DNA of 62,992 bases, counting the filler, from Folioceros fuciformis (lineage: Eukaryota): NCBI GenBank assembly GCA_049999805.1. It is 5 parts of 5 records of this genome, joined end to end, with 100 filler letters (N's around TTAATTAATTAA, not from the genome) between each part and the next. Parts side by side here need not be neighbours in the genome. Positions count along the whole stretch, not along the records: positions 1 to 16,128 come from JBNGIO010006413.1; 4 more parts are not named here. The stretch is one strand, 5' to 3'. Positions 1 through 62,992 of this stretch are shown in pieces. Position numbers and translations under genes: made by a program. The notes beneath the pieces were generated by a model. That model worked only from the letters and a program-made list of their open reading frames with translations, was not told where the DNA came from and ran no database searches. The stretch's first letter is position 1. Every line of letters begins with the position of its first letter.

Positions 1-1679
1 CAAACTCAAAAGGAGATGCCTTCAATAATTCAATTACGAGAGAAGTCTATAAATCAAATCTATTCCCTTTCATGGAAATGCAAGCCCCTAAGTCAGAAGG
101 CCCGAAAGGGGCATGCAAACATGCTTTGTATGGATGACTTGAGACACTTGATCAATGTAAAGAAACAAGAAAAGGAACGCGCTCTACAATTACACAGCCT
201 AAAAGAAAAAAGGGCCTATGAACTCCTTAAGTGTGGATGAACTAATTAAGTTCAATAAAAAAAGCAGGGAAAATCTAATATAAAAAGCAAAGCTCAATAA
301 AGAGCAAGCAAACTATATAATAACAAACAACCTTAATAAAAATAATATTAATGATCAAAGTCTTGACGACTTGATCAAGCTTAATAAAATGCAAGTAAGA
401 TGCGGCGCTCGTCAATACTATAATGAATGAACAAGAACAAGCAAATCCTGCTAAGAAACAAATACCCTTAGAGCGAGTCTCCAAACGTGGAAATAATAGA
501 GCAGCAAGACGAAATGCACCCTACTCAACATCCAAGGTTTGTAACTAGCCACTTTCCTATGTCATGTTAGGTACATAAGTACGTAGGGCAACTTGTACAT
601 TGCATATTTTATGCTACCTTGTGTGGCACAATGTGGTATACTGTGTTAGGTGCATAAGTACGTAGTGCAGCTTGTACATTGCATATTTTATGCTGCCTTG
701 CACTGTGTTGTGTTGTGTTGTGTTGTGTTGTGTTGTGTCATGTCGTGTCGTGTCGTGTCGTGTCGTGCTGTGTGCTTGCGGATGCACATACATGTGATTG
801 ACATGTTTGCACTTCAAAGTTCACTCTTGGATTTTGTAATACATTCATGTTCTTAAGAGTCTCATAATGCAAGTTCAAGTTTGTGGCAATGCGGTTATGT
901 GCATAAGCAAGGGCTCACCTTGACTTTGTTGCAACAAGTTATCGCGCTCCTTTTCTTACAGGATAAAATAAAAGAAAATAATTATAACAAAATCGATCTA
1001 ATAGCAAGTCGTGCAGTTGAGGACTTCATTTCAAAACTCGGATCCATGCAAATAACCCTAAACTAAAACAATATCTTATAAAATCCAATTCTTTTCTCTC
1101 TCTCTTATGGAAGGACTCTTTGTTTTTTCTTCTATGAGTTCTTTTATCTAAAACATTTTTAATGTACAATTAATCTCCATTTCTTTTAATCTTAAAATAC
1201 TTTTTATTTCTTTATAAGTACTAAGAGTTTTCCAAGTTTTCACAATCATGCAAATTACTTCCAAAAATTAGTTGCCTAAAAATAGCCCAAACATACCATC
1301 GATTACGGTTTTTTGGATCCAATTCATAAAGTTTTCTCAATCTTCTACGTCTTCTTCTTTAGCTTAGCATCCCTCGAACATGTATGGGTTGTCATACTTG
1401 CATGAAATTGACATCATAATCAAAATTTATCATCCATGCTTGATAATATCAATACCATGTCGGGCACTGCCCTCGTAAGTTATGTGGCTATTCTCGGGAG
1501 ATCACAAGACTAGTACTAGTACTAGTACTAGTACTAGACTACCTACTCGTTTTGAGGGGATGTTATTCAGCCCGATGCATGCTACGTTTGTTTGCCTTCG
1601 AGTAGCAAGCGATCACGAGGGACTGGTGCATGAGTTTAGGGTTGCCCTATATATATACCCTAAACCCCTAAACCCCTAA

Positions 1680-1719
<40 letters not shown>

Positions 1720-2337
1720 TACATTGATCATACGAAAGGTTTAAAACAAATACTTCAAAGTATTTGAAACATAAATTAAAAAATGAATGCCCTAAATGAA
1801 TTTGAAACCCTAATTAATAGACGTACGAAGTACATGACCATTATAAATTAGGCTGAGCACTCTTGGCTAAGCTAGTATGCTAAGGTACGTTTTCACTTTT
1901 GCTCTTCCCCTTTGGTCCCCTCTCCTCTCCTCTCCTCTCCTCTCCTCTCCACCTTTTGTTTTTGTTGAATGTATTCTCTCTCTCTCTCCTTTGGTTGCGT
2001 TTCTCTTTTGTTTCCTAATGTGTTTTATCGATTTCGTGTGTCACATGAGTGCGTTTGGCTTCTTGGATTGTTCCCTTTTTCTCTTGTTGCGTGTGTGTTT
2101 CTTCTTTTTCTTAGGGTTCTTTATTGTCTCTTCTTCTTTCTAATATGTTTGACCTAAGTGCTTTTTTCCTTCTTCCATTGTTTCTATCGTGTTTCCTCTT
2201 AGAGTTTTTTTTGTTCTTTTTGAGCTATTCTTTCTCTCCTTCTTTTATCTTTATAGATCTATAATTGAACTTTTATGAACATCAAATTTTCAAACTCAAA
2301 AGGAGATGCCTTCAATAATTCAATTACGAGAGAAGTC
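1..2337. mobile_element. ~2.3-kb non-coding, microsatellite-rich repeat unit bounded by an exact 47-nt direct repeat and joined to a P450 exon
   Basis: 1-47 is identical to 2291-2337. Internal (TGTGT/TGTCG)n ~704-768, (ACTAGT)n ~1509-1540, telomere-like CCCTAAA 1658-1684, (TA)n 1684-1720, (CTCTC)n ~1918-1950 and an ~80-nt duplication at ~560-700. No credible ORF. Confidence 0.45.
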
Positions 2338-4191
2338 AAGGAGGACACTGTCAAGGTGCGTCGGGTTCCGCCATTTCGACTGCGACTTGGTCGCTGATCG
2401 ATTCATGTTATCCGAAGCCAACCACCAGATTCGTTCACCTGAGCGGCGACCCTGCTCAATGTGCCCAGTTCACGTACAATGTGATCGCCGGCGTGGTGAT
2501 GGGCTGGGGACCTGGTCCAGTCCGTGAACGCAGCTTGGAGCTCGTTCGAGTCGTTAGCAGCAATCTGTTCAAGGCACCCATCAATCTTCCAGGATTCGCC
2601 TTCAACAAGGCGATGCGGGTAGGACCTTAGCTAAGAGTGCTTGCGATTGTCTCCAGTTCTGCTATAGATTCGTGGTGACTTTCATTTCAATGTCGTGTGG
2701 GAGCCTCATGATTCACAAGCTAGTAGCTTTCTTCCGTCGTGACAAAAAATGAGCGATCTGGGGATTTCGATGCAGGCAAGGAAGGAGCTCTCCAAAATGT
2801 TCGCGGCTGAAATTGCGCTGCGGAGGCACGGCAAGGTTGTCAAGGGCGACCTGCTGCAGGTCATGATGGAGGCGGTGGATCCGGAATCCGACGGGAAGCC
2901 TGCAATGAGTGACTTGCAGCTGGTAGACACGCTGCACAACTTGATCCTGGCCGGCCACGAAACATCCACGAACACCCTCACTTGGCTTGCGAAGCTCATT
3001 CACGAGCACCCTGATGTCAAGCAGCGGCTCATTGTACGCAAGTTTCGCTGGCGCTGCTTTGCTTCTGAACCACGGACAAGTTCAGTTTTCAAGCGTGCCT
3101 GTAAAATAATGTATGTACAAGTCCTAATTCGCTCTCCGTGTTTGGCAGGCTGAACATCAGTCCCTGAGGAGCAGAAAGCAAGAGGGTGAGCCACTCACAT
3201 GGGAGGAGCTCAACAACGACTTTGTTTACACTTCAACAGTGAGACCCTACCTCGGTCCCTATCGCCTTTTGTCCCCTTTAGGACTACTGTAACCACACCC
3301 ATTTTGATAGTACTACCACTTCCAATGCATGGCCAAACTCAGTACCAGTGGTGCTCTTCAGGTGATCAGAGAGTCTCTCAGGGTGGCATCTCTGGCGTTT
3401 TGGCACCATCGTTCTGTGAAGCAGGACTTCACATTCAACGGTACGCGTTCCTAAATCTGTTTGCAGCTTGCATGCTTCGTGCTGCATGGGTATGCTTACT
3501 AGGAAAGCAACTTGCATGCGTTCAACTTGGTGGAAGAGCGTGGTTCTGCTGTACGTTAACCAGGATGATGCCATGATGTGCAGGATACCACATTCCCCAG
3601 GGCTGGAACATTGTGTTGGATGTGCATGACCTTCATCACAACCCTCAGCTATACCCTGAGCCAGAGTCGTTCAAGCCCTCTCGTTTCGATGTACTCACTT
3701 GAAAGCCTTCCAGCTCCACCAAATTGAATCCCCAAGTCTTTTTTGTTGCTTGTTGAAAACCAAGCTCACACTGGCTGATGGACATGTCATGGCCTTGAAC
3801 TGGATGTCCTGGTGGTCACATAACAGGAGCCCGCAAAGCGCCACACGTTCATGCCATTCGGAACTGGTCCAAGAATCTGTCTGGGCAAAGATTTGGCTAT
3901 GATGGAAGTGAAGGTGTTTCTCCATCACTGGATAACCAAGTACAGGTAGGCACAAGTGGAAACGCTGTAGGTTGCTTACCGCTACGGATAGCGATTCAGT
4001 CTGTCCTTGTTCTTGTCTTGTCGCCTGGTCATATCGTTTAGATTATACAATTCAGCGCTGACGGATCCTTCCTTTATGTTGTTGCAACCAACAGTTGGTC
4101 ACTCACGGAGGCAGCCACAGGAAGGGATTTCTCGGGACTCCCGATCCCCAACAACGGATCTCCTATCCGGATCGAGGCTTTGCTAGCCTAA
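2338..4191 (+). pseudogene. Cytochrome P450, CYP85 clan; 5' exons absent from or displaced out of the window
   Basis: Exons 2469-2618, 2776-3033 (I-helix LAGHETS), 3149-3238, 3362-3440 (ESLR, ExxR), 3584-3690 (PSRF), 3827-3945 (haem motif FGTGPRICLG) and 4095-4191 (TAA). All GT-AG and in frame, with typical clan-85 exon sizes 150/90/79/107. Only the end of the preceding exon (KEDTVK|gt) is present. Confidence 0.85.
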
Positions 4192-4587
4192 CTAAGCGCA
4201 GTCCAGCTCTAGCTGGGTAGAATTGTACATGTGTTTCTCCAATTTTTGAGAATGGTTAGTGTGTCGCAGTAATGTTAGCCTGGTCTGATTGAATAGTGTC
4301 TAGGTTCTACTTTATAGGTAGGTAAGTTCCAGGTTTTGAGATATTTCCCGCTGCCCTGTGGCGGATACTCACTTCTGGAGCAGGAATCCTCACGACTATA
4401 CGTTTCTAGAACCCAAAACAGACACGAAACGACATGCGCTGTTACTAGGCCCCATGATCTCAGAAAATGTTCGTGGCATTATCCTGTCTGTCACTGGGCG
4501 GTTCCACATTTAACCCCTTTCCATAACCGATTCCGAATTGCAAGCAACTCCTCGAGCTCAATTGAAGAGTTTGGAAGAAGGCAGTGA

Positions 4588-6596
4588 TGTTAGAAGAAGA
4601 TATATTAGGTTATATATATCATCTTAGTTAAACCCTAACTTGTGTGTTAATTCACATTACTTATATTCGTTAGGTTATGTTGGTGAATTATCACATAAGT
4701 CGTATTTAAGACAATTTTGTATTGTGGATATTCATTCTAATTAGTTATGCTTGGTTTTCAGACTGTCACTGATCGAAGTAGGCTGTGAAAAATCATGCAA
4801 CCCTAGGCCCTCCATATGAGGATAATGTTTATACTTAGGTAGGCCTTTGGTCAAGATATCTGCCGTGTTATTGTCTGTGCTGATATAATCCACCTTGATG
4901 ACGCCACGAGATACCACATCTCTTATGTAGTGATGTTGCACCTCGATGTGCTTGGTACGAGCATGGAAGGTGGGTTTAGCAATTAATTCTAAAGCACTTG
5001 TGTTGTCGTAGAGTATCAAAGTGGGATGATGCTAAACCTGTCCGAGGTCAGCAAGGAAACCTCATTCCCATTCTACCTTCTTGGCAGCTTCTGTCATGGA
5101 CTTGTATTCTGCCTCTATGGAGCTTAAAGCTATGGTGGTTTGCTTTTTGCTACTCCAATTCACAGCAGCCAAGGCAAGGAGAAAACAATACGTGAAGAGA
5201 CTTCGTCTCAAGTCAAAATCCGAGCTCTAGTCATCCATGAAGCGAGTAAGGGTAAGCTTAGATTCACCCCTGCGTTTGTACATAAGCCCATATTTCTTTG
5301 TGCCCTTCAAATAGCTAAATACTCTCTTGACAGCAATCCAGTGCGTTCTTCTAGGATTCTCAAGAAAATAAGAAGCTGTGCTGACTGCATATTGTATGTT
5401 TAGCCTGGTCCAGTTGATGATAAACAGAAGGCTGCCAATTGCGTGCCTGTAGGGTACGTCTTGCATATCCTTGATTTCTTCCTTTGTTTGTGGGTACTGA
5501 GAACGTGTAAGCTTGGTACCTGTCGAATAGGGTGTAGTCACTGGCCTAGCCTGGTCCAGGTTGAACTTCTTGAGCATCTCATTAACATACTTGTATTGAT
5601 GTATGAACATTAGCCCCTTGTCTCCAACTTGGGCTTGCCAATATCTTTCATGTTAAAACTACTGCTTAGCTATTCCTTAACAACTGTGTGCAGCTTTTGA
5701 TCATTTGTGGCAAAGATTACATCATCGACATACAAGGCCAGCATAACTATGGAAGATCCTTGAGTAAGCTTGTAAACATTCGAGTTAGCATTACTCTGGA
5801 CAAACTTGATGCTCAGCAAATAGAGATGCATGGTAATATACCGCACCTATCCACTCTGCTTTAGGCCATAGATACATTTTAGAAGCTTTAACACTTTCCG
5901 TGGGTGTGCAAGGTCTTCGTATGCCTCATGTTGGAGCTCTATGAGAGCACCGTATAAGAATATTGTGCAGACATCTATCTGCTGGAGATCTAGGTCGTGC
6001 TTTGTCGCATAGACAAGAAGGATCCGAATAGACTGAGTCCTCACTGCAGGTGAGAATGTTTCTTGGTAATCGATGTCTTCCACCTGTGTGAGCCCACGAG
6101 CAACAAGCCATGCTTTGTAGCACGCAACTTCACCTTTAGCATTTAATTTGAGTTTGAACACCCATTTGCCGGATATGGCTTTGCGTTCTGGTGGGAGGTC
6201 TCAGCTTTAGGGTTTAGGGGCAGAATGGGAGGTGGCTCTTCATCTTCATCCTCCAGATCTGAAGTAGCATCTTCAGCATTATCAGGTAATCCGAAAAGGT
6301 GCATGTTGCTCGTGGTAGAAGACTATGTGCAAGGATGCTCGCGAGGCGTAGAGGAGATAGTTAAGTTTAAGAGGGGGTGTTAGGAGAAGATATATTATGT
6401 TATATATATCTTCTTAGTTAAACCTTAACCTATGTGTTAAATCATATTACGTATAGTCATTAGGTTATGTTAGTGAACTGTCACATAAGTTGTATTTAAG
6501 ATAATTTTGTACTCCAGATATTCATTCTAATCAGTTATGCTTGGCTATCTCTAGCTCTCTTTATTCATAAGTGAACCACGCCCCATACTAACAACA
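4588..6596. mobile_element. Degenerate Ty1/copia LTR retrotransposon with internal RT/RNase H fragment inverted relative to the LTRs
   Basis: Direct repeats starting TGTTAG at 4588-4754 and 6378-~6595, with PPT (AAGAGGGGG) just before the second. Minus-strand pol remnants include KWVFKLK, YKAWLVARG, IYGLKQSG, YVDD, PYRHAIGSL and RTKHIEVQHHYIRD. Confidence 0.85.
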
Positions 6597-6619
6597 CTGA
6601 GGCAATCGAGATAGAAACT

Positions 6620-6799
6620 CATTACCTCTTCACCAGTTGCACGTAGACCTGCAGATAACCTCTAATATGTGCATGCCATGCCTAAAGTTCAGTTCCATGA
6701 TCAGAGGAGAAAATTCCTTCACCTTGTCCATCAACCCCACCCCCCTGCCTCCTTCGTCTTGTCTCGAGCAGTGTGCTTGGTCTGGTATTGCTCCACCAT
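6620..6799 (-). pseudogene. Degenerate LEA paralog
   Basis: ATG at 6799 gives MVEQYQTKHTARDKTKEAGG, resembling the neighbour's MADQYQQAKDTAARK with the same CACAATGG start context. A frameshift in a G-run precedes GLMDK|gt; a downstream TGEEVMS segment is LEA-like. Confidence 0.45.
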
Positions 6800-6857
6800 T
6801 GTGAGCCGCTATAGCAATCACGCCAGACGGCGTTGCAAATATCGACCTGGATCCAGA

Positions 6858-7018
6858 ACGTGACGTGAAATGCCTGCAGCAATTAAGCTACCTTTCTGCA
6901 GTAGGATGCAGTGAGAATGATAGAGCCATGTACAGTACATACTTGTACTTGAGGTTTAGACGACGTGGCAGATGCTGTTCAGTGTCCCGGTCTGTCTGCG
7001 CCTGCAAGGTCAGACGTG
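6858..7018. promoter_or_regulatory. Cluster of ABRE/G-box cores upstream of the LEA-like remnant
   Basis: Four ACGTG cores at 6858, 6863, 6963 (ACGTGGC) and 7014 within 160 bp, 5' of a LEA-like ATG. Confidence 0.4.
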
Positions 7019-7843
7019 AGTCACAACTGCAACTGCCAATGCATTCACCGAAGAATACCTGTTAGCTGCTCAGTGGCTCATTTTTGGCACAGCGCTTGGC
7101 ATTGGATGCTATTGTGGATTGCACGATGAACAACCGACATTATCATCCATATTTTTGACATCGATAGTTCATTTGGTTTTGTACTTCATGTGCGACAGTG
7201 CCTCGCGTCCTTCCTATCTAGCTACGAATCTGGGATTTGTAGTTTATGTGCGAGAATACTCCACATCTTTCCTCTCTACCTAAGAATCTTCCTGGAAGAC
7301 AAAAATCAAACCATAATGTCATAATTTATTTCAGTTTGTCAACTTTTTCAGGGAGGTAGGTTAAATCAAATGGCTGAGCCCAGAATATTAACGATTACGG
7401 CATTTTTTAATGAATGTATCAAGATTAGGAAATTTTGATCTTTGGCTAAGCAGTCTGCCCCAAGTTAACGTCACTATTCGTACACTTCATGGTGCAGCAA
7501 TAACTAGCACGCATTTGGAAAAGTTGGGGCGGTTGGAAACATCGAATTTTTCCGCATTTGGAGAGATTACGCGTGTGGACAGGCCAGTCAGAAGTTCAAC
7601 GATATGGACATGTACAAATCTGTTTCGCTCAAAGATTGTCAACTTTGTACAACGTAGTTATATCACCGTCAATCCCTCTCCACCAAAATCTGTGCTGGAG
7701 AGTGGAGTCCATTATGAAATCCAATGACAATCCCGCAATTTTGAAGTGCTCAGAAATATTCACAATTTGCGGCTACAGTAACCAGCACAGAAGCACTCCC
7801 CAACTATCAGGCCTGCTCAGAATTGTCGTAAATCTTCAGTACT

Positions 7844-8427
7844 TCACTTGTCGGACGAAAAGGCCTGCTTCACTTTGTCAATAGTTCCTCCAATTGTCTC
7901 CCTGGTCTTGTCTCCAGACTACAAGAGCAAGCGTACAACATTACCAATGTCAGGGAAACGGAATTTAAAATCCCGGGCGTCCCTACAATTCCGGAAGAGC
8001 CTAGGCGACGTCAAGTCACAAGCAGCATTACCTGCTGCAGCATACTGCCTGCTTGGTCCTTGGTCTCAGAAGCCTTCTGCTGGGCGTTTCCGGTAGCATC
8101 GGCAGCGCCCTCCTTCATCTGTCCCGCCTTCTCGTGGCCTATGTCACCCGCCTGGCGAGCCTTGTCTTGCATGCTTTGTCCCAGACCCTGCGACCCAGCA
8201 GAAGAAGAAAATGGAGATTCAAGAAGCAACTAGAGAAAAGCTCTCAACATCACGAAGGCAGCCCAACGACGCGAATCCTGTGGACGATGCAACGTTAATC
8301 TCCGGATAACGGAGGCAATCACTTTTGCCTGGTCTTGAGCCTGGCTCGACTTGTCCTGCCCAAACTGCGTAGTCTCATCGGCCTTGCGGGCGGCGGTATC
8401 CTTGGCCTGCTGATACTGGTCGGCCAT
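7844..8427 (-). CDS. Late embryogenesis abundant protein, group 3-like (3 exons, ~111 aa)
   Basis: Exons 8427-8323, 8187-8032 and 7918-7844, all phase 0. A/K/Q/D/E-rich 11-mer-like repeats (AKDTAARKADE, AQQKASETKDQ). TATA-like TATAAG near 8550. Confidence 0.85.
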
Positions 8428-10428
8428 TGTGGAGAACTGAAAGAACAGACGCTGAAGTAGGAGAGATAGCAGGAAAGCTCAAATCAAGAACGCTGAAAAA
8501 GATGATCTTGGGCACAACTGTTAACAATCTAGCCACGAAGTCCCCCTACTTATAACGGAGCCCAGGCTCCAGAGTGGCAGCTGATGCTGTGCGTGGCTAG
8601 TTCTGCTGCTGCCTGCTGTCGTCACAGCTAGTGACTCAGCTCACATTAATTTTGCACACTTGGTGTTGTCGGTGGTCTACTCCAGTTTACGGCCCTAAAC
8701 CGGGGGCTATGTGTCCACCAGTTGGTGGTGCAACACTTTACTTGTTGCACCTGGCAGCATTAGAATACCTAAAGTTGCTCGACTGTGGTGGAAAGCTGGC
8801 CGCATTGGCATCCAAAGCTGGACTAGTATGAGTTGTAGGAACAGTTTGAGTTGTGGAATGAGCCAACATGTAAGCCATATTATGGCGTTATAATCTGTCA
8901 TCTTCCTTACTTTACCAACTAGGGAGAGGCCAACGTGCCCAGCAACAGGGGAATTACAAAAGAGTTAGAAGGATGGGGCGATTTAAAAGAGTTGGATCAT
9001 GAAACCTCATCCATGGAATTGGAATTTTTGCAAGTATATGTGAGGGACGAATCGATTAGCTTAAGGTTAACTTCCACTACCTTAACTTTCACTGCCTTAA
9101 CTTCCATTGACTCAATTGTTATTTCATCAAAGTTTCTTTCTTGGCTTGCCCTCCCTACACTCCTCCTTATGCTCCCGCTCCCTTAGGCTCCCACTCCCCA
9201 AGTTTCCACTCGTCCATGGTGCTCCACTCCTTTACGCTTCCGCTCCCCATGTTCCCACTCATCCTTGTGCTCCCTCTCCCCAAATTTCCGCTCCATACGG
9301 TTGCTACATAAGTGCCTTCCTATGCCCTGAAGTTTCCTAAGATGACAATCTCAAACGAATCTCAAGTCGTATAAGTTGGTGATCTTAAGTCTTGTCGTGC
9401 TCCTGATCTCAAGTGTTGCCAAGTCTTGATATGAAGTCTTGAGAACATAGGGAAAGCTCTTTCTTGTTTATGTACAGCTATAGACTTTCATAGACATAAA
9501 TATCTTAGTATGAGTATGTGCTCTGATATGCATAGCTATAAATTATGTACACTTCTCCTACCTTTTGCTCCCACTCTCTACACTCCTACTCCCCTACACT
9601 CCTTGTTTCATCCATATCAAGCATTGTTTCATCCATTACTAGCTTGCCCTCCCTATGTTCCTCCTTGTGTTCCCGGTGCCTTAGGCTCTACTCCCTACGA
9701 CGTGCACTTATGTCAGTTAGCCACTAGGCTCCCAATGCACACTTACATGTGGCTATTAGGCTCTTGGCATGCACTTGTGTGTGATAGGGGATTGGTCGAA
9801 ACCTTGCAAATATGAAAAGAAAATAGATGTTCAAACTCTAGGATTATGATCATTGACCCTTCAATTAGTTGTTAAATGTAGTGTTTAAGGCACTAATGTT
9901 CTTCATATTTCTTGTGTACTTGTAAAAACCTGGAGTTTAGAAATAAAAAGTAAACATTCGGATGAATGATATACAATAATAGGCTTGTAAGCAATATCAT
10001 TAAAAATAAGCATGCACTGGTTTGCACCACGTTTCAAGAAAGTGATGCAAACTAGTGCGCACCATGCACCAAAGACTGCCTTAATTTCATAAAATAAAAA
10101 TTTCTACTAAAAACATAACATGCTAGAATACTACCAAGGTATTCTAAGCATGTTATGTGAGACGTGCCTAAGGATGCTTGGTCAACAACCTGACTGTTCC
10201 ATGAAAGCTTAGGAATGGTTAGCCATGGAGGCAAAGCAGGATTCTACTCCGGCAAGCAAAGCCTTAGAGGAGGCAATGGTAACTCGTTGTGGGCTTCTTA
10301 AACAGTAGTGTACCTCAGGTATTTCTTTGGACACAACCCCCGAAGGAGTGGAAACCCGGTCAACAGCCTGAGGAAAGCAAGAGCAATGTAGTGAATTCAT
10401 AACATCAGCTCTGGAGTCAGACCAACGA

Positions 10429-13400
10429 ATGTTAGGACAGTCTCAAACTCGTGAAATCCTGAGGCTGCGACAAGAATCAAGGCTAGACGTTCATGGCCAT
10501 TATGTGCGGGAAGTTCAGAATCCCAAAGAAGGGGAAGTTCCACGGCCAAGTGCAAGGAATGAGGTGAGGGAATCGGTGCCGCCCCAGGGTGCTATTGAGG
10601 ACAGACTGAGTATCCCAGCCTTCCAAAGAGCTTCAAGGACAGATGTTGGTCCTGGACAATCTGAAAGAATGTGGGCACGCACAGTTCCTCCTGCCAATCA
10701 AAGCGGGGAGCTTCTCAACCTGGATGAAACGCAAGGACTGGCAAAGGTAGACCACGAAGGTCCCCCTGGGGAATCACGAGTAACGGGGAGAGGGACTAAC
10801 TACACGTCCAACGAGAGTTCTTTGCTCCCGTCCTCTGGGGCTAGGCAACCAGGCTCTCCTCGGTTAGGATCTGTGGCCTCTACCAAATTGGCAAGGGTGG
10901 TTGAAGGAGAGGCGGCTTGGGGGCCGCCGACTTGGGACTCTGAACACATGGAAGGGGCATGCGGGCAGGAGAGCCCAAGACTCTGGTGGCATAAACAGGC
11001 CCCACAGAATGACTTTGGTAGTAGACAAACCAGGGCTCGAATCAACCTGCTTTCTGTGGAGGTGGGGGAGGAGACGCATGACGAGTTGTTACACACCTCT
11101 CCCACGGTGATGAATTTCAAGGACGACGGCCATGAGAGGAGAGGGTGTGCCGAGGTGGAGGACCAACCTGTCGGCGGAACCAGATCTCTGGATCAGCCAA
11201 AGATGCATGATCGTCCAACACTCAAGGAGCATGTGGATGCTGCACAAGAAAAACCCATTTTTGAATCATGCTTCTGCACAGGCGGAGTTCGCTCCCCATC
11301 AAGATCAGGAGGCCTCTAAGCAACCTCAAAGGGTGTGCTCGAACGGGGAAATTTGCTCTCCCTTGAACGAGGAACGGGAGCGGGGCGAGGTTCGCCAGAT
11401 ATCCTGCAGGCGCCATCTTGAGGGAGACTAAGAAGTCTCATGTTTGGAGAATGAAACGCAAAACAAAGACGAGAGGCATGCTGGGTGCACTGCAGGGAGT
11501 TGCCGGTTAAGCCACACAGATGTGGGAGACCAACTGGTTAGCAGATGCAGAGAATACCAGGCAGGGACCCCACTGGGAGTTGAGGCGATTTCGGCTGATA
11601 GAAACCCCGTCAAGCTGAAGTCGGTCATCACTGATGCAGCTCTTGTGAACACCAACGTGGGCTATCATGTGGAGGATTCATTTTGTATACATGTGTCAAG
11701 CTCTGAGGAGAAGGCCATGTAAGTTGGAGGTGGACTGGTCGACGAATTTTTAAATTGGACTTTTGCCTCAAAGAATGTGGGGGGGAAGTTGTGCCTCCAC
11801 ATTCGAAGAAGCAACAGCTACTGTAACACCACAGAAAAGGCCAACCCAGGATCACAAGACGACGTGCGACGGGAGCAGTTCAAGCGGTAGGGAAACGTCG
11901 ACTCCTCCGGACGCAAGAGGGATGACAGGACTTGAAGCTCTTCCTAGCAAGGTCGGTGATGGCTTGATGAAGAGTATTGTCAAAGTTCTTCAGGGAGAAA
12001 AGATGCTGGACTTCCAAGGGCTAGCTTCACCATTAGACAACATATCAGTACCAGTACACAAGTCTCTAGCAGGTGCTGCAATGTTAGTCGTAGGATCGGC
12101 CTACAGTTCCCCAACCTGGAAGACTGCTGGTGATCCAGTCCTGAAGTCGGGCCAACAAACGAATACAGAGGTGACCGTAGGGAAGCGGACTCAGTTCTCG
12201 GAGGATCCTCCGACTGCCCATAGATGACAGGATCAAATTGCAGTGACCACGGCAAGGAAGGCGTTAAACAAAGTAGTCCAACGTATGGCCTTGGCCATAA
12301 CTTCCCCCCAAGGCCATAACTTCCCCTGATGGAAAAAAGATCAAAGTGTTGGAGGGGTTCGGGGGTGGAAAACATGATAGCTCTGAGGCCCCAATCGCTG
12401 AGGCGAATGAGCCGTTGGCAGAGCATGCACACCACACGATTGGTGCAGTATCAGGGCCTCGGGAGGAAGAATGTGGATCAAAGCGCCCGAAACCGATTTT
12501 AATCGACTGTGCCAGTCCCACGATGAGAGCCAATGCGGTGTATGCATCTGAGGAGGACTTATTCTCCACTCCTTGCGCAAAGGACGATGATGATAGAGAA
12601 TCGGACTGGCATGAGGTTCAAGTTGGTTTTTCAGGAGATGAAGGGATTACCTCTCTGCTGAGTTCCATGAAGAGGCGCCTGGAGCAGGCAAAGGGTGCAC
12701 AGGAGATGCATCCTCCTTCAGGTCAGGAGGAGGGTTTAGGGTTTAGCTAGCGTACTTGGAAACCTGGAATGTAGGAACTCTTAGAGTACAACTAGGAGAA
12801 AATGCAGGCTGCTACGATCGGACATGCTTGTGCTAGCTGGGGCGAGATCAAAGCTTGGAAGTTTGGGATCTGAATCAGCCCCTTGTTTGCGTTCAGTAAC
12901 GGGTACTTAAACAATCTAGGCCTAGCAGGCCAAGAAAACTATTGGCCCGTAAGGCCGGTACGGTTTGTTAGCAACGGGCCTTATCTTCTTAGTGCGAAGA
13001 CGAATACATCTTGTTTATGACAGGTGGCGGGGGGTTAATCATCTCTACTTGAGTTTGACTAAACTGGTACTTAGGCGAGCTATAAAGTGGGTCCGGCTCC
13101 TGTTACGAGCAAGACATGTTTTTGCGGGTACCTTGCTTGTGACCTGCCTCACCTCCGCTGCGGGTGGGTTACGTCTTGCTGCTGGGGCCCTTGGCCTCCT
13201 TGTTTCTGTAGACTATGTGGAGGTCATAGGCTTACTGGGGTGGGACATGGCCACTGGTGTGGCATAGGCAGATGTCAATTAGTCTAACGGTTACGAGGAC
13301 AATGAAGGACGCATTCTCTTATTTAGCTATGAAAGGATATGCCACATGTCAATTAGTCTAACGGTTACGAGGACAATGAAGGACGCATTCTCTTATTTAG

Positions 13401-14420
13401 CTATGAAAGGAGGAGGTGGGGAGCTGCTGCCTGTTATCATTACTGTTCAGCAGCTCCACTCTGGGCAGGAAAAGATCTTTGATATCTTGTCTTCCGGAGG
13501 AGTCCATGTGAGTAAAGATGGCAAAGAGGTAGAGTACTTCAGTGGAGTCCACCTCAAAGAAGTTTGTGGGCCGACAATGTCGCTCAACCCAGACTGAAGG
13601 TGGACCCTGGTAGTTCCATGGACGAAGGACAGAGTGTGAACTTCAGGTAGAGCTGTGAGTGAAGCCAAGAGGCCTTCAGGATTTTATGGTAGCAAGATAG
13701 CTCCCGCCATATGCAAATTAGAACGTCTCCAAAGACTGTCCCAAGAGTATCTCGGTCTAGGCTCAAGTCTTGCGCTCAGGCTTCGAAGCAAACTGCTGTC
13801 TGAAATCTCTTAAGCAAATCCCAATTGATGGGCATTGACACTCTAAGGAACTATGAGAGAGGAGCGCACCTACGAATCATATCTTGGAATGTTAGAGGTT
13901 TGGGAGATGGTCCAAGACGGCTTCAAAGTGTAGAAGACTGAAGCGCCTTTCAGAAGAGGAGGTCACTGGGGACATTGTGTGCTTGCAGAAGCTTAAACTC
14001 TCAATGGAGCATATCCAAAGAGTGAAGAAAATATTCCTCCAGACAGGAGCAGCCTCTAGAGTAGGCTGGGAGGGCAGTTGGATGATCAAATCCCATGGAT
14101 GTTGGCTGGTGACTTCAACTTTGTTGAAAGACAGGAAGACATTCGAGGGGATAGCCCAGCAGACATTTGGGCGGTACCTTTATCATGGCAAGAGCTGAGA
14201 GATACTGTCTTGAAAGTGCAGGACTTGTGGTTGGCCCTTTCAGCCCATTGCCAACCAGAAATCTCTGATTTTCAGCTGGTCCAACCAACAACAGCAATGT
14301 TTGGGTGCTCGGAGGTTGGACAGATTTTATATACCTTCAGGATGGTTGTCATCCGCACAGTCGCACAGTATCCTAGCTAGAATGATTCTTTGAGACCACC
14401 AGCTAATTAACCTTCACTTG
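10429..14420 (+). mobile_element. Degenerate LINE (L1-like): low-complexity ORF1-like remnants followed by an APE endonuclease fragment
   Basis: Frameshifted APE motifs LRIISWNVRGLG (13870), WMLAGDFNFVE (~14100), RLDRFY (~14312) and DH (~14395). Assignment of 10429-13800 to the same element is only inferred. Confidence 0.6.
13272..13411 (+). repeat. 66-bp exact tandem duplication with 8-nt filler
   Basis: 13272-13337 equals 13346-13411; the spacer is TATGCCAC. Confidence 0.9.
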
Positions 14421-14875
14421 AGGCTCGCTCCAGGCTCTGGGTGTCAAAGAACAAGGTCTAACCCAAACGGTCGTTTTCCACGAAGCCCGTTTGATGCACA
14501 TTTGAATTTACACCATCCCAATCACATATCCATATTTTACGCTTTTTTTCAAAAACAACTTATATTGATGTGTGGTGGACATAATCTATCTCATTTGCTT
14601 CAAGCCCACAACCAAGTGGTACATAAACCCTTCAAATTCCAAAACTTTGAGAAGAAAATGAATCTTACTTTTGGTGCGCCGGTCTACCGGCGCCCTAAAG
14701 TGTATGTTTGAAGGATAGGAAACTGGCTATCTGCATCCCATGGATTTAAAAAAGAAATAGTCAAATTTGTTCATAATCATAATATACCATCCACTTCCAC
14801 TACTCTCAAAATCACCTTTAAACAAAAACATGAACGTCTTGATTGGCCTCGGAATCGACTACAACATCTACATCT

Positions 14876-16029
14876 TTAAGTCGCAGGCCCTCTGTCTCTG
14901 AAGTTGTCCCCCTCCACATCTAAAACAGAGAAATGCAAGTTGTCCACAGTCTCAAGCGGAATCGTTCCATTCTCATCCCATATAGTCATAGCATAAAGGT
15001 CTTCCGCCGGTCTGTCGTCCAATTGTGAAAAAGTCTCTCCTTTTTTTCCCAACAAATTGAATACTTGCATCCAACGATCCACACTATCATCCGCGCAGAC
15101 TGTTTTGGCCCAAAACTTCGTGGGCCCGTGCGAGAAATGCTCTGTGCTGATCTCCTCATCAAAGTCTGGCAAAGAGCCTATGCCATTCATAGAGCCGCTG
15201 CATGATGTAAGAGGTACATCTTATATCAATATCCACTGCAACAATATGCCTTCCTCTTTGAATCGTAGACTGTAGAAATGACCCAGATCCTGCGCAAGCA
15301 TCCACTACCCAGTCCCCTTTTGCGGAGAACATATTCACCAACATACCCATTAAACCAAGGGGCTTTTGATACGGCGAGACGACTAGAGAATCTGCTGAGT
15401 GGAACAGATGTTTCTTCACCACAGCACCATGCCTTATAACTCTCGGAAGAAGGAATCCCTGATTCGCGAATAATGGAGCTTTTGTGTCCTAAGCTTCAGA
15501 GTGAACTGCACTTCCAACAATTAAATACTCGACAATCTCTGCTACGCCTGCATTAGAAGGTATGTTAGTCTTCTCCCACACTAAGGTCTAAATGGTTCCC
15601 TTCTTGCACTATGGCTGAAGTGCTTCCCTAGCCTGTGTAAGGGTTTAGGGTTTAAGAACCATGCATAAGAACCACCCTATACACATGACTGTTGGTGCAT
15701 TTTGAAAACCCTCGAATCATGTCCTCAAGCTTTTTGCTTGTCAGCTACCTGTTGCATTCATGTCGTTGCAGTCTGTGAGGCAAATCTGCGAGTAAGAGAG
15801 TATACAATTGTTTTACCAGAAATGCTTTAATCTCCAAAACGTTTCGATGGATAACTTGATACTTAGTCTTATTGTTACTGTTTGGGACTCTGAACTCCGA
15901 TAATCCTACATCCATATCTACATCTACGAGTCTCTTCTTTTCTTCTTCCATGTGCTTCCAGTTTCTAGCAGAATAATAAATATAATCTTGAAAAGGCTTC
16001 GGCAATGCTTCAAGGTCTATGACGTCCAC
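14876..16029 (-). pseudogene. Decayed beta-class N6-adenine/N4-cytosine DNA methyltransferase (N6_N4_Mtase fold)
   Basis: Motifs in beta-class order: YQVIHRNVLEI..LYTLLLADLPH (catalytic DPPY-like motif IV), TLVWEKTN..VEYLIVG, PYQKPLGLMGMLVNMFSAKGDWVVDACAGSGS (SAM-binding motif I) and RGRHIVAVDID. Interrupted by TAG/TAA stops and frameshifts. The 5' part runs into a gap. Confidence 0.8.
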
Positions 16030-16228
16030 TGGTTTCTACCAAAAAGCATTTCATTCAGAAAAACTACACAAAAAACAGAATTGCAAATCAAGAACTACGT
16101 CACTCCAGCCTACGTAAGGGAAAAATCANNNNNNNNNNNNNNNNNNNNNNNNNNNNNNNNNNNNNNNNNNNNTTAATTAATTAANNNNNNNNNNNNNNNN
16201 NNNNNNNNNNNNNNNNNNNNNNNNNNNN

Positions 16229-16746
16229 GGAGGACCATGCGGTGCAGCACCAGCATCGTCCAGGCGCCCTACATTCCCCACCGAGATCTCCATCTCCCCC
16301 GTCATCATGCCCTCCAATTCCCTGTCCTCTCCCTTCCTACCACCCTCAGAGGCACCAACTGCAGCTCCAGCGGTCTCTACAACATCGGCAGCTTCCACAC
16401 CCTCGGGAGCTTCCACAACGTCCGCAGCTTCCACACCCTCGGGAGCTTCCACAACCTCGGGAGCTTCCACAACCTCAGGAGCTTCCACAACCTCGGGAGC
16501 TTCCACAACGTCCGCAGCTTCCACACCCTCGGCAGCAGCGTCCACTACAACTGGCACAGCCACAACCGGAGCAGGCGCAGAAACAGGGGACTGAGCGGCA
16601 GGAATAGGAGCTTGCCCGTCAGCTTCCTGGGGCGGCACAGACCTGTACCCAGCTACTTGAAGGTGGGAATCGGGCACCAGCACTGCCAGGATCGGGAGCA
16701 AGGCGAGCAGCACAACCCCAATCACAAAGAGCAGCCAAAACGCCAT
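16229..16746 (-). CDS. Putative secreted or membrane-anchored acidic repeat protein (3' end in gap)
   Basis: ATG 16746, hydrophobic N-terminus (FWLLFVIGVVLLALLPILAVLV), AP-rich segment, then 18-nt tandem repeats encoding (E/D)VVEAP / GVEAAD at ~16370-16540. Divergent from PSB33. Confidence 0.45.
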
Positions 16747-17209
16747 AGCCGGGCAAGAGGATCAGGCCGCGGGCCAGACGAGGGTTTGAGAAGATCCAAG
16801 AGGGGCACGCGCATAGCGAGTGCCTTCCATGCCTACTCGTCTTCCACCGCCGCCCCCTTCTGCTGGGGCCTTCGCAGCTCCTTCCTCCCCTTCCCCCTCG
16901 CCTCCTTCTCTCCGTCCGACCATCCCCGTCTTACTGCGGGGAAAAAAGCTGTGGACTCGCCACTTTCGCCGCGGCTCCTTCCCCCGCGTAGGGTTCGTCC
17001 TTGCGGAAAAGAAAAACCGGGCATTTTCCTTCCGCGTTCTTTCCGCGGCTCGGCCCGGTCCGGCCCGCCTGGCAGAGCCACAGCCACGGATTCCAGATGT
17101 CGCCTTCTCTTGTGCTGGGAATCGGATGTGGCTCGCCAGGCAGCAGCGAGCAAAGGAATCGATGCTGCCTGCCGCATCATCTGCGGTTGTATCTGCATTT
17201 GCTTGAGCT

Positions 17210-18271
17210 ATGGCGGCTGCTTCCGCGTCCCTTGTGTGCGTGAATCCCGTGGGTTCCCACTTAAGTGCTGGGTCTGCGGTTTCCTCTTCCTCTTCGGAAC
17301 TTCTCTGCTTGCTCCCGGCGAGGCTGAAGCAGGGAGGCGCTTTGCGATGGCAGGCGCCCGCAGCGGGCTGCGTAAGGACGGGAGCCAGGGCTAGCTCGGG
17401 GGAGGTGTCCACTGCGGCAGAGGCAGAGGTCAGGTCTGAGGCCAGCCGCTGGGTTCCCGTCATTCCTGTGACCGCGCTGCCCAAGGGCGAGAGGCGGCTG
17501 GTGCGGCAGGACGGAGAGACAATTCTGCTGTTGTGGTACAAGAGCGAGGTGTTCGCCATCGAGAACACGTCCCCAGCCGAAGGAGCCTACAGTGAAGGCT
17601 TCTTCAATGCCAAATTGACGCAGGTACGCATGGCATTTCATTCTGCGTGCGAGATCTATGTGCGCCAGGTCCTGTTTCGATATTCCGTATTCAGCTCACA
17701 CACCTTGAGCAACAGGACGGCTGCATTGTGTGCCCGTCCACGGCAACCACATTCGACCTCAAGACTGGGGCCATTGTCCAGTGGTACCCTACCAATGCGG
17801 TGCTCAGATTTCTCATCCAGCCTGTAAGACAGCTGGATGTGTATCCGGTGAAGGTGGACTCTGACTACATCTACGTTGATCTGAAGAAAAAGATAAGCGG
17901 ACAATCTGCGGAGATTATTTTCGGTGGATCCACTCAGGCTGGGAAGACTGCCACGAACGTGGATGTGGAAGAGGTATGGCTTCCCTTTTGTGTTTACCAC
18001 AGGTCTTCGTGAGTGACGGAAGTTCTCGTTAGGAGCGTGGGGATTGATTCTGTATGCGCCTCCTTTACAGACGAGGATGGTGGAGGTGGACGAGAAGGAG
18101 GCCGGGGGATTTGGTTTCACCCCGGCTAACGAGATCACTAATGGAAGGGCGGCCATGATAGGCTTCACTGCGCTGCTCATCATCGAGCTGGTTACAGGCA
18201 AGGGTATCCTCAAAGGGACAGGCTTCTTAGACTTCCTGTACAGATTTTTGCCAAACTTTCCCGTGCTCTGA
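17210..18271 (+). CDS. PSB33: Chloroplast Rieske-like protein with C-terminal LHC motif (PSB33/LIL8)
   Basis: Exons 17210-17623, 17716-17973 and 18071-18271. Motifs LPKGERRLVRQ, SPAEGAYSEG, DGCIVCPST and FGFTPANEITNGRAAMIGF; transit-peptide-like N-terminus. Confidence 0.92.
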
Positions 18272-18657
18272 ACGGGCAGCGGCAATGTGGAAGTGTCGGA
18301 CTTGTAGACAACCTAGCATCCGAGCCACAGCACACATAACTTCAATCATCATCCATCATTATAGATTCGGTACAGGTGCTTTCAAACATCGCACAGAACG
18401 TAGTGTTACACCGTGTTGAGCATCGCAGGTTCCGCAGCATCGCCTCCTTGCGGATTCGCACGGGCTTGCCCAGGTGTGCTCTATAACCTGCGGGCCAGCC
18501 TGCGAAGTTGATAGTGAGGCAGTTATGAAGATAATCGAGGACTGAATTGAATGCATGCCCCGCTTACATTGGTTGCCCGCCCTAACCGTGGAACTATCTC
18601 CTTGCTTCATCCTTCCTAGGCCGGGCCTTGTCCTTCGAGATCGCTTCCGCTTTAAGG

Positions 18658-19353
18658 ATGGCGATCGCTGTTATTTTGGCAGGTAGGAGTCCTGGACTTT
18701 CCGCCGCCGTGAGGAACAGTAGCAAATTACCTGTCCGTGAGCGCATCTCTACCATAGGATGCACCACGGTTTGGCGTCAGGGTGTGGGTTCGACCAGGAG
18801 AGCAAATGGACGTGTGATGATCTTGAGGGCGTCTCCCTCGCCGCCTTCGGATGCTGTTCGAGGGTCAAGCGATGGCGGTGACGGTGACAGTGGTGATCGA
18901 GGTAGGGTTGGGCTTGCTTATCGTGTGTAAGCTAACGCTGCGCACATGTTGTACCTGACGAGGCGGAACGCCTGGAACCCTGGCGGTTTTGTAGGGGAGC
19001 GAAAGACGGAAGGAGGAGAGGCAAAAGCTTCACCCCAGACCGAGGCAGCGCAGCCGGCTGGGAATGCAACTGGGGATGGCGCGGGTGCCGACCAACTGGG
19101 GTCGCAACAAGATATCGGCAATGCGATTAGGGCTTTGCGAGAGGCAAGGGCGGCCGAGGGTGCCCAGGAGCCCTCGGCCAATTTCTGGAGTGGTGTGGTG
19201 GAGGAGACGCGGCTGATAGAATGGCCATCTTTCCAGAAGGTGCTCGGAACCACGAGTGTGGTTGTGGCCATGATCCTGGGATCCAGCGTGGTGCTGCTCA
19301 CCGTGAATGCAATCCTGTCACAGCTCTCCGACAGCGTGTTCAAGAATTTGTGA
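18658..19353 (+). CDS. SECE1: Thylakoid preprotein translocase subunit SecE1
   Basis: Exons 18658-18901 and 18995-19353. FWSGVVEETRLIEWPSFQKVLGTTSVVV followed by a TM helix; transit-peptide-like N-terminus. Confidence 0.88.
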
Positions 19354-20155
19354 CCTCCGTGCTACCAATCTTGCGAGGAGTTTCAAATCGACTTCCGCAT
19401 TGATGTAGGCGGACTTCATTTTAACATCTGCAGACAATTCCACAGGTAGGAGGATGTTGCCTGTTCCTCAAGTTGAAACAGAGCTCAACCGAGATGCAGA
19501 TGGTGTTCGGGATTTAAGTCTTAGTCGATCGAAAGTTTACGGCAGCCATAGACTTTCAACTGGGGAGGTCCAGACGCAGCGAAGGTGCACACATTCAGAA
19601 CTTTGGGATGCAAGTCAGCAACGAAAGGAAGACCCAGCTGTTCCGTGATCACTTCTTCAGCCTGGAGAAATCAAGAGAATGTGAGATACAGGCTGTATCT
19701 CACTTGCAGGTGAAGTAACAATGGAAGAGCAGAGTGATCGGGAGAAGGCTTCTGGAGCCTCTCGTCGCTAAAGGGGTCTGTGAGCTGAAGCTGTGAAAAT
19801 GGATTGTCGTCCAACGGACTAAAGCTTGAACGAAAATCGTTCGTTACGAATTGATGATGCATGGAATCACACCGTGTCCGTACAATAAGCTCGCTTATCA
19901 TACTTATATTGTTTGAAGCTTACTGTCTAATTACGGTTCATCACGCTTGCTACAATGCGGCACCCTGGCACAGCACAACCCCACTGTCGTAACTCTCTAC
20001 AGTCCTAAACAGAAGATGTGGTAACCTGACCCCTAAACTTTGTACATACAACAAAATCGTTCTGGAGCACATTTGGCTAGAGCGACCAGCGCATGCCATA
20101 TTGCAAATGGGCTCATTTCGAAACGTTTATCTCCTCCCTGCGTGCACCACCAATA

Positions 20156-21578
20156 CTAAAAATCACCCCAGTCAGACTCCTCTACGACCGGACGGCCACT
20201 TTCAACGGGACGACTACTGTAGGAAGAATCCACTTTCTTCTGCTCTGCACCAGATCTTGCTCCTCCTTTCGAAGCTTCTGTTTTGTCTAGCTTCTCCTTC
20301 ACCCAGTCTGGAGTACGGTAACTGTCTATCCAGAGAGCTTCCTTAGTGTCTTTGTGCTTGAAATCAGGAGACTTCGGGTTTAGCTGTTCGAAATGGCAGA
20401 GATCAGTTAACCACTCCCGTTTGAGAAAGGAACTTCATTTTTCAAGCAGGGGAACCTACCTTCGAGCCTCGGTTATCCCACCACTTAGAAGGATCGGTGA
20501 AGTACTCCTGCCATAAGCGCTCTGGACTCATCTTGGGGCTTGCATCATCTGCAGCCTCAATGTCAGAAATTGGTGACCACCCGAGGAAGCCACACTGACA
20601 GATTAGGAGAGCCAGTGACAGGAAACCCAGCAGGCAGAGAAATGTCACACACCATAATCCAGCCCACCTTCTGAAGACCCTTGCTTGACTTGGGTGCTTT
20701 GAGAACCGTTTTGAGGACTTGAGGAGGATCTGCTGCCGCTGGCTGACACAAAGTTCAACTCCTTGACGGAGACCTAAGGCACAGCAGTCCCCGACCTAGC
20801 CGTCAGTCCCCTTCATTGAGATCCAAAAGCAAGATACCAACAAGGATATAGACTACCCTGATCGCATTTCTCTTCACGTCGTTCGCATCGGTCCACGTTT
20901 CAATCTTCAGCCTGCCCTTGACATTCACCATGTTCCCCTTCTTCAAATGGTGAACCGCAATCTCAGCCAAGGAGTCCCAGAACTCTAGCTCAAACCTGTC
21001 TCGTCCCACACAAAGCCACCAATCAAGCGCGGAAGGGCATTTTTGACATTCAAAACGGACAGACACACTGGCACGCACCAGCTTGGAGGATCAGTCTGTT
21101 TCATACTCGTTTGCACGGCAATGGACGTCTTCGAAACCACTTTGCCAGTGTCGAAGTATCTGATTTCCACGTCCCTCCCGAGACGTCCAATTAGGGACAC
21201 AGAGTTCGCCAAGTCCTTATCCCAGTCAACAGAGTCGGGACGGCGAAATTCCGCGTTAATGCTCTGCTCATGACCCACAGCAGCTGCGACTTCGACACCA
21301 TAACCACTTCCCTTCGGCCTCCCCACAGAAGCCACCGACAGAGACAGATGTCTTAAGCTATGCTTCCTGCAAAGGTCCTCGTACGCCGGCATACACACCT
21401 TTCTCAATGTGCAACCGCCCATCACCCCTGCCGAAGCAGCCTGCGCCACAACCGCCACGCCATGCCAGTCTGCAGCATGAAGCTTCGCAGAAGATCTCCA
21501 GGCTGAAGGTAGTGTAGGGGATTGCTGGCGACCCACCAAGTTGCCACCCAGCCTGGCCATCCTCGCACCGGGTGACAT
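20156..21578 (-). CDS. Organellar single-stranded DNA-binding protein (OSB family: SSB domain plus PDF motif)
   Basis: NSVSLIGRLGRD, FELEFWDSLAEIAVHHLKKGNMVNVKGRL, LWQEYFTDPSKWWDNR and KSPDFKHKDTKEALWI. Spliced; stop TAG at 20156. Confidence 0.88.
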
Positions 21579-21884
21579 GAAGTGGGCAGATCGCCCCTTT
21601 CAAAGCCTACGCTGCTGCCGCATCACAGCAGCTGATGCTCCTTAATGCTGTTCGTCCGCCGTCGTCGTGTCAGAATCTCAATTCGACTTTAGTGGGGTTC
21701 AGTCGCGTCGAAGTGTGCGAACCCTAGAATTGTAGCCTACACTGAAGGCATTTCAAGACATCTCTGTGCCAACGCAAGGTGGAGGACATTGAATGTGCGG
21801 GAGAAGCTCCGGAGTTCGAGTGCTCAGGTTTCAGTGTCCTATGATGTTATCTTACGTCAACAAGCTTGCTACGTACGACGGAGC

Positions 21885-23100
21885 TCACTTCCCTGATCCC
21901 TTGTAGAACTGCATGGTGTCACATCGGAGGCTCTGCCGAGTGTCCACACCAGTCAAGGAATTCACCCCAGCTGCCCGCTGGCAGAGTTGCTTCACCTGCG
22001 AATAAGACGCATGAATGGTAAGAGTGAGTCCGAGAAGGAGTTGCAACCGTTGCCAACGGTGGGTGCTGGATGTGCTAGGGAGTGGTGTGGGTGGTGCCTG
22101 GAATTTGTCGATGATGGCATCGGTGAAGTCCGCCCCGGTTATATTGGCCCCGGCTAAATCTGTGAGAGCCAGCCATGCCCCTCGAAGAATTGCATTGCAC
22201 AGGTTTGACTCGTTCAGAACAGCTCTATCGATAAGAGCATCTGATAGGTTTGCCTCTTCAAGATTTGCCCGGTAGAGGACCGCCTGTTCACAGGGAAACG
22301 CTGACTGAGATTATGCACTTCATCATCCGAAACCTGATATGCATTTGACACACAGGTAGCTGGACATGCAGAAGCAGTAGCCTGACTCCTGAACAATGAA
22401 CTAAACGCTCACCTTGGTGAACATGGCTCCTCGCAGATCCGAACCGTGAAGATCAGTCCCTCTTAGCTGAGCCTCCATGAATGTGGCTCCAGCAAGGTCT
22501 CTGCATGACAGGTCTTGCCCATTCTTCTCAGCGAAAGACTCGTTGATTTGCTGAGAACAGACACACATGCGGTATGAGCCACAACCCCTTTCTTCTTCAG
22601 GCCAACAATGCAGCGCCCCATAACAACGACCATGGCAGGTTCCCATCAAACCCGTGCCTCCTGGAACCCTCTACCTTCGAGTTCTGACCCAAAAGGAGAG
22701 GAAACTGATTGGTTGCTGTTCCACACACCTCCTGGACGCGCTCTTCCAGTGGACACAGAGATGATCGTTCTCTCGCACCCACTTGCCCATCTTCCTCATC
22801 CTCCAGTTCAAGGGCTGCGGCCTGATGTAGCCCGAACCCAAAGCTGTAGACCGGTGCAGCTTGTGCGCTGGTCTGTCGGTCCACCCATGGCCAAAGCCCG
22901 TTCCAATGCCAATGCGAGGGCATATGGGCCAGGTCACATGAGCTGGCAAGCACAGCCCCGGCAACACAGACAGCAGCTAATCTTTGCTGAAGTTGACAAC
23001 ATTGCACAGGAGACGCACGAGCGCAAATGGTGGGATTCGCTGAGGTCAGGAGAATGCACCGATGGTGCCCAAGGCTCCGGGTACTCAAACACCGAGCCAT
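21885..23100 (-). CDS. Pentapeptide-repeat protein, thylakoid-lumen type
   Basis: A(D/N)LXX repeats (DLAGATFMEAQLRGTDLHGSDLRGAMFTK, ANLEEANLSDALIDRAVL, ANITGADFTDA) and C-terminal LC...TGVDTRQSLRC. Spliced; start position inferred. Confidence 0.82.
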
Positions 23101-23583
23101 TGCAAAGCGCGGAAGACAGGAGAACCATGCCAACATATATTTCACGTTCCTTCAAGAGTTGGTGTGTATCGGGGCCTTACGATCCGGCCCCATCCTGCCA
23201 ATCCTCCCCAAACTTCCTATCTAGTTTAGAGGATTTTCAGAAGTCCCAGGCTATGCAAGCCTTAGTCGACATGGTTAGCCCGTGCACTAGAAATAGCTCT
23301 GCCGAGCCTTAGCTAGACAATAGGTATCCCTTCCCGTTGCATCTAGAGGCACGTCTTTTGGCCATAGGGTAATCTCCGTGAGTGGCATTACGAGGGAGTT
23401 GGGCTCACTCTACCTCCATCCTAGTCTCCATTTCATCATAAGATATTTAACATTCAGTATTCAGTGGTCCTTTGTTGCAAACTAGAGAAGAACATTTCCT
23501 GTCTCTGTGCATCACTACAGCTACCCACAAACACTGCCACTCTCTTGCCCTTACTTGCTTCTCTCTTTTGAGGTGGTGGAATT

Positions 23584-23687
23584 CGAGCATCCCTCCCTGA
23601 TAAATGTTATCGGCAGGAGGACTTCAAGCATCCCTCCTTGACAAGCGTTATCGATTAGAGGACTTCAAGCATCCCTCCTTAACAAGC
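23584..23687. repeat. ~41-bp tandem repeat (about 2.5 copies)
   Basis: Recurrent TTCAAGCATCCCTCC...GAGGAC units. Confidence 0.8.
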
Positions 23688-23941
23688 ATGATAGCAATTA
23701 AACTTGGTTCTTTGAATGGAACAAAGGTCAATTTGATAAAAATGTGAATTGTTATTAATAAAAATAGATGAGGGAAATCTTATTTTTATAATATTATAAA
23801 AAAATCAAATGAAATAAAATTGGCTTGAAACTATTGCATAGAAGAGCGAGACTTCCTAACATCTAAGGCTATATATGTAGACAAGTAGTAGCTCAATTCT
23901 TATGAGATATTATTGCTTGCATCTAGAATTTTGTGAGATCC

Positions 23942-25039
23942 ATGATGGCACGAAATGTGATTATCATGCTCATGTTGTTCTTTGCGATCATAGCTAGTCC
24001 AACATGTGTGATGTCCAAAGAGTCGGTGATAGAAGATGTCCCACTTGGAAATGCTTTGAAGAATGTGTCTTCCGAAGGTGTAGATTTGGCCAGCATATTT
24101 GAGGATTGGATAGTGAAGCATGGACGAGTTTACGAAGGACTCGAAGAGAAGTCACTCCGCTTCGAAAATTTCAGGAACACCTACAATTACATCAAGAAGC
24201 GCAACAAGGAGGTTACCTTCACTTTGGGTTTGAACCAATTTTCTGACTTGACAAATGAAGAATTCAAGAGCAAATATTTTGCTACAAAACTTCCGAGTTT
24301 CAATAGCAGCCATGTTGCTCGTAGGTCGTCCAGGCATAATGCTAAAGAGCTAGAAGATCTCCCAATCTACTTTGATTGGAGGGCTCGACCTTTGCAGCCC
24401 GTCGTCATAGCAGATGCCAAGGATCAAGGTCAATGTGGCGATTGTTGGGCATTTGTTGCAACAGGACTCGCAGAAACTCAACATGCCATAGATACTGGTG
24501 TTCTAGTTTCTCTTTCAGAGCAAGACCTTATGGATTGCAATGGCTATGGAGCTGGTTGTGCTACTGGTTTAGCCATAGAGCTAGCTGTCATGCACATGGT
24601 TTACTATGGCAATGTTCTTGAAACAGATTATCCATATACTGCAGTGAAAGGACCATGTAAAAGGGTTGGCCGCACTTCTGTTGTGCCTATTAGCAACTAC
24701 ACCTCTCTACCAACACTCGACAGAGATGCATTAGCTCTTGAAGTATTCCGCCATCCAGTCGGAGTTGGGATAGTAGGGAGTGCTCCAGATTTCCAAAGTT
24801 ATAAACGTGGCATCTTCTATAGTGACAATTGTGATGCAAAGATGGATCATGCCTTGTTAGTCATTGGATGGGGGACAGGATTGATAGAGTCTGAAAAAGG
24901 CATTAGATACTGGATTTTGCGCAATTCATGGGGTCCAACTTGGGGTGACGGCGGCTTCATCCGCATAGCACGAGATGTGAGTGCACCAGAAGGTGTGTGT
25001 CATATGTACAAGACCATGGGATATTTACATACCGATTAA
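23942..25039 (+). CDS. Intronless papain-like (C1A) cysteine protease with signal peptide and I29 prodomain
   Basis: Signal peptide, ERFNIN-like EKSLRFENFRNT, GLNQFSDLT, catalytic QGQCGDCWAF, DHALLVIGWG and YWILRNSWG in a single ORF. Confidence 0.93.
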   Translation: MMARNVIIMLMLFFAIIASPTCVMSKESVIEDVPLGNALKNVSSEGVDLASIFEDWIVKHGRVYEGLEEKSLRFENFRNTYNYIKKRNKEVTFTLGLNQFSDLTNEEFKSKYFATKLPSFNSSHVARRSSRHNAKELEDLPIYFDWRARPLQPVVIADAKDQGQCGDCWAFVATGLAETQHAIDTGVLVSLSEQDLMDCNGYGAGCATGLAIELAVMHMVYYGNVLETDYPYTAVKGPCKRVGRTSVVPISNYTSLPTLDRDALALEVFRHPVGVGIVGSAPDFQSYKRGIFYSDNCDAKMDHALLVIGWGTGLIESEKGIRYWILRNSWGPTWGDGGFIRIARDVSAPEGVCHMYKTMGYLHTD

Positions 25040-26104
25040 AACACTGAAGTTTGAATTTGAAGCAAATAGATAATTGATTGTTAAGTGGATAATTCAGTTT
25101 TGCAACTGAATTATATTTTTTTAATTCCATGATAATAATCATATCAATTTTATTCAATCTTTTTATTTTTTATTTTCTTTGATTGTTAAGTTCTTGATCG
25201 CTTAGTATGGAGAAAGTTTGCTCACCCATAAGGAGTACTTAGAAACCCTAATGTTTTTTTCAGGAGTACGTTGTAGTCTTCCCCACATCCGATAGAGAAA
25301 CCTAAGAAGTTCTGCATTGGGACCTTTGGGTATCGATTTTCAGATGTATGCCAGTTGAGTCAAAACCTCTAAGAGCTTCTGCATGCGGACCTCTTCATAT
25401 TGAATTAAGCACAGTTAAACAGGGCTTGCCCGGAAATTCAACAGGCTTATTGAAGCGGTACCTCAACGAAGATAAGCATTACACACCACAGACAGCAGAA
25501 AGCTCGAACAGAGGACACGGTCAAACTATCTCATTTAAGCTGACACACGATTCCGGAAGACCACTGCTGGTACCAAAGCAGGTCTGCATCCTTGCCGCTC
25601 AGTGCGTCAATCCTGCAAAGGCTTGTGTGCCACCGAACGTTAAGCAATTTTAAGCTAATCTTCTGCACAACTAGCTTGCTCACTAACTTTGACAGCAACG
25701 TTAAATGGCAAAATCCCACAGCGGCTCTAAAGCCTGCACACGGATTTAAAAAATAGTCTGCGAATGATAACGCTCAAATCGCAACAACTCGGCCGAAACA
25801 CAATCTCCCCATGATCTTGCCCCAGACGACAAAACTGTTATGGTACTACGTCTTCCTAACCGCTGCATGACGTTCAGTAACCCTTTGACAGACTTTCCCA
25901 ATATGCAATCTCACAAGGGAAAGAAGAAGAAAACCCAGCATGTACACTTCATGATGCCTTGCTGCATCAATTCAAATGGTGAGTGCCCAAGCACAGCTAC
26001 ACTGACCCGAAGCCTGCTACTCCCTTGTCCACCATCGGCTGCGGCCATGTGCGTAAGTTCCTTGTGAGCCGGGCCCGTAACTTGGGACGTCAGACAGAGT
26101 TCGC

Positions 26105-26716
26105 TCACATATCCATGTTGGCATCGTCTCCACCAGGCCTTTCCTGATTGTGCGGAGGGTTGTGACCGTAAGGCAGGCCGCCCCCCTGAGTGTATGGATT
26201 ATACGAGGTTGGAAAATCCTGGTGCCTAGGATACTGCGAATTGGGCTCGTGCAATGATTCCAATCCACCACCGACAGCCCCTCTCCTCTGCATCCCTGGT
26301 AAAGGAGCCCTCAACATCCCTGAAACCCCACCGACTCCACCCCCAGCCTGATGGTTCCCAGAAGCACCATGGTGTGCAAGCTGCTGTTGCTGCGGCACAG
26401 AAAACCCCCAGGGCTGCGCATGAGGGCCAGGCGGCGTTGCCACCTCATCCCGGCCAGACACCCCTTCCAACTGGCTCCGCAAATGGTCCAGAACCTGAGC
26501 TACCGTGGTGTTGGACCCCTGCTGCTGCTCCTTCTGCAGCCACATGTAAACCTTCTCTAACGCCTGTCGCTCCCCTGCCTGGAAAGCGATTTTGTGCTGC
26601 TGCTGGGTTTGTGTATACATGTGCGAGATGGCATTAGCCGCTGCACAGAAGGACGTGAAGATAGTTCTCTCCACCTCGTCCATCCCCTGACTCTCTGCTT
26701 TCCTTTTCTTGGCCAT
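26105..26716 (-). CDS. Conserved plant protein of unknown function (UCP009193-type, often labelled 'holocarboxylase synthetase')
   Basis: MAKKRK..DEVERTIFTSFCAAANAISHMYTQ..AFQAGERQALEKVYMWL matches the recalled family consensus. Q/G-rich tail; single exon. Confidence 0.75.
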   Translation of the reverse strand: MAKKRKAESQGMDEVERTIFTSFCAAANAISHMYTQTQQQHKIAFQAGERQALEKVYMWLQKEQQQGSNTTVAQVLDHLRSQLEGVSGRDEVATPPGPHAQPWGFSVPQQQQLAHHGASGNHQAGGGVGGVSGMLRAPLPGMQRRGAVGGGLESLHEPNSQYPRHQDFPTSYNPYTQGGGLPYGHNPPHNQERPGGDDANMDM

Positions 26717-27689
26717 CCTGCCTTCCCTGCACNNNNNNNNNNNNNNNNNNNNNNNNNNNNNNNNNNNNNNNNNNNNNNNNNNNNNNNNNNNNNNNNNNNN
26801 NNNNNNNNNNNNNNNNNNNNNNNNNNNNNNNNCCTCCAACTGCTTCAATTGATCTCCTCCACCGCCTCTCGCAAGCACGCCCTCATAACGACCCCGTCAC
26901 TGCAGCAGACCAACAGCACAACCATATTCCACCGTCAGCGGGGGCTCGCCACCAGCAACACAGGGATAAGCAAAACACCGCAAAGGCAGAAATCCGGGGC
27001 CGGACTGGGAAGACTCACGCACGTCGCGGCTCACTCCCTGGAGACCACAGCTGTCCGGGGGGGCCAGATCCGTGCCTGCGGCCGCGATTCTGCTGGTATA
27101 CTGCTCTTGCACCTCGCGGCCGCTAGCCCTGCGTAAACAGAGTCCGGACGCCATCCGCCATAACATCGCCTGCGGGCCCACCTTCAGTGCGCCATACCCA
27201 TGTCCTCGTATACCAGAGTGCTTCAAGCTACTCTTCTACTGCATATGCTATGGTCCTGGCACGGGGGTACAGCCAAGAGAGGCGAGGGCTCCTGAGCTAA
27301 CTCAGATGATGTCACGCGGAAGCTGCCACTTCGCCTACTATCTCCCTGTCGACTCTACTTCCCTGATCACTGTCTCCATGCTGCGCACGTATTCAAATGC
27401 TTCCACCCTAACATCACACACGCTGTGCACAACCTAGAACTTTCGGACGGACTCGTCCGCTGATTTAGGGCCCAGGCTGAGAGCTGGAAGCATACTGTAG
27501 CCGAGCAAAGCAAAACATCAAGCCGATCACGATCCTGTGTCAATGACAAACATCTGCGTCTCGCTGAATGAGGAGCTAGCGTTCTCCTAACCTAGCTCTA
27601 CTTTTGGAATCCAAGGCGTGCCAGATAGCCTTGCCATTATCGAGTCATTTTGAGCAATGCTACATACGAGCTATGGTTGAGGCCCGGTT

Positions 27690-30600
27690 TCACAGCTTGG
27701 AGGGCTTCGGATACCATCCCCAGGGGTCTTCGGATGTGTACTTGGTCACTTGCTTCACAGACAGGTAGTTCTCAAGTCCCCTGCCATTCCGATAAGCAAC
27801 ATCGGTCAGTACTGGGCGGTTTTCTTGCTTCCGGAAGGGTTTGCTGGACGCGCGTTCTTACCACTCTCCCAGTTCCCGTCCGAAGCCACTGCGCTTCACT
27901 CCACCCCACGGTGCTTGACAGAAACATGGCTGGGAGCAGTTTATCCAGACGACGCCCGCCAGTAAGGCCTGCAAGATAAAGAGTTACCTCAGAGCTGGAC
28001 GTTTACAAGGTTACCAAGTTAAGCAACTCTTTCTGTCCTACGTAATCCAGTTATACGAGCGTGAGCTTGACTTACTTCAGAAACCCGTTTGCACCTCTCT
28101 TCATCCTTCGATATGACAGCCCCTCCGAGCCCGTACCTGCAGACATAAGCCCCTCGTTACAGACTTCTCCCTTCATTCCAGGAATGTGGAGTAAGGCATG
28201 AGAAACCTACTGTGTGTCATTGGCGTATTCGATAGCTTCTTCTTCTGTTTTGAAGGTTGTCACAGCCAGCACTGGTCCAAAGACTTCTTCTTTCCAAATT
28301 TGCATGGACTTCGTCACATTAGTGAAGACCGTCGGCTCCACGTAGTATCCTTTCTCCAAGTTCTGCAAGTGAGATGATGATAAGGAGTCAACAGACTGTA
28401 CACTTAGACTCTGATCCAGCTCACATTGACTTCATCAACCACTTTCACCTTGGGCCGCTTTCCTCCACACAAAAGAGTTGCGCCCTCACTCTTTGCAACT
28501 TCAATGTACTTCAGAACCTTCTTGTACTGCAACAACCAGCGCACAAATGTTTTCGCTTTTGAATTATATTTAGGTCAATAAGTACGACCATGATATACGA
28601 TATGCTATAATGTGCATACCTGGCCCTCGCTAACCACTGGTCCGAGCCTGCAATCCTTTTCCAGTGGGTTTGTGATCTTGATGCTCTCACACCAAATCTG
28701 CAGCTTCTCGAGGAACTCTGCAGCTATTCCTTCCTACAAAGGCATGCATTGAAATCTCAGAGACACTGCTCTTCCGAGAACTACATTCAACTTAAGAAAC
28801 GAGAACCTAAAGGAAGGCCCACCTGGATCAGGAGGCGGGAAGTAGCACTACAAATCTGGCCATTTGTCCAAAATGCACCAAACATGGCCCACTCCACAGC
28901 TGCAGACGAACTCAATTTGAATCAGACCCAGATTTGTCTGTGCTCACAGCCGTTGAAAGAACAAGCAACCAAAAAACTAAGCTGGAGCAAGGGCCGATAT
29001 TATATGACCTTTAGTGACATCTGCATCGTCAAACACAATGATGGGACTCTTGCCACCCAGTTCCAGGGTAACAGGCTGCGCAAATTGGCTATGAATAGGC
29101 TTAGCAAAAACATTCAAGACCAACAGAGGAAGAACATTTCACGTTCTTCAGAGTCCATGGTCAAAAGATTCATGTGCCAATCGTATGCAACCAACCTTGA
29201 TGGTTGCCGCTGCTGAGGTTGCAACAGACTGCCCTGTGGCTGTGCTGCCTGTGAAGGCTATCTGTCGTTAAGTTAGAAGCAACTCGAAACAATTAGTTAC
29301 GGTGTGACCCAAAGCCATCCTTATCAAATGCCTGCCTATTTCGCGAAGTCTGCAAGCAAACATGTGTCCTTGAAGGCAAACAGCTGACCTTATCAACATC
29401 AGGATGCGATGCTAGAGGTGCACCTGCATCCTTGCCCAGACCAGTTATAATATTGAAAACTCCTGGGGGCAGACCAACATCCTCAATGATTTTCGCAAGT
29501 TCTAGGCACGTCCTGCATGCAAATACCCCAGAAAAATTAGCAAACTCTGGGACATATTCACTGTAACGTCAATCAGGAGTTGCATGGGAAGACAATCATA
29601 CACAGAGGACGTCTCTGAAGGCTTCAGCACCACCGTGCACCCCGCTGCTAATGCTGGAGCAACCTTCCATGTTGCCATCAGAAGCGGATAATTCCTGCAG
29701 ACAGCTTTTACCGGGTCAGTGCATATAAAATCTGAGTGACCTATCGACTGAACTGGGAAATCAGAAACACCATGTTGATCTCAGACCATAATTACGACTG
29801 ACCATGGAGTAATGAGGCCAACAACCCCTATGGCTTCCTTCAACACATAACTCTTAAAACTGTCCATGGGAAGCTCAACAGGAGAATATTGTTTGTCATC
29901 CAAGGCCTCTGCAAGGCCAGCATAGTAGTCAAAGCAACCTGCAACATCATCCTATGGACCGCAGAATCAGAAGCACAGTTCAGACATCCTACAACGTACA
30001 AGCTTTCAGTTCCTCCCATTGAAAATTCAAGGACGTCCAAAAGCACCAGTACCGGCACAGAACAATCCTCAAGGAAGAGGGGCATTTACCATGTCCCATT
30101 CTGCTTCATCAATGGGTTTGCCACAATCCAGAGTTTCCAGGCGTGCAAGCTCTATTTTTCGCTCCTGGATCTGGCGTCACAAGATACAGCACGAACATGC
30201 AACTTGCTAAGCTCCAGGTAACTAAGATGGACCACGACGATACTCGTCCTCCTTACGTCGTACATGCACACAACGATAAGGGCAAGCATCCCATGGGTGG
30301 CTTCCACTTACAGCGCAAATAAAACGCACGGCCCAACAAACCTTAGCAGAAATAGCTCGAAGATATTTAGCTCTAAGCTTTCCGGATGCCTTAGCCCAGT
30401 CTCGCCCCTTGTTTCTCACAAGAGCCAATCTGGCAGCTCTTACGGCTGCGTCCACATCTTCAGCAGTTGCTGCCGGAATGTCCCCTGATAACCACGTCGA
30501 CAACCATTCCCTGGTGATGAGGTGCTTTGATTTGAACAGCAGGGACAAGCTACACCACACTAACTCATCGCAACCAGCACTCGCTGCAACATCTCAAGAC

Positions 30601-30713
30601 TGACCGATTGTCTCCTCAGTCGCCGGATTGATCACAGGAATACGGTTGCTCTGTATTGGAGACGCCCATTTGCCGTCGATAAAGAGCATCCGAGATGGAA
30701 TGTGGATTACCAT
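27690..30713 (-). CDS. ALDH10: ALDH10 aminoaldehyde/betaine aldehyde dehydrogenase with PTS1 (SKL)
   Basis: Multi-exon. [52 protein letters not shown], catalytic [32 protein letters not shown] and [10 protein letters not shown]. Confidence 0.95.
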
Positions 30714-31207
30714 GGCCACCCCAACAGAACACCGCGGCCAGTGGTTCCGCCTTGATCAACACCCACTGCACTGCACGAAGGCCGGCGTGAAACCGCCCAG
30801 TCTCTCCCACGCCAAACGTGATGGCAGGTACTGCTTCCAGGCGTCGCACACCCTTCGAGAACGGGTCCTTACATCCTAAGACAACCTCGGGCACGCTTGC
30901 CGGTGACAAGTGTATCGAGGAATTTTGAGTTTTTCCTTCTGCTGGGGCACACTTTGATTCTTCTACTGGAATACTTCACAGATACTACACAGAATCTCTG
31001 ACCGGTTATCATCCAACATACGACATTTTTGGAATTGCAATTCTCCACTGGAAGGCTGTACTTCACTACGAGTACAAGCTACTGTACATGAGAGACGGTC
31101 ATGCACTCCTGCACCATGGTTACTTTGCACGAGTGAAGCTTTAGGTTCTTCTCCATGACAAAGGAACTAAGGTCCGAGCAAAAAATGGGCCACAGAACTC
31201 ATGTGGC

Positions 31208-32289
31208 TTAAGATGGCCGCCGACGACGATTCTGCTTCCTCCTCAGATGCTCGTAGGCGTCAGTGATCTGCAGCACAAGTACAGTGGTGTGATGTTCTCT
31301 TGCCAAGGAGGCAGGGGGAAGGGGGGGCTTTGCCAGATGCTCATGTGCGCTCTGCAACCATTTGAGCGTGTAAGAAGGATAGGACCTGTAAGAACACAGT
31401 CTTGACATAAATGTGCTTGCTGGGAGGATGCTTGTCAGGGTGCCTGCCACAACCGAGCCACCTCTTGCTCTGAGAAATCCTCACTCAAGGGAAAACACAT
31501 GCAAGTAATAAGCCTGGTTCACCAGAATCACACAGCCGGCAGACTAACCATTCCAAGGCCAGCTCGTGATAAGCTTTCTGCACTTCCGCCCATGTCGCCC
31601 CCGGTGAAAGACCTAGAGTAGCAAAATGGGCGTCGTCGTCCTGGAAGTCATACGGGTCCATCTCAGGTGGTGGCGATCCGTACTCTGGGCCTGGTCCTTG
31701 CGGAACATTGGCTGCCAGCATCAGGCCCACTGTGATTGTCAGCACTAGGGCCCCAGCGAAATTCTGCAAAGAAGTCCGGCGAATTCGCCTCCTCAAGTCG
31801 GACGTGATAGCTCTGCAGACGACACTGCCCCTTCGTCATCCACTGCAGGCAGGAAGGAAAATGTGTAAGCGATAAGGTAGGACGCACTCACTTGGGAGAC
31901 CGCCAGCAGTAAAGGAGAACACAATGCCCGCAGGAAATGAACAGCGGGAGCAAAACGTAGTAGGCCGCAATCGTGCCGATACCCCAGAGGACGAGCCCGG
32001 GCAGAGAGATGTCTATCATCAGCAACGCCATGAGGCCTATTTCCGTGGCCCAGGAGCGGAAGTAGCGCAACAAGAATCAAAGGCGTCGGAGTGTGATCTT
32101 CCAGCCCTCCTTACTGTCGTCATGAAGGCTTGCACATATCGACCTCACTGGTGCCGTAAGCCTCAAGTCGTGTGAAATCCAGGAGAAGTTCGACCTGTTC
32201 CACCTGTATAGCAGCAGGTTGCCGTCATTGAGCATCTCTGTCCTGAGCCCAGGTCTTGGCTGTGGCCCCGGGCTAGCAGCGGACCCCAC
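31208..32289 (-). CDS. Membrane-anchored DnaJ-domain protein; upstream frame contains an in-frame TGA
   Basis: HFATLGLSPGATWAEVQKAYHELALEW|HPDKHP...ITDAYEHL J-domain across exons, with hydrophobic segments upstream. TGA at 32077-32079 in the first exon frame; start uncertain. Confidence 0.65.
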
Positions 32290-32524
32290 GGAGGGTGACG
32301 TCGATGGACCCGCAGCTCACAACCAAGTTTTGGAAGATACGCTGTGCAGTATGGGCAAGACCACGGCAAATAATTTTTCCTTGGGGCTTAAAGCCAGTCT
32401 CTACTAGGATTGAACGAGTGCTAAGCTTAGGAGATGTCATATAGGTAGTTAATACGATAAAGAGCTTGACTGTAGAAAAGGCTTTAACCAATTATAGCTT
32501 AAGCGTAATGAAGAGGATCCAACG

Positions 32525-32678
32525 CACTATGCCCTCACGAACAAGATACAAAAGCCAGAAATGTTGAAAGGGATTCAATGCACTGCACCCTCATGAACAA
32601 GATACAAAAGCCAGAAATGTTGAAAGGGATTCAATGCACTGCGCCCTCATGAACAAGATACAAAAGCCAGAAATGTTG
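32525..32678. repeat. 57-bp tandem repeat (about 2.7 copies)
   Basis: CCCTCA(C/T)GAACAAGATACAAAAGCCAGAAATGTTG occurs three times. Confidence 0.9.
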
Positions 32679-33366
32679 CACCCACGATCTTATCTTTGCA
32701 TATAGGAACAATAAAAAAAATACCAAAGCCCCCAATGTTCTAGAGCTTTGTCATGCTTAAGTAGTTTATGACAATCACAATGTTTAGTTTCTTGGTTTAT
32801 CTTCCTATGTTTCCTTCTATCTTCCACTCATGTACAATGTTGTTTAAAATATTAGAGTTCATACAACATGGTTTGCAGTTTTTGTCCCAAAGGACCGAAG
32901 CAGGATTGTCTTCAGTGGGAAAACTTTTGTGCGCTCCGTAGCTTAACGGAATCTACAAACGTTTGGCGTTCGCAACTTGTGATCAGTAGGAAACCTTGGT
33001 ACACCATGGGTTAAATGGCTCCTGAAGGGACTCTATGAATCGAGAGTTTGAAGTTCATATGCCAGAGTTCAGGTCTGTACACAATATGGGTTAAATGGTT
33101 ACTGAAGAGACACCACGTGGAACGATTCTCGGTTACTGTCGAGCTATGCTTGAGAGTGTGCATGTTCGATTGATCTGTGCGAGGAACGTTGAGCTTCATG
33201 CGGAGACGGAGGGATGGAGCATGTTCTGGCGGCAGTGTGTCGGGACTCCAATTGGTGGAATAACAGGATCTGTTACAGCGTGCTTGATTCGAAGGTGTGC
33301 ATCTTTGGAGGACGATGAAGACTCGAGAGGCAGCAGCCTTGCTACAGATTCAGGCCGTGACAGGGA

Positions 33367-36300
33367 ATGTTCGGCTGGGAGAAGTTTTTGCAGCGAGGTG
33401 GGCGGCAGGATCGTTTTTGGCGAAATTATTCCCTGGGTGGTACAGTCTGGTGGAATTGTCGGCAACTTAAGAGGATCTCCTGTTCTCCCCATCTTCGACG
33501 TATGGTGTCGCACGGGGTCATCCTTCTTAAAAATTTCGAGAAGCCAGCGTGGGGGGACAATGCTGGCACTCGCTGGCTTGCAGGATACGAAGGGGAGCTT
33601 AGAGCTGACACGCTGAGGAAGTTTTGTGAGCAGGGACCGCTTCGTCAGGCTGTTGAGGCTCTGGGAGTTCTGGTTGAAAGTGGCAGTTCAGTTTCCCAAT
33701 CTCTGCTTTATACTGTGCTGAAAGTATGTGTGGCGAAGAAGGATCTGGTTCTGGGCCGCCTTGTTCATACTCTGATTTTGAAACTGGGGTACGAGTCGGA
33801 CACGTTTCTGTGCAACCACATCCTTCGAATGTATGCTGCTCATGGCAAGCTGCAAGAAGCAATGGATGTGTTCACCGTGGTTTCCGAGCCAGATGTTTAT
33901 ACCTGGTCTTCTATTATTACTGCCCACGTTAAACATGGAGAGGCTGAGCAGGCCATACAGCTGTATCGTCAGATGCGGAGAGCAAGTGTGAAGCCAGACA
34001 GCCATGTGTTTGTGGCAGCCCTTCAGGCTTGTGCAAGGGGAGCAGACTTACGAACTGGGCAGCTGGTGCATGCGGATGTGCTGGCCAGTGCGGTTGAGCC
34101 TCATTTGTTTCTGGGAACTTGCTTGGTGGACATGTATGCAAAGTGTGGAAGCTTGGAAGATGCCCAACTGGTATTTGATGAACTTCGAGAAAAGGATGTC
34201 GTAACATGGACTAGCTTGATAACAGGTTATTCTCAGCAGGGCCTCAGTCAGAAAGCCCTTCAGCTGTACAGTGCTATGGAAAAGGAAGGCATTTCTGTTC
34301 CTGATACTGTGACATTTGTGAGCTTACTGCAAGCATGTGCAAATGTGGGTGCCACAGCTTTGGAGAAAGGGGTGCACCTTCATGCACGGCTTGCAAAACG
34401 GTTTGAGGTGGATTTGGTTGTAAGTTGCAGCCTGATAAACATGTACGCCAAGTGTGGAAGCCTAGAGGCTGCCCAAGCCGTTTTTGATAGCCTACATCGA
34501 AAGGACATTGTGACATGGAATTCCATTATAGCAGGATACTCCCAGCAAGGTATGGGTCAACAAGCCCTTCATCTTTACCGTGCTATGCGACAGGAAGACG
34601 TTGCTTTGCCCGATGCTGTGACATTTGCTTGCCTCTTGCAGGCATGTGCAAGTTTGGGCGCCCCAGGTTTGGAGGAGGGGAAGCAACTGCATCTTGAGAT
34701 TGAAGAACATGGGCTTCAAGCTGATGGTTTTGTAGCCAACAGTTTGATAAACATGTACTCCAAGTGTGGAAGCCTTGAGGATGCTCGGATCGTGTTTAAT
34801 GGCCTTCAGCTGAAAACACTGGTGGCGTGGAATTCCATCATAGCAGGATGTGTCCAGCAGCGCAAGGGTGAGGAAGCCCTTGAACTTTATAGTGATATGC
34901 GAGAAAGCATCACTATCCCAGATTCTGTGACATTTGTGTGCCTGCTGCAGGCATGTGCAAGTGTGGGCACTTCAGCTTTGGCGAAGGGCAGGCAGCTTCA
35001 TGCACAAATCTTAGAGCAAGAAAGATTTCAAACAGATCTGTTCGTGGCCAACAGTTTGCTGACCATGTATGCAAAGTGCGGCAGCCTAGAGGATGCCCAA
35101 CGCTTGTTTGACGGACTTGGTCAGAAAAGTGTTGTGACATGGAATGCCATTATAGCAGGATATTCGCAGGAGGGCATGATTCAGGAAGCTTTTCATCTGT
35201 ATACTGCCATGCAACAAGAAGGTGTTGCTCCTGATTCTGTGACATTTTTGTGCCTCCTGCAAGTATGTGCGGCAAGAGGTAGCCCTGCTTTGGGGAAGGG
35301 GAAGCAACTCCATTCACAATTCAAACAAGGGATTCAAGCTGATATGCTTGTAACCAACAGTTTGGTACACATGTATACAAAGTGCGGTAGCTTAGAGGAG
35401 GCCCAGAGTGTGTTTGATGGACTTTCTCAAAAGACGGTTGTGACGTGGAATGTCATGATCGCAGGATACTCCCAACACGGCAAAGGGCAGGAAGCCATTG
35501 ATCTGTTCAGAGATATGCAAGAAGAAGGCATCCATGTGCCCAATTCAATGACATTTGTTTCCCTCTTGCAGGCATGTGCTCGTCTGGGAGCCCCGGCTCT
35601 GGAAAACGGGAAGCACGTTCATGCACTCATCACAGAACACGGGCTTGAAGCTAACATTTTTGTGGGCAACAGCTTGGTCAACATGTATGCAAAGTGCTGC
35701 AGCCTGGAGGATGCCCAGAGTGTGTTTGATGATCTTGGCCAAAAAGATGTGGTGACATGGAATGCCATGATAGCAGGATATTCCCAGCAGGGCATGGGTC
35801 AAAAAGCCCTTCATCTCTACAGTACGATGAGAGAGGAAGGCATGGCTGTTCCTGATGAAGCGACATTCGCATGTCTCCTGCAGGCGTGTGCGGGTGTAGG
35901 TACCCCAGCTTTGGAGGAGGGGAAGCAGCTGCATGATGAGATTGTAGAGCAAGGACTTCACAACGATTTATTTCTAGGCAACTGTTTGGTGAACATGTAT
36001 GCAAAGTGTGGCAGCCTAGAGGATGCCCAGAAAGTGTTTGACGGACTAGACCAGAAAACTCTGGTGACGTGGAATGCGCTCACGGCAGGATACTCTCAGC
36101 AGGGTATGGGTTGGGAAGCCCTTCGTCTCTACAATGCTATGCAAGTGGATGGCATCATTGCACCTGATTCAGTAACTTTTGTGAGCCTCCTGCAAGCTTG
36201 TGCTAGGGTGGGTAAAGCAGCGTTGGAGAAGGGAAAGGAACTCCACTCACAGATTGTGGAAGCAGGGCTTCACGGTGATGTGTCTGTAGCCAACAGTTTG

Positions 36301-37896
36301 GTCAACATGTATGGGAAGTGTGGCAGCCTAGACGATGCCAAAATCGTATTCAACGGTCTTGGGCACAAGACCTTGGTGACATGGAATACCATGATAACAG
36401 GATACTCCCAGCAGGGGATAGTACAGGAAGCTCTTAATCTTTACAGCGCTATGCAAGAGGAAGGTGCCCATGCACCCAACGTTATTACATTTGTGTCCAT
36501 CCTTAAGGCTTGTGCACGTTTGGGTACCCTGGGCTTGCAGAAGGGGAAGAAAATTCATGTGCAAATTGAAGAGCAAGGGCTCCAGGCGGATGTGTTCGTG
36601 GCGAACAGCTTGGTAGACATGTATGCAAAGTGTGGAAGTCTGAAGGATGCCCAGAGCCTGTTTGAACAGGTCGGTCAAAAGGATGTGGTGACGTGGAATT
36701 CTATGATAGCAGCGTATTCCCAGCTGGGCATGGGTCAGGAAGCCCTTGATCTCTACAATTCAATGCAAGGAGGAGAGAATCCCCCCCCTGATTTGGTGAC
36801 ATTTGTCTGCCTCCTGCAAGCATGTGCGAGTGTGGGTATACCAGCTTTGGACAAGGGGAAGCAGTTTCACGCTGAGATTGAAAAGCGAGGGTTTCAATCT
36901 GATGTATTTGTAGCCAACAGTTTAATAGACATGTACGCAAAATGTGGCAACCTGGAGGATGCCCTGCGCGTGTTCGATGGACTTAGGCAGAAAGATGTGG
37001 TCACTTGGAATGCCCTGATTTCAGGATATTCCTTGCATAGCAGGGGTCAGGAAGCGCTTGATGTCTACAGTGCAATGCAAGACGAAGGTGTGCCGGTTGA
37101 TGCCGTAACACTCGCATGCGTCCTGCAGGCATGTGCAAATGAGGCAGCCTTGCCTGTGGGAAGGCAGCTACATGCTGAGATAAATAAACAAGGGCTTCAA
37201 GATGATGCCTTTGTTGCTATCAATTTGATAAATATGTATGCAAAGTCGGGGACCATGGCCGACGCGCAGGGAGTATTTGACTCGTTGCCCCGGAAAGACA
37301 TTGTTGCCTGGAATGCCCTCATAACAGGATATACTCATCAAGGAGACACGGAAGCTGTCTTGGACTTGCTTCACAGAATGGCAGAATATGGCGTACAGCC
37401 GGACGGGATTACATTCCTTAGTGTACTCACAGTTTGCAGTCATGCAGGTCTCGTGAAGCAGGGGCGCCATTACTTTGAGGCTATGAGCAGACAGTATGAC
37501 TTAACTCCCAGCATGGAGCACCATTCATGCATGGTTGATCTTTTGGGCCGTGCAGGCCACATGGCCGAGGCACTAGACGTGGTCAGGACAATGCCTGTAG
37601 TGCCTCCTGTTGCAATTTGGCGCACTCTTTTGGGTGCTTGTCAGAAATGGGGCAACTTGGAGGTAGGACTCCATGCTTTCCAAGAGGCAGTGAGACTTGA
37701 TGAAAAAGATGCTGCAGCATATGTGTTGATGTCCAATATATATACGGGTGCCAAGATGTGGGAGGAAGCACAGGAGATGCAAATGAGGAGAAAAGGAATT
37801 GGAGCGTGGAAGCAACCAGGCCAGAGCTCGTGGACAGATATGAACGGCCTGGTGCATACTTTTGTTGTTGGCGATGTCCAGGGTACAGGATGCTAA
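33367..37896 (+). CDS. PLS-class pentatricopeptide repeat protein (E/E+ type, no complete DYW), organellar RNA-editing factor
   Basis: Intronless 1509 aa with ~11 P1-L1-S1 triplets plus P2-L2-S2-E1-E2. Ends shortly after the PG box (KQPGQSSWTDMNGLVHTFVVGD). Confidence 0.95.
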   Translation: MFGWEKFLQRGGRQDRFWRNYSLGGTVWWNCRQLKRISCSPHLRRMVSHGVILLKNFEKPAWGDNAGTRWLAGYEGELRADTLRKFCEQGPLRQAVEALGVLVESGSSVSQSLLYTVLKVCVAKKDLVLGRLVHTLILKLGYESDTFLCNHILRMYAAHGKLQEAMDVFTVVSEPDVYTWSSIITAHVKHGEAEQAIQLYRQMRRASVKPDSHVFVAALQACARGADLRTGQLVHADVLASAVEPHLFLGTCLVDMYAKCGSLEDAQLVFDELREKDVVTWTSLITGYSQQGLSQKALQLYSAMEKEGISVPDTVTFVSLLQACANVGATALEKGVHLHARLAKRFEVDLVVSCSLINMYAKCGSLEAAQAVFDSLHRKDIVTWNSIIAGYSQQGMGQQALHLYRAMRQEDVALPDAVTFACLLQACASLGAPGLEEGKQLHLEIEEHGLQADGFVANSLINMYSKCGSLEDARIVFNGLQLKTLVAWNSIIAGCVQQRKGEEALELYSDMRESITIPDSVTFVCLLQACASVGTSALAKGRQLHAQILEQERFQTDLFVANSLLTMYAKCGSLEDAQRLFDGLGQKSVVTWNAIIAGYSQEGMIQEAFHLYTAMQQEGVAPDSVTFLCLLQVCAARGSPALGKGKQLHSQFKQGIQADMLVTNSLVHMYTKCGSLEEAQSVFDGLSQKTVVTWNVMIAGYSQHGKGQEAIDLFRDMQEEGIHVPNSMTFVSLLQACARLGAPALENGKHVHALITEHGLEANIFVGNSLVNMYAKCCSLEDAQSVFDDLGQKDVVTWNAMIAGYSQQGMGQKALHLYSTMREEGMAVPDEATFACLLQACAGVGTPALEEGKQLHDEIVEQGLHNDLFLGNCLVNMYAKCGSLEDAQKVFDGLDQKTLVTWNALTAGYSQQGMGWEALRLYNAMQVDGIIAPDSVTFVSLLQACARVGKAALEKGKELHSQIVEAGLHGDVSVANSLVNMYGKCGSLDDAKIVFNGLGHKTLVTWNTMITGYSQQGIVQEALNLYSAMQEEGAHAPNVITFVSILKACARLGTLGLQKGKKIHVQIEEQGLQADVFVANSLVDMYAKCGSLKDAQSLFEQVGQKDVVTWNSMIAAYSQLGMGQEALDLYNSMQGGENPPPDLVTFVCLLQACASVGIPALDKGKQFHAEIEKRGFQSDVFVANSLIDMYAKCGNLEDALRVFDGLRQKDVVTWNALISGYSLHSRGQEALDVYSAMQDEGVPVDAVTLACVLQACANEAALPVGRQLHAEINKQGLQDDAFVAINLINMYAKSGTMADAQGVFDSLPRKDIVAWNALITGYTHQGDTEAVLDLLHRMAEYGVQPDGITFLSVLTVCSHAGLVKQGRHYFEAMSRQYDLTPSMEHHSCMVDLLGRAGHMAEALDVVRTMPVVPPVAIWRTLLGACQKWGNLEVGLHAFQEAVRLDEKDAAAYVLMSNIYTGAKMWEEAQEMQMRRKGIGAWKQPGQSSWTDMNGLVHTFVVGDVQGTGC

Positions 37897-38578
37897 GTGA
37901 GCGTTTAACAAGAACGAAAAGACCGAGGTTATTGTAGCAGTGTAGGAGACAATGCATCTACAAGGTGCACGCAGATTGATCCCGTACTCGAACAGAAGAT
38001 AACGTATGTTACCTGAAATCTCACCCCGAAATATCGTGTGTTATCCAAAATCTGAACTCAGTTTTTCTGGATGCTTCGGCCTCTTTGTGCGAGTTCTCAA
38101 GCGCGAGAGCACTTGTTGACAAACATCTCCTATTGATACTGTTCTTCCAGAATCCATGAGAAGGGGAAAAGCATCAAACAATTCGAAACCGACAGAAACC
38201 TATACTAACCTCTGAACAGAATTACGTCTCTCAAGAGGACCGTTGAATTCAAGGGCGACCTGCAAAGATCCGGGCCACACAACGTGCTTCAACCCGATCT
38301 GCAGGACGCTGGGTTGGAATGGGGTCACTGTTACGTCAGCTCTCAAAAATGTAGGCATTCTTGTACACCGTGAAGGTATCTGAACAGGGGATATTACGTC
38401 CAAAAGTTCACCAATAGCCATTCCCGTCGATCATAAAACTCCTGCAGCAGCGTAATGTACGAAACACTGGATCCTGCAAATTCAAGGTGGTCTTCGCGGC
38501 TGCAATCGCAAGACTGGAGTCCGTAGTTGTCACCAGGACCAACTAGTTGGAAGAAGAAACGCGAAAATCCTGCATCAC

Positions 38579-41040
38579 ATGATGGCACCAGCTGCGGGAG
38601 TGGCGGTGTCTGTGGGAATAGCCCTGCTGGGCCTGCTGCTGGCTGTAGCTCGCCGCTTCAACAGCTGGGTGTATGACCCCAAGCTCGACCCCGGGAAGAA
38701 GATGCCGCCGGGCGATCTCGGCTGGCCTGTTTTCGGAGTCATTCGAGAGTTCCTGCACTTCTACAAGTCGGGCAATCCCGACGGCTGGGTGGCCGCCATG
38801 GTGAAGAGGTGGGTAAGTCAGGGAGAGTACAGAACAGGTCTTTGGAGTTCATGTTGTTGCTACGGGAATTGAATTTGTAAAGATCATGTAGAGGATTTGG
38901 CGCAACCAAGCGTGCAAAACCGCTCGAGTGAAAGCTAATACAGCGTGTGCCCAGGTGGGGGAAGCTTGGGCTGTACAAGACGCACCTCTTCGGGAAGCCC
39001 ATGGTGCTGGCCACCTCGGCCGAAACGTGCAAGCTGGTGATGACCAACGAGGACCTCTTCTACACCAGCTGGCCCGAGACCACCGAGAGGCTAATGGGCG
39101 AGAACTCCTTCGCGTGCATCGGGGCCGAGGCGCACAAGCGCCTGCGGACGCTCACCATGCGCTCCATCAACGGCTTCGACGTGCTCTCCAGCTACATACC
39201 CCGCATTGAGAAGATCGCGCTCAACACGCTCGACGGCTGGGCTTCCCGGGACCGCATCCTCTTTCTGGACGAGCTCAGAAGCGTGAGTTTACTTGATCGC
39301 TCGAGTCTGGGCTTGCAATTGGGACGCCATAGGCATCGCCTTCCGCCTGCTGCTGGGCTTTGACGTCGTCGGAATTCTTGCATGCAGTTCACGTTCGACA
39401 TCATCGCCAACATCTTCGTGGGCTACGAACCGAGCCCACAGACAAACACCCTCTTCAAGAGCTTCATCGACCTCAACTTGGCCATACGCGCCATGCCCAT
39501 CAACCTGCCCGGCACTGCGTACCACAAAGCGCTCAAGGTGAGCCTCAACCGGCCAGGGTACGTGCGCGCCTCCGTTGCTTGCACCCGAAACCCGAAATCG
39601 TAACAAAAGAGCTGTCGCTGCTTCAGAGCCGAGCACGCGTCGTCCGACTGATTCAGGCGGAGATCGACAAAAGAAGGGCACAAAAACCGAGCGAAACCAA
39701 ATCAGACGATGTTTTCAAGGTCATGATGGAGTGGAAGGACGACAATGGCAAATCTCTCAGCGATCCCGAACTGGTGGACATCTTACTCATGTACTTGAAC
39801 TCCGGCCATGAATCGTCAGCCCACATCACGATGTGGCTTCTCATCCACATGCACAGGAATCCTGAGGTGTTCAGGAAAATCAAGGTGGGATTGCGATTGG
39901 CATTCACTCACTCGCGTCTGCTGCACAGTAGCTTTGGCACGCGTGCCGCAACCAGGAAACTCCACGAATTGTGCTCCGTTTCGATAACGTGCGACACTGT
40001 GCTCCTCAATGCCGGTCTGCCCGTGTACGTTGCAGGAGGAGCAGCAAACCATCCGTGACGGCAAGAAGCCAGGAGAAGGCATCACCCTCGCCGACTTCAG
40101 AAAAATGAAGTACCTGTCGATGGTATGTCACTTGGAATGCACCTGACGTAGCTACAATCCATGAGAATCAATCTCCTGGCTACGGACCGAGGATTGAAGT
40201 TTCTCCTTCAAGCTAACGCACGACGATACGTCTGTTGTCTGTGTGTCAACGACCAGTGCCTGGATGAAACTCTGAGGGTCGTCAACGTCTCTCAATCGGT
40301 GTTCAGGAAGGCTTTACAAACCGTGGAGTTCCGTGGTCAGCAAGCACATTCAATTTGGTGCACACATCTTTGCGCTCGGAATTAGCCTGTGCCAACACTA
40401 GCAGACCCTGACCGTGAGCACGAGTTTGCAACCTTGTGCAGGCCTGACTATCCCAAAGGGCTGGATGGTGAAAGTTTTCTTGCGCAACATCCACATGGAC
40501 AGAGATCTGTACCCCAAGCCCACCAAGTTCGACCCTGAGCGGTGGACTGTAAGTCCGACGTGACATCACTGAACTTATAATTAGGCCCTGGTGTGGGATC
40601 ATGTGACCTGATGTTCCATGCTGTGCTGTGCTGTGCTGACTGATGGCATACTGTTGTGGGCTCTGCATGTGGCATCCATGGCCAGAACTTCATCCCCAGG
40701 CCCGGCCAGTTCGTTCCTTTTGGGTTGGGAAGCCGACTATGCCCCGGCCAGGAACTCGCCAGACTGGAGATCTCCATCTTCGTCCACTACATGATTCTCA
40801 AATACGAGTAAGCGATTCCAGACATCTTGTGTCCGGTTTGTGTGGTGGAAGAGCTGCCAGGAGCGGTGCGCAAGGACTTCACCTAGTCGGTCACTTACTT
40901 TCAATGCCTGCCGCATCTTTGGCGTGTGCAACAGAATGCAGCCACTGAACCTGTACGGCGAGGAGGTGTACCTGCCATTGAACAAGCCCAAGGACAATTG
41001 TCCTGTAGTCATCACCAAGCGGGAAGGCGTAGCATGGTGA
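38579..41040 (+). CDS. KAO: Cytochrome P450 CYP88 family, ent-kaurenoic acid oxidase-like
   Basis: Spliced. PPGDLGWP, LYKTHLFGKP, HKRLR, AMPINLPGTAYHKALK, the KAO-type I-helix LLMYLNSGHESSAH, LDETLRVVN and FGLGSRLCPGQELARLEI. Confidence 0.85.
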
Positions 41041-41280
41041 AGGGCAGATTTGTGCTCTGCTTTGGTTTGGTTTAGTTTGGTTTGGTATGGTATGCAAGCT
41101 ACAATAAAAAGTTACGTGTGTACGCACCACTTGTAAAAATGTTTTGGAAAAGACTTATCTCCCGGCAATACACCAGTAGCAAGTCGCGAAGTGAAATATG
41201 CACCAAGTGTACATGTGTTATAGCCGAGGAGACAGCTTTTTTCGATTTTTTTAAAACAATTTCTACAAATGTGAACAAGC

Positions 41281-41351
41281 GCACCGGTGGTCTAGTGGTA
41301 GAATAGTACCCTGCCACGGTACAGACCCGGGTTCGATTCCCGGCCGGTGCA
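41281..41351 (+). tRNA. tRNA-Gly(GCC)
   Basis: GCACCGGTGGTCTAGTGGTAGAATAGTACCCTGCCACGGTACAGACCCGGGTTCGATTCCCGGCCGGTGCA: canonical plant tRNA-Gly with A/B boxes, upstream CAA and a downstream TTTT. Confidence 0.98.
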
Positions 41352-41384
41352 GAAGTTTTACGCGGTTGTACTATTTTGAGATCG

Positions 41385-41715
41385 GACAAATGTAGAAATT
41401 TGATTGAAAGTAATATATTAATTAATACATTTGTAGTTCTCTAACTTTTTTCTAAAACAAACATGAGCCCTCTAGACAAATGTAGAAATTTGAATGACAT
41501 GAATATATTAATTAATATATTTATAGTTTCTATAACTTTTCTAAAACAAACATGAGCCCTCTTGAGTCTACGAGCTATAGATCCAGCTTAGTTTAGGACA
41601 AAAGGATCTAAACTAAAGGATGAAGAACTATGGATGGATCTACACTAAAAGATGAAGAGCTATGGATAGATCCAGCTTAGTTTAGAACAAAAGGATCTAA
41701 ACTAAAGGATGAATC
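41385..41715. repeat. AT-rich tandem duplications (about 90 bp x2, twice)
   Basis: GACAAATGTAGAAATTTGA...ACATGAGCCCTCT at ~41385 and ~41475; GATCCAGCTTAGTTTAG...AAACTAAAGGATGAA at ~41580 and ~41669. Confidence 0.8.
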
Positions 41716-41927
41716 ATTGGATATGCTCGAGTTGCCTTATATATCCTTCATACAAGAGCTGATAATTAANNNNNNNNNNNNNNNNNNNNNNNNNNNNNNN
41801 NNNNNNNNNNNNNNNNNNNNNNNNNNNNNNNNNNNNNNNNNNNNNNNNNNNNNNNNNNNNNNNNNNNNNTTGCCTTATATATCCTTCATACAAGAGCTGA
41901 TAATTAACCTAATTTTAACTTTTTTTT

Positions 41928-42926
41928 TTAATTTTTACTACTTTTAAAAACATTTAACTTCTCCATTTCTATTTTGAAAGCATGAAAAGCATTATTTTCC
42001 GATCCTTTTGTGATATCCAAGGGCTCCTTGCCAATAAACCAACTATGTTCTTTTATTCCTAGAATATCAATACGATCTTTTGGATCATAAGTTAACATCT
42101 TTGATAATAAATCAACACATTCGTAAGGTAGATCCCCAATAATTTGCATTGCGTACTCACTAACCACAAAATCATCCTCTTCCTCTGCTTGAATAAAGAG
42201 ATCTAATCCAGCTACCATCTCGAATAACGTTACTCCAGCAGACCACACATCACATGGGGCTCCTTTATAACCTGATTCCAAACGAATTTCTGGAGCCATG
42301 TATATGAGTGTTCCAGCAACGTCTTCATATTTTGTTTCAGAGTCTCCTTGGCAAGCCCATCCAAAATCTGCAATTTTTAAAACCTTGAATTGGTCGAGAA
42401 GAAGATTTGGTGGTTTAATATCACGATGAAAAATACCTTCATTGTGACAATGTTCTAAACCATAAATAATTTGCCTAAAATATCGTCTCGCAATATCTTC
42501 ATCTAAAATTATTTGTCTTGCAATAATGTCAGATAACGACCCACCTTCCATTATTTCCATAACAATATATATTTCATCGTTACATCTATATGCTTGATGA
42601 ATTTTCAATACATTCGGGTGGTCAAGAACTTTTAGACACCAAGCTTCAAGTACTATTTCTTCCAAATCATATTCATCCTCCATATAGTCAATCACCTTGA
42701 TTGCTACTGGGCGCTTGCTTATAATATGTCTTCCAAATATAATTTGACCCTGGGAACCTTTTCCTAATATCTTTTCTTTGAACATATCGTAATCACCTAG
42801 TCTTACAACGTTTTGATTGCTACACCCAATATCTTGAAGTTCTCTTAATATCTTTGACATATCAAAACATTTCATATGAGGTTCTCTTGGTATCTTCGAC
42901 ATGTTGAAATATTCTTTCACCAACAT
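41928..42926 (-). CDS. Intronless, AT-rich Ser/Thr kinase, CIPK/SnRK-like, with truncated regulatory tail
   Basis: LGKGSQG, VAIKVI, HPNVLK, ARRYFRQII, HRDIKPPNLLL, KIADFG, GTLIYMAPE, GYKGAPCDVWSAGV and a residual NAF near the C-terminus. Likely ATG at 42926. Confidence 0.85.
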   Translation of the reverse strand: MLVKEYFNMSKIPREPHMKCFDMSKILRELQDIGCSNQNVVRLGDYDMFKEKILGKGSQGQIIFGRHIISKRPVAIKVIDYMEDEYDLEEIVLEAWCLKVLDHPNVLKIHQAYRCNDEIYIVMEIMEGGSLSDIIARQIILDEDIARRYFRQIIYGLEHCHNEGIFHRDIKPPNLLLDQFKVLKIADFGWACQGDSETKYEDVAGTLIYMAPEIRLESGYKGAPCDVWSAGVTLFEMVAGLDLFIQAEEEDDFVVSEYAMQIIGDLPYECVDLLSKMLTYDPKDRIDILGIKEHSWFIGKEPLDITKGSENNAFHAFKIEMEKLNVFKSSKN

Positions 42927-44469
42927 CTTAAAGCTCAAATAAATGGAGATTAAAAAAAAAAAAAAGGATTTCAACACATGCCTTTCAGCAAAGCCACTTG
43001 CGCTATTGAGGCTCCAACTCTTAAGCTTGCTTGTTTGTTGTGAGAAAGTCACTAAACATTGATAAGAGGGAAAAGGAAAGTGATGTTTACTTTGTGTTCT
43101 ACTTGTAGCCAATATATACTATATGCTTCGTACTCATATAGTATATAAAATGAATATGTTCATTATACCCTATTGTAAAGATCAATTCATTTTGTAAACT
43201 AGCTTAATTAGAATTACCTATTTTGTTTGTTTCATACTTAGTAGTGACTGCTTCTTTGGGTAGAATTCAATAGTCATTATGGGTTGATTACTAACCTATT
43301 TTATAAACTAGCTAAATTAGAATTCTATTTTGGGGCTCATTTCCAAGCTCGTTTTCTTCCCTATCTCATAATAGTGCAATCCATCAACAATATGATTATG
43401 AATTAGGATTTATAAATCAAATTAAATAATATTTAGGTTTGTGCTAGGCCCTACTATTCTTAAGCGCTAGGTCATGGTTCTGCAACTTGGTGTCCTTGGC
43501 CACCTGCTCCACCGCCATTGCCGACATGTACGTACTTGGTCCACTAGGCTTGTAGGTAGGTGTCAGCCACGGCAGCAGCAGAATTCGGGTACACAAGTGC
43601 AAGGTAATTTGTGGTCCACTTGAGGATGGTGTCCCACATTTGCAGTGAGTGCTTAGCAAACGGGTAGTCCTCGATCATGAGCTTGAGGCGGCTAGCCGCA
43701 GCCCATTCAGCCATCCTACACGCAAAAGAGGTTGTTTAGCGTAGCCAACTTGTTGAATTGTCAGCAGTAGAGTGTGGAGTTGAGCTCCATGTAGAACTTG
43801 CTTGGCGTGAAAGTCTTTTTGATGATTCCAGCCTTTTCTTTCAGCATTGGTGTTCATTTTGCTCTTGAAAGTTGGAAAGAGTCGGACGAAGACGAGTTGC
43901 AAACCTAATTACTGGTGTCGGAAGGATCCATAACTAGAACACCTTCATGTCCCACGAGTATTTGAGAAACAAAATTGAGAACATGCCATTGAAACCAACT
44001 CATAAATTTACTAGAAACCGTGAATCATAACATGGCTCAGCCTAGTGGCACCATCTTCTTTGCTAATGTGGGCCCCTTCCGCCATCGGCAACTCTACCAG
44101 CGAGCTAGAAGTTTTGTCACTTGGATCCCTACTAGACGCTTGAGGCTGAACAACGAGACCATGTTCCCACAACATAGCGAGGTTGGGGCTGCCCACTCGC
44201 GAGGCGGTTAATAACCAAAAAAAAAAATGTCCATCATAATCGGATTTTCTTGCTCGTTTTTGCTTAGGCCTTCGATCTAGACATGCTCATCACAGCACTC
44301 TTCGATGAGACCACCAAGCCTTGATATCCATGTAGCTCTCATCTCTTAGAGTCCATATAGCCCGATAGAGGAGACAACCCACACAAGCAACATAAGGAAT
44401 AGAAAGCATATCCTCATGCGCTAAGCATCAAATTGTGGGCAATCCTTTGAAGATAATTGAATACCAACT

Positions 44470-44880
44470 GCCCTTTGAGTTGAAATGGGCCTAGCACGAA
44501 TTCTTTGCTAAAAAATCATACGTGGGATTTGGTACTACTTCCTCTTGGTTGCCAACCTATCCTTTGCAAATGGGTCTAAAACTAAATTAAATAGTGGTTC
44601 AATAAATGTGATGGTCCTCTCAAGTTTATTGGTTTTCTTCAAAGCCACGCTCATAGTAATGTTTATTACCTTGTAGATGGCTCTAACTTGATCAATCTAG
44701 CCTATAAGGTGATACCATATGTATGTTTGGAGCTAGAATGCAAATGATTAACTCTGGGAAGGATATGCTAAGGGCAAAATTTGATATGAAGGATATTGGA
44801 GTGCCAATTCTTTATGACTGCTCTAGTGGTCAAATTTTTAAACATCAACAAAAGTATGTAAGGGAAATTCTTGCTTGCCC
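44470..44880 (+). mobile_element. Highly decayed copia RT fragment
   Basis: NHTWDLVLLPLGCQPILCKWV*, MLRAKFDMKDIG and HQQKYVREIL with deletions. Confidence 0.6.
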
Positions 44881-46329
44881 TTGCAAGTGTGACATGTGGC
44901 TTAAAGGAGCATGATGATTCAGTCTTCAGTAGGTGGAGGGGTTTGATCCCTTCATATATTTAGGGTTTGTTCCCTTGAGTGTTAAAGGCTTTCAATCATA
45001 GAGATAAGTGTGACAATCATGCCATTGATCTGGTTGATGGCTTGGACAATTACCCTGGAGGTGAGGTGGGCATGCAATTCCATGGAAACGATAGGGCTTT
45101 CATGCATTTGTGCTGCAGATTGGTTTCTGTCAAGATTTGGATTCTCTAAGCACAAGGATTATCTTCTTTGGTTGAAATTTACCCTACCCAAATCACTTAG
45201 CAAGGATGCCCAATTTTGATGGATATAAGCCTTGCTCTAATCGCATTGTGGAGGTTACCAATTCTCCAAAGAATTACTGTAGAATTTCTCCCTAACCCTC
45301 AAAATGGGAAGGACCACCACGTACCATGCATAGTAGTTCCTTCTCCTAGGCATTTTTCAAGAAATGAGAAATAACTTGTAGCACAAGAACGCGCGACATC
45401 AACATCATTAACATCCATACATGCTAGGCATTGCAATCATGCGCTTGCACTCAATTCTTTCTTACATTTGCTGTGATACCGAGAAAGAGAAGAGGAATGA
45501 GATGAACTCAGGACTAAACTCTTTCATTCATTACATACAATACCAAAAAGTTCTCTTATCAAGTTACCAAAACAACACAACCCTAGTTTATCTTTGCGGA
45601 TTACAGATGTTCCATCTCCACATCTACTCCAACAAGCAAGGCTAGCATGCTGGATTACACTACCAGTCCAATTAGCGTCATGCTGAGTCTTGTCACACCA
45701 AAGTTCAATTATCCTTTCTCCAAGGCCTGTTTTGAAATCATCAATTTTAGGGTTCCTTTTTCACATTTTATTTTCTTTCATTATTTTTTTTCTTATTTAT
45801 TTATTTATTTTTTAACTTCTATATTTTTATCATAAAAAAATAGTATTGTACCAAAGCCCCTTGCAATTACATACGAACTACTTGAGCACGTAGATATTCT
45901 AGGGCTACCAACTTTTTTTTGTCAAAGACTAAGCTTTGATTATAGAAGAGACCTCATATAATTGGATTCAAAGAATTTTTGCTTTTTTTAGCAAAGACTA
46001 AGCTTTGATTATAGAAGAGTCCTCATATAATTGGATTGCAAGAATTTTTGCTCATAGTAAGTGTATAATGGCTTGCACCAAGTAAACAACTCTTACGATG
46101 AGCGATAACATAGGTTTAATGAAGCAAATTTTCTCTTTGACTCCTTGATGATCGACAATTTTATGTCGTGCTACACAAGATCTTGTTTCTCAACAATTGA
46201 ATCTTTTCACCCTGAGACTGTTGAATCCTATTATACTTTATATATATATACTTAGCATAGATTCATATATATATGGGGTGGCCAACCCCTACGTTGAGAT
46301 ACACATATATTCTTACAATAGTGCACACA

Positions 46330-47644
46330 AGATAGATATCTCCCCTTGAGTGCTTGCTTCGTGTCGTGCACACCAAGGCTACTAGTCATCATTGCACTCT
46401 TTGGTGGCTCACTTCACACGAGATCGACGAAAAGAGCAGCTTCTCTGCTTCTCTTCTCGACATCTTAGGGTCGATCACCAACCACCAACCACAAGATTAA
46501 TCTCCTCTACCATCCGAAATTGCGCTAACCCAATGAGCCTAACATCCTGTGGCCAAGTTGAAAACGACTATTTGACAACCTCAAGTCTCAACCGCTCTAG
46601 ATATTTCCTACACAACTTAAACAATCTGACCTTTATAATTGTCTGACAAACTTCATTTGGGTCACAATAAATGTAACGTTTGACGACTATAAAGCCAACA
46701 GCCAGCATCGCCTCCAAACCAGATGCAATTCAAGCAACCAACTCAACCACAACCAATCCATGCGACGAACTCAATGTCACAAGTTTATTACACATAGGTT
46801 CTAATTTACATATTGCCTACTTTATACAAATCTAAATCTTATCATATAGATGAAATTCAGTTCGCCTCTTTTCCAATTCTCTATAAATTTCAGCTAATGT
46901 TCTAGCAACATCTACTCTCATAGAATCCTCCTCCACCTTAAAGCCACTGCATTCATGAGCACCCAATTTTTGCATATCATGCACCACCCATAACTTATCT
47001 TCCTCATCCTCTTCATCCTGTCCTCTTAAAGAAGTCGTCATGTTTACCACACATGCATCCTACCCATCCTCCTGCCACTGTAACTTGAGTGGAATAGTTG
47101 CCAAGTTCATTCCATCCCCTTGTCACCAACTTGGACGATAATAGAATTCTTCTATCCATAAGTCCACACCTCCTCCAGGCATAAACAGAGCTTCGAGTCC
47201 CAGAATGACATCAAAATTTCCAAAATTGACTATGAAGCACCTCACTTCAATGGTGGTCTCCTCCTTAGTTCTAGGCTTAAAGCACAACTGTAATTTTTCT
47301 TTTGTTTTAGGTGCACGAACAGACACCGGCCTGTATGTACAACAGGAGGTGTCTACTCCTACTACTGCCTGCCTCCCTCTCTCCACCCCCGCGTCTGCGA
47401 GCTTGCCGACACTCCCTTCAATTTCTTCAAATGACTTCGTCTTCTCCACCCTTTGTCCCGCAGAACCATGACCTTGCTCTTCCTCAACCTTGCCTCCCTC
47501 ACATGTAAATTGCACTGGTTTCCTTTGTTTGCGCTGCTCTATGAAGATAGGTCTACTCTCCTCCTCAACCTCCACTGGCTTCTCGTTCTCAATTTCTTGC
47601 CTAACCTCGACCTATCTTTGCTCACACTCATGTCACTCTACCAT
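46330..47644 (-). mobile_element. Probable Ty3/gypsy remnant
   Basis: Protease-like C-terminal segment EVRCFIVNFGNFDVILG, acidic low-complexity ORF pieces and a minus-strand purine tract at ~46339-46347. Confidence 0.4.
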
Positions 47645-47777
47645 NNNNNNNNNNNNNNNNNNNNNNNNNNNNNNNNNNNNNNNNNNNNTTAATTAATTAA
47701 NNNNNNNNNNNNNNNNNNNNNNNNNNNNNNNNNNNNNNNNNNNNCATCCGTCCTGATCTCCTTCTGAAATAAAGGTC

Positions 47778-50700
47778 ATGGCTACTGGAAGCGGAGGAGG
47801 AAGCGGTACCGGAAGTGGAGGTGGAGGGGGAGGAGGCGGAGGTGGAACTGTCCCCTCTCTTCCTGCAGTTCCTGTCATCCCACAGCCATCTTATTCTGTG
47901 GAGTTTAAGGAGCGAGACAGATTCAATGGCCTGAAATTTGAAGGCTGGAAGGTGCGCATGACAGCTGCCCTACAAGCTCGGCATGTATGGGGAGTTGTTA
48001 TTGGCACGCTTAAGGAACCGGCACAATCTGCCACACAAGAAGAAAAGGACAAGTGGGCGAACCTGAATTACGTTGCACGCGCCGTCTTGATTAGCGGGCT
48101 GGACGAATCTCTTCTCGCCGATGTCGCTTTTCTTACCAAGGCTGAAGAGATCTGGACTCTTCTCACACAGACATATGAGGCTAAGAATATTCTTACCATG
48201 TGTGCTGTTCGTGGTGAACTGTTTTCCTTACGTCTCAAGGAAGGTGACAAGGTGTCTCCTTTTGTCATCCGCTTCAGACAATTGCGAGCCCAACTAATCC
48301 ACCTTGGTTCACAGTTCCCTGAGCTCGACGCTATTAGTCAGCTGCTGACGAGCTTGCCTCCTAGCTACCAAACTTTTGTTTCTAGCTATGGAGCTACAGT
48401 CCGGGCTGCTGATGCTGCACGAGCTGCAGGACAACCCACAAACATAAATCTTTCCGACGTGATTGGAGCTCTGTTGCAGGAGGAACAAAGCAGACTCACG
48501 TCCACTTACCACGGTGGCAAAACGAAGACTGACAAGGTTTTGTTCACCAAGGGCAGGTTTAGCAAACAACGGCCTCCCTCTGGAGCAGGTTTTAAACCTG
48601 GCTCGACAAAACGGGCTGGATCATGCAACTGGTGTGGTATCCAGGGCCATTGGGAAAGAGAATGCAGGAAAAAGAAAGCTGGTGAGGCACGCAAAGCTGA
48701 GAAGCCTTCTCGACAGGCTGAAGCACATGTTGCTGCCACCAAGGACCGACCATCTTCGTCGACACCTCACAAGCAACCTGTTGTAATGACAGTTTGTTTT
48801 GTCTCGTCTGCATTTCACTCCCCACACACTTGGTACCTAGACTCTGGGGCCACGTCTCACATCTGTAATAATCGGTCCATATTCCATTATTACAAGGCAT
48901 CTCTCACCTCTGACAAAGTTCTGTTAGGTGATGAAGTTACACGTACTGGCTTGAGCATCAAAGGTCATGGTACGTGTGTGTTTCGTTTGAATGATTGCTC
49001 ACTTTTGCATTTAGAAAATGTTCTGCACGTCCCGCACATGGCTAAGAATTTGATTTCCGTCAGTCAGTTGATGTCCCTTCGTCTTTACGACCTGATGTTC
49101 TCCTTGTCTGCTTGTCAGCTTATAAGCAGAGGGGGGGATAAGCAGGTCGTAGCAAATGGTACTTTAGTCCATGACTTGTATCAGCTTGACTTAACTTGCC
49201 TATCTGGTGACGTTGTTCATGTTGCTCAGACATCCCAAGCTGCAGAGGCCCGTCTTTGGCATGCTAGACTTGGCCATGCAAACCGGGATAAACTTATCAA
49301 AATGGCAAATCTGTCTTGCCATAGAGAGCCGCTGCCTAAGTGTTTTAAGAACTTACCCTTGTGTGATGCATGTGTAATTGCTAAGCAGAAAGAAGTTCCT
49401 TTTCCTAGAACTGTTGCCCATTGTGCATCTCAGGTCTTAGATCTTGTGCATGCGGATACTTCTGGAAAAATCCATGTTCCAAGTTTAGGGGGTGCACAAT
49501 ACTATTTAACACTTACGGATGACTACAGTAGGTATTCCTGGACTTTTCCTCTTAGGTTAAAGTCTGATACTTTTAATGTCTTTAAGGAGTGGCTCGTCAT
49601 GATTCAACGTCAGACAGGACTCTTGTTGAAATGTCTTCGTACAGACAATGGGACAGAATTTGTCCATGCCCATTTTACTCAGTTCTTGCTGGACAATGGA
49701 ATTGTAAGGCAGCTTATAGTTCCTTATACTCAGCAGCAGAATGGCGTTGCTGAGAGGAGAAATCAGACCCTGCTAGGCATGACCAGAAGCATGCTAGAAT
49801 GGTCTGGTCTAAGCAAGGCCTTCTGGGCAGAGGCGGTGGTCACCGCTACCTATATCTTGAATCGTCTCCTGACAAGTGCGGTGGAAGGCAAGACTCCTTT
49901 TGAGGTGATTTGGCAAAGGAAGCCCAGTATTTTACATCTTCGGGTCTTTGGTTCTCCAGCCTACGCTTATGTGCCAGAGGAAAAACGTAAGAAGTTGGAG
50001 GACAGGGCCAAACCTCTGCTATTTGTGGGTTATGGAGAAGAATCAAAGGCATACAAGCTGTACGCCACGCTCACTAATTCAGCTATTTTTGCTCGAAGTG
50101 TGACATTTAAGGAGCTTACTTCTCCTGCCCAGCCTTATCTTGATTCCTTACTACATAATCAGGAGACTGTCACACATGTTGAAATATCAGATCAGGATGG
50201 GTATACTTCTTTTCCACAAGATGAAGCTCCTGAAGATTATGCTCAAGTTCCTATCCCTCTTGTTCATGATCCACAGGTTTCAGCTCCTGGTTTAGACGAG
50301 GATTTTGCAGCAGCAGTAGATCCTCCTATGTTAGCAGATCCTCACCCCATAGCTAATGTTGAAGTTAACAATGATGAAGCTGTGGCTGGATTTGGTGCTG
50401 ATGATTTACATGTCCTTCAGGATACAATTCCTCCTAATGATGGTCTGCAACTTCCAGGGGATGGGGAACCTCCTCAACCGGTCCTCCCTGTTATTCTTCC
50501 AGATGTGATAGAGCCGGAGCCTCGGTATCCACAAAGGACACGATTACCTCCAGCTCAATGGGCGGAACCCCCATACAAGTCAATTGATTTTCGCAGACAT
50601 CAAGCTGGTGTTTCTCTTCCTCAAGTTCATGTTTCTTCTACAGAGATACCTTCTTCTATCAACAAGTCGGAGCCTCGTTCATATCATGAGGCAGTTACAG

Positions 50701-52247
50701 GTCCAGATAAGGATTTCTGGATCCCTTCCATCAAAGATGAGTATGACTCGCTTATTAAAAATGACACTTGGGAATTATGTCCTTTGTCTTCTGGACGTAA
50801 AGTCGTTGGCTCCAAGTGGGTTTTCAAACATAAGTTGAATGCAAATGGAGAGATTGCTAGGTATAAATCCCGTTTGGTAGCACGGGGTTTTACCCAAATT
50901 CCTGGAGTTGACTTCACAGAAACTTTTAGCCCAGTGGTCAAAACTCAATCCATACGGATGATTATTGCTCTTGCAGCAGCTCATGCCTGGGATTTGCAAC
51001 AGATGGATGTATGTACTGCTTTTCTTTATGGGGAGCTTGAGGAGGACATATACATGCAACAGCCTGAAGGCTTTGTAGACCCTGAACATCCTGACTGGGT
51101 TTGTCGTCTCAAGAAGACCATATATGGTCTTAAACAGTCTGCTAGGGAATGGTACAAAACCATTGACGCATACCTCAAGTCTCTTGGGTTTCTGCAAAAT
51201 CCAGGTGATGCTAATGTTTATTTCTATTCCAAGGCTGGTGGTATGGTGGTGCTTGCCTTATATGTTGACGATGCTATACTGGCTTCCAATGATCCTGCAT
51301 TACTGGCTTGGGTTAAACAGATGCTTCATTCCAAGTTTGACATGAAGGATATTGGCACCCTCACCTTTGTACTTGGTGTACAGTTGGTTCGAGATTTTTC
51401 TTCTAACACCATCATGTTACATCAGTCTAAATATATTTTAGAAACTCTTCGTCGTTTTCAACTTGAGTTTGCCAAGCCTGTAGCCACTCCTGGTGTTGCT
51501 GGTGTTAAATTGTCCATTGCCCAATGTCCTCAGACAGATTCTGAGAAGGCAGCCATGTCTACTGTTCCTTATAGACATGCGGTCGGGTGCCTTAATTATA
51601 TCTCCTGCTGGACCCGTCCTGATATCCAGTATTCTGTTAGTGCCGTTTCTCAATTCTTGGACAATCCTGGTAAGGAGCACTGGGGTGCCGTTAAACGCAT
51701 TCTTCGGTATTTACGGGGCACTTTACATTATGGGCTATGCTTCCGGGGGCGAAGAAAGGACACACTTGCCGTCTTTGGTTGGGCTGATGCTGACTGGGCC
51801 ACAGATCCGGATGTGCGTCGAAGCATATCCGCATATTGTTTTACCCTCTCTGGTGCTGCCATCCATTGGAGTTCCAAGAAACAGGTTTCTGTAGCTCTCT
51901 CCTCGACTGAGGCAGAGTATAAGGCTTTAACTGAAGCCTCTAAAGAGGCTATTTGGGAGTGCTGTTTTCTTGCTGGACTTGGCTTTCCTCAGCTACAGCC
52001 TACGCCCATTTTCTGTGACAATTTATCTACAATTGCTATGACAGCTAATCCACGCTTTCATGCCCGCACAAAACACATTGAGGTGCAACATCATTTTATT
52101 AGGCATTCTGTTCAACAGAAAGAAGTGACAATTCAGCATGTTTCAACTGATCTGAATCTAGCTGATCTGCTTACGAAATACCTACCTGCTTCCAAACATA
52201 TGATACATATGGAGGCGCTCGGTATTCAAGACTGCTCCTCAACCTAA
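47778..52247 (+). CDS. Intact copia Gag-Pol polyprotein
   Basis: Zn knuckle CNWCGIQGHWEREC, protease WYLDSGATSH, LWHARLGH, integrase TDNGTEF/QNGVAERRN, RT YVDD and RNase H DADWA/STEAEY in copia order. Confidence 0.97.
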   Translation: MATGSGGGSGTGSGGGGGGGGGGTVPSLPAVPVIPQPSYSVEFKERDRFNGLKFEGWKVRMTAALQARHVWGVVIGTLKEPAQSATQEEKDKWANLNYVARAVLISGLDESLLADVAFLTKAEEIWTLLTQTYEAKNILTMCAVRGELFSLRLKEGDKVSPFVIRFRQLRAQLIHLGSQFPELDAISQLLTSLPPSYQTFVSSYGATVRAADAARAAGQPTNINLSDVIGALLQEEQSRLTSTYHGGKTKTDKVLFTKGRFSKQRPPSGAGFKPGSTKRAGSCNWCGIQGHWERECRKKKAGEARKAEKPSRQAEAHVAATKDRPSSSTPHKQPVVMTVCFVSSAFHSPHTWYLDSGATSHICNNRSIFHYYKASLTSDKVLLGDEVTRTGLSIKGHGTCVFRLNDCSLLHLENVLHVPHMAKNLISVSQLMSLRLYDLMFSLSACQLISRGGDKQVVANGTLVHDLYQLDLTCLSGDVVHVAQTSQAAEARLWHARLGHANRDKLIKMANLSCHREPLPKCFKNLPLCDACVIAKQKEVPFPRTVAHCASQVLDLVHADTSGKIHVPSLGGAQYYLTLTDDYSRYSWTFPLRLKSDTFNVFKEWLVMIQRQTGLLLKCLRTDNGTEFVHAHFTQFLLDNGIVRQLIVPYTQQQNGVAERRNQTLLGMTRSMLEWSGLSKAFWAEAVVTATYILNRLLTSAVEGKTPFEVIWQRKPSILHLRVFGSPAYAYVPEEKRKKLEDRAKPLLFVGYGEESKAYKLYATLTNSAIFARSVTFKELTSPAQPYLDSLLHNQETVTHVEISDQDGYTSFPQDEAPEDYAQVPIPLVHDPQVSAPGLDEDFAAAVDPPMLADPHPIANVEVNNDEAVAGFGADDLHVLQDTIPPNDGLQLPGDGEPPQPVLPVILPDVIEPEPRYPQRTRLPPAQWAEPPYKSIDFRRHQAGVSLPQVHVSSTEIPSSINKSEPRSYHEAVTGPDKDFWIPSIKDEYDSLIKNDTWELCPLSSGRKVVGSKWVFKHKLNANGEIARYKSRLVARGFTQIPGVDFTETFSPVVKTQSIRMIIALAAAHAWDLQQMDVCTAFLYGELEEDIYMQQPEGFVDPEHPDWVCRLKKTIYGLKQSAREWYKTIDAYLKSLGFLQNPGDANVYFYSKAGGMVVLALYVDDAILASNDPALLAWVKQMLHSKFDMKDIGTLTFVLGVQLVRDFSSNTIMLHQSKYILETLRRFQLEFAKPVATPGVAGVKLSIAQCPQTDSEKAAMSTVPYRHAVGCLNYISCWTRPDIQYSVSAVSQFLDNPGKEHWGAVKRILRYLRGTLHYGLCFRGRRKDTLAVFGWADADWATDPDVRRSISAYCFTLSGAAIHWSSKKQVSVALSSTEAEYKALTEASKEAIWECCFLAGLGFPQLQPTPIFCDNLSTIAMTANPRFHARTKHIEVQHHFIRHSVQQKEVTIQHVSTDLNLADLLTKYLPASKHMIHMEALGIQDCSST

Positions 52248-52701
52248 TTCTGATACATACCCGAGCTGCAGGTATGGTGGATGAAACTTCATCTTGAATC
52301 CAGTCGCATCCTGCAGCTCCTAGGCTTTTCTTCTGTTACTCTGGAGGCAGTGGAGTTTCTCTGGCCCGTTTCAGCTATTGCTCCAGTGCCTCTGCTGCCA
52401 TGCTATTGGTTTGTGTTGGCTTCAGTTCCCTCACGGCGAAGGAAATCTGCAGCTGACACTCCCAATTCGCGATCTGCCAGCGTTGTTCAGTCACGAACTC
52501 GTTCCACTCCTGGTGCTGGGTTCGTTGTGCTTTGCTCCGTGCTCGTCACCCCTGTTTCCTCACTTCCTCGCAGCTTTTCTGGTACACGAGGAACACCGCT
52601 AGTGCAAAGGCGCACAGACTGAGGCATTGACCCAATATTCCTGCCATGGCGTGTGGATCGGTCACCTCGTAACCCAACAGCCTGCTTTGTTTACGGGGGC
52701 A

Positions 52702-52883
52702 TGTTGGAAGTAACCCCGTTAGGATTAGCTTCTTATAAACGTTGCAGCTGTTAGGTGGTTTAATAGCTAATTATGAAAGGTCATGACTCTTGGAGAGTTT
52801 TTTGTATATAAGCACTTTATTATTCATAAATAAACATAACATGAGAACAACTTTGAGTATGTTAGATCCTCAAATGTTTCACA
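52702..52883 (+). repeat. 182-bp copia LTR
   Basis: Starts TG, ends CA, and lies between a G-rich PPT and a tRNA-iMet PBS. Confidence 0.88.
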
Positions 52884-53152
52884 TGGTATCAGAGCTCTTA
52901 AGGTCTTGATATCTATGTCTACAAGAATCTTAGTCTAGTACTGTATATGCATGGTCGAAGGAAAAATGAGGACACAAAATCCATTAGTTACAGCTAGTGG
53001 CTCCTGGACCTTATGTCACCATTCTTCCTCCCACCCTGCGGTACAACATCAATACTGGGCTACGATTCACAACTTGTATGACAATAATTAAAGCGAAAAA
53101 TTCCGCTGTGCAAATCTGCTTGCAACAGAGCAGTAGATGATGACAGTCAAAG

Positions 53153-53677
53153 ATGTCTCGACGAAGACGATCTCGTGTCGAGCATCCGAGTGGCGCGCCC
53201 TGTAGCCATCACAATTTCAGACAATATGTGGGATCATCCAGACATGCTCGAGACAACAGGGCTGGACAGGATGACATCTCATACAACTTACCTTTCTCTC
53301 GATCACCCAATCGCGTTGAAGGGCAACCAAAAGTCGAGTTGAGGAACACCCTCAGTTCTGGTTCAACAGACTTACTTGAAATTGTAGGAGCATACAGAGT
53401 GCTCGACGACAGATTGATAGCTACAAAGTCAGCATTGTTGGCGGCCTTATCCCACCAGGGTGAGGTGCAATTTGCTCGACACAAAGAAGTTCTGGCGGCC
53501 ATCGATCTTTTCTTGCGAATACAAACAACCTTGCTTGAGGAAGTGCGCGATTTGACAAAACTGGTGCGGAATCTTACCTCTCATTCCGGAGCGTCTTCCA
53601 TAGTCGCAGATTTGTTGCAGGTGCTTGTTTTCAATCGCGAGAAATCCAGATCTCGGGAGCCACCAACGGCACCGTAG
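53153..53677 (+). CDS. Extra 174-aa ORF in the copia leader, upstream of gag (helical/coiled-coil, basic N-terminus)
   Basis: ATG-initiated open frame between the PBS and the gag ATG (54185), with an amphipathic Leu-rich C-terminal half. Confidence 0.5.
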   Translation: MSRRRRSRVEHPSGAPCSHHNFRQYVGSSRHARDNRAGQDDISYNLPFSRSPNRVEGQPKVELRNTLSSGSTDLLEIVGAYRVLDDRLIATKSALLAALSHQGEVQFARHKEVLAAIDLFLRIQTTLLEEVRDLTKLVRNLTSHSGASSIVADLLQVLVFNREKSRSREPPTAP

Positions 53678-54298
53678 CGTTCAGCTCAGGCACGCGGCAT
53701 CGCCAGGCCTGAAGCGACGTTCGGCAAGGCATGATTCTGGCTGGGATCCGCGATCCATCGTGGAAGTTGTGTTCTTTCCAATCCAGCGATGCGCTCGAGA
53801 TCTCAAGCGGTGTCTGCAGTTGAGCGGGCCTGAAGAAATCTGTCTCGTGGGCCTTCCCAGTCTGAAGCGTCGCACATCTTGAACCTGAAGCGGTGCACCC
53901 TTGCCTCGAAGCTGTGATTCTTCCTGAACTCTGGTTGCGGGTGCCTGAAGACTGGTTCTCTTGGTTGTTGCGGACGCCCCTGCAGCATGACTCCGGTGAC
54001 ATCCAGCGTGCTACCAATTGTCACAAGCGCTCTCTGCTGCAAAATCTAGAAACCCTGACTTTACCTCTCTCCCGCTACGCGCTTCTCTTCCGACTGTCAA
54101 CCTTTCTTGTAGCATGATCCATTCTTCGAAGAAGATCTTGGGCGGTCTGATCATCCGTCCTGATCTCCTTCTGAAATAAAGGTCATGGCTACTGGAAGNN
54201 NNNNNNNNNNNNNNNNNNNNNNNNNNNNNNNNNNNNNNNNNNTTAATTAATTAANNNNNNNNNNNNNNNNNNNNNNNNNNNNNNNNNNNNNNNNNNNN

Positions 54299-55661
54299 TG
54301 ACTTGAAGTTTTGTTTAGGGATCCAATTGGTGAGAGCTGATGGGGTGATGGCCATACATCAAAACAAGTACATCAAGGAAATTTTGACTAAGTTTCATAT
54401 GGACGAGGCACGACCAACCACTACCCCAGCTGCTATGGGTGTAAAGCTCACTAGTCTTCAATGTGCGCAAACCCCAGAGGAGTAGTTCGATATGCAAGAT
54501 GTTCCATATAGACACGCAGTCGGAAATCTCATTTTTGTGGCGAACTGGACCCGACCTGACATCCAATATGCAGTTAGTACAGCGTCGCAGTTCTTAGAAC
54601 ACCCTGGTAGGGCTCACTGGGTTGCCGTCAAGCGTATCTTCAGATACTTAAAAGGCACAATAACACATGGGCTCATATACAAGCGTAGTGGAAGGCTAAA
54701 CTCATCCTACAAGGTTTCACAGATGCCGACTGGGCACCTGATGCTGACTCCCGTCGCAGCCTCTCCACATATTGTTTTCTTCTTGCAGGAGCTGCTATTA
54801 ATTGGAGTTGCAAGAAACAACCCTCTGTATCTTTATCTTCAACAAAGGCAGAGTATAAATCTCTCACTGAGGCCACCAAGGAGGCTGAATGGGAGAGAAG
54901 ATTCTTGCAAGACTTGGGGCATACACAATAGGATCCTACTCCTATCCTATGCGACAACATGTCAGCCCTTGCCCTGGTCGCTAACCCTCGATTCCATGCA
55001 CGCACCAAGCATATAGAGATATCCCATCATTACATTAGGGATGCCGTGGATAGAGGGGTAACGAAGGTTAGTTATGTTGGAACAGATGACAATGTGGCCG
55101 ACATTCTAACCAAAGCACTTTCTAAGCCAAAACACTATAAGCATATGGATGGCTTAGGGCTGGGTGATTACTCAGCTTATGTGAATGACACATAGTGTAG
55201 GATTAGACCTACAGAGGGAGCGAACGACTCAGTAGATGAAGCCACAAGCAGACAACCACTTGTGAGTTATTCATCTCCATTTTTTCTTTATGAGCTTTCT
55301 TCAATTTCAAAACTACTGCTGCTATGCCGCCAACACATATGTTTTCTACCACAAAGTGGGGGACGCCTCAAGTGTGGAGAATCATTGTCCGCTAGTGGAC
55401 TATTTGCCTTACTTCACTTCTGTGGAGATTGCTCTAGACTAGTTGTTACCTAAGCATGAAGCTTGAGAGGGAGTGTTAAGATAACAAGCCCTGTCACACT
55501 TAGGGTTATATGTATTTAATTTAGATTAAATATGTTTAGTTAAAGTGAAACAACATGACTCTAGGTCATGAATATTTAAACACATGTTTTGTAAACATTT
55601 TGTATTGATTATTTTATTCATTCAGTTTTGGCAACAATCTTTTTTTTGCACAATTTTCACA
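54299..55661 (+). mobile_element. 3' part of a second, degenerate copia family (RT end, RNase H, PPT, LTR)
   Basis: PYRHAVGNL, WTRPDIQYAVS and RTKHIEISHHYIRD with stop/frameshift; PPT GAGAGGGAG, then LTR TGTT(55474)..CACA(55661). Confidence 0.85.
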
Positions 55662-56999
55662 AGTTACCTATGTAGTAGAATGTCTGTCTACCTACACGAG
55701 AGTACCTATGTGGGGTAGATGCCTAGGAGCGAGGGTACCTACTTAGGTATGCCTACTTATAGGCATTTAGCCTAGGCCTACACCTATGTAGGTAGGGAAG
55801 GTACTTATATGGGCTAGACACCCCACCTACAAAAAGGAAGTGGTAGGGAGCCTACCTACGAGAGAGGGAGTAGGGAACCTATCTATGAGAGGAGCAACAA
55901 GAGCCAACCTACAAGCCTACAACAACTGAGGGATGGATGTGGCCACGATACATGTGAGTGGGTGCCTGGTAGGGGAACCATCTTGCTCGTCCACACCTTG
56001 GAAAAGAAGTGACAACCCAAGTATAGGAGAGGGAAATTGTCAGCATTGGAAGATGCTGCAAGGAGTTATGTGAAGATGTGGTAAGATGCTTTGAAGCATT
56101 CTTTGCATGTGTAAGAGCTCAAAGGCCTTTGAACAGCCATTTCCATGATCTAAAGGAGGCTGTAAGATGAGGAGAGTGTGTTTCTGTAAGACACATGTTG
56201 TTTGCAAGGGCACAAACAAGTGAGGTGGGGAGTAATGTGGAATAGAAAACTTTGGTAATCAGTCTAAATTAGTCTAGGAAGGTTTGACTTGGTTCCCTTT
56301 TGCTTAAGACGGTTCAAAAAAAAAGGCATATGGAAGGCAAGTCTTTGGGCAAGCACCCACGGGAGGTAGTGAGTGGCTAGTGAAGGTTTTATTAGATTTG
56401 TTTCATTCTATTTTGGTAGGTTATGTGTGTCGCAATAGGATGAGGTAATACTCCATTAAGAAAAGAAGATACCTCCTTAGGATGTCTACCTACTTACCAT
56501 AGGGTATATCCCTACGTAGGGAGGGTATATGTAGGACGTCTACGTATATGCATGTAGATTTAGGCAGTGACTTCGCCTCCTTTTAAGAGTAGTCTTAGCC
56601 AATCCATGCTTGGAGATCTAGAAAAGGGGAGGGCTAAGAATCTTTAATGGCGGTGTCGATGATCCCCAACTTTTAGTGGTGCGCGCTGCCATGATAGATT
56701 ATTGGTAGGCCTTTATATCTTGATAGGCATTTGAATTGAAGTTTGTGGCGGCTAGTGCGAGAGAAGAATAGTCCAACACCTGCATGTAGGGGAAGGTTCA
56801 TGTGTAGATGTGAGAGGAGAGTAGTCCAACATCTACATGTAGGGGAAGGTTCATGTGTAGAGGTCTCCTATAAGAAGAGGTTGCACAAACAAATGAACCA
56901 CGACATTTTGCACTCTTCTCATGGCAAGTCCTCATGCTCAGCAAAGCATAGTTCATTGCCGGTTGTGTGCCTTCCTCATGCTTAGCNNNNNNNNNNTGG

Positions 57000-58510
57000 T
57001 GTAGCAGAGTTTGATACGGCCAACACACAGCAGGCGTTCGTCTGCGAGCCGTGGCCCAGGCTACGTCACACAATGTCCAGAACGCCATACCTGAGGTTGC
57101 CGGTCACCGCAGTGTTTCCAACCATGTACACAACCTTCACAGCCATGAATGAGCACGGCAGTATTGCTTGTCCAGGAGAACTCCGTAAACAGGAATACAA
57201 TCCTGCATCTGTGTGCGCGTAAGCTTCCCGAAATTAACGTCATTGAACATTAACGGATTGCACTAGGGATCTTCCAGCGGGCAGAAAAATAGAAAAGACC
57301 AGTATTTGTGACCCACGAGGGAACAGATTCTGCACGAGAGTCTATGTGCTTGGCAACATGATTTAAGAGCAGTGTACACACTTGGTGACCTTCGAGAACA
57401 CTGGATTCTGCACATGTTTGGTACCAGAGTCTATGAACTTGGCCAGATAACTTATCTTCCTCTGCAACGCCAACGGGACAAGGAGGACAAGGAAAGCGCA
57501 AGTCCTCTGCACAAGCAAAATCGAAGGAAAGGGGTGATCACAGCACAACTGTTGTGCTGCTCATGTTGCCAACCAGGTCTACTTCAAACCTTTTGCTGGG
57601 ACACCATCGGCAGCCTCTGGAGATCCTCGGCTACTTCTTTCGGGCTCTGAGGCTTTCCTACCCATGCAACTCGTTAGACTGTACTCGAACTTGGCAGACC
57701 ACCAGGCACCTAACCCCATTTTTGGTTGGGAATGTTCTATCCCACCAACATGGCCTGATCACGGTAGCAGACAATGTCAGTAGGGTTTATGAAGAACAAG
57801 GGATCACACAACAAGGTTGCTCCATCGCAGATCAGGCTAGTAGCAACAGTGGGGAACACGGTAACACGCAACGAGGTTGCTCCATACAAGGTGCTCCTCC
57901 AACCCGTCGACCGTCGAACGTAGCTGCCTGGTCCCAGAGCCTGAAATCTCTGTTGCAAACAGGCCCTGCCATTCCTCTATCCTGTTTTACACTGTGCTCA
58001 TCTAAGGGTTTGGTACGAGTCGAGTGCATACTTTGGGAACCGTATCTTGCGCCATGTATGCACGTGGAGGTAGGATGCAGCAGAGCATGAACGTGTCCAC
58101 CAGCCTGGGCAGACCAAATGTCCTGATGTGCTTTTCCATGATCTCTGCACATGCTAACCACAGGAAACCTAATGAGGCCATACAACTGTCCCATGAGATG
58201 CGAAGGGCAGGGAGCTGGTAAGGAGCCCATGTATGTAACGGAAGGCATCGTTTCTGACTGAACATTTCCAGGAAAAGCTCTTGGGACCCCGGAGGCAACG
58301 GCCAAGGTGGAAGCTGAGGATCACCTCGGACGAAATAACCTTGTTAGCTGACACATTGTACCGCACCATGCCTGCCTCCCTCTCAAAAGCTGCAAGCTTG
58401 TACGAGCTGTTCTTCTCCACGTGTGCATTCGAATCAAGCATCTTGGCAGAACCTTCGCCGTGCTGTGCATCAGGGCATTGCATGCATGTCCCCACTCCTT
58501 CTGAGTTCAA
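57000..58510 (-). pseudogene. Fragmented gene, possibly nucleotide-diphospho-sugar transferase (GT77-like)
   Basis: Pieces in shifting frames (ANKVISSEVILS, ELFLEMF, LICDGATLLCDPLFFI, NTGLFYF) resemble GT77 motifs. Recognition is by eye only. Confidence 0.3.
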
Positions 58511-59593
58511 ACCGCGAATGACCTAGCCTGCATCTTACTGTTCGCTAAGTTTGGCACGGATGCCAGCCACGCAGCTGCCCCCCATTGCTGCCCATGGCTT
58601 TGGAAAGGTAAGCAAAAGTAGCCTCGTTAGCCAACTCCAGGCGCTCCTACTCCATTTTCGGACACAGATGAAGAGCCTCTTCACAGAGCCCTTCCTCTGC
58701 GCACCCGGCGGTCAGGCACGTTGATGTCACCACATCCTCGTTTAGGACACACTGTCAAAAACCCGGCGGGCATCTTGCAGTTCGCCACGTTTTGGACATG
58801 GAAGTTTGGAATGGAAGCTGACTTTCCTGACTACCCAGCATCCTCGAGAGTACAATTTGAGGTGGCAGAAAGCGGGCACTTCACCGTCATGGATTTGTTC
58901 AGGCCGACTGTCAAGATCTACACATCCAAGGATAGCAGCTGGAAAGCCTCGGTCCTCACTCAGCCCCGCTGGTTATCGTTCAGAGGACGTCGCAACCACT
59001 GGCCTCAGTTTCTTTTGTGGAATGGTGAGATGTGCAAAATAAGACAAAGGGGAACAAGTTGATGACCATTCATTGTCTCAAAAGTGGAAGGGTTATTTGG
59101 GATGGTAACACCGGGGTGACATTGGTGGTGACGAAGAAGTAGCAGCCTCTTTTCACTCCAGACTACATCAGCGGATGGCAGGGGGAGTATATCGAAGTAG
59201 CAAGAGGGAAACCCTAGCAACAGTGTATGATGAAAGTAGCTTGCAACGATGGAAATCAAAATGTTGACGAAGACGCAACGGTTTTCAGTTTGTTTTACAC
59301 TGGAAATGGCTTGCAGGGATGGACGCTAAATGTTGCATGTAATCGTAACGCTTTCGAGTTAGTCAGGAGACTGGTAGGCACTGCAATTAGCAAACCTCAA
59401 TAACCTGCTACTATAGGACACATCCTAGTAGGCTCCAGCAGAATGGCCACACAGGCAGACCCGCAAAAGCCGCTTGCAAGCAGTCGTGGGGTGNNNNNNN
59501 NNNNNNNNNNNNNNNNNNNNNNNNNNNNNNNNNNNNNTTAATTAATTAANNNNNNNNNNNNNNNNNNNNNNNNNNNNNNNNNNNNNNNNNNNN

Positions 59594-62500
59594 GCTGTAC
59601 AGTGTCTGGTAGGATCGCAGGCAGCGTGTTGCCGGTTGTATAGTGTCTGGTAGGATCACAAGGTGTAATGACCAGGGTGTAGGGGCTTGCCCCTAGCTCT
59701 TGATTGTAAAGGGTGTGTCTTTCTCTCAACCTGTCCACTCTTGTTCCTTGCTTGGTCAAGTGGTGTAGGCCAGCCATGTCTCATGGTGTCTGGTAAGGTT
59801 GTAGGGGAGGAGATACCCAAGAGGGGAGTGTGTTCCCTTCTTCCTTTTGTTTGGGGTTAGTTTAGTGACTCTTGCCGGGTAGGAGGAGTCAGTAGGGAAG
59901 TGTAGAAGGTAGTGGTGTCGTTGCTGGTTGCTGGTAGTTGTTGGTGTTGGTGCTGGAGTGAGAGAGTGAGTGAGGTGTGTGAGGGAAGACGCAGATCTGA
60001 GAGGTTAGAGTCGTTGTAGTGACTGGAGTGAGTTTGTGGGCACCGAGAGAGGTGCAGCTGACCGCCGGACAGCGAGGCCTGTCCTACGCCTGATCGGAGC
60101 TGGAGGGGAGCCCTCGAATCCGTCATCGAGTCGATCAAGTCCGACCCTCCATCCACAGCAGCAAGGAACCCCATCGCTCCTTCGTGGGAACGAAACCCAA
60201 TGTCTCAACGACAGTGGGATAAGTGTGGCCACTAAAGGTGGAACCTGTCGGCAATCAGTGCCCGGGGTTTTGCCTCCACATTTTTGGCGCCGTTGCCGGG
60301 GAGCGGCTTGGGAGTTTCTTTTGCTGACCGGATGGAGAGTCTAAGTTGTCCTGTAGATGTCTGGTGGAAGAGGTGATCGTAGAACTGGTAGAGGACGAGC
60401 AGTTGTAACCCCTTCACCAAGGGATCTGCGTGCAACAAGGAGGAATTTGCTGAGAGGAGAGAGTAGCTTGACCCCTAAGGCTAGCACCCTTGTGCAGGAG
60501 GAGCTACCTTGGTCAAGTGGAGAGCACGAATCTGAAGGGTTGATTGGTGGAGAGCGTGATATCCAGGAGTCGAGTGTTGTGCAGTCAACTCCAGTAGGGG
60601 CTGTACTTCCTACGTCACGTATCAGCCAAGTGGGTGGAGGAGTTGCTGCAAGGATGGCTGCTCCTATTCACAGTCGTCAGCAATACGTGAAGTTTGGAGA
60701 CAAGAGAAGAGGGGAGGATGCTGAATCCTTCCTAAGGACATTCGAGCATGTGTCTCGTGCCAACATGGAGGACACTACAGCTGATCGTTTGAGGATCTTT
60801 CCAGGTTTGCTGAGAGGACAAGCTCAGCAGTGGTACAGCCGGACATATGGAGTGACACCACCAGTGGATTGGGACAGCCTGAAGGACGATTTCTTGACCA
60901 GGTTCCGAGGTCTCAGCCATGGCCATCACACCTACGCGAGGTTGAGGACTTTGAAGCGAGGAAGGAAGGAGGATCTTTATGACTACATTGAGAGGTTCTA
61001 CAGCTATGTGGACAGGATTCCACGTGGTAGGCCAGTTGTTCCGGGAGGTCCGAGTACTCCAGGGTACACGGATGCTCAAGCTTTGGATTGGTTTGCTGGA
61101 GGACTACCCGATAGGATGGCAACCTATTGCACAAGAGGTGTGACCACTTTGCAGGAGGCTTTGAAGGCTGCTGAAGATTTTGAGCTTTCGGAGTTGAGCA
61201 GAGAGAAGAGGAAGCAGAACCGGAAGTATGGGCATCATAGGAGGTCGAGGCACCACAGCCCATCTTCCTCTTCAAGGTCGAGGTCACCGTCTCACTCAGA
61301 TCCAGATTATGACAGCCTTGTGTCGGATCCTTACACCGATGAGGAGTCCGATAAGGCTTATGAGAAGAGGATGAGGAAGGACCTGGAGAAAGCACGCAAG
61401 AGGCGCGAGGAGGATGAGGATCGTCGAGCTGAGAAGGACAAGAGAGGCAAAGGATCCTATAGGATGGAGAGAGGCGAACCGTCCTCAAGTGGTGGAGGAC
61501 TGACCAGTCAGGTTGAGGCATTGACGAGGAGGCTGGCCGAGTTGGAGGTGAAGGCTGTACGCAACCAAGCACCAAGGAGGTCACCTTCACCAGGTCGGCA
61601 GCTGGTGTACTGTTCTATTTGTCATCAATCAGGACACACCCACCAAGAGTGCACTAGGGCTCCCCGCCACGCCGTCAACCAAGTGGACACCTACCTACCA
61701 GGAGACTATTGGTACGTGGATGACTCCTATCAGGTACAGGCTGTGACTGCTCCTCGACCACCACAGTCCATTCGGCCATCTTTTCAACCACCAGGACCTC
61801 CTGGAATGAGGTATGGTCCTCGTCCAGTATCTCCAGGCCATTGGAGGCCAGATCCGTCCCAGCGTCCACAAGTGGTGGCAGCAGGTTGTTGTTTTAATTG
61901 TGGCTTGCCGGGACACTATGCTAACGAGTGCACAGAGCCACGTAGGCAACTTGGATTTGTGCCGTTTTGTCAGGTGTGTAAGGATCCAGGGCACAGGGCT
62001 GGGGATCCAAGGTGTTCGGGCATCCCTAGGCCTGCGCTGCCTAGATCCGGAGTGAGGATCACGGAGGCACCGCAAGAGGGACTTCCTCCTGGGGTGGAAA
62101 CAACAACTCCGGTGACAAGCGCACCTGTGTTGTCGGTGGAGGCTGAGGAGGAGCCTTTGATTGACTCTCAAGCATTTTCTGGCATTGTGGAGGAGGGATA
62201 TTCAGGCGAAGCTAGCGATGGTGAAGAAGTCATGGTGGCAAGGGTCACCACTCGTTCTGAACGTCGTCATCGGGAGAGGACGAAGAAGGAAGAGAAGAGA
62301 AGGAGGAGAGAACGTGACAACACTCCTAAACCATCGGAGGCAAGGGAGGAACCACTCGTCCAGCAAGGGAAGAATGATGTGTCGACGGGACAAGAGGTTG
62401 ATCCATCTCATCGAGAGGAAGGTGAACTAGATGAAGGAGAGGTTGAAGAATCAGCATTCCCACCCGACATCAGCAAGGAGGTTGCTGCAATGCTGGAGGA

Positions 62501-62992
62501 AGAGCTGACTAGGCTGATGCACCGGTCTAAGAAGGTCACGTTTGTAGACCCTCTTGTGACAGGGGTGGTGGAGAGTGCAAGTCCCTTGGAGAAGGAACAG
62601 GAAGGAGAGAAGGTTGATCGAAGCGAGGAGGATGGAGGGATCAATCCTCCTAAGACAACAACAGCAAGGGAGGCTTTGGCCATGAAGGTTGCTGGATTTG
62701 CTGACGCCTTGCTTGACCAGGAGTTTGTGGTGAGCTTGAGACAGCTCTTGTCTGTTAGTCCCAAGGCCAGGAAGATTGTCAAGGAAGCCATCCGAGGGAT
62801 ACCGGAGCCACTCGAAGGGAAGACAGTCCCGACGTGGATGAGTTCAGTGGAGTTGGCTGATTGTGGAGCTCCTGAAATAGAGGTGGAGATTGCAGGTTGT
62901 CTGGTACCGGATGTACCGTTGGATACGGGGTCTGGTGTCAACCTCATGACGGAGGACACAGCCCATCGTTTGGGGTTCACGGAGTTTGACCC
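59594..62992 (+). mobile_element. Ty3/gypsy (Athila/Tat-like) element: partial 5' LTR, PBS, gag-protease
   Basis: LTR ends CA at 60280; PBS TGGCGCCGTTGCCGGGGA at 60285-60302, complementary to the tRNA-Asp 3' end; gag and protease LDTGSGVNLM follow. Confidence 0.9.
60654..62992 (+). CDS. Gypsy Gag-protease ORF running off the window end (absent from the supplied ORF track)
   Basis: ATG 60654, capsid-like LLRGQAQQWY..WDSLKDDFLTRF, three Zn knuckles at 61611-62020, and the DTG motif at 62922 in the same frame. Confidence 0.88.
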   Translation, partial: MAAPIHSRQQYVKFGDKRRGEDAESFLRTFEHVSRANMEDTTADRLRIFPGLLRGQAQQWYSRTYGVTPPVDWDSLKDDFLTRFRGLSHGHHTYARLRTLKRGRKEDLYDYIERFYSYVDRIPRGRPVVPGGPSTPGYTDAQALDWFAGGLPDRMATYCTRGVTTLQEALKAAEDFELSELSREKRKQNRKYGHHRRSRHHSPSSSSRSRSPSHSDPDYDSLVSDPYTDEESDKAYEKRMRKDLEKARKRREEDEDRRAEKDKRGKGSYRMERGEPSSSGGGLTSQVEALTRRLAELEVKAVRNQAPRRSPSPGRQLVYCSICHQSGHTHQECTRAPRHAVNQVDTYLPGDYWYVDDSYQVQAVTAPRPPQSIRPSFQPPGPPGMRYGPRPVSPGHWRPDPSQRPQVVAAGCCFNCGLPGHYANECTEPRRQLGFVPFCQVCKDPGHRAGDPRCSGIPRPALPRSGVRITEAPQEGLPPGVETTTPVTSAPVLSVEAEEEPLIDSQAFSGIVEEGYSGEASDGEEVMVARVTTRSERRHRERTKKEEKRRRRERDNTPKPSEAREEPLVQQGKNDVSTGQEVDPSHREEGELDEGEVEESAFPPDISKEVAAMLEEELTRLMHRSKKVTFVDPLVTGVVESASPLEKEQEGEKVDRSEEDGGINPPKTTTAREALAMKVAGFADALLDQEFVVSLRQLLSVSPKARKIVKEAIRGIPEPLEGKTVPTWMSSVELADCGAPEIEVEIAGCLVPDVPLDTGSGVNLMTEDTAHRLGFTEFD

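Follow-up and report, generated by a model that had tools for sequence, protein, structure and literature searches.

How does a gene for a prokaryote-type amino-DNA methyltransferase (MTase) come to lie, in broken form, at the very end of a Folioceros fuciformis scaffold, and what kind of DNA carried it there? Such enzymes are usually described as almost absent from land plants, with few N6A-MTases attributed to this group in the available text of Iyer, Zhang and Aravind (2016; PMC4738411), and Marchantia DN4MT1 is the only characterised land-plant exception in the portions of the literature searched. We addressed the question in a window of 62,992 nucleotides, i.e., the whole stretch of joined scaffold parts that was analysed, following a first-pass annotation which had proposed the relic of a beta-class enzyme carried by a mobile element.

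The relic runs on the minus strand from 16035 to 14876, comprising ~380 codons without an intron, spread over three reading frames and alignable end to end with intact relatives of 340–450 aa. The peptide strings first quoted for the locus are indeed present on this strand, to which all relic coordinates below refer. Frame A (15661–16035) contains the N-terminal region and the catalytic half, with LPKPFQDYI (15979–16005), the motif IV stretch D-L-P-H-R (15772–15786), a single internal TAG (15745–15747), and YRVVLMH (15661–15681). Frame B (15195–15644) continues with VWEKTNI, EYLIVG, SPYQKP (15360–15377), the AdoMet loop or motif I region GDWVVDACAGSGS (15279–15317) that SPYQKP precedes, and VAVDIDIRC, and is interrupted by TAG codons at 15609–15611, 15588–15590, and 15489–15491. 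Frame C (14876–15193) supplies the motif SLPDFDEEIS, for which relatives have LPDEDQEIG or LPTEEQEIG, and an acidic tail (21 D/E versus 8 K/R in 105 residues); the TAA at 14876–14878 is likely the native stop of the gene. The passage from frame A to frame B falls within 15636–15662, in a (CCCTAAA)2-like stretch, and that from B to C within 15186–15200, each shift being a 4-base insertion. With four TAG codons inside it and two shifts of frame, the gene is broken, and this copy itself does nothing. A fifth TAG (16036–16038) stands just upstream of frame A in the remaining 93 bases of the scaffold (16036–16128), where we could not assign a start codon. A larger fusion had at first been read from the N-terminal region and the acidic tail, but both are ordinary parts of a family protein of 340–450 aa.

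The Pfam profile N6_N4_Mtase (PF01555) matches it in frame B at 33.8 bits (E 4.4e-8), above the curated gathering cut-off of 26.7 and as the first-pass annotation had anticipated; when the ORF pieces were scanned separately, one of five reached the cut-off. Nine of ten long relatives also score above cut-off, in the range of 27–66 bits. The motif order is permuted as in beta-class enzymes, with DLPHR N-terminal to the AdoMet loop, again as had been proposed. In tblastn searches of the whole window with six intact relatives, the C-terminal half of the relic was matched by all six (best E 2e-21) and the N-terminal half by four, while the second-best place anywhere reached only E 0.27. Against 180 family proteins, blastx of the relic gave at most 49% identity over 84 residues (P0068) and an E of 3e-28 (P0141). 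With the read-through relic as query, none of 16 candidates passed in a protein search at near lengths, and P0003 alone was found at longer lengths.

Structural comparison agrees with this assignment for a relative of the relic, P0004, whose AlphaFold model has a core pLDDT of 75–93 and a mean of only 54. Its best Foldseek match was CcrM (E 6.9e-14), followed by M1.HpyAVI, M.RsrI (9.5e-11), M.BceJIV, M.PvuII, and N4CMT at ~1e-10; METTL3 and MTA1 structures ranked far below the bacterial enzymes (E ~1e-6). N6A and N4C enzymes cannot be told apart by these structural matches. The proposed distinction from MT-A70 proteins, whose motif is DPPW, holds in structure and also in profile, as PF05063 found no match in the window or in ten long relatives. 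Nor is an RNA or protein MTase the best profile, an outcome that had been raised as a concern: UPF0020 (Trm11-type RNA MTase) had no hit in the window, FtsJ remained sub-threshold there (21.4 bits, cut-off 24.1), and among the ten long relatives UPF0020 appeared in one Chara protein, sub-threshold and elsewhere in the protein.

Beta-class amino-MTases have the canonical motif IV consensus (D/N/S)-P-P-(Y/F/W). The family departs from it: the window reads D-L-P-H-R and other copies of the repeat D-L-P-H-G, with Leu for the first Pro and His for the aromatic residue, and relatives show D-L-P-R-G, D-I-P-H-G (Ginkgo), or D-[IVF]-P-Y-G. Since the Asp and the second Pro are kept, we regard this as a variant motif IV. 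It had been suggested that DLPHR decayed from DLPYG. For the Arg this is borne out, as its codon AGA (15772–15774) is GGA (Gly) in most other copies; the His, conversely, seems native rather than derived from Tyr, given the Ginkgo motif, D-L-P-R-G in the nearest relatives, and no Tyr seen in the branch. As to the target of an intact enzyme, N6 of adenine appears somewhat likelier than N4 of cytosine, the former at slightly better than even and the latter at a little under one in three. This lean reflects three observations: (i) the profile ranking of structures, in which M.MboIIA (3.5e-7), DpnA, CcrM, and RsrI stand above PvuII (3e-3) and N4CMT (7e-3), (ii) NCBIfam partial hits to adenine-specific models, and (iii) the Asp of motif IV, as opposed to the Ser of the SPPY type. 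A profile of the largest clade, searched against solved structures, gave nothing at E≤1e-3 and weak matches at E 0.02–0.06.

The relatives number 366 cluster representatives at E≤1e-3. Eukaryotic enzymes of this type were initially described as few but are less rare than that, since the family includes at least Ginkgo Gb_37443, five proteins of Chara braunii, and two of Riccia sorocarpa, encoded on contigs of 1–51 Mb. This is an undescribed or little-studied family, in charophyte, liverwort, Ginkgo, and F. fuciformis genomes, and no description of it in streptophytes was found in the literature searched. In a phylogenetic tree, the relic groups with P0060, P0068, and P0071 (SH-aLRT 98), and this clade is sister (support 89) to Ginkgo plus two other sequences, making Ginkgo the closest named relative. 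Chara, Riccia, Ginkgo, and further clades all retain P-Y-Q-K-P and the AdoMet loop, together with the Asp and the second Pro in motif IV.

What accompanies the gene can be read from relatives 25–50% identical to the relic, on contigs of one metagenome and in gene models. An open reading frame (ORF-B) lies upstream of the MTase gene in six of seven metagenome loci, the seventh beginning inside the gene. Its homologues include the N-terminal halves of the proteins from Ginkgo, Chara, and Riccia, and gene models in these three genera have the MTase fused to a ParB-like half. The ParB likeness of ORF-B is weak and its scores are sub-threshold throughout, but it recurs: HTH_ParB matches at E 8e-4, the top five Foldseek matches are all Noc or ParB, and the best VIA match is KorB (Z 6.2). 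Palindromes of 28–38 nt are clustered in every spacer of the two loci L002 and L005, and a convergent ORF with a DUF7869 domain (E 8.9e-50) is present in four of the seven loci. The DUF7869 ORF had no PDB relative and its name was found in no paper by literature search, and a further ORF (ORF-A) matched no Pfam family.

The family may also have left DNA methylation altogether, as an inactive DNA-binding module or as an enzyme acting on RNA or protein, in which case the relic would say nothing of 6mA or 4mC. Such a change is favoured by motif IV, in which the aromatic position holds Arg in the three closest relatives and His in both the window and Ginkgo; with a non-canonical motif, and Arg in the nearest relatives, the branch may have weak catalytic activity, none at all, or a different target. 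For several acquired amino-MTases, the available text of Iyer et al. (2016, PMC4738411) also describes derivatives that are inactive or directed to RNA. Against this stand the conserved catalytic and AdoMet-binding residues listed above, a larger clade that keeps the canonical Tyr (D-I/V/F-P-Y-G), a sole visible partner that is DNA-binding by likeness, and a Pfam scan in which none of ten long members had an RNA-binding domain. We consider a general departure from DNA methylation unlikely.

The first-pass annotation raised an endogenous virus as a possible source: could the relic be a piece of a large DNA virus, or of a virophage-like insertion, left in the genome? Large DNA viruses often carry amino-MTases, the gene is intronless as in viruses, and the named clusters nearest to it in a protein atlas come from viruses, for the most part Uroviricota phages. 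No close relative nevertheless emerged when 2.9 million viral contigs were scanned twice: the first scan confirmed none of 26 pattern matches, and the second, using the window's clade, returned five loci of only 23–33% identity. In one of these, L009, the five ORFs scanned include a simple PF01555 gene of 224 aa and nothing ParB-like beside it. On the seven metagenome loci we saw no gene for a capsid, a polymerase, or packaging; the fourth gene there encodes the DUF7869 protein. The copies in F. fuciformis are dispersed and 85–95% alike. A viral origin of the insertion is, in our judgment, improbable.

DNA runs from the same organism bear on how the sequence was carried. The left flank of the relic has a depth of 9–11, whereas 14468–16128 is covered by many contigs, mostly 85–95% alike, whose bins sum to 63–427 in run X1 and 80–670 in run X2; summed contig depth is not copy number, and the runs may derive from the assembly's own sample. 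The boundary of the repeat is at about 14440–14468, where summed depth rises from 23–31 to 427–670 and loose ends occur at 14466, such that 14468–14875 (minus strand) constitutes its non-coding 3' part. At single positions, 8 to 15 contigs carry an alternative letter (8 and 8 at 15610; 10 and 15 at 15103). Other copies in the F. fuciformis genome are less broken than the relic. They read CAG at 16038, 15747, and 15491 and TGG at 15611, where the window has TAG, and the extra bases are absent both at 15641 and, in most copies, at 15190/15191. The expectation of intact copies elsewhere was thus answered by better copies, with sense codons at four of the five TAGs and without either frameshift, and the suggested CAG>TAG decay accounts for three of these four stops, the other being TGG>TAG. 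Of the 256 places that differ in X1, 182 are transitions, a bias expected if the repeat is methylated and silenced. In run X3, differences from the window are almost confined to C>T and G>A, a pattern like that of a conversion library.

As the gene belongs to a dispersed, many-copy repeat, it is most likely the cargo of a DNA mobile element, in keeping with the first-pass proposal. We therefore interpret the relic as a decayed copy of an intronless beta-class amino-DNA MTase gene in such a repeat, most likely mobile-element cargo, with a probability of roughly 80%. A competing explanation is that it is the pseudogene of a horizontally acquired and once-domesticated host MTase, comparable to DN4MT1 or N4CMT. 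Family gene models do lie on large chromosomal contigs in Ginkgo, Chara, and Riccia, and two eukaryotic domestications of PF01555 enzymes have been published, going by the available text of those reports. A domesticated gene is difficult to reconcile with the many diverged copies and the sharp rise in summed depth at ~14468 beside a low-depth flank, with the intronless gene, with at least five paralogues in Chara, with a stop or frameshift in two of the four ORF-B copies read from metagenome loci, or with the position of the relic among other repeats. The relic is not a lone host pseudogene, and an origin in a domesticated host gene is a shade less probable still than a viral one.

Positions 16129–16228, first taken for a gap to be closed, are an artificial scaffold linker (N44 + TTAATTAATTAA + N44) that occurs three more times in the window. 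The linker does not represent missing sequence within one locus, and DNA to the right of 16228 accordingly belongs to an unrelated scaffold. That bacterial or phage DNA was assembled into the scaffold as a contaminant, an outcome foreseen in the earlier annotation and favoured by the prokaryotic-type fold and family, is scarcely credible given a copia-type reverse transcriptase (RVT_2, E 5.6e-25) and a P450 fragment on the same scaffold, an exact contig from a DNA run that bridges flank and repeat (13500–14621; depth 8.7 in X1, 11.2 in X2), a CpG depletion resembling that of the flank, a nearest named relative from Ginkgo, and a pattern scan of the genomes of 185,579 prokaryote species that confirmed none of 37 matches and would miss distant kin. 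The relic is no contaminant.

The immediate surroundings add some detail. A plus-strand piece at 13804–14430, for which the best Pfam match is only Exo_endo_phos (E 0.19), resembles a non-LTR endonuclease in its motifs, and our guess is that the repeat inserted into a LINE. Run X4, which we guess to be RNA, gave 11 contigs; those listed fall within 13902–14334, so the run is uninformative on expression. One 8+8 palindrome (14676–14693), the only one found, lies in the 3' flank. Element ends, a target-site duplication, a transposase, ORF-B, or a palindrome array were not visible in the window, and the ORF-A, ORF-B, and DUF7869 ORF of relatives had no match to it as queries.

Under the mobile-element reading, the following scheme can be envisaged. 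The intact protein would bind AdoMet through its C-terminal loop D-x-C-x-G-S-G and, with a base flipped into its D-L-P-H-G pocket, methylate the exocyclic amino group of that base. By extension from the relatives, its gene would form a cassette with a ParB-like DNA-binding protein, which may recognise palindrome arrays inside the element. The cassette would travel with the DUF7869 protein, which may be a transposase, and could mark the element's own DNA.

The closest published analogue, likened by description, is the PAG cassette of red-algal Plavaka elements. According to the available text of a 2025 preprint (10.1101/2025.02.11.637652), the nearest parallel to the family as a whole, PAG1 is of unknown nature, PAG2 joins a PF01555 methylase to a SET domain, and PAG3 joins a ParB-like domain to a 2OG oxygenase; the carriers are high-copy DNA transposons, most copies are degenerate, and inverted-repeat arrays adjoin. 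The relatives described here share the PF01555 enzyme, a weakly ParB-like gene, and palindromes. They differ in that Pfam scans of members found neither SET on the methylase nor 2OG on ORF-B, in that their large ORF encodes a DUF7869 protein instead of any transposase recognisable as Plavaka, Zisupton, or Mutator, and in that their hosts are streptophytes rather than red algae, in so far as the preprint text allows comparison.

Other enzymes were compared as well. Marchantia DN4MT1a/b are, in the text available (10.1101/2021.02.12.428880), 4mC writers of sperm DNA with a TSPPY motif, encoded by a tandem pair of expressed host genes. The family resembles them in being a permuted amino-MTase of prokaryotic type found in a land plant. 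It differs in its motif, D-[ILVF]-P-[YHR]-G, in its many copies, and in its link to a ParB-like gene; the Riccia members, having D-V-P-Y-G, are therefore not of the DN4MT1 type by motif. Motif IV begins with Asp in every member shown, as opposed to the (T)SPPY reported for eukaryotic N4C writers in the source text at hand. Bdelloid rotifer N4CMT, described in the accessible part of PMC8885841 as having SPPY, a C-terminal chromodomain, and a single allelic pair with introns, shares the PF01555 beta-class fold in a eukaryote (structures 8s9m/8s9n/8s9o; Foldseek E 2.6e-10 to the family-member model), whereas its sequence likeness to the family is marginal (E 0.007–0.03). The haptophyte clade 6 amino-MTases are likewise eukaryotic and lineage-expanded, with prokaryotic kin beside ParB genes; as presented in the available text of PMC4738411, they stem from phage ParB-terminase loci, are unpermuted and FHA-fused, and occur in haptophytes only, while the family here is permuted and in streptophytes. 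MTases on the transposons of the Fanzor paper were also considered and, from the text available (PMC3627910), belong to other families and are not relevant; nor does a paper on Cycas sperm bear on the question. With the bacterial and phage N6-adenine enzymes, i.e., CcrM, M.RsrI, M.MboIIA, DpnA/M1.HpyAVI, and M.BceJIV, the family shares the motif order and P-x-Q-K-P followed by loops of the D-x-F-x-G-S-G type. It is alike in sequence only in the AdoMet half, lacks the first Pro of motif IV, and bears N-terminal and acidic C-terminal extensions.

Taken further, streptophytes, with at least one seed plant lineage and F. fuciformis among them, might harbour DNA transposons that are still active and have their own epigenetic writer. 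A ParB-like loader would settle on the palindrome arrays of the element and recruit a D-x-P-[YH]-G MTase, which would write 6mA (or 4mC) on the element itself or on host DNA close by. Such a device would serve self-marking or anti-silencing and would be homologous or convergent to the red-algal PAG system. We offer this as a tentative and rather doubtful extension of the mobile-element reading.

Ultimately, the value of the relic is that of a pointer to a whole family that is repeated many times and associated with a DNA binder resembling ParB. Should any of its members prove active, the family would provide a concrete enzyme candidate for the 6mA or 4mC signals that are disputed in plants, an example of transposons carrying their own DNA-marking machinery, and a pool from which host enzymes of the DN4MT1 type might be recruited. 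If the self-marking transposon reading is true, intact copies in the F. fuciformis genome would supply a land plant with DNA methylation other than 5mC.

On the minus strand, the methyltransferase relic forms one gene-sized, intronless stretch that is spread over three reading frames: frame A (16035..15661) carries LPKPFQDYI, motif IV as D-L-P-H-R (15772-15786) and YRVVLMH; frame B (15644..15195) carries VWEKTNI, EYLIVG, SPYQKP and GDWVVDACAGSGS (15279-15317); and frame C (15193..14876) carries SLPDFDEEIS and an acidic tail, ending in TAA. Its four internal stops are all TAG, a further TAG stands at 16036-16038, and two frameshifts are present; this copy itself is dead. The first-pass annotation, which took the region for a decayed prokaryote/phage-type methyltransferase, was largely right and its finding is real. 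The profile it expected, Pfam N6_N4_Mtase, matches the frame B read-through at E 4.4e-8 (33.8 bits; cut-off 26.7), the only further Pfam row with E < 0.01 being FtsJ, below its own cut-off; moreover, the AdoMet loop follows the catalytic motif, which is the beta-class order it had claimed. With six intact relatives as tblastn queries, the relic locus was the only match in the 63-kb window. On the strand of the gene, the first frameshift (15636-15662) falls within a (CCCTAAA)2-like sequence, i.e., a plant-telomere-type heptamer occurring twice, which may be chance. A perfect 8+8 palindrome, GCGCCGGT-CT-ACCGGCGC, is found inside the repeat at 14676-14693, about 185 bases downstream of the stop codon.

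The window consists of unplaced, unrelated scaffolds joined end to end at 16129-16228, 47645-47744, 54199-54298 and 59494-59593 by a linker (N44 + TTAATTAATTAA + N44) that carries stop codons in each of the six frames; sequences on either side of a linker are thus not linked in the genome. Plain N100 runs occur at 26733 and 41770, and an N10 run at 56987. The relic is therefore located at the right end of a scaffold of 16,128 bases, and the DNA beyond the "gap" at 16129-16228 is from a different one. Its own scaffold also holds fragments of a copia-type reverse transcriptase (RVT_2, E 5.6e-25) and of a cytochrome P450, with CpG depletion throughout, and a 69-base tandem duplication at 13269-13411 (copies 13269-13337 and 13343-13411, 98.6% identity). 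Everything observed is compatible with a plant genome. On other scaffolds of the window, a Rieske_2 domain ORF (17207-17827, plus strand, E 4.6e-8) and one tRNA gene (41281-41351, plus strand), the sole Rfam match at gathering score, were detected.

Contigs from four public sequencing runs of this organism (X1 to X4) were aligned to 13500-16128. One exact contig spans 13500-14621 at a depth of 8.7 (X1) and 11.2 (X2); over the rest of the scaffold, from 14468 on, many short contigs add up to depths of 63-427 per bin in X1 and 80-670 in X2, placing the repeat boundary between about 14440 and 14468. Among all contigs aligned to 13500-16128, identity is mostly 85-95% (below 95% for 224 of the 283 X1 contigs and 295 of the 372 X2 contigs), and alternative letters at single sites are carried by 8 to 15 different contigs. 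As summed depth is not copy number and the runs are possibly the assembly's own sample, we claim many diverged copies and no number. Beside the boundary, the plus-strand stretch 13804-14430 is likewise a repeat, with a summed depth of 208-324 at 14028-14203. By its motifs we take it to resemble a non-LTR retrotransposon endonuclease, apparently ending right after the endonuclease part; since its best Pfam match, Exo_endo_phos, reaches E 0.19 at most, nesting of the methyltransferase repeat into a non-LTR element is a guess. The matches listed for X4, which we guess to be RNA, are confined within 13500-16128 to this same stretch. Among 318 differences in X3 contigs, 141 places are C>T and 116 are G>A, a pattern that would be expected of a bisulfite or enzymatic conversion library; methylation data for the organism may thus exist.

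Sister copies were compared with the relic codon by codon, from the table of alternative letters in the run contigs. At the TAG codons of the window they read CAG (16038, 15747 and 15491) or TGG (15611); C-to-T changes, three within CAG, thus account for most of the stops, and the CAG>TAG decay first proposed is borne out at those three sites and not at 15611. The TAG at 15588-15590 is not among the alternative-letter rows listed. Transitions make up 182 of the 256 differing places in X1. Four bases are absent at 15190/15191 in most sister copies and at 15641 in one contig, coinciding exactly with the two frameshift sites of the relic. The motif IV Arg codon, AGA in the window, is GGA (Gly) in sister copies, suggesting D-L-P-H-G as the native motif of the repeat. 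The proposal that D-L-P-H-R lies two transitions from D-L-P-Y-G hence stands for the derived Arg but not for the His, which was probably original, being common to the D-I-P-H-G of Ginkgo. Less broken copies are present in the same genome.

A single intact relative (P0003) emerged from a word-indexed search and led to 25 further proteins of 219-398 aa with 47-71% identity to it; an exhaustive HMMER search returned 366 cluster representatives at E<=1e-3 and 82 at E<=1e-10. Among proteins looked up, the named members are Ginkgo biloba Gb_37443, five from Chara braunii (annotated "DNA methylase N-4/N-6 domain-containing" in four cases and "Uncharacterized protein" in the other) and two from Riccia sorocarpa, the rest being unnamed; named members with a contig on record sit on contigs of 1-51 Mb. 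Members have in common [IL]-P-x-x-F in an N-terminal helix, Y-T-L-x-x-x-D-[ILVF]-P-[YHR]-G, W/Y-R-x-V-x-x-H, W-x-K-x-N, P-Y-Q-K-P and after it G-D-W-V-x-D-x-C-x-G-[ST]-G, and an acidic tail. One Chara protein (P0040, GBG86584.1, 1825 aa) matches the relic twice, at about 448-569 and about 1617-1692, and may thus contain a pair of methyltransferase-like domains or derive from merged gene models. In a tree of the relic and 61 of 182 family proteins, chosen because their match to the relative P0004 extends from motif IV to motif I, the relic falls in a clade with P0068, P0071 and P0060 (SH-aLRT 95 and 98), all three with D-L-P-R-G as motif IV. The sister of this clade is Ginkgo with two unnamed rows (support 89); Riccia and a 25-row metagenome clade fall within the same larger group, with Chara outside. 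The relic has a long branch (1.27) and reaches 33% identity at best.

The AlphaFold model of P0004 (14 sequences; mean pLDDT 54, core 75-93) gave CcrM as the top Foldseek match (E 6.9e-14), with M1.HpyAVI, M.RsrI, TTHA0409, M.BceJIV, M.PvuII and rotifer N4CMT at ~1e-10 and METTL3 and MTA1 no better than ~1e-6. A profile including Ginkgo, Chara and Riccia placed adenine enzymes on top (M.MboIIA at 3.5e-7, then DpnA, CcrM and RsrI) and N4C enzymes lower (PvuII 3e-3, N4CMT 7e-3); partial NCBIfam matches, far sub-threshold, were all to adenine-specific or generic models. Together with the Asp that starts motif IV, we lean towards N6-adenine as the predicted target base, although the non-canonical Leu/Ile and His/Arg in that motif would be compatible with lost or altered activity.

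The gene neighbourhood was read from seven 2-5 kb contigs of a single metagenome, which encode close kin of the Y-type clade. Directly upstream of the methyltransferase gene, ORF-B (370 aa) is present in six of the seven, the seventh starting inside the gene; ORF-A, which matched no Pfam family, precedes ORF-B in both contigs with room. Downstream, in four of seven, lies a convergent minus-strand ORF with DUF7869 (>670 aa, E 8.9e-50; L006 966-2981, L001 1945-3072, L003 3006-3539, L005 4945-5028), its motifs including QLDNTSRENKN and GHTHDQIDQ; its product may be the transposase of the element, and the term DUF7869 was absent from the literature searched. ORF-B resembles ParB weakly but consistently: HTH_ParB matches at E 8e-4, below cut-off; the top five Foldseek rows are all Noc or ParB (E 0.056-0.45); and KorB leads 48,161 chains in VIA-align at Z 6.2, followed by SopB, ParB and Spo0J at Z 4.1-4.3; with this tool, Z values below 8 are frequent. 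In the Ginkgo, Chara and Riccia proteins, the N-terminal half is homologous to ORF-B, so the two genes are fused, or merged by gene models, in these named genomes. Clusters of 28-38 nt palindromes occur in every spacer of L002 (189-613, 1707-2047, 3181-3489, 4678-4967) and L005 (62-392, 1232-1840, 2996-3418, 4637-4864), two contigs of differing sequence and identical layout; the palindromes share a GAAT...ATTC frame around cores that differ between contigs, and may be binding sites of a ParB-like protein or transcript-end hairpins. Neither the three ORFs nor palindrome arrays were seen in the window, as only 93 bases of scaffold remain upstream of the relic.

The closest published parallel, likened by description and not by sequence, is a red-algal cassette of PAG1 (unknown), PAG2 (PF01555 + SET), PAG3 (ParB-like + 2OG oxygenase) and inverted-repeat arrays, carried, according to the available preprint text, by Plavaka, Zisupton, Mutator and Fanzor-bearing elements (10.1101/2025.02.11.637652). 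The streptophyte family and its putative partner, having neither the SET nor the 2OG domain described there, resemble this cassette but do not match it. Marchantia DN4MT1, reported as a pair of host genes, has TSPPY (10.1101/2021.02.12.428880), and rotifer N4CMT has SPPY plus a chromodomain (PMC8885841), whereas the relic family has D-[ILVF]-P-[YHR]-G. A 2016 review of eukaryotic adenine methylases describes them as few in land plants and, in its available text, lists no such plant family (PMC4738411); nor was a streptophyte description found in the literature searched, subscription journals and supplements being outside that search. Ultimately, what is new is that the relic is a member of a many-copy repeat, that less broken copies lie in the same genome, and that it belongs to an uncharacterised streptophyte methyltransferase family with a ParB-like partner.
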